A DNA stretch of 52,045 nt, from positions 1 through 52,045 of the forward strand of contig JAGWLP010000003.1 in NCBI GenBank assembly GCA_028864905.1, written 5' to 3'. Positions 1 to 52,045 of this stretch are shown here, piece by piece (positions within the stretch are counted from its first letter, which is position 1; every line of letters begins with the position of its first letter). The translations under genes and the position numbers were made by a program. The DNA is from Gammaproteobacteria bacterium (GTDB taxonomy: Bacteria > Pseudomonadota > Gammaproteobacteria > Natronospirales > REEB76). Below the pieces are notes generated by a model. It had not been told where the DNA came from, did no database searches, and saw only the letters and a list, made by a program, of their open reading frames with translations.

Positions 1-596
1 GACACGCGAAACGGCATTTTCATGAGCTTGTCCATGGCCAGCACCTTGAAGGCCCCGGAGCCGATGCCGAGCAGCGCCGAGAGGAACCCCGCGCCCACCA
101 TCACTCCGAAACCCGGGAGCACGCGGGTCACGTGATAATGCACCCATTCACCCTGCTGCTCGTATTTGCTGTTGAGCCGCAGTTTCAGCGCCAGCGGCGA
201 ACTCGCCGGCGCGCCAGTCTCGTCACTATGCGAGGGCTTGAAAGACATGACGCAGGCGAATAACAGCACCAGGCCAAACACGATGAACAACACCGGAGTC
301 GGCAACAGGTGCGCGGCATAAGCGCCCAGCAGGGCGCCGGATGAGGCCGCCATCTGCAGGAACAGGCCGGCGCGCACGTTGTTCATGCCGGTGCCGACGA
401 AGCGCGGTGCCGCCCCTGTCGAGGTAGCAATGACGCCCAGCAGGCTAACCCCCACGGCTTGCGGAATGGGCAGGTGGAAGCCGAGCGTCAACAACGGCAC
501 GATCACCATGCCGCCGCCCAATCCGGTAATCGAGCCGAGTGCGCCCGCCGCGATGCCGCCAAACAGGACGATGATCACCATCAGGGCCGCGGACAT
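1..596 (-). CDS. Sulfite exporter TauE/SafE family membrane protein (3' end beyond window)
   Basis: Not in the ORF track. Manual translation from ATG 596 gives MSAALMVIIVLFGGIAAGALGSITGLGGGMVIVPLLTLGFHLPIPQAVGVSL..., with the GxGGG motif, a second LGIGSG motif and several hydrophobic segments. Confidence 0.85.
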   Translation of the reverse strand, partial: MSAALMVIIVLFGGIAAGALGSITGLGGGMVIVPLLTLGFHLPIPQAVGVSLLGVIATSTGAAPRFVGTGMNNVRAGLFLQMAASSGALLGAYAAHLLPTPVLFIVFGLVLLFACVMSFKPSHSDETGAPASSPLALKLRLNSKYEQQGEWVHYHVTRVLPGFGVMVGAGFLSALLGIGSGAFKVLAMDKLMKMPFRV

Positions 597-663
597 GGCG
601 TGTGCGGATCAGGCCGGCGTGAAGAAGGCGGCGATTATAACGTGCGTGGGGAGCAGGCTCCGC

Positions 664-1245
664 TCAGCGGCGCGCGCCGTGGCGAAAGCAACCCGTAAGG
701 TGGTCGTCCACCAGGCCGGTGGCCTGCATGAATGCATAGCAGATGGTGCTGCCCACGAACTTGAACCCGCGTTGTTTGAGGTCCCGGCTCATGGCGTCGG
801 AGATCCGGGTGCGCGCCGGCACCTGACCGCGGCGCCGGCGGTTGCGCAGTGGCTTGCCGTTCACGAACCGCCAGATGTAATTATCAAAACTGCCGAATTG
901 CTTTTGTACCGCCAGAAATGCGCGCGCATTGGTGATGGCGGCATGGATCTTCAGGCGATTGCGCACGATGCCGGGATTCCTGAGCAGGCGCGCCACATCG
1001 CGCGCACCGAAACGCGCGACTTTTTTCGGATCAAATCCGGCGAAGGCTTTGCGGTAATTTGCGCGCTTGTGCAGAATCGTGGCCCAGCTCAAACCCGCCT
1101 GCGCGCCTTCCAGAATCAGGAACTCGAACCAGCGTTGCTCTTTGTGCACCGGCACGCCCCACTCGCTGTCGTGGTAGGCGCGGTACAGCGGATCGTTTGC
1201 CATTCCCGGCCAGAGACAGCGGCGGCGTTTGTCGGGGATCGGCAT
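664..1245 (-). CDS. tag: DNA-3-methyladenine glycosylase I
   Basis: Motifs YHDSEWG, LEGAQAGLSW, IVRNRLKI, GFKFVG and C-terminal DHLTGC. Start ATG 1245 overlaps the upstream stop (TGATG). Confidence 0.93.
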   Translation of the reverse strand: MPIPDKRRRCLWPGMANDPLYRAYHDSEWGVPVHKEQRWFEFLILEGAQAGLSWATILHKRANYRKAFAGFDPKKVARFGARDVARLLRNPGIVRNRLKIHAAITNARAFLAVQKQFGSFDNYIWRFVNGKPLRNRRRRGQVPARTRISDAMSRDLKQRGFKFVGSTICYAFMQATGLVDDHLTGCFRHGARR

Positions 1246-1730
1246 CAGGGGAAAGCCGGGGGCCGGTCGCCGGGCTGTGCGGTCTTGTACCAGCGCTCGA
1301 AGTCCGCTGCGTGCGCATGCCCTTCCGGCGGCGCCCAAGGGGCGAAATCCTGCTCCGGTGTCGGCACATTAGGTCCGGCCTTGCATTCAAAAACAACCGT
1401 GGATGGCGCCAGGGTCGCGACTGCATGCCAGGTGCCGGCGGGACTTTCCACGCCGTAAGTCTGTCCCCCGGCCGACAGCAGCGCGCGCGTCAATACCGTC
1501 CCCGCGTCATCAAACGTGAGCACCAGCATTTCCCCGCAGACGATCAGCAGCAGCTCCCACTTGTCGGGATGGCGGTGCGGCCGGATGTAGGTGCCCGGCT
1601 CCATCGCCATGCACATGCGATGAATGGGCTCGGCGTGCGTGGCATGCAGGTTGTAATGCGTGCGCAAACGCGGTGAGGCGAGCGCTTTGTCATGCAATTT
1701 CGCCACCAGGGCGCGGTCAATGAGCTTCAT
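1245..1730 (-). CDS. WbuC family cupin-fold metalloprotein
   Basis: SPRLRTHYNLH, PGTYIRPHRH, WH, FECKAGP and FAPWAPPEG motifs; start chosen at MKLID. Confidence 0.85.
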   Translation of the reverse strand: MKLIDRALVAKLHDKALASPRLRTHYNLHATHAEPIHRMCMAMEPGTYIRPHRHPDKWELLLIVCGEMLVLTFDDAGTVLTRALLSAGGQTYGVESPAGTWHAVATLAPSTVVFECKAGPNVPTPEQDFAPWAPPEGHAHAADFERWYKTAQPGDRPPAFP

Positions 1731-1739
1731 GTTGACCAA

Positions 1740-1755
1740 GGTTTCACGTGGAATT
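1740..1755. other. Degenerate parS-like site
   Basis: GGTTTCACGTGGAATT, 13/16 to TGTTTCACGTGGAACA; lies immediately after the mnmG stop. Confidence 0.5.
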
Positions 1756-3648
1756 TCAGGCGCTCTTGCGCAGTTTCAGGCCGCGCTTTTTGAGGTACAC
1801 CAACAGAATCGAAATCGCCGCCGGCGTGACGCCCGAGATGCGTGCGGCCTGGCCAAGCGTCTGCGGCCGGACCTGGCCGAGCTTCTGGCGCACTTCGTTC
1901 GACAATCCATGCACCGCGTTGAAATCAAAGTCTAGTGGCAGCGGCGTTTCTTCCTGGCGGTGGGCGCGCGCCACTTCTTCCTGCTGGCGCTCGATGTAGC
2001 CGGCGTAACGCACGGAAATCTCTACCTGCTCCACCACTTCCGGTGCGACATTCGCCGCGCCCACACACGCGAGCGAAGTTAATTTCTGATAACTCATTTC
2101 CGGCCGGCGCAGCAACTCGAGCGCGCGGGTCTCGCGTGCGAGCGGCCCACCGAACATCGCAGTGGCCTGCTCAGCGGAGATATCGCCGGGCCGCAGCACA
2201 ATGTCCTGCAGGCGCGCGGTTTCGCGCTCGATGGCCTCACGCTTTTCTGCGAATGTCGCCCAGCGCGCGTCGTCCACCAGCCCGAGTTTGCGGCCGATTT
2301 CAGTCAGCCGCAGGTCGGCGTTGTCCTCGCGCAGCATCAAACGGTGTTCGGCGCGGCTGGTGAACATGCGGTAAGGCTCGGGCGCACCGCGCGTGATGAG
2401 GTCATCCACCAGCACGCCGAGATAGGCCTGCTCACGCCCCGGCCACCAAGGTTCGCGTTGCTTCACCCGCAAGGCTGCATTGATGCCCGCCAGCAGGCCC
2501 TGCGCGGCGGCTTCCTCGTATCCGGTGGTACCGTTGATCTGGCCGGCAAAGAACAGGCCGTTTATGTATTTGGTCTCCAGCGTGTACTTGAGATCGCGCG
2601 GATCGAAGTAGTCGTATTCGATGGCGTAGCCGGGTCGCGTGAGGTGTGCGTGCTCGAAGCCCGCAATGGAGCGTACCAGCGCGTACTGCACGTCGAAGGG
2701 CAGGCTGGTGGAAATGCCGTTGGGATAGACCTCGTGGGTGTCGAGGCCTTCCGGCTCGATGAAAATCTGGTGGCGCTCCTTGTCGGCGAAGCGCATCACC
2801 TTGTCTTCCACCGACGGGCAATAGCGCGGTCCCACACCTTCGATGACGCCGGTGTACATGGGCGAGCGATCCAGACCCGCACGGATGATCTCGTGGGTGT
2901 GGGCGTTGGTGTGGGTGATGTGGCAGACCACTTGGCGCGGATGCTCGGCACGCGTGCCCATGAAAGAAAACACCGGTGTCGGCTCATCGCCCGCCTGCAC
3001 GGCCAAACCTGCATAGTTGATGCTGCGGCCGTCAATGCGCGGCGGCGTGCCAGTCTTCAAGCGTCCGACCCGGAACGGCAATTCGCGCAGGCGCTTGGCG
3101 AGACGGTTCGCGGGCGGATCGCCGGCGCGGCCGCCCTCGTAGTTGGAAAGTCCGACGTGGATGCGGCCGCCCAAAAACGTGCCGACGGTCAGCACCACGG
3201 TGGGCGCGAAAAAGCGCAGGCCCATCTGCGTGACCACGCCCGCGACGCGTTCGCACTCCACGATCAGGTCGTCGCAGGCCTGCTGGAACAGCACGAGATT
3301 CGGTTGATTCTCGATGAGGCTGCGGATGGCCTGCTTGTACAGCACGCGGTCCGCCTGTGCGCGCGTAGCGCGCACTGCCGGGCCTTTGCTCGCGTTCAGA
3401 ATCCGGAACTGGATGCCGGCCTTGTCGGTAGCACGCGCCATGGCGCCGCCGAGCGCGTCAATTTCCTTGGCGAGATGCCCCTTGCCGATGCCGCCGATGG
3501 CCGGATTGCAGCTCATCTGGCCGAGCGTCTCGACATTGTGGGTGAGCAGCAGCGTGGCGCAACCCATGCGCGCCGCGGCGAGCGCGGCCTCGGTGCCGGC
3601 ATGGCCGCCCCCCACCACGATCACGCCGAATTGCCTGGGAAAATCCAT
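1756..3648 (-). CDS. mnmG: tRNA uridine-5-carboxymethylaminomethyl(34) synthesis enzyme MnmG (GidA)
   Basis: [26 protein letters not shown] and [17 protein letters not shown] motifs; 630 aa. Confidence 0.98.
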
Positions 3649-3802
3649 CGGCCAGCCTCATAAATGAGCGCGAATTCTAGCGTTTTCATGCGCGCTAACC
3701 AAACCCGCAACATCGGCCGATTACGGCATCCGCAGAACCGCCCCTGGAAATATTTCTCCCATTTGCAGAAGATGCCGGCTGGAATCGCGGGCCAAAACCA
3801 TA

Positions 3803-5284
3803 ATGAACGAGCTGCAGTCTATGCGCGTGCTGGCTTTGCTGCTCATGGTCATGACCACTCCGGCCTGGAGCAGCCCGGCGCCGGCCGCACCCCTTCCGAG
3901 CTTCACGCCCTGCCAGATCGGCATGCCGGACTCGGCGCTGCACATGCAGGCGCAATGCACCACGCTCACGGTACCGGAAGACCGGGCCCAGCCCGCCGGC
4001 AAAAAAATCCACCTGCACATCGCCGTGCTCAAGGCGCGCACCGGCGAACCCGCGCCGGATCCGCTGTTCTTCATTGCCGGCGGACCGGGCGAGGCCTCGA
4101 CTCAGGCCTACGTGCAGGAAGCTGCGGCCTTCGATCGCATCCGCACGAGCCGCGCCATCGTGCTCGTGGATCAGCGCGGCACGGGTCAGTCCAATGCGCT
4201 CGACTGCCCGTCCGGCCCGAATACCGCGGCGATACCCACGCCGGCTGAAGTTCAGCAGCAGACCGAAACCTGTCTCAAGCAATTGCCGGGCAATCCGCGC
4301 TTCTATACGACCACCGTCGCGGTAAAGGATCTGGACGCGGTGCGGGCCGCACTGGGCTACGCGGAGATCAATCTCTACGGCATTTCCTACGGTACGCGCG
4401 TGGCGCTGGAATATCTGCGGGAATATCCGCAGCACGTGCGCAGCGTGATCCTGGACGGCGTGGTGCCGCCGGACTGGAACGTCGGGGAAACTGCGCCGCA
4501 GGCTGCGCAGCAGACCCTGGATAAAATCTTTCAGCGTTGCGCGGCCGAGAGCGCCTGCCATCAGGCGTTTCCCGACCTGCCCGCAACTTTTGCGCGCCTT
4601 GAACACACGCTCAAGCAAAGTCCGGTGAGCGTGAGTCTGCGCGACCCGTTGACCGGTGCGCCGCTCACCCAGACGCTGAACTGGGAAACTGCGGCCGGTG
4701 CCGTGCAGTTGCTGAGCTATCTGAGCGACACTGCGGCGCTCTTGCCGCTGCTGATTCATCAAGCCGGTGTCGCCCACGATTACGCGCCGCTGCTCGCCAA
4801 CGCCCAATATCTGAGCGGACAGCTGAGCGGCGCCGTGGCCGTGGGCATGCACGCCGCGGTGCTGTGCACCGAAGACGTTCCGTTCTATCCCGCAGGCGAT
4901 GCCGCACAGAAGGCGGCGGCCGACACCTATCTCGGCGCCGCGCCACTCACCCTGCTGAGTGAAAGCTGTGCGCGCTGGCCGCGTGGGGTGATGGAGCCGG
5001 ACTTCAAAAAGCCGGTGGTATCGGACAAGCCGGTGCTGCTGCTTTCCGGCGCCGACGATCCCATCACTCCGTCCACGAACGCCGCCCACGTGGCCCAGAC
5101 CCTGTCGAACAGCCTGTCGCTGGTGGTTCCAGGCCAGGGACACGGTAATGCCTGGCGCGGCTGCGTACCGCAGCTCATGGCGGATTTCGTGCAGCAGGCG
5201 TCGGTGAAAATTCTGGACGCCGCCTGCGTTCAAAAGATCAGACCCTTTCCGTTTTTCACCCGCTTCACCGGGCCCGGGCCATGA
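3803..5284 (+). CDS. Secreted alpha/beta hydrolase, TAP-like (tripeptidyl aminopeptidase-like)
   Basis: Signal peptide, GGPG oxyanion motif, DQRGTG, nucleophile GISYG, Asp in GADDPITP, His in GQGHG. Start may instead be ATG 3821. Confidence 0.85.
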   Translation: MNELQSMRVLALLLMVMTTPAWSSPAPAAPLPSFTPCQIGMPDSALHMQAQCTTLTVPEDRAQPAGKKIHLHIAVLKARTGEPAPDPLFFIAGGPGEASTQAYVQEAAAFDRIRTSRAIVLVDQRGTGQSNALDCPSGPNTAAIPTPAEVQQQTETCLKQLPGNPRFYTTTVAVKDLDAVRAALGYAEINLYGISYGTRVALEYLREYPQHVRSVILDGVVPPDWNVGETAPQAAQQTLDKIFQRCAAESACHQAFPDLPATFARLEHTLKQSPVSVSLRDPLTGAPLTQTLNWETAAGAVQLLSYLSDTAALLPLLIHQAGVAHDYAPLLANAQYLSGQLSGAVAVGMHAAVLCTEDVPFYPAGDAAQKAAADTYLGAAPLTLLSESCARWPRGVMEPDFKKPVVSDKPVLLLSGADDPITPSTNAAHVAQTLSNSLSLVVPGQGHGNAWRGCVPQLMADFVQQASVKILDAACVQKIRPFPFFTRFTGPGP

Positions 5285-6012
5285 TTGAAGTCGAGAACAT
5301 CCACAAGCGTTTCGGTGCGGTGCAGGCCGTGAACGGCGTGAGCTTCCGCGTGGCCGATGGCCGCATTACCGGCCTGCTCGGCCCGAACGGCGCCGGCAAG
5401 TCCACCACGCTGCGCATTCTCTCCACCGTGCTCAGGCCGGACCAGGGTACGGTGCGCGTGGACGGCAGCGACGTGCGCGACGCGCCACTGGCCGCACGCC
5501 TCAAGCTCGGCGTGCTGCCGCATGCCAGCGGCCTGTATCCGCGGCTCACGGCACGCGAGAACATCCGCTATTACGGCGAACTCAACGGCCTCGCCGGCCG
5601 CATGCTGGACGCGCGCATTGACGAGCTGGTGGAACTGCTCGAAATGCGGGAGTTCGCCGAGCGTGCGGCCAAAGGCTTTTCCCAGGGGCAGCGCATCAAG
5701 GTGGCGCTGGCGCGCGCCCTGGTGCACAAACCCCGGAACCTGGCGCTGGATGAGCCCACCAACGGCCTGGACGTGATGGCCACGCGCGCGCTGCGCGCCA
5801 CCATCCGGCGGCTGCGCGACCAGGGCCACTGTGTGCTGTTCTCGAGCCACGTGATGCAGGAAGTCGCGCAATTGTGCGATGCCATCGTGATCATCGCGCA
5901 CGGCCGCATCGTCGCCCAGGGCACGCCCGAGGACATCCGCCGCCAGACCGGCGAAACGGATCTCGAAGAAGCCTTTGTCAAAGCCGTGGGTAAAAGCGGG
6001 GCGTCCGCATGA
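5281..6012 (+). CDS. ABC transporter ATP-binding protein (NatA-like)
   Basis: Walker A GPNGAGKST, FSQGQ signature, LDEPTNGLD, SSH; ATGA overlap with the hydrolase. Confidence 0.93.
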   Translation: MIEVENIHKRFGAVQAVNGVSFRVADGRITGLLGPNGAGKSTTLRILSTVLRPDQGTVRVDGSDVRDAPLAARLKLGVLPHASGLYPRLTARENIRYYGELNGLAGRMLDARIDELVELLEMREFAERAAKGFSQGQRIKVALARALVHKPRNLALDEPTNGLDVMATRALRATIRRLRDQGHCVLFSSHVMQEVAQLCDAIVIIAHGRIVAQGTPEDIRRQTGETDLEEAFVKAVGKSGASA

Positions 6013-7181
6013 TGCGCAAACTCTGGACCGTGTTCCGCAAGGAAGTTGTGGACAATCTGCGCGACCGGCGCACGCTGCTGACGGTACTGGTGTTCGGGCC
6101 GCTGTTCGGGCCGGTCTTCTACGTGGCCATCATGAACGTGGCCGTGAACCAGCAGATCGCCAACCTCAATCAGCCGCTCAAGTTGCCGGTGGCCGGTGCC
6201 GAACGTGCCCCGCATCTGATCGAGTACCTCGAGCAGCACAATACCGAGATCGAACCCGCTCCGGGTGATCCTCGCCAGGCGGTAAAGGACGGTCAGGCGG
6301 ACGTGGTGTTGGTGATTCCCAAGGATTACGGCGCCGAATTCACCGCGGGCCAGCCGGCGACGCTGCAACTGGTGATGGATCAGGCGAAACAGTCGGCGCA
6401 GAAAAATGTCAGCCGCGCACGCGAATTGCTCCAGGCCTACGGCCGTGAAATCAGCGTCTTGCGCCTGCTGGCACGCGGCGTGGATCCGCGCGCCACCACG
6501 CCGCTCGCGGTCGAGACCGTGGATGTGTCTACGCCGCAAGCACGCGCCGGTATGCTGTTGGCCTTCATCCCCTACTTCTTCCTGTTTGCCGCCGTCATCG
6601 GCGCCTTCTATCTGGCGATTGACGCCACCGCCGGCGAACGCGAACGCGGCTCGCTCGAGCCCCTGCTTACCACTGCGGTGCCGCGTTCCGCGCTGATCGC
6701 AGGCAAGCTCGCCGCGGTCACGTTGTTCTCCGCGGTGTCGCTGGGCCTGGACGTCGTGGCCCTGTCCTGGAGTCAGGGGCTGATTCCCGCCGCCAAACTC
6801 AATATCGTGGTGAACTTCGGCGGACACACGGCGCTGGCCATCTTCTTCGTGATGCTGCCGTTCTGCCTGCTGATCGCGGCCCTGCTCACGGTGGTGGCAT
6901 CGTTCACCCGCAGTTACAAGGAGGCCCAGACCTGGTTGTCGTTCATCTTCATCCTGCCGATGATTCCGGTATTCGCACTGTTCCTGTTCCCGACCGAGCC
7001 GACCATGTGGATGATGTTCATTCCGGCGCTGAGCCAGGACGTGCTGGCGACGGCGCTCATGAAAGGTGCCGCTCTCGGCGCCGGTTTCACTGTGGTCTCG
7101 GTACTGAGCACGCTGATCCTCGGTCTGCTGCTCGCCTGGTTCGCGGTCTGGCTGTACCGGCGCGAGAAGGTGCTGGGTTGA
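6009..7181 (+). CDS. ABC transporter permease (NatB-like)
   Basis: KEVVDNLRDRRTL start, GERERGSLEPLL motif, one N-terminal and several C-terminal TM segments. Confidence 0.9.
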   Translation: MMRKLWTVFRKEVVDNLRDRRTLLTVLVFGPLFGPVFYVAIMNVAVNQQIANLNQPLKLPVAGAERAPHLIEYLEQHNTEIEPAPGDPRQAVKDGQADVVLVIPKDYGAEFTAGQPATLQLVMDQAKQSAQKNVSRARELLQAYGREISVLRLLARGVDPRATTPLAVETVDVSTPQARAGMLLAFIPYFFLFAAVIGAFYLAIDATAGERERGSLEPLLTTAVPRSALIAGKLAAVTLFSAVSLGLDVVALSWSQGLIPAAKLNIVVNFGGHTALAIFFVMLPFCLLIAALLTVVASFTRSYKEAQTWLSFIFILPMIPVFALFLFPTEPTMWMMFIPALSQDVLATALMKGAALGAGFTVVSVLSTLILGLLLAWFAVWLYRREKVLG

Positions 7182-7245
7182 GGCCGGATTAACTGTTTTT
7201 CATGCAACCCAGCTCCTGCGGCGCAGGTCTATACTGAATCTGGAC

Positions 7246-7764
7246 ATGAGGATCAAGATCATGGGCAAGTTGAGCGCCAGCGTGTGGATTGCCGCAGCGA
7301 CCATGTTGTTCGCCGGTGCCGCCGCGGCCGGCAACGTGCGCATCTACAAATGGGTGGACAGCCAGGGCGTGGTGCACTACAGCGATACGGCTCCGCCCGC
7401 GACGCAGCCCGTCGTGACGAGCATGACGCTCGCCGAGTTCCCGCCGCCGGACCCGCAGGCCGAAGCGGCCGACCAGGCCTGGATTGCCAGCATCCATCAG
7501 TGGTACCAGAGCATTCTCGACCAGCAGGCACAACAGCAGTACCGGGATTATCTCGCCTGGGAGCAAAGCCAACCGGCTCCGGCGTCGGCGCTGGACACGC
7601 AAGAGCCTGCCTATTTCGTACCGGTCTGCTGGCAATGCGAGCGCTTCCATTTCCGACATCATCACCGACGGCCGCTGCTCGGCATGCCCACGCCGCAGTC
7701 GTTCCACAACTCGTTGTGGCATCCCCAGACCGGTCCGTTGCGCCCGCAACCATTCAGGCCCTGA
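7246..7764 (+). CDS. DUF4124 domain-containing secreted protein
   Basis: Signal peptide then IYKWVDSQGVVHYSDTAPP; start may be 7261. Confidence 0.8.
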   Translation: MRIKIMGKLSASVWIAAATMLFAGAAAAGNVRIYKWVDSQGVVHYSDTAPPATQPVVTSMTLAEFPPPDPQAEAADQAWIASIHQWYQSILDQQAQQQYRDYLAWEQSQPAPASALDTQEPAYFVPVCWQCERFHFRHHHRRPLLGMPTPQSFHNSLWHPQTGPLRPQPFRP

Positions 7765-7773
7765 GCGGCGCGC

Positions 7774-9135
7774 TTATTTTCCGATACAAAAACTTGAAAA
7801 AATCTGGCTGAGTAAATCCTCACTGGTGAACTCGCCGGTGATTTCGCCGAGCGCTTGCTGAGCCAGGCGCAGTTCTTCCGCCAGCAGTTCGCCGGCGCGT
7901 TCGTCCAGGCGCTGCCTGGCCAGCTGCAGGTGACCGTGTGCGCGTCCGAGGGCATCCAGATGGCGGCGGCGTGCGATAAAACCGTCTTCACCGCGCGACT
8001 CAAATCCCACAGTCTGCATGAGATGCTCACGCAGCAAGTCCAGTCCTGCGCCGGTCCTGGCTGACAGCGCAAGCTGTGCCGGCCGCCCCTGGTCGGTGCA
8101 CTGCGGCGGCCGGCCGCTGAGATCAATCTTGTTGTGGATCACGGTCACCGGCAGTTTCGCGGGCAGGCGTTCCAGAATCTGCCGGTCCTCGGCAGTCAAG
8201 CCCTGCGTATCGTCCACCACCAGCAGCACGCGGTCGGCGGAGGCGATTGCCTCCCAGGCACGGCGCACGCCTTCCTGCTCCACCACATCGCCGCTCGCAC
8301 GCAGGCCCGCGGTGTCGATCACGTGCAGCGGCAAGCCGTCCAAGTGAATATGCTCGCGCAGCAGATCGCGGGTGGTACCGGGAATTTCCGTGACGATGGC
8401 AGCCGCGTGGCCGGCCAGACGATTCAACAGACTGGATTTGCCGGCGTTCGGCCGGCCGGCGATGACCACCGTCAAGCCTTCGCGCAGCAGGCTGCCCTGA
8501 TTGGCGGCGCCTAGCAGCGCGTCCAGATGCTTGCAGATGTCGCGCAAATGTTCCGCGGCTTTGCCGTCGCTCAGAAAATCCAGTTCCTCGTCGGGGAAAT
8601 CCAGCGCCGCTTCTACGTAGCTGCGCAACTCGATGAGTGCCTCCACCAGTGCATGCACGCGTGCGGAAAATTCGCCGCGCAGGGAGCGCAGCGCGGCGCG
8701 CGCCGCCTGCTCGCTGCCGCTGTCGATGAGGTCGGCAATCGCCTCGGCCTGCACCAGATCCAGCTTGTCGTTCAGAAAGGCACGCTGGGAAAATTCGCCG
8801 GGGCGCGCAAGGCGCGCACCCAGCTCGCAGACGCGCTTGAGCAGCAGCGCCAGCACCACTGGCCCGCCGTGTGCGTGCAATTCCAGCACGTCCTCGCCGG
8901 TGAACGAATGCGGTGCCGGGAAGAACAACGCGAGGCCGGCGTCCAGTTCTGCACCGTGACTGTCGGCAAAGTGTTTGAATTCCGCACGCCGCGGCGCAGG
9001 CACGCTGCCAAAGAGCGTCGTGGCAATCGCACGCACTGCCGGACCGGATGCGCGCACGATGCCGACGCCACCGCGGCCCGGTGGCGTGGCGATGGCGACG
9101 ATGGTATCGGTCGCGGGTGGCACGCTGTCTTTCAT
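7774..9135 (-). CDS. mnmE: tRNA modification GTPase MnmE (TrmE)
   Basis: [36 protein letters not shown] and C-terminal FCIGK. Confidence 0.98.
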
Positions 9136-9192
9136 GGGAGAATCAGTTTAATTCCGCGCGCTCCGGCGGCTGCGTCGCAAAAGGAGAAAATC

Positions 9193-10413
9193 ATGTCGGT
9201 TCAAACCGTTGCCTTCCCCAACGCCGCCGGTCAGATGCTGGCCGGCCGCCTGGAACTGCCCGCGTACGGTGCGCCGCGCGCCTGGGCGCTCTACGCCCAC
9301 TGCTTCACCTGTGGCAAGGATGTGCGCGCCGCGGTCGACATCTGCCGGGCGCTGTGCACCCGGGGCATCGCGGTGCTGCGCTTCGACTTCACCGGTCTCG
9401 GTGAGAGTGCCGGCGAGTTCGCCGATACCACGCTCAGCAGCAACATCGCCGATCTGGTGCAGGCGGCGAAATTCCTGGAACAGAATTATCAGGCGCCCAA
9501 GATCCTGGTTGGCCATTCGCTCGGCGGCATTGCGGTGCTGGAAGCCGCGCACCGGATTCCCAGCTGCATCGCCGTAGCTACGGTGGCCGCACCGGCCAAT
9601 CCCGAGCACGTAGCCAATCTGCTGGGTGCGGCGCGCCAGGTCATCGAACAGCAGGGCGAGGCCGACGTGCTACTCGCGGGTCGCAAACTGCACTTCAAGA
9701 AGGCGTTTCTCGACGACCTCAAGAACCAGCATTGGCAGGAGAACATTCGCAAGCTGCGTAAGCCGCTGCTGATTTTCCACTCGCCCACCGACGTGATCGT
9801 GGACATCAGCAACGCCGGCCTGATATTCGCCGCGGCGCTGCATCCCAAGAGCTTCGTGTCGCTGTCCGGCGCCGATCACCTGCTGTCGCGGCGCGAGGAT
9901 TCGGAATACGTGGGCCTGCTGCTCGCCGCCTGGGCCAGCAAGTATCTGGGCGAACTCGACCTGCAGCCGGCCGTAAGTCCGGCCGCCGAGGGCGAAGTGG
10001 TCGCCAGCATCCAGCGCGACCGGTACCACACCGAACTGTACGCCGGTGTGCACGCGCTGGTGGCTGACGAACCGCGCGAGGTGGGCGGCACGGACAGCGG
10101 GCCTTCGCCCTATGGCTACCTCTGCGCCGCGCTCGGTGCCTGCACCGCCATCACCTTGCGCATGTACGCGGATCGCAAGCAGTGGCCGCTGGAGGGCGTA
10201 CGTGTGCGCCTCACGCATTCCAAGATACATGCGCAGGACTGCGCCGAATGCGAGACCAAACAGGGCAAGATTGACCGCTTCACGCGCAGCATCGAATTGC
10301 AGGGCGCCCTGAGCGCGGAGCAGCGTCAGCGTCTGGTGGAAATCGCGGACAAATGCCCCGTGCACCGGACGCTGGAATCGGAAGTACGCATTGAAACCCG
10401 CCTGCAAGCGTGA
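9193..10413 (+). CDS. Bifunctional alpha/beta hydrolase / OsmC family protein
   Basis: ATG 9193 follows SD AAGGAG; HCFTC, RFDFTG, GHSLG and ADHLL hydrolase motifs, then OsmC motifs LGACT and CPVH. The longer 8527 ORF start overlaps mnmE. Confidence 0.92.
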   Translation: MSVQTVAFPNAAGQMLAGRLELPAYGAPRAWALYAHCFTCGKDVRAAVDICRALCTRGIAVLRFDFTGLGESAGEFADTTLSSNIADLVQAAKFLEQNYQAPKILVGHSLGGIAVLEAAHRIPSCIAVATVAAPANPEHVANLLGAARQVIEQQGEADVLLAGRKLHFKKAFLDDLKNQHWQENIRKLRKPLLIFHSPTDVIVDISNAGLIFAAALHPKSFVSLSGADHLLSRREDSEYVGLLLAAWASKYLGELDLQPAVSPAAEGEVVASIQRDRYHTELYAGVHALVADEPREVGGTDSGPSPYGYLCAALGACTAITLRMYADRKQWPLEGVRVRLTHSKIHAQDCAECETKQGKIDRFTRSIELQGALSAEQRQRLVEIADKCPVHRTLESEVRIETRLQA

Positions 10414-10422
10414 AAACGCGGG

Positions 10423-12162
10423 CTATTTCTTGCCTTTGAGCGCCTTGTCCTTCTGGTGGCGCTTGCCCTCGGCGTCATACGCGCGGTTGATCCACCATTG
10501 CTGCGCGATGGTGAGGATCGAATTCGGCAGGTAGTACAGCACCAGACCCGAGGGGAAGACCGCGTAGAACGCCACGAAGATCAAGGGCATGAACTTGAAC
10601 AGCCGCTGTTGCATCTTGTCGGCGGTGATCTGCGGCTGGACGTGTGCCTGCAGGAAATACGCCAGGCCATAGATTATCGGCAGGATGAAATACGGATCCG
10701 GCGCCGAGAGATCGTGAATCCACAGAACCCACGGCTGCTGGCGCAGCTCCACGCTGTACACCAGCACGTAATACAGGGCAAAGAAAATCGGGAACTGGAT
10801 GATCATCGGCAGACAGCCGCCCAGCGGGTTGATCTTCTCCTTCTTGTAGAACTCCATCTGCGCCTGCGCGAGCTTCTGCTTGTCGTCCCTGTAGCGCTCC
10901 TGCAACGCCTTGAGGCGCGGCTGCACGGCGCGCATCTTGGCCATGGAACGGAACGCCACGTGATTGAGCGGGAAAAACACCAGCTTGACCAGTACCGTGA
11001 GCAGAATGATGGCCCAGCCCCAGTTGCCCACCAGACCGTGCAGGAAGTTCAGGAGCTTGAACAAGGGTTCGGCGATGATGGTGAATTTGCCGTAATCCAC
11101 CGTGAGTTGCAGACCCGGCGCTACTTTCGGCAGCAAGTTTTGCAGCTTGGGACCGAGGTAAAACCGGTCGCTGAAGCTCGCGTTGGCGCCGGGCGCCACG
11201 GTTTTGATGCTGCCGATGGTGCCGACCAGATAACGCTCGTCACCGAGTGACTGCGTGTAGTAGAGATTGCTGGCGTTGTGTTCCCCGGGAATCACCGCGC
11301 TCAAAAAATAATGCGTGACCATGGCGGTCCAACCGCCGGCGCTGGTGAGATTCACGGGCTTGTCGGCCAAGTCCTTGAATTCGAATTGCTGATAGCCGCC
11401 GCTGCCATCCAGGGCCATGCGCTGGTAGTCGTAGCGATGCATGCTGAACATGCTGGCAAACAGGCCATGCGGCAGATTGATGTTGTAGCGGCTCGCGAAC
11501 TGCGCATAGGCCGCGCCGCTCCAGGCCTGCGCGGAGTCGTTGTGCAATTCATAGCGCAGATCAATCTGGTAACTGCCGCGCGTGAAGGTATAGGTCTTCT
11601 CGATCGTGAGCCCTGCCGGGCTTTTCCAGCTGAGTACTACCTCCAGGGTTTTCTGTCCGGGTGCGAGTTGATAATGGGTTTGGCTCGCCGTGTAGAGCGC
11701 GCTGTCGCCGGGCGCCGCCGGGCCGGAATGGGTCTGCAATCCGGACTGCGCCACCAGCAGATTTGCAGGGTCCGGATTCAGCACTTTCACGCGCGCCGGC
11801 TGGTGCAGCTCTTGCGGATAGGCGAGCAACTCCGCCTGCTGCAGCTCGCCGCCGGCGGTATTGATGGTGACGGCGAGCAGATCGGTACGCACCATAATCG
11901 GCTCGCCTGCTGCCTGTGCGCGGACTTCCCGCGCGAGTGCCGCAGCGGTCTTGGCCACATTGGTCGCGGCGACTGGCGCTGAGCCGGGGGCCGCGGGGAT
12001 CTGGGGAAGCGCTGCGGTCGCGGCCGACGGCGCAGTCGTAGCCGCAGCAGTGGGCGTGCCCAACGGTGGCGGTTTCGGGCCGTAATCGCGCATCCAGGCC
12101 TGATAAATCAGGAACGCCACCAAGATCAGCGCCGCGAACAGGAACAGCCGGCGGTTATCCAT
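10423..12162 (-). CDS. yidC: Membrane protein insertase YidC
   Basis: N-terminal TM, large periplasmic domain, [26 protein letters not shown]; syntenic position. Confidence 0.97.
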
Positions 12163-12385
12163 GACGATGCTTCAGCCCGGGCACGGGATCGTAACCACCG
12201 GGATGCAATGGATGGCAGCGCAGCAGTCGCCACAGGGCCAGCCCGCCGCCACGCAATGCGCCAAAACGCTGGATCGCCTCGAGAGCGTACGCGGAACAGG
12301 AAGGCTCAAAACGGCAGTGGCGGCCAAGCAGCGGGCTCACGAAATAGCGATACCCGCGGATGAGGAGAATCAAGACGCTGCGCAT
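12155..12385 (-). CDS. yidD: Membrane protein insertion efficiency factor YidD
   Basis: [10 protein letters not shown] and [14 protein letters not shown]; between rnpA and yidC. Confidence 0.93.
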
Positions 12386-12738
12386 CGCTTTGTCATTTCC
12401 TGCCAATGCCATTCCAAACTGGCGCGTAGTTCGGGCTTACTCGCCCCGGAAGCGCGCGCTTTGACCTGCACCACAATGTCCGCCGCTGGCAATGTGGCCC
12501 GCCGTGCACGAAAGCTGGCCCGGATTTGGCGCTTAAGGCGGTTGCGGGCCACGGCACCGGCCACCGCAGAGCGCGCCACGCTGATTCCCAGCCGGGCTAT
12601 CGGTCCGTTGGGATGCGCATAAACACGGAAACACCCATCGCTGGAAAACCGACCGTGCTTGAATACCCAGCTGAATTCCGCCAGGGTCCGCAGCCGCGCT
12701 GCGACCGGAAACCCGGTGCTCGCCTGACCTACGGGCAG
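12370..12738 (-). CDS. rnpA: Ribonuclease P protein component (start uncertain, candidate CTG)
   Basis: Frame reads ...[18 protein letters not shown]...[10 protein letters not shown]...[16 protein letters not shown] (RNR motif). No ATG/GTG/TTG occurs upstream of the conserved FP..RL block; CTG 12738 is proposed. Confidence 0.85.
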
Positions 12739-12863
12739 AGGCTGGCCCGGCCTTTGGCGCGACGGGCGCTCAGCACCTGACGACCGCGTTTGGTGGCCAT
12801 GCGTGCACGAAAGCCATGAGTGCGCTTTCGGTGCAACTTGCTGGGCTGATAGGTTCTTTTCAT
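12729..12863 (-). CDS. rpmH: 50S ribosomal protein L34
   Basis: [39 protein letters not shown], 44 aa. Confidence 0.98.
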
Positions 12864-12915
12864 GGCGTGATTCCGGCAGGGTATGCCTTTCGGGCGGGAC
12901 GCAGGCAAAGGCGCG

Positions 12916-12946
12916 ATATTAGACGGATGCTCAGGCTTGCTGTCAA
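12916..12946 (-). promoter_or_regulatory. Putative sigma70 promoter of rpmH
   Basis: Perfect -35 TTGACA followed by TCTAAT (17-bp spacer) or TAATAT (19-bp spacer). Confidence 0.55.
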
Positions 12947-12978
12947 CACGGTGCCTGTGCGTGCCTACGGGTTGTGTC

Positions 12979-12987
12979 TGTGGATAA
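12979..12987. promoter_or_regulatory. DnaA box upstream of dnaA (autoregulation)
   Basis: Perfect TGTGGATAA in the rpmH-dnaA intergenic region. Confidence 0.75.
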
Positions 12988-13086
12988 CCACTGGCAACCG
13001 GTATAGACTGCCTCGCCTCTTGCGGCAGCATTTTCGCACGCTGCTGAATTAGAACGTATCACCTTGCAACCACCGGGGGTTTGCGC

Positions 13087-14409
13087 ATGGCATCGCTATG
13101 GACGCGGTGTATGGATCATTTGGAGCATGAGCTTACGGAACAAGAGCTCAACACCTGGATCCGGCCGCTACACGTTCAGGAGGATGCCGAGACCTTGCGC
13201 CTGCTGGCGCCTAACCGCTTCGTTATGGACTGGGTGCGGGATCGGTTCCTGCCTCGTATCTCCAGGCTGGCCCGGGAGCTGGCTGAGGATCGTAACCGCC
13301 AAGTCCTGCTCGAAGTGGGCGCGGCACAGGAAGTCCCACCTGTGGAGACTGCGTTTGCGGCTGGCGGCACCGGTCTGATTGCTACCCCTGGCAGTGGTCT
13401 CAATCCCGCTTATACCTTTGAAACCTTTGTCGAGGGCAAGTCCAATCAGTTCGCGCTGGCGGCAGCAAGGCAAGTAGCCGAAAACCCTGGTCGCGCCTAT
13501 AACCCCCTTTTCATCTATGGGGGCGTGGGTCTGGGCAAGACCCATCTTATGCAAAGCGTGGGCCAGATGATCCAGAAGCGGCGGCCCCAAGCACGCATTG
13601 CGTATGTACACTCCGAGCGCTTTGTGAATGACATGGTGCGCGCGCTTCAGCACAACACCATCAATGAATTCAAGCGCCAGTACCGGACGCTGGACGCCCT
13701 GCTCATTGACGATATCCAGTTTTTCGTTGGCAAAGAGCGATCCCAAGAGGAATTCTTCCATACTTTCAATGCGTTACTCGAAGGCCAACAGCAAGTAATC
13801 CTGACCTGTGACCGCTACCCCAAGGAAGTTGAGGGGCTGGAGGAACGGCTTAAATCGCGTTTTGGTTGGGGCTTAACCGTACCCATAGAGCCGCCTGAGC
13901 TCGAAACCCGGGTAGCCATCCTGATGCAGAAGGCGGTGCGTGAAAACGTTGTATTGCCCAGTGAAGTCGCATTCTTCATTGCTCAGCGCATCAGTTCCAA
14001 CATCCGTGAGCTGGAAGGAGCATTACGCAGAGTTACGGCCAACGCGCAGTTCACCGGTCAGACCATTACCCTGGAAAGCACCCAGGAGTGGCTTAAGGAC
14101 ATCCTAGCTCGCCAAGAAAGACTAATAACGCTGGATAACATCCAGAAGACCGTGGCTGATTATTTCCATGTGAGAGTGGGAGATATGCTTTCGAAGCGGC
14201 GCAGCCGCTCGATTGCCAGACCACGCCAAGTCGGCATGTGTCTGGCAAAGGAGCTTACGACCCACAGCTTGCCGGAGATTGGCGATGCTTTTGGGGGCCG
14301 CGATCACACCACTGTCTTGCACGCCTGTCGCAAGATACAGGAGCTGCGGCAATCGGATGCGCGCATCAACGAAGACTACCAAACTTTAGTCAGGACACTA
14401 ACCGCTTGA
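13087..14409 (+). CDS. dnaA: Chromosomal replication initiator DnaA
   Basis: [32 protein letters not shown] and [12 protein letters not shown]. Confidence 0.99.
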
Positions 14410-14630
14410 TGGATTGTGGATAAACTGTGGAACATTCCGCGTTTGATGTTTGTTCCCACTTCATGAACATGTTGCCAATATCATCTATTTGAAGGATACA
14501 CAGGTTTACTGGCGGCTATATTGTTGAAAACAAAGGGAAATATACAATATTCACAGTTTTGCGTGGACTAATTAAGATTACCTATTATTCTGAGAACTGT
14601 TTAGTTATTTATAACCAGTTTGGTGCATAA
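14410..14630. other. Probable oriC (dnaA-dnaN intergenic)
   Basis: 221-bp AT-rich spacer. Perfect DnaA box TGTGGATAA at 14415-14423, degenerate boxes TGTGGAACA 14426-14434 and ATATTCACA 14547-14555, then an AT-rich DUE-like tract (ACTAATTAAGATTACCTATTATTC). Confidence 0.75.
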
Positions 14631-15731
14631 ATGAAATTTGAAACCCTGCGAGAGACGCTTCTTTCACCGGTGCAAACGGTTGCGGGGGTTGTGGAGCGCC
14701 GCCAGACGATGCCGATTTTGGCTAATCTTTTGTTGACTGTTGGCGATACCGGCTTGGCCGTCACAGCGACCGATACGGAGGTTGAACTGGTTGCTACCAC
14801 CAATGTGGATATCAAGGAAAAAGGCGAAGTAACCGTTCCTGCGCGCAAGTTGCTGGATATTTGCAGGGCGCTGTCGGAAGGTGTGAAAGTTGTAGTTGTG
14901 CTTGATAAGGGTAAATTAACATTACGTTCTGGTCACAGCCGCTTTACTCTGGCCACATTGCCCGCTGCCGATTTTCCGCTCGTCGAAGACATCAAGCCGG
15001 AGCGTAGTTTTCGTGTAGTGCAGGCAAAGTTGCGGGATCTATTGACCAGGACAGCGTTTTCAATGGCACAACAGGATGTGCGCTATTACCTGAATGGTCT
15101 GCTTCTGGAAGTCGGTGAGCAGCAGTTGCGGGCAGTCGCTACTGATGGGCACAGGCTGGCCTTGTGCGACCTGAAAGCCGCGTTTGGTGGAAATGGCATC
15201 CAGCAGGTCATCGTTCCGCGGAAAAGCGTACTCGAGCTGCAAAGGCTGATGGGCGAGCGTGACGAAGAGGTTTCAATTGATCTTGGTACTAATCACATTA
15301 GGGTCACGATGGCCGGAATTCGGCTCACATCGAAGCTAATTGATGGTCGTTTCCCGGAATATGAGCGCGTACTGCCGAAGGGTGGTGACAAGATATTGAA
15401 TGCCAGCCGGTCTGAACTCTATGAGGCACTGCATCGCGCCGCAATCCTCTCAAACGAGAAATACCGGGGTGTTCGTCTGCAAGTTGGGGCCAAAAACCTG
15501 AAGATCCTGGCGCACAACCCCGAGCAGGAAGAAGCTGAGGACGAGATTGAAATCCAGTATCAAGGCGGAGATCTCGAGATTGGGTTCAATGTGACGTATC
15601 TCCTGGAAGCCCTGTCGGCGCTGGATCAGGAACGCGTGCAGATTACGCTCACCGATGCTAATAACAGCTGTCTCATCAGTGCACCGGAAAATGAGCTCTG
15701 CCGCTACGTGGTCATGCCAATGCGGCTATGA
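14631..15731 (+). CDS. dnaN: DNA polymerase III beta sliding clamp
   Basis: ATDGHRLA, SKLIDGRFPEY and C-terminal YVVMPMRL; 366 aa. Confidence 0.99.
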   Translation: MKFETLRETLLSPVQTVAGVVERRQTMPILANLLLTVGDTGLAVTATDTEVELVATTNVDIKEKGEVTVPARKLLDICRALSEGVKVVVVLDKGKLTLRSGHSRFTLATLPAADFPLVEDIKPERSFRVVQAKLRDLLTRTAFSMAQQDVRYYLNGLLLEVGEQQLRAVATDGHRLALCDLKAAFGGNGIQQVIVPRKSVLELQRLMGERDEEVSIDLGTNHIRVTMAGIRLTSKLIDGRFPEYERVLPKGGDKILNASRSELYEALHRAAILSNEKYRGVRLQVGAKNLKILAHNPEQEEAEDEIEIQYQGGDLEIGFNVTYLLEALSALDQERVQITLTDANNSCLISAPENELCRYVVMPMRL

Positions 15732-15743
15732 CCGAAGGTCATT

Positions 15744-19258
<3,515 letters not shown>

Positions 19259-19264
19259 GCGTGA

Positions 19265-20020
19265 CTAGCCCCCTGAGTCCTTTTTTTCCAGTACCAAACA
19301 GCGGTAACTGGGGCTGATTTCCCGCATCTGAGCTTCAATCCAGTTCTGAATCTCGGTGTTCACTTCGTCCGGCGTTCGGTTACGCGCGTACACGGGTTTG
19401 CCAATGCGCAGCTGTACGATGCCGGGATATTTCAGGAAGGCGTTGCGTTTCCAGAAATCGCCGGCGTTGTGGGCTACCGGCACGATGGGCCGGCCGGTCT
19501 TGGCCGCGAGCAGCGCGCCGGACAGGCCGTAGCGACGCGTGGTACCCGGCGGCATGCGGGTACCCTCGGGGAAAATCGCCACCCATAATCCGGTTTTGAG
19601 CCGCATCTGGCCCATTTCCAGCACCTGTTTCACCGCCGAATGTCCCGCCTGGCGGTTGATGGCGATCGGTTCGAGCGCGTAAATCGCTTGGCCGATAATG
19701 GGCAGCCACAGCAATTCGCGTTTCAGCACCCAGCTCTGCGCGGGGAAAATCAGTAGCTGCGCCATGGTTTCCCAGGTGGACTGGTGTTTCCAGTAGGTGA
19801 TGGCATTTTCCCGCGGAATGTTTTCCAGCCCTTCCGCTTGGTAAGTCAGCCGACAGACGTGCTTGAGAACGAAAAATTGCCACACCACCCATTGACGCGC
19901 AATGCGGTGGCCGAAGCGTTTGCCGGCAGGCAAAGGGGCGAGGAGCGCTATGAGGGTGCTGAACAGCAAGGCCGTACCGACCATGAACAGGTTGTAGATC
20001 AGCGAGCGCAGCCAGATCAT
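19265..20020 (-). CDS. plsC: 1-acyl-sn-glycerol-3-phosphate acyltransferase
   Basis: KHQSTWET and IFPEGTR acyltransferase motifs; position after gmhB. Confidence 0.88.
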   Translation of the reverse strand: MIWLRSLIYNLFMVGTALLFSTLIALLAPLPAGKRFGHRIARQWVVWQFFVLKHVCRLTYQAEGLENIPRENAITYWKHQSTWETMAQLLIFPAQSWVLKRELLWLPIIGQAIYALEPIAINRQAGHSAVKQVLEMGQMRLKTGLWVAIFPEGTRMPPGTTRRYGLSGALLAAKTGRPIVPVAHNAGDFWKRNAFLKYPGIVQLRIGKPVYARNRTPDEVNTEIQNWIEAQMREISPSYRCLVLEKKDSGG

Positions 20021-20562
20021 GATTGGACTTCACGCACGAGCTGATCCGCGGCGGCGGCGAGGTCGGCGAATACCTCCACACGCCGTGCTGCCTGCAAACT
20101 TTGCAGAGTTTTTTTGCCACTACCAGTCAGTACCAGGAAGGGACGCGCACCTACACGTTCCGCCGCTTCGATGTCACGCAGCGAATCACCGATTACCGGC
20201 ACGTCGTGCAAATCGACGTGCAGCTGTTCGGAAATTTTCTTGAGGAGGCCCGGTTGCGGCTTGCGACAGTTGCAGCCGTCCTCGGGGCCATGTGGGCAAT
20301 AGAAAATTCCGGCCAGGCTGCCGCCAGCGTGCTCGACGGCGGTCTGCATCCGACGGTGAATGGCATCCAGTGCAGTGAGATTAAACAGGCCGCGCGCGAC
20401 GCCCGCCTGATTGGTGGCGACGGTTACGGTAAAACCGACGCGGTGCAAGCGCGCGATGGCTTCCAGGCTGCCGGGAATCGATACCCACTCCGCCGGCGAT
20501 TTGATGTAGGCGTCCGAGTCGTAGTTGATGACGCCGTCACGGTCCAGGATGACCAGTTTCAT
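20017..20562 (-). CDS. gmhB: D-glycero-beta-D-manno-heptose 1,7-bisphosphate 7-phosphatase
   Basis: HAD motif LDRDGVIN, TNQ, CPH..C.CRKP and GDS. Confidence 0.93.
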   Translation of the reverse strand: MKLVILDRDGVINYDSDAYIKSPAEWVSIPGSLEAIARLHRVGFTVTVATNQAGVARGLFNLTALDAIHRRMQTAVEHAGGSLAGIFYCPHGPEDGCNCRKPQPGLLKKISEQLHVDLHDVPVIGDSLRDIEAAERVGARPFLVLTGSGKKTLQSLQAARRVEVFADLAAAADQLVREVQS

Positions 20563-22658
20563 TCCACTTGCAACAGGCTGATGTCGGCGATGCGGAGAAA
20601 AGCGTCGCGAATGTGCTGCAGCAGTGCGAGCCGGTTATTGCGCAACGCCGGATCCGGGTCCATGACCAGCACCCGGTCAAAAAAGCGGTCCACCGGCCCG
20701 CGCAGAGCCGCGAGCTTTTTCAGGGCGCTGCCATAATCCCCCTGATGCGCAAGGCCACGCGCATCCTCTCCCAGTTTTGCGAGTTTCCCGTGCAGCGCGA
20801 GTTCCGCAGGCTCGCGCAGCAGCCCATCCTGTACTCTCAGGGATTCCGTATGGCCCGCTTGTCGCAGGATGTTGCCGATGCGTTTGTTGGCGGCCGCGAG
20901 GCTCGCTGCCTCGGGCAGCGTCAGGAATGTATTCAAAGCCTGTATGCGCCGCTGAAATTCGAGCGGCTTTCCCGGGTTGCAGGCGCGCACCGCATCGTAG
21001 ACGTCGGTACGGATGCCGGCTTCCAGGAAACAGGCCCGCAGCCGATCCATAAGAAAATCGTATATCTCCCTGACCAGGGCCTGTGGGTCTCGGGGCTGCG
21101 CGGGTTGTAGTAGCTGAAGCGCGACACGCACGAATTCCGACATATCCAGGTCAATTTCGCGCTCAACAATGATGCGCATCAAACCCAGTCCGGCACGCCG
21201 CAGGCCGTAGGGATCTTTGTCGCCTGTGGGTCTTTGGCCAGTGGCGAATATACCGGCAAGGGTGTCGAGTTTGTCGGCAATGGCCAATGCCTGCCCGGTT
21301 TGAGTTACGGGCAGTGCGTCGCCGGCGTAGCGCGGTCGATAGTGCTCGCCTATGGCCTGAGCGACTTCCTCCGGCTCGCCGTCGTGGCGCGCATAGTCAG
21401 CGCCCATCACGCCCTGCAACTCCGGGAACTCGCCCACCATGCCCGTGACCAGGTCGCACTTGCAGAGCTGTGCGGACCGTTCCGCAAATTGCGGATTGCC
21501 GCCGATTGCCTCTGCAATCTGCGCGGCAAGCTTCGTTACGCGTCGCGACTTGTCGCCGTAGGAGCCCAATTCCTTCTGGAACACGACGCGATTCAATTCC
21601 GCGATGCGCGATTCCAGCCTTGTTTTGCGATCGCTGTTCCAAAAGTACATGGCGTCTGTAAGCCGGGGTACGATCACACGCTCATTGCCGCGCCGCACTT
21701 CCGCTGGTCGCTTGCTTTGAATATTGCTGATGGCGACGAACTGGGGCAAGAGCTTGTTTTTGGAGTCGCGTAACGGGAAATAACGCTGTTGGGTTTGCAG
21801 CACGGCAACCATCACTTCGTCGGGCAATGCCAGGAACTTGGCGTCAAAATGCCCGGTAATTGGGACCGGCCACTCGACGAGCGCCGCGACTTCCTGCAAC
21901 AGTGCTGCGTCCAGTTGTGCGCGACCGCCAGCCTGTTTCGCCGCCCGCGTGACGAGCACACCGATCTTTCTCGCCAGCGTACCTGCGCGGTCCTCCACCA
22001 GCACCTTGCCGGTGGTCGCCAGTACCTTGCGGTAATCCTGTGGATGTTTGAGTACGATCGCGGAGGGATGGTGGTAGCGATGGCCGTAAGTCTTGTGGCC
22101 GCTCTGGACCCCAAGTATTTCTGCCTTGAGCGCACGCGAGCCGAGCAGCATGACCACCCAGTGCACAGGCCGCACAAACTCGGCTTCGCCTGCACCCCAA
22201 CGCATGCGTTTTGGTACGGGAAGTTTAACCAGCGCTTCAGCCACTATTTGCGGCAGCAGTTCGGCCGCGGTTTGACTCTCGAGCTTAAGCCTGTAGGCCA
22301 GGCGCTCGCCTTTAACGGTCTGTCTGTGTTCCAACTGACCGACAGTTACCCCGCAGGATCTGGCGAAGCCTTCGGCGGCTTTGGTAGGCCGGCCCTCGCC
22401 ATCAAAGGCCGCGCTGAACGCTGGCCCCAAGCGCTCCTCGGTACGGTCACTTTGTTTGATAAGGATCCTGGGCAGGTAAATTGCAAGCCGCCGAGGTGAG
22501 AAATAGGTTTCGCCCGCGCTGAAACTTTCCGGGCAAAGCCGATTGTGTTTGAGCTGCTCGAGAACGCTGCTATGGAAAGCCCCTGCCAAACCCGCCAAAT
22601 CTTTGGGCGGCAGCTCTTCGGTGCCGATTTCCATGAAAAAGGGCTGGGAATCAGCCAT
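20559..22658 (-). CDS. glyS: Glycine--tRNA ligase beta subunit
   Basis: [27 protein letters not shown] and C-terminal NNRLALL. Confidence 0.97.
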
Positions 22659-23580
22659 GAACGCGTTTCTTCTGCTTTGCAGCATGTTTGAGCAGGGGGA
22701 AGCCGAGAGCTTCGCGGCTCTGGTGATAGTTTTCGGCCACGCCGCGCGCCAGCGTGCGCACCCGCAGGATATAGCGCTGGCGCTCGGTCACGGATATCGC
22801 GCGGCGTGCATCCAGGAGATTGAAGGTGTGCGAGGCCTGCAGGACCTGTTCGTAGGCAGGCAACGGCAGATTTTTTTCCAGCAGCCGTTGGCACTCGCGC
22901 TCGCAGGTGTCGAACCAGCCGAATAGTGCTTGAGTGTTCGCCTGCTCGAAATTGTACTTGGACTGTTCGATCTCGTTCTGGTGAAACACATCGCCGTAGG
23001 TGACGCGACCGAGCGGGCCGTCAGTCCAGAGCAGATCGAACACGCTTTCCACTTCCTGCAAGTACATGGCGATGCGCTCGATGCCGTAGGTGATTTCACC
23101 CGTCACCGGCCGGCATTCGAGGCCGCCCACCTGCTGGAAGTACGTAAATTGCGAGATCTCCATACCATTCAACCACACTTCCCAGCCAAGACCCCAGGCG
23201 CCGAGCGTTGGGGATTCCCAGTTGTCCTCCACGAAGCGAATGTCGTACACCAGTGGATCAAGACCGAGGCCGCGCAGCGAGCCCAGGTAAAGATCTTGGA
23301 AGTTTTCTGGTGAAGGCTTGATAGCTACTTGAAACTGGTAATAGTGCTGCAGACGATTGGGGTTCTCGCCGTAGCGGCCGTCGGTGGGTCTGCGGCTGGG
23401 TTGTACGTAGGCGGCCGACCAAGGCTCGGGACCGATGGACCGCAGGAATGTGGCCGGGTGGAAGGTCCCCGCCCCTACCGGCATGTCCAGCGGCTGGAGC
23501 AGCACGCAACCCTGCCCGGCCCAGTAACGCTGCAGCGCGAGGATCAAGTCTTGGAAGGTCAAGGGGCTCTTGGCGGCCAT
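22651..23580 (-). CDS. glyQ: Glycine--tRNA ligase alpha subunit
   Basis: [27 protein letters not shown] and [15 protein letters not shown]. Confidence 0.98.
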
Positions 23581-23667
23581 CGGATGGTTCAGGGTGGCGG
23601 TCTGAAAAGGCGGTAAGTATAGCGGCTTCAAGCAGTTACGTCAGTTTCAAACACCAAACTTGGCGAA

Positions 23668-23704
23668 TGCGCCTATTATGTGCAGCATGCACTTGTATGG
23701 TGCA
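23668..23704. promoter_or_regulatory. Tandem NtrC enhancer sites upstream of glnA
   Basis: TGCGCCTATTATGTGCA (23668-23684) and TGCACTTGTATGGTGCA (23688-23704) versus consensus TGCACCA-N3-TGGTGCA. Confidence 0.8.
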
Positions 23705-23755
23705 AATAGAAGCAGCCGTGTGGCTTGTTGGTGCCTATAAACTGGCGTTTCTGGC

Positions 23756-23771
23756 TGGCACGCAGCTTGCT
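23756..23771 (+). promoter_or_regulatory. Sigma54 (-24/-12) promoter of glnA
   Basis: TGGCACGCAGCTTGCT, exact TGGCAC-N5-TTGCW. Confidence 0.9.
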
Positions 23772-23813
23772 TTCTCCAAAGGGAATTTATCCAACCTCAC
23801 TGCGGAGATAGCC

Positions 23814-25232
23814 ATGACTGCCAAGAGCCCTAGCGATGTACTCGAGCTGCTTGCGAAAGAAAACGTGAAATTCGTGGACTTCCGCTTCACCGACACCCGC
23901 GGCAAGGAACAGCACGTGAGCGTTCCAGCCCACACGGTAAGCGAAGAATTGTTCGAGGACGGAAAGATGTTCGACGGCTCTTCCATTGCCGGCTGGAAGG
24001 GCATCAACGAGTCGGACATGATTCTGATGCCGGACGTGGACTCCGCAGTAATTGACCCGTTTTTTGAGGAGACCACGCTCAACCTGCGCTGCGACGTGAT
24101 CGAGCCCTCCACCATGCAGGGTTACGGCCGTGATCCGCGCTCGCTCGCCAAGCGCGCCGAGGCCTATCTGAAGTCCACCGGCATTGCCGATATCGCCTAC
24201 TTCGGTCCGGAAAATGAGTTCTTTATTTTCGACACCATCCGCTGGGGCGCTGACATCAGCGGCGCGTTCTACAAGATTGATTCCAGGGAAGCTCACTGGA
24301 ACTCGGCAACCGCCTACGAGGACGGCAACTTCGGTCACCGCCCCGGCATAAAAGGTGGCTATTTCCCGGTACCGCCGGTGGATGCGCTGCAGGACATCCG
24401 CTCGGCCATGTGTCTGTCGCTGGAGGAAATGGGCCTGACGACGGAAGTGCACCACCATGAGGTGGCCACAGCCGGCCAATGCGAGATTGGCGTGGGGTTC
24501 GGCCACTTGGTGCAGAAGGCCGACGCGGTGCAGATTCTCAAATACGTGGTAATGAACGTCGCGCACGCTTATGGCAAGACCGCCACCTTCATGCCCAAAC
24601 CGTTGGTGGGCGACAATGGCAGCGGCATGCACGTGCACCAGTCCTTGGCCAAGGACGGCAAGAACCTGTTCAGCGGCAACCTTTACGGGGGTTTGTCGGA
24701 ACTCGCGCTCTACTACATCGGCGGCCTTGTTAAACACGCGCGCGCGCTCAACGCAATCACCAATGCCAGTACCAATAGTTACAAACGCCTGGTGCCGCAC
24801 TTCGAGGCGCCGGTGATGCTCGCGTATTCCGCTCGCAACCGCTCGGCCTCGATCCGCATTCCCTACGTGTCAAGCCCCAAGGCGCGACGCATCGAGGTGC
24901 GCTTCCCGGATTCGTCCGCCAACCCCTACTTCGCGTTCAGCGCCATGATGCTTGCCGGGCTCGACGGCATTCAGAACAAGATCCATCCGGGCGAGGCCAT
25001 GGACAAAGACCTCTACAACCTGCCGCCCGAGGAGGAAAAGAACATCCCGCAGGTGTGCTTCTCACTGGAGATGGCGCTTGAGCACCTGGACAACGATCGT
25101 GAATTCCTCAAACGCGGCGGCGTGTTCACCGACGATGTGATTGACGCCTACCTCACACTCAAGATGCAGGACGTGACGCGGTTGCGCATGAGCACGCATC
25201 CGGTGGAGTTCGACATGTATTACAGCCTGTAG
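23814..25232 (+). CDS. glnA: Glutamine synthetase type I
   Basis: [35 protein letters not shown] and adenylylation loop DLY; SD GGAG before ATG 23814. Confidence 0.99.
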
Positions 25233-25269
25233 CGCCGACGGGGACTTGCAGGAGCAACGCCGCCGGCAT

Positions 25270-25310
25270 AAAAAAGCCGGCGTACCGGGAATGGGAGTCG
25301 GTACGCCGGC
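25270..25310 (-). terminator. Intrinsic terminator on the minus strand
   Basis: 12-bp perfect stem GCCGGCGTACCG/CGGTACGCCGGC followed on the minus strand by TTTTTT. Confidence 0.75.
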
Positions 25311-25473
25311 AAGCTACCGGGCGCTTGGGGAGACGCCCGGGCCGGCCCCGAAAGGGAGGGACGGGGCCGGTCAGCGCACTGGGGTAGTGCGCTTTGGGAA
25401 TCAGGCAAGGTCCAATTCAGAATCCGATGCCTTGCGCTTCAGCTTCTTATTGGGGCTGAATTCACTTGATTTC
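25270..25473 (-). ncRNA. Candidate multi-hairpin small RNA with C-rich loops (5' end uncertain)
   Basis: Four perfect stems of 8, 9, 7 and 12 bp with minus-strand loops ACCCC, UCCCUCCCUUU, UCUCCCCAAG and ACUCCCAUUCC; the last is followed by U6. Upstream TTGTAT-N17-TAGTCT. Confidence 0.6.
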
Positions 25474-25476
25474 AAG

Positions 25477-25509
25477 TATTAGACTAGACCGTCCAGTCTA
25501 ATAATACAA
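25477..25509 (-). promoter_or_regulatory. Putative sigma70 promoter overlapped by a 27-bp palindromic operator
   Basis: -35 TTGTAT (25509-25504), 17 bp, -10 TAGTCT (25486-25481); palindrome TATTAGACT-AGACCGTCC-AGTCTAATA at 25477-25503. Confidence 0.5.
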
Positions 25510-25644
25510 ATTCCTGATTGAAATGAGCGCGGGGGATTTAATGACTCGAGATCAGGCCCAGAGTCAACGCTCAAGGCTGATGCCGCGCTTTCCTATCATC
25601 AGGCGCACTTGCGCCCTGCGAGCTATCTGAAATAGGCTGCCAAC

Positions 25645-26175
25645 ATGTGGAAATGGGTACTTGCAGTTGTCATCGCACTCGCCATGGGGGCAGCCATCGG
25701 GCAGGCCGACACCGTGTATCGCTGGGTGGACGCGCAAGGAAATGTGCACTACAGCGATCATCCGCACCCTGGTGCCACCAAAGTGAGGCTGCCACAAACC
25801 CAGACTTTTGCGCCTCCGATGACGGCGAAAGCTCAGGCTCCCGAGCCGCCACCCGCCGCAGCGCCCACGCCCGACTATAGCCAGTTCAGTTTGGCGTCGC
25901 CTGCAAATCAGGCCACATTGTGGTACGTGCACGAGGTAACGGTGTCTGTGAACCTCGTGCCGCAACTGCGTCCTGGTGACACCATCACGTATCACCTGGA
26001 CGGCAAGACCATTGGGCCAACCGAGGTGACATCCGTGACTTTCAAGGACGTGGATCGCGGCGAGCATACGGCCTCCGCCGAGCTGAATTCTGTCAACGGC
26101 GCAAGCATGAACGCCGGGCCAGTCACGTTTTACGTCCGTCAAAAATCGATTCTTGCACCAAAGCCGCCTGGTTAG
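25645..26175 (+). CDS. DUF4124 domain-containing secreted protein with a C-terminal Ig-like region
   Basis: Signal peptide, VYRWVDAQGNVHYSDHP, Pro-rich linker, then DRGEH beta-rich domain; upstream of glnL. Confidence 0.85.
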   Translation: MWKWVLAVVIALAMGAAIGQADTVYRWVDAQGNVHYSDHPHPGATKVRLPQTQTFAPPMTAKAQAPEPPPAAAPTPDYSQFSLASPANQATLWYVHEVTVSVNLVPQLRPGDTITYHLDGKTIGPTEVTSVTFKDVDRGEHTASAELNSVNGASMNAGPVTFYVRQKSILAPKPPG

Positions 26176-26183
26176 GGTGCGTC

Positions 26184-26200
26184 TGCACTACAATGGTGCG
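26184..26200. promoter_or_regulatory. NtrC box at the glnL 5' end (autorepression)
   Basis: TGCACTACAATGGTGCG, close to the E. coli glnLp site TGCACTAAAATGGTGCA. Confidence 0.75.
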
Positions 26201-27287
26201 GGTGGAAAGTCCATTCGCGCCCTCGCCATCACTGCTTGAGCATATGTCCACCGGCCTGTTATGGCTGGACCAGTCACTGCATCCTCGTTATTTCAATCCG
26301 GCCGCGGAAACCCTTCTGGATCTCGATGGCCGCACAGGCAAGTCCCGGGGGATTGGCGAGTCTCTGCCTGGAAATACTGAATTCCTCGCAACTCTGGAAC
26401 GGGTGCAACACACCGGTGAAACCGTCACACAACGTGAACTGGTGTTAACCGTCGGTACGGCGAACGCGCGTCACACCCTGACCGTGGATTGCACGGTGTC
26501 CGTCCTGGCGGAGCGCGATGCAAGCCAGGAGCTGCTCGTGGAACTGGTGCCACTCGATCGACACATGCGTATCAGTCATGAAGCCGGCCTGAGCCAGCAA
26601 AGCGGGGTGAACCGCGAGTTGGCGCGCAGCCTGGCGCACGAAGTGAAAAACCCGCTTGGCGGGATCCGCGCTGCCGCGCAGCTCCTCGAGCGCAAGTTCA
26701 CGCAACCGAATCTGGCGGACTACACGCAAATCATCATCAGCGAAGTGGATCGTTTGGCCGCGCTGGTGGATAGCCTGCTGGGCCCGGTCCAGCCTGCGAG
26801 GCCCAGCGAGATTAATCTGCACGAACTCATGGAACACGTGGCGCGCCTCATGGGGGCGGCAGCCGGCGGCCCGAAAATCCTGCGCGACTACGATCCCAGT
26901 TTGCCGGAACTGTGGCTCGACCGTGGCCAGATGGTGCAGGCCTTGCTCAATCTCGCCAAGAACGCCTGCGAGGCGGCTGGTGCTCGCGGTCGCGTAATTT
27001 TGCGCACCCGGGCGGTGCGGCAATTCACGCTCAACGGCGTGCGCCACCGGTTGGTGGCCTGCGCCGACATCGAAGATGACGGTCCCGGCATTCCGGCAGC
27101 CACCCGCCCGAAACTCTTTATGCCGCTAACCAGCAACAAGCCGTCGGGTTCGGGCCTGGGGCTGAGCATTGCCCAGGAGCTGGTGACCCGCCAAGGCGGG
27201 CTCATCGAATATCACAGCCAGCCGGGGTGCACTGTGTTCTCCGTGCTGTTACCGCTGCAAACCGGTCATGACCGCACGCACGCCTGA
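26193..27287 (+). CDS. glnL: Nitrogen regulation sensor kinase NtrB
   Basis: PAS domain, LAHEVKNPLGGIR H-box, DYDPSLP, DDGPGI and GSGLGL; start may be GTG 26202. Confidence 0.95.
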   Translation: MVRVESPFAPSPSLLEHMSTGLLWLDQSLHPRYFNPAAETLLDLDGRTGKSRGIGESLPGNTEFLATLERVQHTGETVTQRELVLTVGTANARHTLTVDCTVSVLAERDASQELLVELVPLDRHMRISHEAGLSQQSGVNRELARSLAHEVKNPLGGIRAAAQLLERKFTQPNLADYTQIIISEVDRLAALVDSLLGPVQPARPSEINLHELMEHVARLMGAAAGGPKILRDYDPSLPELWLDRGQMVQALLNLAKNACEAAGARGRVILRTRAVRQFTLNGVRHRLVACADIEDDGPGIPAATRPKLFMPLTSNKPSGSGLGLSIAQELVTRQGGLIEYHSQPGCTVFSVLLPLQTGHDRTHA

Positions 27288-28659
27288 AATCTGGTTGCTG
27301 GATGATGATCCCGCGCTGCGGCGGCTCACTGGGGAAGCCCTAAGCGATGCCGGTCACGCCACGCGTGAATTTGCCGAAGTCGCGGAATTGCAGCAGGCGC
27401 TGGCAAACAAGTTGCCGGCGCTTTTGATTACCGACATCCGCCTGCCCGGAAGTGACGGCTTGCAGTTGCTGGCGCAACTGCACCAGGCGCACCCGCAGCT
27501 GCCGGTGGTGGTGGTGACTGCACACAGCGATCTGCAAAGTGCCGTCGCGGCCTATCAAGGCGGGGCCTTTGAATATCTGCCCAAACCCTTCGACCTAAAC
27601 GAACTGCTGAGCGTCGTGGAGCGTGCGCTGCAGCAGACCGGTCCGCAATCCGCACCGCTCGCCGTGGAACCCGAGGCTGAGCATGTCCTGATCGGCGATT
27701 CGCCGGCCATGCAGATTGTGTATCGCAGCATCGCGCGGCTCGCCGGCACGCAGTTCACGGTGCTCATCAGCGGCGAATCGGGCACCGGTAAGGAACTCGC
27801 TGCGCGCGCATTGCACCGCCACAGTCTGCGCGCGCAGCGGGCGTTCATTGCCCTGAACACCGCGGCGATTCCCGCGGAGCTTCTGGAGTCGGAATTGTTC
27901 GGCCATGAGCGCGGCGCATTCACCGGCGCCAGTACGCGCCATGCGGGACGCTTCGAACAGGCGCAGGGCGGCACGTTGTTTCTGGATGAAATTGGCGACA
28001 TGCCCATCGCGCTGCAAACCCGTTTGCTGCGCGTGCTGGCCGAGGGCGAGTTTTACCGCGTCGGAGGCCACGCCGCGCTGCACTCCGATGTCCGGGTGTT
28101 GGCCGCCACGCATCAGGATCTGGATGAATTGGTGCGCCAGGGGCGCTTTCGCGAAGATCTGTTCCACCGTCTGAACGTCGTGCGCATCCACATGCCGGCG
28201 CTGCGCGAACGCCTCGAAGACATTCCGCTGCTGCTCCAGCATTTTGTCGCCAGCGCCTCCCGCGAACTGGGCACCGCACCCAAACGTTTCACCGCCGAGG
28301 CCATGCGTGCGCTGCAGCAGCGCGCCTGGCCGGGGAATGTACGCGAGCTCGCGAATGCCTGTCGGCGTCTGACGCTCATGACCGCGGGGCGCATCATTCA
28401 CCAGAGTGATCTTGACGCGCTTGCAGTTGCGCGTCTCAACGGCGGACTGGCAGCGGATCAATGGCCGCAGCAGTTACGCGCCTGGGTGCAACGCGAACTG
28501 CTGTCCGGAACCGCCGGCATTGCAGAACGCGCGCAGACCGAGCTCAGCCGCATCATGATCGAAACCGCGCTCGAACACACCGGTGGACGTCGCCAGCAAG
28601 CGGCGCGCCGCCTGGGAATGGGCCGCAACACCCTGGCGCGCAAACTCAAGCGCGGTTGA
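27268..28659 (+). CDS. glnG: Nitrogen regulation response regulator NtrC
   Basis: Receiver domain, GESGTGKEL, ESELFGHERGAFTGA, WPGNVREL and HTH LGMGRNTLARKL. Confidence 0.96.
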   Translation: MTARTPEIWLLDDDPALRRLTGEALSDAGHATREFAEVAELQQALANKLPALLITDIRLPGSDGLQLLAQLHQAHPQLPVVVVTAHSDLQSAVAAYQGGAFEYLPKPFDLNELLSVVERALQQTGPQSAPLAVEPEAEHVLIGDSPAMQIVYRSIARLAGTQFTVLISGESGTGKELAARALHRHSLRAQRAFIALNTAAIPAELLESELFGHERGAFTGASTRHAGRFEQAQGGTLFLDEIGDMPIALQTRLLRVLAEGEFYRVGGHAALHSDVRVLAATHQDLDELVRQGRFREDLFHRLNVVRIHMPALRERLEDIPLLLQHFVASASRELGTAPKRFTAEAMRALQQRAWPGNVRELANACRRLTLMTAGRIIHQSDLDALAVARLNGGLAADQWPQQLRAWVQRELLSGTAGIAERAQTELSRIMIETALEHTGGRRQQAARRLGMGRNTLARKLKRG

Positions 28660-28856
28660 GCTTTTAGCGGCGCCGGACTTGGCTGACGTTGCGCCGCTGC
28701 CTCAGGCTTTCCTGAACGCGGCTGCAAATTCCTGTAACCATGCGTGTTGCGCGCGGCGGAGGGAAGCTCCGCGTGGACGGGAGCTGAAAAGCCGGGGAGT
28801 TACCCCGTTCGACTTGGTGCTGACAGTGTGGCATGCGCGTGTGCGCCGGGTTTGGA

Positions 28857-31800
28857 TCAGGCTTGGTCGGTACGCGGTCCGGGCGCGTCGGCGTTCCCGC
28901 CGGCAGTGCCGACATCGGGGAGCGTCACAAGTTCGCTGGCCAGTGGCAGGCTGGCTTCGAGGCGCGTGCCCTGGCCCGGAGCGGAGTGCAACTCGAACTT
29001 GCCACCGGCGAAGCGCACGCGTTCCTGCATACCCAGCAGCCCGAAACTCCGGCCTGCGGCCGCGCGCCGGCGCGCGGCGTCCACGTCAAAGCCGCGTCCG
29101 TCGTCCTGCACACTGAAGTACAGCGTGCCATCCTGAACGCGCACATTAATCTCCACATGCCGGGCTTGGGCGTGCTTGGCCACATTGGTAAGCGCGGACT
29201 GCAGCACACGAAAACAGGTGATCTCCGTGATCGCCGGCAGACGCGGCAGACCCGGATCCATCTCCAGGCTCACCTTGAGTCCGGACGCGGCCACGCGTTC
29301 GCGCACAAACCAGCGCAGCGTGGCCGCAAGTCCCAGGTCGTCGAGCATTGCCGGCCGCAGATCCAGCGACAGGCTGCGCACCTGCTCGGAAAGCTCGGTG
29401 GTAAGCGCGCTGATTTTGCGGATCGCGGGCTGCTGTGCATGCGGCGCCCGGGTTTCCAGTTCCCTGAGCTGCAGCAGCACGGTCAGCAGATTCTGGCCCA
29501 TTTCGTCGTGCAACTCGCCGGCCAGGCGCCGCCGTTCCTCCTCTTGGGCCTGCAGGATGCGAGGCGATAGCCGCTGCAGCTCCAGCAGATAGGCTTGCAT
29601 GCGTTGTTCGGCTTCACGCCGCGCAGTGATGTCCAGGGCCACTCCCGCGAGACACGTTTGGCCCTGCAGGTCCAGTCGCCGTCCGGTGAAGTAATGCGGA
29701 ATCCGCCGGCCGTCACGGCACAACAATTCCGCCTCGATATCGGCGTGGCCGCGAGTGAATACCTGAGCGACACTGTCGGCCATGAGTTGGCGCTGTTCCG
29801 GAACGATCAGGTCGAGCGGGTTCAGTTGGCCAAGCTGCTCCGCGCTGTAGCCCGTGACCTGTTCGAGGCGCTGATTCCACATCAGGAATTTGCCCTGGTT
29901 GGTGCACAGTGTGAACAGGCCCGGCAGGCTGTTGATGGCGTGGGCGAGCAACAACTGTTCCCGGTGCAACTTCTCTTCGGCTTGCTTCTGCGCGCTGATG
30001 TCCACGCCCATGCCGACCACGCAGGATTGCCCGCGCCACAGGAAGGGCTGTGCCGCGAAGTAATAGGGAATACGCCGCCCATCCTTGGTATAAAGTTCGG
30101 TTTCACCGCTCAAGCTGCTGCCGTGCAGGATTTCCTGCATCAATTCCGTGTGCCGCGCACGCCGGTCCGGGGGAACGATGTCGGCCGTGGTAATCTCGCG
30201 CATTTCCTGCATGCTGTAGCCGGTGATCTCTTCAGTTTGCCGGTTCCAGCGCAGGAATTTGCCCTCGGCATCGAACACGTAGAACACCCCGGGCAGCACG
30301 TCCAGCGCATGCAGCACGAATTGACGTTCTGCCAGCAGACGGCTTTCCGCCTCGAGACGCGCGCTGATATCGGCGATGAATATCTGGATGTTGCCGTCCT
30401 CAAGCCGCGTGGCGTTCAATTCCATGTAGATGATGTGGCCGTCCTGATGGCGCAGGCATGATTGCAGATGCACGTTGTCACCTGCGGCCACCTGACTCAC
30501 GCGCTGCATCGTTTGGACCTCGTCCAGGGACACCAACTGGCTGATGTGCATGGCGAGCAACTGGTCACGGCGATAGCCGGTCATCTGGCACAGAGCGCGG
30601 TTGACAAACAGGATTTCACCCGTGGGCCGGCGCACCAGGATGCCGAACATGGCCTGTTCCACCAGCTCGCGGTGTTGGCGTTCACTTTCCTCAAGCTGGT
30701 GTTGAACTGCCAGGCGCTCGCCAATATCGCGCTGCACCGATTGGATGTCGCCGTTCGACAGGCGCAGCGTGCTTACCTCCACAGGCACCTTGTGACCGTC
30801 CTTGTGGTACATCCAGGATTCAAAGCGGGCCGATTCGCCGGGATTGAGCAGATTACCGCGCTGTTCGGACGGTTCAATCACATCGGTAATGCGCATGCGC
30901 AGCAATTCCTCGCGGCTGTAACCCAGCATCTTGCAGAACGCCGCGTTTACCAGGATGTATTCACCCGATGCGCGCCGCACGCAAATGGCTTCCACCGCCT
31001 GTTCGATAAGCTGTACATAGCGCTGCTCGCCGGCGGTACGTGCGCGCTCGATGTTGCGACGCGCTTGCGCCTGGGCTTCGAGGCTGGCCGCCATGCGATT
31101 CAAGCCCGCGGCCAGCAGGCCGAATTCACCGTCGGTGTCCGTCAATTGGGCGCGCGCCTCCCATTGGCCGCGGCCGATGCGTTGCAGGGTTTGTAGCAGG
31201 TGCCGGAGCCGGCGCGTGACCAACGTGGACGTGGCCCACCACGTCGTCAGCATGATGCACAACGCCACCGTCACCACGATGACCAGATCCCAAGCCAGGG
31301 GCACAAAAGTTGTGGTCCGCAATACGCTCACGTCTATGCCGCTGGCTACGAGCAGGGCGTGTTGGGGGATGTCAGTCGGGATGCGCTGCAGCGAAAAGAC
31401 GCGCGGCTTGCCGTCGATTCCCGGCAGGGAACGCTGCACCGTGCCCGATGCGGCGCGCAGCGCCTGGAACAGGGCGCTGTGGGACTGGTCGCTGCCAGTC
31501 AGAGTGCGGTCCTCGGGATAGTGCATCAACAGAGTGCCATCCTGGCTGAGCACGGCGAGCGCACCGTAATGCGCCAGCAGGATCTCCTTGTCCGGCGGTG
31601 CCAGCACCTCGGGCGAAACCGCCGCGCTCAAGGCGCCGATCAGATTCCCGGCAGCATCAAAATACGGCGCGGAAAACACCAGCAGGCTGTGCTGTGAAAT
31701 GAACCCCCGGGGAATCTCGTCGCTGGTAAAGCGACGCGTGCGCTGCACTTCCTGGAACCAGGCCCGGTTACTGACGTTGATGGCGTGTGCAAAGGGCACC

Positions 31801-32144
31801 GCGCTGCAGCGGAATTCACCGTTCAAGGACACCACGGCCAGATTGGCGTAAAACGGCATGCGGGCGCGCAGTGCCGCCAGTGCCCGGCTGCATACCGCTG
31901 GCGACGCACTTACGGCCGGCAGTTGCGCCATGAGCGTGAGCACATCCTGACTGCGCGCGGCCAGATCCCGATAACGGTCAGCTACGTGATTCGCAGCCAG
32001 CTGGCTGATGCTGTAGGCGTAACTGCGCGCGGTGTGATAACGCTCGAACGCGGTGTAAATCAGCACCGCCATGGCGGGCAGCGTGCTGATTGCCACCAGC
32101 AACACCAGGCGCATGCGCAAATCCTGCGGCAGGGGGAGTTTCAT
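28857..32144 (-). CDS. Membrane sensor histidine kinase (TM-Cache-like-TM-HAMP-4xPAS-HisKA_3-HATPase)
   Basis: Two TM segments, HAMP (GEFGLLAAGLNRMA), four PAS repeats, ERRRLAGELHDEMGQ, NVAKHA, DDGRGF and GLLGMQER; start at MKLPL. Confidence 0.9.
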   Translation of the reverse strand: MKLPLPQDLRMRLVLLVAISTLPAMAVLIYTAFERYHTARSYAYSISQLAANHVADRYRDLAARSQDVLTLMAQLPAVSASPAVCSRALAALRARMPFYANLAVVSLNGEFRCSAVPFAHAINVSNRAWFQEVQRTRRFTSDEIPRGFISQHSLLVFSAPYFDAAGNLIGALSAAVSPEVLAPPDKEILLAHYGALAVLSQDGTLLMHYPEDRTLTGSDQSHSALFQALRAASGTVQRSLPGIDGKPRVFSLQRIPTDIPQHALLVASGIDVSVLRTTTFVPLAWDLVIVVTVALCIMLTTWWATSTLVTRRLRHLLQTLQRIGRGQWEARAQLTDTDGEFGLLAAGLNRMAASLEAQAQARRNIERARTAGEQRYVQLIEQAVEAICVRRASGEYILVNAAFCKMLGYSREELLRMRITDVIEPSEQRGNLLNPGESARFESWMYHKDGHKVPVEVSTLRLSNGDIQSVQRDIGERLAVQHQLEESERQHRELVEQAMFGILVRRPTGEILFVNRALCQMTGYRRDQLLAMHISQLVSLDEVQTMQRVSQVAAGDNVHLQSCLRHQDGHIIYMELNATRLEDGNIQIFIADISARLEAESRLLAERQFVLHALDVLPGVFYVFDAEGKFLRWNRQTEEITGYSMQEMREITTADIVPPDRRARHTELMQEILHGSSLSGETELYTKDGRRIPYYFAAQPFLWRGQSCVVGMGVDISAQKQAEEKLHREQLLLAHAINSLPGLFTLCTNQGKFLMWNQRLEQVTGYSAEQLGQLNPLDLIVPEQRQLMADSVAQVFTRGHADIEAELLCRDGRRIPHYFTGRRLDLQGQTCLAGVALDITARREAEQRMQAYLLELQRLSPRILQAQEEERRRLAGELHDEMGQNLLTVLLQLRELETRAPHAQQPAIRKISALTTELSEQVRSLSLDLRPAMLDDLGLAATLRWFVRERVAASGLKVSLEMDPGLPRLPAITEITCFRVLQSALTNVAKHAQARHVEINVRVQDGTLYFSVQDDGRGFDVDAARRRAAAGRSFGLLGMQERVRFAGGKFELHSAPGQGTRLEASLPLASELVTLPDVGTAGGNADAPGPRTDQA

Positions 32145-32226
32145 GTTGGTTGCGCCAAGCGCGGTTTGGACGACGGGCGGCGGGGCCGACACCGGGGCCC
32201 TGCACGATTGGCCGCCGCCCGCCCGG

Positions 32227-32285
32227 TCCGGGTTTCCCTGATTGCTACCCCGGGGCTTTCCCAATGCCTTTCAGAAACTGCCTGA
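32227..32285. promoter_or_regulatory. Three phased TCAGG-N5-CCTGA-like boxes
   Basis: TCCGGGTTTCCCTGA (32227), CCGGGGCTTTCCCAA (32250) and TCAGAAACTGCCTGA (32271); spacing 23 and 21 bp; followed by TATAAA at 32309. Confidence 0.5.
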
Positions 32286-32321
32286 TTTAAACCGGAACCA
32301 TGTGCCCTTATAAACATAATT

Positions 32322-32693
32322 ATGTCAATCGGTATACGTTTCCTGGCATGCGCGACTTTGGGGGCAATCCTGACCGCTATTTCCCTCTCCAGCCTGGCCG
32401 CTGACCGCAGGGCGCAGTTTGCGGTGATGGTGCAGGTGTTGCCTCGTTGCCAATGGTCGCTGGAGGTGGACGATGCCCGCACCGGGAGATTCGCCATTGA
32501 ATGCACTCGAAACACCGAGTATTCGGTTAGTTTGACCCGCGGTGGCGATTTACGGCCCGATGCAAACCTGCACATGGCGCGTGGTATCGGCAGCGGCGCC
32601 CTCCAGGTGATTCCGTTGCGCGTGCCACCGCCTGTTTCCACAGATGCCGCTCCGCCAGGCAATGCGCCGCTATTCCTGACCATCAATTATTAA
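32322..32693 (+). CDS. Small secreted spore-coat-U (Csu pilin)-like protein, internally shortened
   Basis: Signal peptide ending SLA, donor-strand-like AQFAVMVQVLPRC, second Cys in IECTRNTEYSVSL, GIGSG, C-terminal LTINY. Confidence 0.65.
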   Translation: MSIGIRFLACATLGAILTAISLSSLAADRRAQFAVMVQVLPRCQWSLEVDDARTGRFAIECTRNTEYSVSLTRGGDLRPDANLHMARGIGSGALQVIPLRVPPPVSTDAAPPGNAPLFLTINY

Positions 32694-32713
32694 GATTTCA
32701 GCCGCGTCCGCGT

Positions 32714-33337
32714 TCATTTGTTCGAGAGCGGCGCGAGCCGCGCCGCGTAACGGATCAGGGCGGCAGCGTTCGGGATCCGCAGGCGTTGCATGATTTCGGC
32801 GCGATGACTCTCCACCGTTTTGACGCTTAACTGCAATTCCAGGGCGATGGCCTTGACGTTTTTGCCCTCGGCAATCAGGCGCAGGATCTGTTTTTGGCGC
32901 GGCGTGAGGTGTGTGACTTGGCCGTCATGCCGCTCGAGGGCCTGCTGGGATACCGCGGCGCTGAGATAGGTGCCGCCGCGCGCCACCGCTTCGATCGCCA
33001 GTTTTAGCTCATCGGGGGTGGCGCGCTTCAGGACGTAGGCGGAAGCCCCGGCGGCCAGCGCTTCGTGCACGTACTCCTCGTTGGCATGCATGGAAAGGAT
33101 GATGACGTGGATGTCAGCGGCCTGCGCGTGAATCTGGGTGGTGGCCTGCAAACCGTTCAGGTCGTCCATCTGCAGGTCCATGATCACGATATCCGGATGC
33201 AACGTGCCCGCGAGCTGCACGGCCTCGCGCCCGCTGGTGGCCTCGGCCACCACTTCGACGTCCGCCATACCCTGCAGCAGCTTCACCACGCCGGCGCGGA
33301 ACAGCGTGTGATCGTCGGCAATCAGAATTCGGGGCAT
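32714..33337 (-). CDS. NarL/FixJ family response regulator (REC + LuxR HTH)
   Basis: IADDHTLFR, DLQM, LSMH, YVLK, LTPRQKQILRLIAEG and SVKTVESHR; TATAAT upstream at 33372-33367. Confidence 0.95.
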   Translation of the reverse strand: MPRILIADDHTLFRAGVVKLLQGMADVEVVAEATSGREAVQLAGTLHPDIVIMDLQMDDLNGLQATTQIHAQAADIHVIILSMHANEEYVHEALAAGASAYVLKRATPDELKLAIEAVARGGTYLSAAVSQQALERHDGQVTHLTPRQKQILRLIAEGKNVKAIALELQLSVKTVESHRAEIMQRLRIPNAAALIRYAARLAPLSNK

Positions 33338-33559
33338 GGCACACCTCGCCGGCCTGTGATCGCTCAATTATAAAGATACTGCATAAACCCGGGGTCAGTC
33401 AGCGCACCCGCGCCGGAGGCGGTGAAGCGAACTGGAGTTGCGGGACGTCTGGAATGACCGCGCTCGGTTCTGGCCCGCGGCGTTACTTGCGGAAAGCAGC
33501 ACTTTTGAATTCATGGCATGCGAAGTAGTGTCGCACAAGCTGCTTCCAGAGTTTGGAGA

Positions 33560-34021
33560 TCAGAAGTTGACGGTGACATCAATAGTGTCGCGGTAAGCGC
33601 CGGGGGCGATATCCTGCCGGGCGGGAACCCGCGCGTATACGTTCAGGCGCACGCGGTTGTTGTTGAACGGCTGGCTGAACGTCTGGGTGCCGCCGGTCCC
33701 GTCGCCCCAGATAATGTTGCGTGCGGCATTGGTGTACAGGTTGTAGTCCAGTTGGTCACCAGTTGTGCCGCTTAACATGTAGCGGGGATTGTACGAACCA
33801 CTCTGGCCGGCGCTGAGTGCTACGGTGACGGTTCCCGCGCCGCTGCATCGGACGATGATGCGGCCAGTACGGTTCAACGGTGCGGCCTTCAGCGGATCGT
33901 AGTTGCCGAATTTCACCTGATTGGCTCTGACCGTGCAGGAGGCGGCCCGGCAGGTCGCCGGTATGCCGAGCACGACTGCGCAAGCCAGCAGGGAAACTGC
34001 GAGGACGGTGCAGGCGCGCAC
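33560..34021 (-). CDS. Spore coat U domain (Csu-type) minor pilin
   Basis: Signal peptide, C...FGNYDPL, LDYNLYT..WGDG, VYARVPARQ and GAYRDTIDVTVNF. Confidence 0.9.
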   Translation of the reverse strand: MRACTVLAVSLLACAVVLGIPATCRAASCTVRANQVKFGNYDPLKAAPLNRTGRIIVRCSGAGTVTVALSAGQSGSYNPRYMLSGTTGDQLDYNLYTNAARNIIWGDGTGGTQTFSQPFNNNRVRLNVYARVPARQDIAPGAYRDTIDVTVNF

Positions 34022-34023
34022 AG

Positions 34024-34557
34024 TCAGAACGTCACCGTGACGGTGATAGTGTCGGTGTAACTGCCCGGAATCATGTCTTGTTGTGCGGGAATATTACCGT
34101 AAACAGTGTTTGTCACGCCTGCCCTCGCCTGCGGTCGCGAGACGGTTGTCGAGACCGTGGTAGATCCTGAACTCCCGTCTCCCCATACCGTAGTGAGTGT
34201 GGAATCGGTGTACAGATTGTAATTCAGTACATTCCCCCCGCTGGTCAAAGTGCGCTGCACATACGTCCCACTGCCGCTGCTGAGCGAAATGGTATAAGTA
34301 ATGCCGCTTCTGGGGACTCCACTCGGGCACTGGAAGGTGAGCGTGCTGGTGCCGGTGACTGAAGCTACGTTCAAGGGATTGTAATTGCCGAAATTCACCG
34401 CGGTGGAGCTGATGGTGCAACTCGGTGCGGCGCGCAGAGCAGCGGCCATCAGCAAGCCAGCGACGCCGGCGGCAATTGGCAGCCACCGGTTGTTGGTGCG
34501 TGCCGATCTTGTACATACAGGCCGACGTGCCGGCATCCAAAGGCGTTTGCTTTTCAT
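34024..34557 (-). CDS. Spore coat U domain (Csu-type) minor pilin
   Basis: C..FGNYNPL, LNYNLYT..VWGDG, VYGNIPAQQ and GSYTDTITVTVTF; ATGA overlap with the usher stop. Confidence 0.9.
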   Translation of the reverse strand: MKSKRLWMPARRPVCTRSARTNNRWLPIAAGVAGLLMAAALRAAPSCTISSTAVNFGNYNPLNVASVTGTSTLTFQCPSGVPRSGITYTISLSSGSGTYVQRTLTSGGNVLNYNLYTDSTLTTVWGDGSSGSTTVSTTVSRPQARAGVTNTVYGNIPAQQDMIPGSYTDTITVTVTF

Positions 34558-37166
34558 GGCGATGCCACCTTGCAAATGAAAGTTCCCAAATCCGGCAACG
34601 GATCGCTGGTCTGCGGCATGCTGACCTGCAATCGGCAGCTTTGATGGTCCCAGTTTGCCTCGATTTCATTATGGGCTTGCAGGCCGGTGAGATACAGCTC
34701 GCCGTCCAGGCCCACGGGGAAATTCTGAGTCTGGCCCAGAATTTGGACGGTAGCTCCGGCCGGCAGCGACTTGCCGTCCGCGAGCTTGATGGTGAGCGTG
34801 GCGCCGCGCGCCGAAGTGATGGGGAATTTCACCACCACGCCGCTGTTGAAGCGCGGCACCGCGTTTTGTTGCAGCGCGTTGATCTGGACGCTCAGCGGAA
34901 TACTCTGGGCGTCGAGGCTCACGGGGTTGTTCTGGTAGGGACGCAGGTTAGGTATCAATGCGTCGCCGTTCTTGTCAGTGACGCCGACCGGCTGGTTGTC
35001 GGCGTACACGGTGACGTCGGGAATGCCGGGCGCCTCCACCAGGCCAAACGCACCGTTGATCTGGCGCGTGGGGAACACCCCGCCGCCGATGAAGGCCAGT
35101 CCGCTGCTGGCCTCGGCCTGATAACTGGTCTGGCCGGCGGTGTTGAGCGCGCCCACGCGGTAGGTGCCGACATTGTTCTGATAATCGTATTCCGCCTGGC
35201 TGAAGGCGTCCGGCCCAAGCTGTGCGCTCACGCGGTAGCCGCTGCCGGTGCCGGCGGGCAGGCTCTCCTGCACCTGGGCGAAACCCTGGTCCACGTTGTT
35301 CTGGCGCTGCACGCCGAAACTCACGTTGCTGCGCTCGCCGAAGGGCAGCGTGAACATCAGGATTACGCCGTTACTGCTGCTGGTGAGCGTGTGATAGGCG
35401 TTGGCGCTGAAGAAGCCGCGGTTGCCGACATTGATGCTGTAACTTGCGGTTACCAGGCGCGTGTGGCCGAACAGCGGCGAGCTTTGATCGAGGTAGGCGA
35501 GCGAAACCGAGCCGGCGCGGCCCAGGAAAGCGCCGACGCTGGCGGTAATCTGTTTGCGCGGTGCCGGCAGACCGTTGTAGCCCAGCTCGGTAAAGTCCGG
35601 ACTCGCCAGTTGTGAGCTCAGGCCGGCGTTGAACGTTACGCCCTGCCACTGATAGCCGATGAGTCCCAGCACACCCTGTCCGAGCGCGCCGTGACTTGCG
35701 GCCAAAGCGGCATTGAATATGCCCGCTGTGGGCGCCGCCCAGGTAGCGCCGACGCTTGCATCCTGCAGGCCAGTGGAACTTTCGGCGCGCAGCTCGCCGG
35801 TGAAATCGTCGCTGAAGCCATGACGGAACAGCCCGGTGGCGGCAAATGGCCCGTAGTCGTTGCTCGCGAGGCCGTAGTTCTCACGCAGCTTGCCGGCGGC
35901 AAACGCATAATCGTCGAGCCCGGATTTCAGCAGATTCGAGCTGGCATAGAAGGATTCCGAAATCACCTGTTCGCGGCCGAGCAGGTCACGCACCACCAGC
36001 GTGGCGGTACCGGGCCCGGTGACCACCGGCACCGCCGGCACCGAGAACGGGCCGGGCGGCACCTGCTGGGATTCCTTGAGTACGCCGTTTACATACAGCT
36101 GCACGGTCGAGGGCAGCGCTGCCTGACCGCCGATCACTGGCAGTGGAAAGGTGATGAAGTACGGACGGGTGGCGAAGTTGGTGCCGTACTGGATGCCGCC
36201 CAGGCGCACGGCGAGACCAGTCATGCCGCCGTTGGTGATGCTGTCACCGAGCTGCAAGGTGGTCATGTTGTCGGGATCGTCATGCGTCCACACGCTGTCG
36301 AGCCGCGTCCATTGGCTGTGGGCGTGATTGATGTTCTGGCCGATGAAGCTCGAAGTGCCCACGCCCCAGTCGTTGAACACGCCGGCTTCGAGCAGACTGT
36401 TGATGCCGGTCACGCCGGGACTGCGGGTGCCGAGAAAATCGTAATTGAGAAAACCGCCGAAAGGCGTGGGCTGCAGGTGCGGATTGCTGGGGAACAGGCC
36501 GTCCACCACCGAACCGGTGAAGGCACCGGGCGGCGCGCTGATCCACAGGGTTTCCGTGGTCGCGTCCACGTGATAGCTCAGGCCGGGAATCGCATCCAGC
36601 GGATAGAATTTTTCGCCTTGATACAGATACGGCTGGGTCGCAGGCAAGCGCAGCCTCCAGCGCTCCAGGTCGGAGTCACGCGCATACAGATTCTTGTCCG
36701 GCGTGCTGCCGAAGCCGAGCAACATATCGGTCTCATGCCAGGGCTGCTGGTTGAGATGCACTTCCAGCAGCAGTTCGATGGGCGCGGTGGGTGTCGCTGC
36801 CTGTGTGGCAGTGACCGTCGCAGCGGGCGCGGCGGGATTGGTCGAGACTGCGCGCGCCGGAATCCCCGCGTGCGCGGTTGCGGGCGCGCCAGCTGACGCG
36901 GAGCGGACCGTCCCTGAGGCGCGTATCGGTCGTGACGCACGCGCGATCGGGGACGGTTGTAAAGCGGGCGGCTGCGCTGCGGGCTTGGCCGGCACAGAGG
37001 TGACCGCGGTGGACGGCGGTACGTTTGGATGCGATACAGTCACCGGGGCATGCGGTGGCTGCGAACAGCGGCGGAGTGACAACAGCACGACGACAGCTAC
37101 CAGAGCGACGGCCACCGCCAAGCCGAATCGCAGCGCACTGCCGCGGCTGAATGCGCCCCCGGACAT
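34554..37166 (-). CDS. Fimbrial outer-membrane usher (CsuD-like) with an unusual N-terminal extension
   Basis: FLNYD, RLDS.W, LGD, GGIQYGTNFATRP, DLLGRE, GTYR, VGLDGELY and a C-terminal Cys pair. Confidence 0.93.
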   Translation of the reverse strand: MSGGAFSRGSALRFGLAVAVALVAVVVLLSLRRCSQPPHAPVTVSHPNVPPSTAVTSVPAKPAAQPPALQPSPIARASRPIRASGTVRSASAGAPATAHAGIPARAVSTNPAAPAATVTATQAATPTAPIELLLEVHLNQQPWHETDMLLGFGSTPDKNLYARDSDLERWRLRLPATQPYLYQGEKFYPLDAIPGLSYHVDATTETLWISAPPGAFTGSVVDGLFPSNPHLQPTPFGGFLNYDFLGTRSPGVTGINSLLEAGVFNDWGVGTSSFIGQNINHAHSQWTRLDSVWTHDDPDNMTTLQLGDSITNGGMTGLAVRLGGIQYGTNFATRPYFITFPLPVIGGQAALPSTVQLYVNGVLKESQQVPPGPFSVPAVPVVTGPGTATLVVRDLLGREQVISESFYASSNLLKSGLDDYAFAAGKLRENYGLASNDYGPFAATGLFRHGFSDDFTGELRAESSTGLQDASVGATWAAPTAGIFNAALAASHGALGQGVLGLIGYQWQGVTFNAGLSSQLASPDFTELGYNGLPAPRKQITASVGAFLGRAGSVSLAYLDQSSPLFGHTRLVTASYSINVGNRGFFSANAYHTLTSSSNGVILMFTLPFGERSNVSFGVQRQNNVDQGFAQVQESLPAGTGSGYRVSAQLGPDAFSQAEYDYQNNVGTYRVGALNTAGQTSYQAEASSGLAFIGGGVFPTRQINGAFGLVEAPGIPDVTVYADNQPVGVTDKNGDALIPNLRPYQNNPVSLDAQSIPLSVQINALQQNAVPRFNSGVVVKFPITSARGATLTIKLADGKSLPAGATVQILGQTQNFPVGLDGELYLTGLQAHNEIEANWDHQSCRLQVSMPQTSDPLPDLGTFICKVASP

Positions 37167-37257
37167 GGGTCAGGCCGTGACGGCCGGTAAAGGGCCGCCG
37201 GGGGAAGTGTGGGGAAAATCGGGCCTGAAAACACAACGCGCCGTGCGGACGTCGGCC

Positions 37258-37968
37258 TCAAGCTCCGGGGGCGAGTTGCGCATGGATGCTGCCCCCGTCG
37301 GTGTCCGCGGTGATCTGCAGCAGAGCATTCGCTGCCAGCGGCGCCGCCAGTTTGACGTTCCAGGTGCGTTGCGAGCCGGGCAAAAGGTAACCGCCGAATT
37401 CCTGCAGCAGCGGGGCGCTGCGGCCTTTTTCAGTCACGCTCAACTTGAGAAGTTCAGTGTGCGCCGTACCGTTGTTATGTACGCTAAGCTGCAATTCCTT
37501 GGCGGACATGCGTTTGGCGGACCACTGCAGGTCAGGAGCGGTTGTCATCGCCGGTTCGACGAATACCGGAATGCCAATACGCAGGGCGATCTGCACTCCG
37601 TGGAAACCCGCTCGAGGCGCCGGCGGCACTTCCGTGAGAAACAGCCGATAGCAGGTTTCCTGTTTGGCGTCGGACGCGGTGCGCAGGCCGATGCGCACCA
37701 CCTGCTGGCTGCCGGGGGCCACGGTGAAAATCGGGGGTGTGGCCAGAAGGTTGCGGCTCGGCGTGTACACGTCCCGACCGTTTTCCTGGGACCACGCCAC
37801 GATCTGCATCTGCACCACGGTGGGACTGTCGCTGCTGTTGATCACGCGCAGCACGCCGGTAGTTTGCGCGGCGGACAGCGTCACGCGTATGGGATTTACT
37901 TGGAAGGAAGCGGCTCGCGCCCCCAAGGGCGCGAGCAGCATGATTACCAGGAACAGCAGCTTACGCAT
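37258..37968 (-). CDS. Periplasmic pilus chaperone (CsuC/PapD-like)
   Basis: FQVNPIRV, WSQ, PPIF...QVVRIG, YRLFLTEVP, IPVFV, NNGTAH and GYLLPG. Confidence 0.93.
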   Translation of the reverse strand: MRKLLFLVIMLLAPLGARAASFQVNPIRVTLSAAQTTGVLRVINSSDSPTVVQMQIVAWSQENGRDVYTPSRNLLATPPIFTVAPGSQQVVRIGLRTASDAKQETCYRLFLTEVPPAPRAGFHGVQIALRIGIPVFVEPAMTTAPDLQWSAKRMSAKELQLSVHNNGTAHTELLKLSVTEKGRSAPLLQEFGGYLLPGSQRTWNVKLAAPLAANALLQITADTDGGSIHAQLAPGA

Positions 37969-37999
37969 GACTCTGGTCCGCTCAAAGGCCGGGCAGGAC

Positions 38000-38524
38000 T
38001 TAGAACGTGACCGTGACAGTAATGGTATCCTGATAGGAATTCGCCACGCTCGAAGGTGTCACGTTCTGACCACTGGGGATGGTACCGTACACGGTGAAAG
38101 GCTGCACGGTTGCGGCGCTGGCGCTGGTGTAGCTCTGGGTTGAAGTGCCGCCAGTGCTATCACCCCACACTGCGGTGTTGCCCGCGGTCGTGTAGAGCTG
38201 GTAGTTGAGCAGGTCGGTGGACGAGCCCGTGTCCTTCATCTTGCGCTGCGCCAAGGCGCCGTTCACCCCGCCGTTCAGCGCAATGGTGGCCACCGTCGTC
38301 TTGGTGCATTGCACGCTCACCGTCGAGGTACCGGTAGTGTTGGTGGCGGCCAGCGGATCGTAAGTGCCGAAGGCCAGAGCCGTGGCCGAAATATTGCACG
38401 ATTTGATGACGTTGGCCGACACCAGAAAGGTCGTGGTCTGTGGCGACGGACCTGCAAAGGCGCTGCCCATGGCCAGCAAGCCGGCCGCGCCGGTGAGCAT
38501 AAGAGTACGCAAGTGCTTAAACAT
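38000..38524 (-). CDS. Spore coat U domain major pilin (CsuA/B-like)
   Basis: SD GGAG, signal peptide ending AFA, donor strand TTTFLVSANV before Cys, FGTYDPL, LNYQLY and YQDTITVTVTF. Confidence 0.92.
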   Translation of the reverse strand: MFKHLRTLMLTGAAGLLAMGSAFAGPSPQTTTFLVSANVIKSCNISATALAFGTYDPLAATNTTGTSTVSVQCTKTTVATIALNGGVNGALAQRKMKDTGSSTDLLNYQLYTTAGNTAVWGDSTGGTSTQSYTSASAATVQPFTVYGTIPSGQNVTPSSVANSYQDTITVTVTF

Positions 38525-38608
38525 GACAGTTCTCCACAAGTAAATGATTGCCAAATTTCACTGGTGCAGCTGCCCGATTTCGCTAGTCGAAGGAGCGGGC
38601 TGCTGCAC

Positions 38609-38668
38609 CGCGGGTATCCCTGAGATGCTCTCCGGTGAAACCCCGGGGGCTCTCGGAATTCCTCCTAA
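38609..38668. promoter_or_regulatory. Second array of TCAGG-N5-CCTGA-like boxes upstream of the pilus operon
   Basis: CGCGGGTATCCCTGA (38609), CCGGTGAAACCCCGG (38632) and weak CGGAATTCCTCCTAA (38654); spacing 23 and 22 bp. Confidence 0.4.
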
Positions 38669-38677
38669 CCTAGGCGA

Positions 38678-38693
38678 AGCAATCCTTGTGCCA
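38678..38693 (-). promoter_or_regulatory. Sigma54 promoter of the Csu-type pilus operon
   Basis: Minus-strand TGGCACAAGGATTGCT, exact TGGCAC-N5-TTGCW, oriented toward the major pilin. Confidence 0.8.
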
Positions 38694-38755
38694 AAGCCCG
38701 TATTACGGAGTACTCAAGCCTTGGCGAGCGAACCCGGATGGTGTTCCTTTATTTC

Positions 38756-38778
38756 AAAGTGACGCTGCGTGTCACTTT
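38756..38778. promoter_or_regulatory. Palindromic candidate enhancer (UAS)
   Basis: AAAGTGAC-N7-GTCACTTT, about 100 bp upstream of the predicted sigma54 start. Confidence 0.5.
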
Positions 38779-38899
38779 TGTGCAATCCGACAGCAGCGAT
38801 GTGACTTGCTGCGGTGCAGCTTTTACAGTGGAAAAGAATATATGTCAAACAATATTTCGACTACGAACCGCCTGCGATTCATGAAGTTACGTTGGTTAT

Positions 38900-39880
38900 T
38901 TAACCTGCTGCACAGGATTGTATAGCGGCCCCGCCCGTGTCCAGGCGTCCCACAAGCTCGGCCACCCACTTGAACCCGTGTAGTCCAAGGTATTCGGCGA
39001 TGCCGGCGTTGAGCTTCTTGCAAACCAGGGGGTCATAGAACAGTGCCGTGCCCACACCCACCGCCGACGCCCCGGCAATCAGGAATTCCAGCGCATCGCG
39101 CACTGTGGTGATGCCACCCTGGCCGATGATCGGCACCCCGTGGGGTTTGGCGACCTGATAGACCTGTTGCACCTTGAGGAGCGCCAGGGGCTTGATGGCC
39201 GGGCCGGACAGGCCGCCCTGGAAGTTCCCGAGCGTCGGTTTGCGTGTCTGCGGGTCGATCGCCATGCCCGCGAAGGTGTTGATGGCAGCGAACGCGTCGG
39301 TTCCAGCCTCGATGCACCGCCGGGCGTTTTCCGCAATGTCCGTCTGGTTGGGCGAGAGCTTGGTGATCAGCGGCTTTTTCGTGACCCTGCGGCAGGCAGT
39401 CACCACGCGTGCGGACATCTCCGGGTCGTTGCCGAACTGCACGCCGCCTTCCTTCACGTTCGGGCAGGAGATGTTGATCTCGATGGCGTCTATCGGCGAA
39501 TCATCGAAGCGGCGTGTGACCTCGGCGTATTCTTCTACGGTCGAACCCGCGACGTTGGCGATGAATCGCGTCTCGCCAAAATCCAGCACCGGCAGGATTT
39601 TATTGACCACGTGATCCACGCCGGGATTCTGCAGGCCGATGGCGTTCAGCAGTCCGGACGGGGTTTCGAACAGGCGGTGCGGCGGGTTGCCGAGCCGCGG
39701 CTTGAGCGTGGTGCCCTTCAGGCACACTGCACCGGCGTCGCGGTTGGAGAAACCCGCAACGCGCGTATATTCTTCGCCGAAGCCCACGCAGCCGGACAGC
39801 AGCACCAGCGGTGAGTTGAATTTCAGACCGCAGAATTCGATTTTGAGTGAGTCTGGCAGAGTCTTTTGGCTATCGGGCAT
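38900..39880 (-). CDS. pyrD: Dihydroorotate dehydrogenase, family 1 (1B-like catalytic subunit)
   Basis: NAIGLQNPG, EINISCPN (catalytic Cys), KLSPN, GGLSGPAIKP and IIGQGGI; no N-terminal membrane segment. Confidence 0.9.
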   Translation of the reverse strand: MPDSQKTLPDSLKIEFCGLKFNSPLVLLSGCVGFGEEYTRVAGFSNRDAGAVCLKGTTLKPRLGNPPHRLFETPSGLLNAIGLQNPGVDHVVNKILPVLDFGETRFIANVAGSTVEEYAEVTRRFDDSPIDAIEINISCPNVKEGGVQFGNDPEMSARVVTACRRVTKKPLITKLSPNQTDIAENARRCIEAGTDAFAAINTFAGMAIDPQTRKPTLGNFQGGLSGPAIKPLALLKVQQVYQVAKPHGVPIIGQGGITTVRDALEFLIAGASAVGVGTALFYDPLVCKKLNAGIAEYLGLHGFKWVAELVGRLDTGGAAIQSCAAG

Positions 39881-39927
39881 GTCGGCTCCGGTTGTGCAGG
39901 CGCCACCCGTTGTTAGAGGACCCGCTC

Positions 39928-40392
39928 ATGCTGCATGTGGTTTTGTATCAGCCCGAAATACCGCCGAACACCGGCAATATCATACGCCTGTGTGCCAACG
40001 CGGGCGTCGCGTTGCATCTGGTTCATCCGCTCGGCTTCGAAATCACCGCGGCGCGTGTAAAACGCGCCGGACTGGACTACCGCGAGATGGCCAACGTGCG
40101 GGAACATGTGGACCTCGAGACTTGTATCAAGGACATCGCGCCCACACGATTATTTGCCGTTTCCACCCGGGGCCGGCAGCGTTACACGGACGTGCAATAC
40201 CAGGACGGCGACGCTTTCCTGTTTGGACCCGAAACCCGCGGTCTGCCGCAGCATCTCCTGGATTCACTGCTGCAAGAACGAGTGCTGCGCATTCCCATGC
40301 GTCCCGACAACCGCAGCCTGAATCTTTCCAACGCCGTGGCGGTGATTGTGTATGAAGCTTGGCGGCAGGCGGCTTTCGCTGGCGGCACGTGA
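39928..40392 (+). CDS. trmL: tRNA (cytidine(34)-2'-O)-methyltransferase
   Basis: PEIPPNTGNIIRLC, RAGLDY, FGPETRGLP and RSLNLSN. Confidence 0.96.
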   Translation: MLHVVLYQPEIPPNTGNIIRLCANAGVALHLVHPLGFEITAARVKRAGLDYREMANVREHVDLETCIKDIAPTRLFAVSTRGRQRYTDVQYQDGDAFLFGPETRGLPQHLLDSLLQERVLRIPMRPDNRSLNLSNAVAVIVYEAWRQAAFAGGT

Positions 40393-40530
40393 CTCGATCC
40401 GAGCCTCACGGTGCAGGAACGCTACCTGCGTGCAGTTCTCGCCGACGTGACTGCGGCCACCCACTGTGCAGCGGCCAGCCGACAGCAATTTACACCACAA
40501 TTCTTTTGTGCTAGTAAACCTGTGCGTTGA

Positions 40531-42885
40531 ATGGAGGGGGCAAACTGGATGCTACCCAGATGGTTTAAGCCGAAACCGGATAACGTCGGGCAGTACGCGG
40601 CCGGGCTGGTCGAGCAGAGCACCGACGGCGTATATGTGCGCGAGAGATCCGGCCGCATCCTGTATGCGAATGCAGCACTGTGCAAACTCAGCGGGTATAC
40701 GCGCGCAGAGTTGACCCGTATGCACGTGCGCGAGTTGTATGCTATTCCGGAGACGGAATTCCAGCGCCTTTTCGAAATCTCCAACAGTACCTTCCTGATT
40801 CGCGGCGAGCGGCAGCTGAAGTGCAAGGATGACCGCATGCTGCCAGTTGAAGTCAGGGCGCGGCCTTTTGGCGGTGACCAAATCAGCGCGGTGATACATG
40901 ACCTCAGCGAGCCCACGGAATTGGAAACCCAGCGGCGTCGCTCCGAGAACTTGTTTATCGTCATGGAAAGCGAGATTAACGATGTGCTGTTCAGTTTGGC
41001 GGTGGAACCGGGAGAACAGTATCGCTTTCAATTCGTTAACGCGGCCTTTTACCGTGCGACCGGCCTGGAGCCCAACGAAGTAATCGGCCGGCCTGTGCAA
41101 GCGGTCATTCCCGAGCCATCACTCAGCCAGGTTCTGATGCATTACCGCCAAGCCATCAGCGAGAAGCGCGCAGTGCGCTGGGATGAAATGTCCGAGTATC
41201 CCACGGGCATCAAGTATGGAGAGGTCGCGGTGACACCGGTATTCAGCTCCCAAGGCGTGTGCACAGAACTCGTGGGCCGGGTGCACGACATTACCGAACG
41301 CAAGCAGCACGAGCTGACGCTGGAACGACAGAAGAATCTGTATGCCATGCTGTCGCAGACCAATCAGGCGATCGTCCACCTGCATGATCGCGACGAACTA
41401 TTCCAAGCGGTATGCCGCACTGCCGTGCAGCATGGCCATCTGCAATTCGCCGCAGTCGCTCTATTAGATAGAAGTAACCGGCAATTGCGCGTAGCCGCCT
41501 TGTATGGATTGGACTCCGGTTACCTGCAGCTCGCACGGATTTATGCTGACCCGTCCGACACCCGCGGGCTTGGTCCACTGGGCGAAGCAGTGGTCAAAGA
41601 TCAACTGGTGATCAGCAACGATTTCTTGAACGACCCGCGTACCCGGGCACGTTGGCAGCTCGCACGTCAGACCGGAATTCGCGCTTGCGCCGCGTTCCCG
41701 ATTCACGAGGCCGGACAAATAATCGGGGCTCTTGGCCTGTACTCCAACGTGTCAGGTTATTTTGGCGAGGACGTGCTGCCGACGCTGAATGAAATGGCGG
41801 GAGACGTGTCCTTCGCCCTCGACAGTTACATACGCGAAGCTGAACACGCACGCCTGACATTGGAGAGAGATCAGGTATTCGCGCGCGTCGCGGACGGTTT
41901 TCTTGCGGTCGATCGCGACTGGAACCTTACCTATGTGAATACGGCAGCCGGCAAGATATTGAGTGGTGACCCGAAGGACTTGATCGGCAAGAATTTCTGG
42001 AGCCTGGTTCCGCAGGAAATCGGAAAGCAGCTCCGGCAGGCCTTCCAGATTTCCATGGTCCTGCAGCAGCCGGCGTCGCTGGAAGAATATTTTGATCCTT
42101 GGGGAAGCTGGTATGTCGTGAATACCTACCCTTCCCAGAGCGGGCTGACCGTGTATTTCCAGGATATCACTGCGCGCAAAAGCCTGCAGAAACAAGAGGA
42201 TGCCCACCGAGCGGAGATCGGGCGCATTTCGCAGCGATTGCTCGAGGCCCAGGAATCGGAGCGGCGCAACCTGGCACGTGAGTTGCATGACGAAGTCGGA
42301 CAATGCTTGAGCGTCATCAACATGAAACTGCGGGAGGCGGATGCGCTGACCACTGACGCGCCTGTTAAGCATCTGCATCAGGAAGCCTTGACCATCGTGA
42401 CCGAGCTGGATGAACAGATCGGACAAATGTCGCTAGACCTGCACCCCTCGGTGCTTGATGACCTGGGACTGTCGGCGGCGTTCCAGTGGTGCATTCGCAC
42501 TCGTTTGGGAAGCGGCGGCCATAAGGTCCACCTGGATATTGCGCCCCGGTTGCCACGGTTTTCCGAAAGCGCAGAGAGAACAGTCTTCCGGGTGTTTCAG
42601 GAGAGCGTAACCAACGCTTTGAAATACGCTGAGGCGACCCAAATCAATGTGAGGCTGGCCAGAGAGGAAGATGGCAAGTTGTCGTTGTCGGTCTCTGACA
42701 ACGGTTGCGGCTTTGATGTTGCTGCGGCCGTACAGGCTGCGCGAAACGGCAAGAGCCTCGGACTGGTAGGCATGCAGGAGCGCGCCCAGTTTTTGGGCGG
42801 GGAAGTTTCTATACATTCAGAGCCGGGCCATGGAACCACGGTGCAACTCGAATTGCCGAGCCAACCGCGGCCGACATCTGGGTAG
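40531..42885 (+). CDS. Cytoplasmic sensor histidine kinase (PAS-PAS-GAF-PAS-HisKA_3-HATPase)
   Basis: No TM segment; PAS motifs, GAF region, ERRNLARELHDEVGQ, NALKYA, DNGCGF and GLVGMQER; start 40531 or 40549. Confidence 0.9.
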   Translation: MEGANWMLPRWFKPKPDNVGQYAAGLVEQSTDGVYVRERSGRILYANAALCKLSGYTRAELTRMHVRELYAIPETEFQRLFEISNSTFLIRGERQLKCKDDRMLPVEVRARPFGGDQISAVIHDLSEPTELETQRRRSENLFIVMESEINDVLFSLAVEPGEQYRFQFVNAAFYRATGLEPNEVIGRPVQAVIPEPSLSQVLMHYRQAISEKRAVRWDEMSEYPTGIKYGEVAVTPVFSSQGVCTELVGRVHDITERKQHELTLERQKNLYAMLSQTNQAIVHLHDRDELFQAVCRTAVQHGHLQFAAVALLDRSNRQLRVAALYGLDSGYLQLARIYADPSDTRGLGPLGEAVVKDQLVISNDFLNDPRTRARWQLARQTGIRACAAFPIHEAGQIIGALGLYSNVSGYFGEDVLPTLNEMAGDVSFALDSYIREAEHARLTLERDQVFARVADGFLAVDRDWNLTYVNTAAGKILSGDPKDLIGKNFWSLVPQEIGKQLRQAFQISMVLQQPASLEEYFDPWGSWYVVNTYPSQSGLTVYFQDITARKSLQKQEDAHRAEIGRISQRLLEAQESERRNLARELHDEVGQCLSVINMKLREADALTTDAPVKHLHQEALTIVTELDEQIGQMSLDLHPSVLDDLGLSAAFQWCIRTRLGSGGHKVHLDIAPRLPRFSESAERTVFRVFQESVTNALKYAEATQINVRLAREEDGKLSLSVSDNGCGFDVAAAVQAARNGKSLGLVGMQERAQFLGGEVSIHSEPGHGTTVQLELPSQPRPTSG

Positions 42886-42958
42886 TGCGATGCTCGAGTT
42901 CAAACCGCTGACGCAGTGCACGACCTGCGCCCGCTGAACGGCCGGCAGCGAGGATGAT

Positions 42959-43966
42959 TCAATTTTCCGATTTCAGCTCGCGTGCCATCAGCGCTTCGAC
43001 GGCCACGCGCGGCGGCAGGTGCTCGTGCAACACGCGGTACACCTGTTCGGTGATGGGCATGTCCACATTCAGGTGTTTGGCGAGCTTGTGCGTGGCCGCG
43101 GCCGCGGCCACACCTTCGACCACCTGACCGATTTCGGCCTCGGCGGATTGCCGGTCCAGCCCGCCGGCAAGTCTCAGGCCCAGGCGCCGGTTGCGCGACT
43201 GATCGTCGGTGCAGGTCAGCACCAGATCCCCCAGGCCGCTGAGCCCCTGAAAGGTCTCGGCGCGCGCGCCGAGTTTCAGGCCCAGCCGCGAGATTTCCGC
43301 CAGGCCGCGGGTAATCAAGGCAGCCCGCGCGTTGGCGCCGAACTTGAGCCCGTCGCTGATGCCGCAGGCAATGGCGCTGACATTCTTCACCGCACCGCCG
43401 ACCTCCACGCCGACAATGTCGCCGGCGGTATACACACGAAAACTTCTGCTGTGCAATGCTTCCGCCAGGTCCTGCGCAAAGCGCGCATCGTGCGACGCGA
43501 CAGTGACCGCGGTCGGCAGGCCCGCCGCCACTTCGCGCGCAAAGCTCGGGCCCGAAAGCGCCGCGAGCGGCGTGTCTTTGCCGAACAGCTCCGCTGCCAC
43601 CTGGTGCAGCAACTGACCGCTGTCGGGTTCAAAACCCTTGGTGGCCCATGCAAGCCGCAGGTTTTTGGGTTTGTGCGCGGCGAGGTGCTTGAGCGTGGCG
43701 CGGAACCCCTGGCTCGGGACTACCACCAGCACATCGTGCACGCTTGCGGCCAGGGCGCCGAGATCGGTTTCGACGCGCAGCGCGTCCGGGAACGCGAAGC
43801 CGGGCAGGAAACGCCGGTTGGCGCGCTCCGCGATTAGCGGCTTGAGTTCTTCCGGGAACGGCGACCACAGACGCACGGCGCGTGCGTTGCGCGCGAGCAG
43901 AATCGCGAGTGCGGTGCCCCAGGAACCGGCGCCAAGAATGCCGATGGGCGTGGCATCGCTCACCAC
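42959..43966 (-). CDS. gpsA: NAD(P)H-dependent glycerol-3-phosphate dehydrogenase
   Basis: GAGSWGTALA, TKG, SGPSFA, GAVKNV and GDLVLTCTDDQSRN. Confidence 0.97.
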   Translation of the reverse strand: MVSDATPIGILGAGSWGTALAILLARNARAVRLWSPFPEELKPLIAERANRRFLPGFAFPDALRVETDLGALAASVHDVLVVVPSQGFRATLKHLAAHKPKNLRLAWATKGFEPDSGQLLHQVAAELFGKDTPLAALSGPSFAREVAAGLPTAVTVASHDARFAQDLAEALHSRSFRVYTAGDIVGVEVGGAVKNVSAIACGISDGLKFGANARAALITRGLAEISRLGLKLGARAETFQGLSGLGDLVLTCTDDQSRNRRLGLRLAGGLDRQSAEAEIGQVVEGVAAAAATHKLAKHLNVDMPITEQVYRVLHEHLPPRVAVEALMARELKSEN

Positions 43967-43973
43967 GCGGCCC

Positions 43974-44489
43974 TCAGCCGGGGCCGTCCGCCGCGGATGT
44001 GGGCGCAGCGGCTGGCGAAGCGCCGGCCTGACTGAGACTTTGCATGTACACCAGATCGAAATTCACCGGCTGCAGCAACAGCGCGGGCATGCTGCCTTTT
44101 TGCACCAGATCGGAGACCGCTTCGCGTGCGTACGGGAACAGGATATTGGGGCAGTAGCTGCCGAGGATGGCGCCCAACTCCTGATCGTTGAAACCATGGA
44201 TGCTGAACAGCCCGGCCTGGTGTACTTCCACCAGGAACACGCTGCGGCTTTCGGCCTGCGCCTCGATGGTGATGGTGAGCACCACCTCGAAACTGTCGTC
44301 GCCGAGCTTGTTGGTGTCGGCACGCATGTTGACCTTGACCTCGGGGTTGAGCGGGGCGCTGAACACCGCCGGAGCCCGGGGCGATTCAAACGAGCAATCC
44401 TTCATGTAGATGCGCTGCAGCACCACATGCTGGGCAGCGTCCTGGCCGTTGCCGGAGGCGACAGGTTGGGATTCGGTATTTTCGGACAT
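43974..44489 (-). CDS. secB: Protein-export chaperone SecB
   Basis: QRIYMKDCSFESP, QAGLF, CPNILFPYARE and PVNFD. Confidence 0.97.
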   Translation of the reverse strand: MSENTESQPVASGNGQDAAQHVVLQRIYMKDCSFESPRAPAVFSAPLNPEVKVNMRADTNKLGDDSFEVVLTITIEAQAESRSVFLVEVHQAGLFSIHGFNDQELGAILGSYCPNILFPYAREAVSDLVQKGSMPALLLQPVNFDLVYMQSLSQAGASPAAAPTSAADGPG

Positions 44490-44524
44490 GCGGATTCCTT
44501 TGTTATATACGGGATTGCGAAGTT

Positions 44525-44782
44525 TCAGTCGGCCAGCAGACGATCCAGACCGCCACGACGCTCAAGCGCGTACAGTTCGTCGAAGCCGCCAACATGCCGG
44601 TCGCCGATGAAAATCTGCGGCACGCTGCGCCGCCCGCCGCTTTTCTGCTGCATTTCGACGCGACGGGCCGGTTCCTGGTCCACCAGATATTCGGTATACG
44701 CGATGTGCTTGGATTGCAGCAGCGCCTTGGCGCGCATGCAGTACGGGCAAACGCGCGTGCTGTATACGGTCACCGCTTGCAT
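44525..44782 (-). CDS. grxC: Glutaredoxin 3
   Basis: CPYC, SVPQIFI and GGFD. Confidence 0.95.
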   Translation of the reverse strand: MQAVTVYSTRVCPYCMRAKALLQSKHIAYTEYLVDQEPARRVEMQQKSGGRRSVPQIFIGDRHVGGFDELYALERRGGLDRLLAD

Positions 44783-44786
44783 GCGC

Positions 44787-45218
44787 TCAACTCCGCTCGC
44801 CGCGTTCCAGCGGCAGGTGTTCGCTTTGCCAGGCCTTGATGCCGCCCTTCAGGGTGTGCACCGCCTTGAAACCGCGTTTGATGAGTGTGGCGGCGGCTTT
44901 CTGGCTGGTTTGGCCGCTGTCGCAGCAGACGATTACAGGTTGCTCCTTGAATTTGTCCAGTTCCGCGATGCGCGTGTCCAGCTCCGCCACCGGAATGTTG
45001 CGCGCCCCGATTACGTGGCCGCCGCCGAATTCCGTGTGTGGACGGATATCCAGCACCGCCGCACCCTTGTTGATGAGCAGCACGCTCTCCGCCGGGCGCA
45101 GCTCGCGATACTTGCGCAGGCGCCGCAGCAACTCATCGCCGATGAACAGCAGGATGATGATGACGGCTGCGGCGATGAGATAGGGGTGATGGCGGATGAA
45201 TTCAAGCAGGCGCGGCAT
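44787..45218 (-). CDS. Rhodanese-like membrane protein (YibN-like)
   Basis: N-terminal TM, DIR, GHVIGA, LKGGIKAW; precedes grxC-secB. Confidence 0.9.
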   Translation of the reverse strand: MPRLLEFIRHHPYLIAAAVIIILLFIGDELLRRLRKYRELRPAESVLLINKGAAVLDIRPHTEFGGGHVIGARNIPVAELDTRIAELDKFKEQPVIVCCDSGQTSQKAAATLIKRGFKAVHTLKGGIKAWQSEHLPLERGERS

Positions 45219-45326
45219 GCACGAATCTGGGCAGCAAACGGGCGCGTAGTATAGCAGCCGACCTGCAAGCCTTTGAGCGGCCGGAAGAATCTCCTAGAAT
45301 CTACGCACCTCCGCCGGAATCGAGAA

Positions 45327-46514
45327 ATGCCCGCCTCCCCGCCGCCGGCTTCACCGCGTGCTTTTTGGTTGCTGCTCAGCGCATTGCTGCTGATGGGTAC
45401 GGTCCAGGCCGCCGGCAATGACCAGACCGCCGCCCAGCAAGCACAGCTCCAGCAACTGCGCGCGCGCATCGCGGGCGTGCAGGCCAAGCTGGATCACGAG
45501 GTCCGCAAGCGTGGTCAGGTGCAGGGGCAGTTGCGCGCCACAGAAAACCGGATTGCGCAACTCAGCGCCGGCCTACGGCGCCTGGATGATTCCGTGGCAC
45601 GCGCGCAGGCGCGGCTCGACAGCCTGCAGCGCCAGCAACAACAGCAACAGAAACGGCTGGATCAGCAAAAGCAGGCGTTGGCGGCGCAGTTGCGCGCAGC
45701 GTACATGCGGGGCCAGGACTCGCAACTGAAATTGCTGCTGAATGCCGAGGATCCGGCCAGCATCGAACGGCTGCTGGCGTATTTCCAGTATTTCAACCAG
45801 GCCCGCGCGCAGCGCATCCAGGCGGTGCACGCGCAACTTGCGACACTCGCAGACATCAACGCGCAAGTGCGACAGCAGCTTCAGCAGCTCACGGGGTTGC
45901 GCACGCAGCGCGCCGCGGCGCTGGCACAGGTGAAACAGGAGCGCAGTACGCGGCACCAAACGCTAGCCGCGCTGAATGCCAGCATCCACAGCCGCAGCCA
46001 GCGGCTTGTGCGCATGCGTGAGGACGAACGTTCACTGCAGGACTTGATCACGAACCTGCAGCAGACACTGGCTGACATTCCCGCCGATCTTGAAGGCCAT
46101 CACCGCTTTGCAAGCCTGCGCGGGCGGCTGCCCTGGCCGGTAAACGGCAAGCTCATCCAGGATTTTGGCGCGCCGATTGCCGGCGGCCGGTTGCGCGCGC
46201 AGGGCGACCTGATTGTCGCACCCATGGGCACGCCGGTGCACGCGGTCGCCTATGGGCGCGTGGTGTTTGCCGACTGGTTGCCGCATTTCGGCCTGCTGGT
46301 GATCGTGGATCATGGCGACGGATATCTCAGCATCTATGCGCACAATCAGAGCGTATACGTGCAGGTCGGGGACTGGGTGAACATGGGGGAGACCGTGGCG
46401 ACGCTCGGCGACAGCGGCGGCCAGAACCAGCCGGCGTTGTATTTCGAAATCCGTCACCGCAATGTTGCGCTCAGTCCGCGCGACTGGTGTCACGGCCGTC
46501 TGCCGCGCGGCTGA
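45327..46514 (+). CDS. envC: Murein hydrolase activator EnvC (coiled coil + M23/LytM)
   Basis: Signal/TM segment, long coiled coil, LPWPVNG, IVDHG, IYAHN and LYFEIR. Confidence 0.9.
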   Translation: MPASPPPASPRAFWLLLSALLLMGTVQAAGNDQTAAQQAQLQQLRARIAGVQAKLDHEVRKRGQVQGQLRATENRIAQLSAGLRRLDDSVARAQARLDSLQRQQQQQQKRLDQQKQALAAQLRAAYMRGQDSQLKLLLNAEDPASIERLLAYFQYFNQARAQRIQAVHAQLATLADINAQVRQQLQQLTGLRTQRAAALAQVKQERSTRHQTLAALNASIHSRSQRLVRMREDERSLQDLITNLQQTLADIPADLEGHHRFASLRGRLPWPVNGKLIQDFGAPIAGGRLRAQGDLIVAPMGTPVHAVAYGRVVFADWLPHFGLLVIVDHGDGYLSIYAHNQSVYVQVGDWVNMGETVATLGDSGGQNQPALYFEIRHRNVALSPRDWCHGRLPRG

Positions 46515-46582
46515 AGCACGCCGCACGCGTCATGCTATCTTGATTGCGTTTCCCCGCAGGCTGTAACGGCCGGAGATTTCCC

Positions 46583-47890
46583 ATGTTGGTGCATTTTCCA
46601 AAGTCCGGGCTTGGTGCCGCAGGCCTGGTCATGGCGCTGGCATTGGGCGCCGTACTCCCCGCATTTGCCGCAACACCCAGCGCCGCGCCTGCGGCCGCGA
46701 CCGCGCTGCCATGGCAACAGGTCAAACTGCTCGCGGATGTGATGCAACTCGTGAAACAGGATTACGTCGCGCCCGTGGATGACACCACACTTATCGACAA
46801 CGCCATCCGCGGCATGCTCGCCGGCCTGGACCCGCATTCCGCCTATCTCGACAAGGGTGATTTCCAGCAACTGCAAATCATCACCACCGACCGGTTCGGC
46901 GGCCTGGGCCTGGAAGTCACCCAGCAGGACGGGGCGGTGACGGTGGTGTCGCCGATTGACGGTACGCCCGCGGCCAAGGCCGGCATGCAGAGCGGCGATG
47001 TGATCGTACGCGTCAACAATACCGCGCTCGACGGCATGACGCTCGATGAGGCGGTGGCGCTGATGCGCGGGAAACCCGGGACTACGGTCACGCTGCTGGT
47101 GTTGCGCCGCGGCGCAACCAAGCCGCTCAGCTTCACGCTCACGCGCGCCGAAGTGCATCTCACGAGCGTACGCAGCCGTCTGCTGCAACCGGGCTACGGT
47201 TACCTGCGCATCAGCCAGTTCAGCGAGGACACCACCGACGGCGTGCGCGACGCGCTTCAGGCGCTGGTCCAACAGAACCACGGCGCCTTGAAGGGTCTGG
47301 TGCTGGACCTGCGCAACAATCCCGGCGGCCTGCTGGATGCGGCGGTGGACGTGTCCGACGATTTCTTGAACAGCGGCGTGATCGTCTCGGCACGCGGGCG
47401 TGCGCCGGATTCCAATTTCGTGCGCCGGGCCACGCCCGGTGACATTCTCAACGGCGCACCCATGGTGGTGCTGGTGAACGCGGGCACCGCCTCGGCCGCC
47501 GAGATCACGGCCGGTGCGCTCCAGGACGATCACCGCGCGCTGATTCTCGGCACCCGGACTTTCGGCAAGGGCTCGGTGCAGACCGTGATTCCGCTGCCCG
47601 AGGGCGGCGCGCTCAAGCTCACCACTTCGCTGTATTACACGCCCTCGGGCCGTTCGATCCAGGCCGAGGGCATCACCCCCGACCTCGTGGTACCGGAATT
47701 CAAGCTGAGTGTGCCGGCTGCCGCCGAGAACCTCACCGAAGCCAATCTCGAAGGCCATTTCACCAACAACGCGCCTACGCCGGAAGCGTCGGGCAACTTG
47801 CGTGCCGACGCGCAGTTAGCCCAACAGGATTTCCAGCTCTACGAGGCCCTCAATGTGCTCAAGGGCCTGACCATCGCCGGCGCCAACTGA
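46583..47890 (+). CDS. ctpA: Carboxy-terminal processing protease, S41A family (CtpA-like)
   Basis: LDPHS, PDZ GGLGL, DLRNNPGG, TASAAE and TFGKGSVQ; SD GGAG. Confidence 0.93.
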   Translation: MLVHFPKSGLGAAGLVMALALGAVLPAFAATPSAAPAAATALPWQQVKLLADVMQLVKQDYVAPVDDTTLIDNAIRGMLAGLDPHSAYLDKGDFQQLQIITTDRFGGLGLEVTQQDGAVTVVSPIDGTPAAKAGMQSGDVIVRVNNTALDGMTLDEAVALMRGKPGTTVTLLVLRRGATKPLSFTLTRAEVHLTSVRSRLLQPGYGYLRISQFSEDTTDGVRDALQALVQQNHGALKGLVLDLRNNPGGLLDAAVDVSDDFLNSGVIVSARGRAPDSNFVRRATPGDILNGAPMVVLVNAGTASAAEITAGALQDDHRALILGTRTFGKGSVQTVIPLPEGGALKLTTSLYYTPSGRSIQAEGITPDLVVPEFKLSVPAAAENLTEANLEGHFTNNAPTPEASGNLRADAQLAQQDFQLYEALNVLKGLTIAGAN

Positions 47891-47891
47891 C

Positions 47892-48686
47892 ATGCGGCCA
47901 GCCGCGTTTTGGCCGCTGGCAGTTCTGGCAGCGGTCGCTCCCGTGTGGACCAACGCCGCACCGGTCGTGCATCCGGTGATCGCCGTCATCATTGACGATC
48001 TCGGCAACAGCCCGAGCGAGGGTTTGCGCGCCGTGCAGCTGCCGGGACCGGTGGCGTGTGCGATTCTGCCGCACACACCCTACGCCGTGATGCTGGCCGA
48101 TGCCTGCCACGCGCGCGGGAAAGAGGTGCTGCTGCATTTGCCGATGCAGGGGCTGGATGACGCGCCGCTCGGACCCGGCGGCATCTCGCTGCCCATGACG
48201 GAAACGCAAATCCAGAACACCGTGCGTGGCGATTTGCAGTCCATTCCGTATGTAGCCGGTGTCAACAATCACGAGGGCAGTCTGATCAGCATGCATCCCG
48301 GTGATCTCGCCTGGATCATGCAAACGCTGCATGCCCGCGGCGGGCTGTACTTCGTGGACAGTTACACCACCGCGGACAGCATTGCCTACCAGATCGCACG
48401 CGAGCACGGCATCCCGGCGGCGCGCCGCGACGTGTTCCTCGACGACGTCAACACCGAAGCCGCTGTGCGTCTCCAGTTCAACCGCTTGCTCGATGTCGCG
48501 CGCCACAAAGGCTTTGCACTTGCCATTGGCCATCCGCGACCGGCCACGCTCACGGTGCTGGATGCGAATCTGCCACAGCTGCCGGCGCAGGGCGTTGAGC
48601 TCGTACCGGTTTCAGCCATCGTCAAATTGCAGCAACGACATCCGATTCCGTGGCCGCAATCTTTGTATCCGTTACCGCGCCATTGA
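47892..48686 (+). CDS. Divergent polysaccharide deacetylase (YibQ-like)
   Basis: IIDDLG, HLPM, NNHEGS, FVDSYT, DVFLD and AIGHP. Confidence 0.92.
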   Translation: MRPAAFWPLAVLAAVAPVWTNAAPVVHPVIAVIIDDLGNSPSEGLRAVQLPGPVACAILPHTPYAVMLADACHARGKEVLLHLPMQGLDDAPLGPGGISLPMTETQIQNTVRGDLQSIPYVAGVNNHEGSLISMHPGDLAWIMQTLHARGGLYFVDSYTTADSIAYQIAREHGIPAARRDVFLDDVNTEAAVRLQFNRLLDVARHKGFALAIGHPRPATLTVLDANLPQLPAQGVELVPVSAIVKLQQRHPIPWPQSLYPLPRH

Positions 48687-48711
48687 AGTGCGCGGTTGTG
48701 CAACGGTGCTC

Positions 48712-48720
48712 TGCTAAAAT
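48712..48720 (+). promoter_or_regulatory. Extended -10 element before uvrD
   Basis: TGCTAAAAT, followed after 6 nt by the uvrD ATG. Confidence 0.5.
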
Positions 48721-48726
48721 CGTCGC

Positions 48727-50883
48727 ATGCACGTGAGCGCACTGCTTGAGCCCCTGAATCCCGCACAACGCGAGGCGGTGACCGCGGAGAGCGGCGCGCT
48801 GCTGGTGCTGGCGGGTGCCGGCAGCGGCAAGACCCGGGTGCTGGTGCATCGCATCGCGTGGCTGATCCAGATGCGACAGGTATCGCCGTTCGGCATCCTG
48901 GCGGTGACTTTCACCAACAAAGCCGCGGGCGAGATGCGTACGCGCATCGAACACATGCTGGCGCAGCCCGTGCGCGCCATGTGGGTGGGGACGTTTCACG
49001 GACTGGCCCACCGGCTGCTGCGCCAGCACTGGCGTGAAGCCGGGCTGCCGCAGAATTTCCAGATCCTGGACGCCGAGGACCAATACCGCCTGTTGCGGCG
49101 TGTGCTCAAGAGCCTGGATCTGGAAGAAGCCCGCTGTCCGCCGCGGCAACTGCAGTGGTTCATCAATGCGCGCAAGGATCAGGGCCTGCGTGCCAAACAT
49201 CTGCAGGCCTCCGCCGATCCGGTTGAGCGCCAGTTGCAGCGCGCCTATGCGGCCTATGAAAGTGCCTGCGAGCGCGGCGGGCTGGTGGATTTTGCGGAAC
49301 TGCTGTTGCGCGCGCTGGAGCTGTGGCGCAATGACGGCGCGCTGCTCGCGCATTACCAGCGGCGTTTTGCCCACATTCTGGTGGACGAATTCCAGGACAC
49401 CAATGCCATTCAGTATGCGTGGATCAAGCTGCTGGCCGGCACGCAGGCTGCACCGTTCGTGGTGGGTGACGACGACCAGTCCATCTACGCCTGGCGCGGT
49501 GCACGCATCGAAAACATTCTGAGATTCGAGCGCGATTTCCCCGGCGCCCGCGTAGTGCGTCTGGAGCAGAACTACCGATCCACCGGCATCATTCTGAAAG
49601 CCGCCAACGCGCTCATCGCCCACAACCAGACGCGCCTCGGCAAGAATCTCTGGACCAGCGGCAACGACGGCGTTCCGATCCGGCTGTACGCCGCGTACAA
49701 CGAGCAGGACGAGGCGCAGTTCGTGATCGACCGGATACAGCACTGGCAGGCGCAGGGCGGCGCGCGCCGCGAGATCGCGGTGCTGTATCGCTCCAACGCC
49801 CAGTCGCGCGTGTTCGAGGAGCGCTTGCTGGCCGAGCGCATTCCCTATCGGGTGTACGGCGGGTTGCGGTTCTTCGAGCGCCAGGAGATCAAGGACGCAC
49901 TCGCCTATCTGCGGCTCCTCGAGAATCGCGCGGATGACGCCGCGTTCGAGCGCATCATCAATCTGCCGGTACGCGGCATCGGCGCGCGCAGCGTGGACAG
50001 TCTGCGGGAAACCGCGCGGCGTGAGCAGCTGTCATTGTGGGCGGCGCTGCAGTCCGTGGTGCGCAAACAGGATGCGGCGCCGCGGGTGCTGACGGCGTTG
50101 CAGGCGTTCACCCGGCTCATAGACAACATGGATGTTGCGGTGCGTGGGCTGGAACTTCATGAACAAGTGGATCATGTGATCCACACCAGCAAACTCGTGG
50201 AACACTACCAGGCCGAAAAAGGCGAACGCGGCGATGCGCGTGTCGAAAACCTGCAGGAACTGGTGAGCGCGGCGCGCAGTTTCCGACCCGAGGTCCTGGA
50301 CGAGGGCATGACGCCGCTGGCCGCGTTTCTGGCGCACGCGGCGCTCGAAGCCGGTGAAGGCCAGGCGGATGCCTGGGAGGACTGCGTGCAGTTGATGACG
50401 CTGCATTCCGCCAAGGGTCTGGAGTTTCCGCTGGTGTGCATCTGCGGCATGGAAGACGGCCTGTTTCCCCATCAGCGTTCCAGCGAGGATCACGACGGTC
50501 TCGAGGAAGAACGCCGCCTGTGCTATGTGGGCATGACGCGCGCCATGCGCGAGTTGATCCTGAGCTACGCGGAAAGCCGCCGCTTGCACGGCACCGACAG
50601 TTACGCCGTGCCCTCACGCTTTCTGCGCGAGATTCCCGCGGAACTGATCGCGGAAGTCCGCCCGCGCGTACAGGTGACACGGCCGTTGACGCCGTCCAGC
50701 ACGCATCTGGACAGTGCGCCCACCGGTCTGCAGCTCGGCCAGCACGTGCAGCACCCCAATTTCGGCGAAGGCGTGGTGCTGGATTACGAGGGCAGCGGCC
50801 CGCAGGCGCGCGTGCAGGTCAATTTTCGTGCCGCCGGTGCCAAATGGCTGGTCGTGGCGTATGCCAACCTGCGGCCGGTGTGA
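48727..50883 (+). CDS. uvrD: DNA helicase II
   Basis: AGAGSGKT, VDEFQD, VGDDDQSIY, QNYRS, TLHSAKGLEF, EERRLCYVGMTRA and a C-terminal Tudor-like domain. Confidence 0.97.
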   Translation: MHVSALLEPLNPAQREAVTAESGALLVLAGAGSGKTRVLVHRIAWLIQMRQVSPFGILAVTFTNKAAGEMRTRIEHMLAQPVRAMWVGTFHGLAHRLLRQHWREAGLPQNFQILDAEDQYRLLRRVLKSLDLEEARCPPRQLQWFINARKDQGLRAKHLQASADPVERQLQRAYAAYESACERGGLVDFAELLLRALELWRNDGALLAHYQRRFAHILVDEFQDTNAIQYAWIKLLAGTQAAPFVVGDDDQSIYAWRGARIENILRFERDFPGARVVRLEQNYRSTGIILKAANALIAHNQTRLGKNLWTSGNDGVPIRLYAAYNEQDEAQFVIDRIQHWQAQGGARREIAVLYRSNAQSRVFEERLLAERIPYRVYGGLRFFERQEIKDALAYLRLLENRADDAAFERIINLPVRGIGARSVDSLRETARREQLSLWAALQSVVRKQDAAPRVLTALQAFTRLIDNMDVAVRGLELHEQVDHVIHTSKLVEHYQAEKGERGDARVENLQELVSAARSFRPEVLDEGMTPLAAFLAHAALEAGEGQADAWEDCVQLMTLHSAKGLEFPLVCICGMEDGLFPHQRSSEDHDGLEEERRLCYVGMTRAMRELILSYAESRRLHGTDSYAVPSRFLREIPAELIAEVRPRVQVTRPLTPSSTHLDSAPTGLQLGQHVQHPNFGEGVVLDYEGSGPQARVQVNFRAAGAKWLVVAYANLRPV

Positions 50884-50884
50884 C

Positions 50885-51463
50885 ATGCGACGTGGAGCAC
50901 GCGCGGCGGTTGGCTGTTTGCTGGGACTGCTGATATGTGCGGGCGCCGCTCCGCGCGCCCGTGCCGATGCCGGTGAACTGGATCTCGTGGTGCTGGGCAG
51001 CGGTGGTTTCTCGGGCAACAACAATCCGGGCAACAACGGTTATTACACCACCGGTCTCAGCAGCTATGCGTTCACCGGCAATCTTGGTTACTGGTTCGAC
51101 GACAGCTGGGAGGCCGGCGTGGGCGCCGGGTCGGGACGTGCCCAATATCAAAGTTGCAACAGCCAAAACCTGTGTGCCAATGGCACGCAGGCAACGGTCC
51201 AGTTCACGGTGTTTGGTCGTTACAATTTCACTTCGGATTACGGCGCACAATACTCATTTACCGGTTTGCAGGTGGAACAGATAAACGCGGGTAGCGCGCT
51301 CGGCAGCGTGACTGTGCTGCACCCGGTCGCCGGCTACCGGTTTCCCCTCACCGAGAATTGGTCGCTGGAACTCAGCGTCGGCGCCGGCATACCGGTCGCT
51401 GGCGACACCGCGCGCTTTCCAATTACCTATGATGTACAAATGGGCCTGGTGATACCGCTGTGA
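50885..51463 (+). CDS. Putative small outer-membrane beta-barrel protein
   Basis: Signal peptide (ARA/D), alternating beta-strands (LGYWF, FGRYNF, AGYRF) and a terminal strand QMGLVIPL. Confidence 0.6.
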   Translation: MRRGARAAVGCLLGLLICAGAAPRARADAGELDLVVLGSGGFSGNNNPGNNGYYTTGLSSYAFTGNLGYWFDDSWEAGVGAGSGRAQYQSCNSQNLCANGTQATVQFTVFGRYNFTSDYGAQYSFTGLQVEQINAGSALGSVTVLHPVAGYRFPLTENWSLELSVGAGIPVAGDTARFPITYDVQMGLVIPL

Positions 51464-51542
51464 AACCGCAAGGCTCGAAGATGTCCACGAACACTTTCCG
51501 CGCACGCCCGGCATCGGGTCTGCACGCACCCAGGGGGATGTC

Positions 51543-52045
51543 ATGAGCGCCCACGAACAGCCTGCTGCCAAGCCGGGCGACGACCGGCTCAGCCGCGAAG
51601 CCTGGAAGCTTTTCCGCATGATGGCGGAATTTGTCGAGGGCTACGAACGTCTGGTGGCCATCCGCCCGGCGGTGAGCATTTTTGGTTCGTCGCGTACCGC
51701 CCCCGGGCATCCGTACTACGTACTGGCGGAGCAAATTGGCCGGGCGCTGTCCGATGCCGGATTCTCGGTGGTGACCGGCGGCGGCCCGGGCATCATGGAA
51801 GCCGCGAGCAAGGGCGCGTATGCCGGCAAATCCACCAGCGTCGGGCTCAATATCCAGTTGCCGCACGAACAGGCGAGCAATGCTTACCAGGATATCTCCC
51901 TGAGCTTCCGGCATTTCTTCGTGCGCAAGGTGATGTTCGTGAAATACGCCTCGGCCTACGTGGTGCTGCCGGGCGGGTTTGGCACGCTGGATGAACTCGG
52001 CGAGACTCTCACCTTGACGCAGACCGGCAAAACGCCGCGCGTTCC
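51543..52045 (+). CDS. LOG family (TIGR00730) Rossmann-fold protein, 3' end beyond window
   Basis: Not in the ORF track. Manual translation gives VSIFGSSR, TGGGPGIMEAA, FFVRKVMF and PGGFGTLDE. Confidence 0.92.
   Translation, partial: MSAHEQPAAKPGDDRLSREAWKLFRMMAEFVEGYERLVAIRPAVSIFGSSRTAPGHPYYVLAEQIGRALSDAGFSVVTGGGPGIMEAASKGAYAGKSTSVGLNIQLPHEQASNAYQDISLSFRHFFVRKVMFVKYASAYVVLPGGFGTLDELGETLTLTQTGKTPRV

Follow-up and report, generated by a model that had tools for sequence, protein, structure and literature searches.

The 412-bp gap between glnA and a DUF4124 gene in a gammaproteobacterial genome (glnA stop at 25232, DUF4124 ORF start at 25645) harbors a real, conserved and low-copy RNA gene, which is uncatalogued. 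The gene was analyzed in a stretch of 52,045 nucleotides (contig JAGWLP010000003.1 of assembly GCA_028864905.1), hereafter called the window, and it is encoded by the minus strand, convergent with glnA and divergent from the DUF4124-ntrBC genes. Conservation, the strand tests and the U-tail support an independent, terminated minus-strand RNA of the size envisaged in the original prediction, which had been made from the window letters. The conserved element is rather probably the core of an independently transcribed sRNA, which would have a sigma-70-type start near 25474, would end at its fourth hairpin and U6 tract, and would act by sX13-type pairing with ribosome-binding sites.

Anatomy of the element

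The sRNA core (25270-25402, minus strand) is 133 nt long and comprises a leader, four hairpins and a U6 tract. The single-stranded 5′ leader, GAUUCCCAA (25394-25402), reads GGUCCCAAC in most relatives; the four hairpins that follow are found both by inspection of the sequence and in the minimum free energy (MFE) fold. Hairpin 1 (25373-25393) has a perfect stem of 8 bp and the loop ACCCC, hairpin 2 (25342-25370) has 9 perfect bp and the loop UCCCUCCCUUU, which contains the anti-Shine-Dalgarno core CCUCC, while hairpin 3 (25317-25340) consists of 7 perfect bp closed by the loop UCUCCCCAAG. Hairpin 4, with 12 perfect bp (25276-25310) and the loop ACUCCCAUUCC, is followed by a run of six uridines, A6 on the plus strand at 25270-25275, and together they form an intrinsic terminator (25270-25310). 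A simple terminator scan of the window returned 0 terminator-like sites, since it accepts loops of 3-8 nt and the loop of hairpin 4 has 11. The four perfect stems, the C-rich minus-strand loops, the leader, the U6 tract and the size of the gap had all been described in the original prediction and were all found in the sequence. Two weaker stems upstream (25405-25460), which it also included, are present in the MFE fold, but their sequence and length vary among relatives; they lie outside the conserved unit, within a variable 5′ extension (25403-25474, minus strand) of the presumed primary transcript.

The only minus-strand ORF that crosses the hairpins (25220-25408, 62 aa, TTG start) is not credible as a gene: the core ranges from 123 to 138 nt among aligned relatives, with many 1- and 2-nt indels, and these rule out a coding reading, as had been expected from the window.

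When 25233-25480 is folded as minus-strand RNA, the MFE structure contains hairpins 1-4 together with the two weaker stems upstream and has an energy of -118.3 kcal/mol; shuffled sequences average -82.9 (z = -7.0), and none of 200 folds equally well. For the plus strand the z-score was -5.2. A covariance model, R1, was built from 22 copies and has 134 positions and 36 base pairs; 8 of its 22 seed rows, present also in alignments A1, A2 and A3, derive from the unpublished genomes G001, G006, G008, G010, G017 and G026, the E-values it yields are approximate, and A3 and A4 are alignments fitted to the model. In a MAFFT alignment of the 22 copies 94.4% of the cells pair, and double-sided changes occur in 16 of the 36 pairs, as compared with 5.8 ± 1.7 after shuffling (reached in 0 of 500 shuffles) and 2-6 with slid partners. 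RNAalifold, unaided, recovered the same four helices, with compensatory changes in 15 of 32 pairs. When the count was repeated on the 32 copies from published genomes only, which were aligned with R1 and are hence tilted towards the model, 96.1% of the cells pair and 26 of the 36 pairs show double changes, versus 15.6 ± 1.9 shuffled (0/500) and 5-13 slid; by helix, these fall in 8/8 pairs of hairpin 1, 8/9 of hairpin 2 and 8/12 of hairpin 4.

While the stems covary, the loops are the constant part of the RNA. Among copies scoring at least 50 bits, loop 3 contains CCC in 43/43 and CCCC in 41, loop 2 has CCC in 41/43, loop 4 in 38/43, loop 1 in 32/42 and the leader in 19/43. Conserved C-rich loops on changing stems are the pattern that had been anticipated for a covariation alignment of this RNA.

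Copy number and distribution

The genome that contains the window, 75% complete, is assembled in 101 contigs totalling 1.49 Mb and has 63% GC. By a DNA search of the assembly it has two copies of the element, the second of which (G000:C78:4225-4330) shows 74% identity; R1 gave 143.9 bits to the window copy, aligned over model positions 1-134, 94.9 bits to the second copy and at most 21 bits to all else. When 61 relatives were searched with the DNA sequence, 20 genomes proved to contain the element (15/20 of genus g1, 4/5 of g3, 0/11 of g2 and 0/25 from other families), whereas R1 matched 38 of the 41 genomes of the family, with 1-3 copies each (18/20 in g1, 4/5 in g3, 15/15 in g2), and 21/21 of those that are at least 90% complete. 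In eight sister families of the order R1 found the element in 0 of 25 genomes; the tallies of the DNA search and of the R1 searches of the family and its sister families take in six unpublished genomes among the 41. With these copy numbers a multicopy REP-like repeat is rejected, in line with the earlier reading. Class-wide, 8 of 149 other genomes gave R1 matches of 20-29 bits, which are not homologues, the alignments being carried by the terminator hairpin. Among the best listed GlnA relatives (80 loci, 74-82% identical, none from the same family), the named ones are gammaproteobacterial MAGs.

Coding strand

The RNA strand is the minus strand of the window, and this assignment rests on the U-tail, the wobble pairs, the side on which the promoter-like sites lie and the position of additional copies after co-oriented genes. 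Indeed, the U-run after hairpin 4 has four columns that are invariant across 22 sequences, and on the plus strand of the window none of the hairpins has a U-run behind it. In the stems of 40 distinct rows, G-U/U-G cells number 62 versus 22 A-C/C-A cells when read on the minus strand, a count that carries some bias, as the alignment was fitted on that strand. Furthermore, the promoter-like sites point towards the RNA on the minus strand, and the paralogous copies start 1-8 nt past the stop codon of co-oriented genes.

Public RNA-library data consisted of assembled, strandless contigs, which are 90-99% alike to the window and for this reason were taken to come from relatives. Run X10 holds a 210-nt contig over 25261-25449 with 20 further 5′ letters, reaching about 25469, and run X11, from another study, a 192-nt contig over 25259-25407 with 41 further unaligned letters; the two give a weak hint of an RNA of about 190-210 nt. 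A 255-nt contig of run X3 (25166-25420) connects the element with the 3′ end of glnA, and a 309-nt contig of run X11 (24977-25285) extends from glnA into hairpin 4, so that either RNA or contaminating DNA joins the two; a plus-strand read-through RNA is therefore possible.

Genomic neighborhood and paralogous copies

In the window, glnA (23823-25232, plus strand; NCBIfam glutamate--ammonia ligase, 875 bits) is convergent with the sRNA, whereas the DUF4124 gene, ntrB and ntrC (25645-28659, plus strand; Pfam DUF4124, NCBIfam NR(II) and NR(I)) are divergent from it. The divergent arrangement with DUF4124-ntrB is found in 31/31 loci (17 of g1 and 14 of g2, with 5 of the 17 g1 loci from unpublished genomes), and glnA lies convergent downstream in 29/31, within the stretch compared. 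In most g2 loci and in a few of g1, glnA and the RNA are separated by a GNAT acetyltransferase gene (Pfam Acetyltransf_4). On these two grounds, the constant partner of the sRNA is the upstream region of the divergent DUF4124-ntrBC operon and not glnA, which the original prediction had taken as its partner.

The second copy of the same genome lies directly 3′ of a small pagL-like gene (Pfam PagL, 24.7 bits, cut-off 23), and the same holds for its counterparts in three other loci. The g3 copies directly follow a DoxX gene (Pfam), a glutathione-transferase-like or a flavin-reductase-like gene, the last two names coming from reading of the translations only. From their position, both the pagL-linked and the g3 copies look like 3′-UTR-type sRNAs.

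Promoter region and shared palindrome

A candidate sigma-70-type promoter is located at 25481-25509 on the minus strand, with a -35-like TTGTAT (25509-25504), a 17-nt spacer and a -10-like TAGTCT (25486-25481), and would place the transcription start near 25474. Each window hexamer has 3 of 6 consensus bases and a consensus promoter scan of the window returned 0 promoter-like sites; for this reason the promoter call rests on the relatives. In 17/17 loci of g1, a hexamer resembling TTGCAA is found 4 nt from a palindrome, leaving TAGTCT as the -10 element after a 17-nt spacer. In g2, a separate TTGCAA-17-TATGAT precedes the palindrome on the RNA strand; the scan finds it in one locus, and at a second g2 locus it proposed other sites and not TTGCAA-17-TATGAT.

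The palindrome, of 21 bp, is TAGACTnGACnGTCnAGTCTA (25480-25500); it overlaps the candidate promoter and is presumed to be an operator. It occurs at exactly three sites in the same genome, where its reversed control has 0 and no near-match with up to 2 mismatches was found. Five further good g1/g2 genomes have three sites each, which are always the sRNA, mlaF and emrA/tolC (all six genomes counted are published). In the mlaF-mlaE-mlaD-mlaC promoter, TTGAC(A/G) is followed by a 17-18-nt spacer and by TAGACT, which is the first half of the palindrome; the third site lies in a divergent emrA(HlyD)-emrB(MFS)/tolC-like region. Genus g3, which is devoid of the ntrB-linked copy, has perfect palindromes at mla and emrA/tolC in four genomes and at mla alone in G030, counts that include the unpublished G026; the R1 search found no RNA beside the g3 palindrome sites. 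No regulator gene adjoins the palindrome sites in G004, and the literature searched for the 21-bp palindrome yielded nothing beyond plant papers.

An association with nitrogen had been envisaged from the glnA neighborhood. Nothing links the RNA to nitrogen control: no consistent GG-N10-GC of the sigma-54/NtrC type was seen, by eye in the aligned loci, upstream of either the RNA or DUF4124, and the operator upstream of the RNA is common to mla and emrAB/tolC. A sigma-E-type motif is absent from all ntrB-linked loci, while a sigma-E-like motif precedes a cousin RNA linked to polA, described below, in 2 of 4 loci. The shared operator, the pagL-linked paralogue and the sigma-E-like motif before the polA-linked cousin suggest that the RNA may respond to the envelope or lipid state and not to nitrogen.

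Kinship with catalogued RNAs

No Rfam 15 family attained its gathering score at any point of the window, as foreseen for an RNA that was put forward as new. At relaxed thresholds the best cmscan match was sX13 (RF02232), an analogue named beforehand, which aligned end to end on the minus strand with 25.3 bits (cut-off 50, E = 0.011); in this alignment the loop of hairpin 3 resembles loop 2 of the sX13 consensus. The sX13 model matched 0 of the 41 family genomes at its cut-off, the best score being 31.8 bits at another locus, and its search of the window's own genome gave only 14.2 bits elsewhere, with the window match outside the 150 candidates scored. In the class-wide sample, one genome has a true sX13, scoring 103 bits, immediately after polA; ten others contain matches of 30-38 bits, those of G162 and G112 also lying immediately downstream of polA. 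R1, with filters off, scored 23.5 bits on the true sX13, so that the two models match each other reciprocally and weakly, and 26-43 bits on three of the 30-38-bit loci.

In the sections of PMC3771888 that deal with it, sX13 is described as a 115-nt RNA with three stem-loops and 4C/4C/5C loops, found only in Xanthomonadaceae and always downstream of polA; it is Hfq-independent and was shown experimentally to repress mRNAs with G-rich motifs near the start codon. As there described, it shares with the window RNA an unstructured 5′ end before a row of stable hairpins that closes with the terminator, CCCC-type motifs in the apical loops, a penultimate loop that ends in CUCCCCAAG, and the status of an independent gene in an intergenic region. 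Unlike that sX13, the window RNA has four hairpins in a 133-nt core, it lies beside DUF4124-ntrBC and glnA and not downstream of polA, and it belongs to a set of 1-3 paralogues per genome.

The family also has an RNA at polA itself. On the same contig as the ntrB-linked RNA, and 87-97 kb from it, polA was located in G004, G021 and G009; it was not found in the window's own genome, the assembly of which is incomplete. Downstream of polA in the family lies another RNA with three to four hairpins and loops such as CCUCCCUGA, CUCCCCCAAG and CUCCCCCC, on which R1 scored 30-38 bits in 4/4 loci and the Rfam models anti-hemB 31-47 bits (cut-off 49.5), sX13 30 and ar14 41. This RNA is a likelier positional counterpart of sX13 than the window RNA. 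The latter is outside formal membership of each catalogued family tested, and is best regarded as a paralogous branch of a broader group of sX13/anti-hemB-like RNAs. The claim of a new sRNA is therefore to be divided: the family is uncatalogued, but its kind is known, as part of a wider sX13-like and anti-hemB-like set that includes the polA-linked paralogue.

NrsZ of Pseudomonas, which requires NtrC and sigma-54, is encoded on the ntrC strand downstream of that gene, while GlnZ of enterobacteria is a processing product of the glnA 3′ UTR and has the same orientation as glnA. They resemble the window RNA in being sRNAs of the glnA-ntrBC locus; unlike them, the window RNA is on the opposite strand, upstream of ntrB and divergent from it, and the window gave no Rfam match to either family. 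RsaE/RoxS and RepG have C-rich loops that pair with G-rich mRNA sites. The same working principle is reported for the 6C sRNA of Actinobacteria in the relevant part of PMC6486639, and RepG is named in passages of PMC3771888 and PMC4615179; 6C, RsaE/RoxS and RepG are unrelated to the window RNA in sequence, structure and hosts, and no model of theirs matched the window.

Anti-hemB, or ncS04, of Burkholderia (RF02837) appears in the pertinent part of PMC5688073 as a short multi-hairpin sRNA with unpaired pyrimidine- or C-rich stretches, a general design which it shares with the RNAs described here, its model reaching the polA-linked paralogue as reported above; its locus and promoter type, as given there, are unlike those of the window RNA. 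With E values up to 10 allowed, RF02837 did not match the element of the window, and it had no match in the same genome, in a tally that includes the unpublished G102 and G179. Cuckoo/CcsR/alpha-r14 (RF02344, RF02791) are presented in the corresponding portion of PMC4615179 as two to four adjacent hairpins of Alphaproteobacteria with the loop motif CCUCCUCCC. They share with the window RNA the row of adjacent hairpins, variable stems with many compensatory changes, a C-rich anti-SD-like loop motif and several paralogous loci per genome; by that description they differ in that CCUCCUCCC is absent from all four window loops, where only CCCUCCC is found, in loop 2. The CcsR1 model gave the window 13.9 bits versus a cut-off of 65.3, and the host class differs from that of the window. 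Literature searches on DUF4124 with small RNA and on C-rich loops gave nothing on the window RNA.

Proposed mechanism and alternative explanations

In the proposed mechanism, transcription would start near 25474, at the sigma-70-type promoter overlapped by the palindromic operator, and would end at hairpin 4 and its U6 tract, yielding a primary RNA of about 205 nt, from which the variable 5′ part may be trimmed to leave the 133-nt core. Runs of at least three cytosines are displayed in the four apical loops of the core and, in many copies, also in the leader; these C-rich loops are predicted to pair with G-rich stretches at or near the ribosome-binding sites of several mRNAs, and such pairing would lower the translation and stability of the targets. 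The anatomy, with accessible C-runs, a CCUCC loop, stable stems and a U-tail, fits the way in which sX13 works, and on this analogy we infer the pairing with G-rich ribosome-binding sites. Targets were sought with RNAduplex by comparing five single-stranded segments with -35..+18 of all candidate starts of 1333 crude ORFs: this crude scan gave 532 genes at or below -18 kcal/mol, versus 613 with reversed loops, and thus no excess. Hfq is encoded in 4 of the 5 genomes checked.

An unlikely alternative is that the minus-strand RNA mainly binds a protein, for example a poly(C)-binding one, or serves as a general Shine-Dalgarno decoy, with no specific mRNAs. Four to five repeated C-rich sites would suit titration, the CCUCC of loop 2 is the core of the 16S anti-SD sequence, and the target scan gave no specific candidates. 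Against it, we know of no bacterial sponge system that binds C-rich loops, and no protein partner gene was found linked to the sRNA locus. Moreover, sX13, the nearest studied relative, represses particular mRNAs through pairing of its loops with G-motifs, according to the parts of PMC3771888 that treat its targets.

A chiefly cis-acting element with no trans targets, either a stack of terminator or insulator hairpins or an antisense RNA to the 3′ end of the convergent gene (glnA or the GNAT gene), also seems improbable. In its favor are the convergent arrangement of the genes, the contigs that connect the end of glnA with the element, and the paralogues at gene 3′ ends, which also serve as terminators; however, a terminator needs no four hairpins whose loops are kept in three genera on changing stems, the same RNA is found with either glnA or the GNAT gene as convergent partner, and a promoter-like site of its own, with a conserved operator, precedes it.

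There is very little probability left for the plus-strand alternative of the original prediction, a glnA 3′-UTR RNA with GGA loops that titrates CsrA. Its count of 8 GGA in 25240-25400 on the plus strand was verified, 5 of them being in plus-strand loops, CsrA is encoded in 5/5 genomes checked, including the window's own, and some RNA-library contigs run from glnA into the element. Every strand test disfavors it, though: the invariant U-run belongs to the minus strand and has no counterpart on the plus strand, the G-U over A-C excess is that of a minus-strand RNA, and the paralogues follow co-oriented genes in the minus sense. In addition, loop 3 of g2 is CUACCCCA, whose complement contains no GGA, and in many relatives the gene adjoining the RNA is the GNAT one and not glnA. 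The window RNA differs from CsrB/Rsm-type sponges also in that its GGA motifs are on the plus strand only while the RNA is on the minus strand, and no such family was matched in Rfam. Finally, back-to-back palindromes in a genome of such GC content might bring to mind REP-like repeats dispersed over the genome or GC-rich palindromes clustered by chance; this reading has next to no probability given the mere two copies in the genome, the syntenic position in 31/31 loci and the covariation far above controls.

Beyond sX13-type pairing by an independently transcribed sRNA, a broader reading can be formulated, which is speculative when all its parts are taken jointly. The RNA could be the post-transcriptional branch of a minimal regulon for lipid homeostasis of the outer membrane, in which one dimeric regulator would bind the identical 21-bp palindrome at mlaFEDC, emrAB/tolC and the sRNA only. 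The pagL-like 3′-end paralogue and the polA-linked cousin, which would be driven from a sigma-E-type promoter, might belong to the same network, and the C-rich sRNAs of the family would together make up an envelope-surveillance network. Lastly, sX13, anti-hemB and the window RNA might all descend from one ancient sRNA, often polA-linked, of Gamma- and Betaproteobacteria; if this common descent were true, Rfam would at present be splitting one sRNA into separate narrow families.

Significance

The class of mechanism proposed here is already well known, and the gain is to this extent incremental. The element adds a family-wide sRNA with strong covariation to a lineage that is known only from MAGs and was without catalogued regulatory RNA. 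It extends the sX13-like RNAs beyond Xanthomonadaceae and beyond the polA locus, and indicates that such RNAs can be copied to new sites, 3′ UTRs included. From the operator shared with mla and emrAB/tolC follows a concrete and testable hypothesis on the controlling signal, which may be the state of the envelope or of its lipids rather than nitrogen.

Promoter elements and gene neighbourhood of the sRNA

The conserved minus-strand sRNA gene of the window (25270-25402) shares a promoter element with two other transcription units: in genera g1 and g2 of the family, an identical 21-bp palindrome is found at exactly three promoters per genome, those of the sRNA, of mlaFEDC and of emrAB/tolC. In the genome of the window (G000), the copies are located at window positions 25480-25500, at 15706-15726 of contig C51 and at 5308-5328 of contig C84; in the third genus, g3, the promoters of mla and emrA/tolC are the only places where the palindrome was found. 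Its first half, TAGACT, provides the -10 element at mla and emrA and lies 3' of TTGAC(A/G)-N17-18. Another inverted repeat, TGACTC-N13-GAGTCA (25542-25566), is placed between the palindrome and the start of DUF4124, and may be a control site of DUF4124-ntrBC; relatives have similar repeats in the equivalent position, with the form TGACC-N5-GGTCA in g2, as judged by eye.

On the other side, most g2 and some g1 genomes contain a gene for a GNAT acetyltransferase of about 180 aa between glnA and the sRNA, downstream of the latter (loci L052, L055, L058-L060, L063-L066 and L151). Because this gene adjoins glnA, its product may protect glutamine synthetase against inhibitors.

Paralogues within the family

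G000 encodes a second copy of the sRNA, on the minus strand of contig C78 (4229-4354; 1501-1626 of locus L035), which follows a pagL-like outer-membrane gene, starting 1 nt past its stop codon, and is convergent with an ORF named short-chain-dehydrogenase-like from reading its translation only. This copy resembles an sRNA derived from a 3' UTR, with its hairpin 4 also terminating the pagL-like gene. Genus g1 has a third, more divergent paralogue class (L152, L155-L157, L159, L161 and L162, each near 1501-1628), scoring 28-57 bits with R1, the covariance model of the sRNA, and opening with GGUCUC; the first helix of these RNAs is very short and their last loop long.

C-rich-loop RNAs near polA and in other families

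A second sRNA with C-rich loops is found in the family directly downstream of polA (L197 1210-1366, minus strand; L199 2756-2909, plus strand; L198 1156-1292; L200 1183-1291); it scores 30-38 bits with R1, 31-47 bits with Rfam anti-hemB and 30 bits with sX13. Two of the four loci show an exact GGAACTT-N15-17-TCAAA, a sigma-E-like motif, upstream of this RNA.

In other gammaproteobacterial families, the sX13 and anti-hemB models match the same loci (G162:C1:2822614-2822725, G112:C1:1014049-1014452 and G066:C9:19693-19794). Matches to anti-hemB at E <= 0.001 occur in 75 of the 151 genomes sampled from the class, nine being above the cut-off; polA adjoins 8 of the 14 RNAs of this type whose neighbourhood was checked, and tandem copies are present in G112 and G185. 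Rfam sX13 and anti-hemB may be parts of a single wide family.
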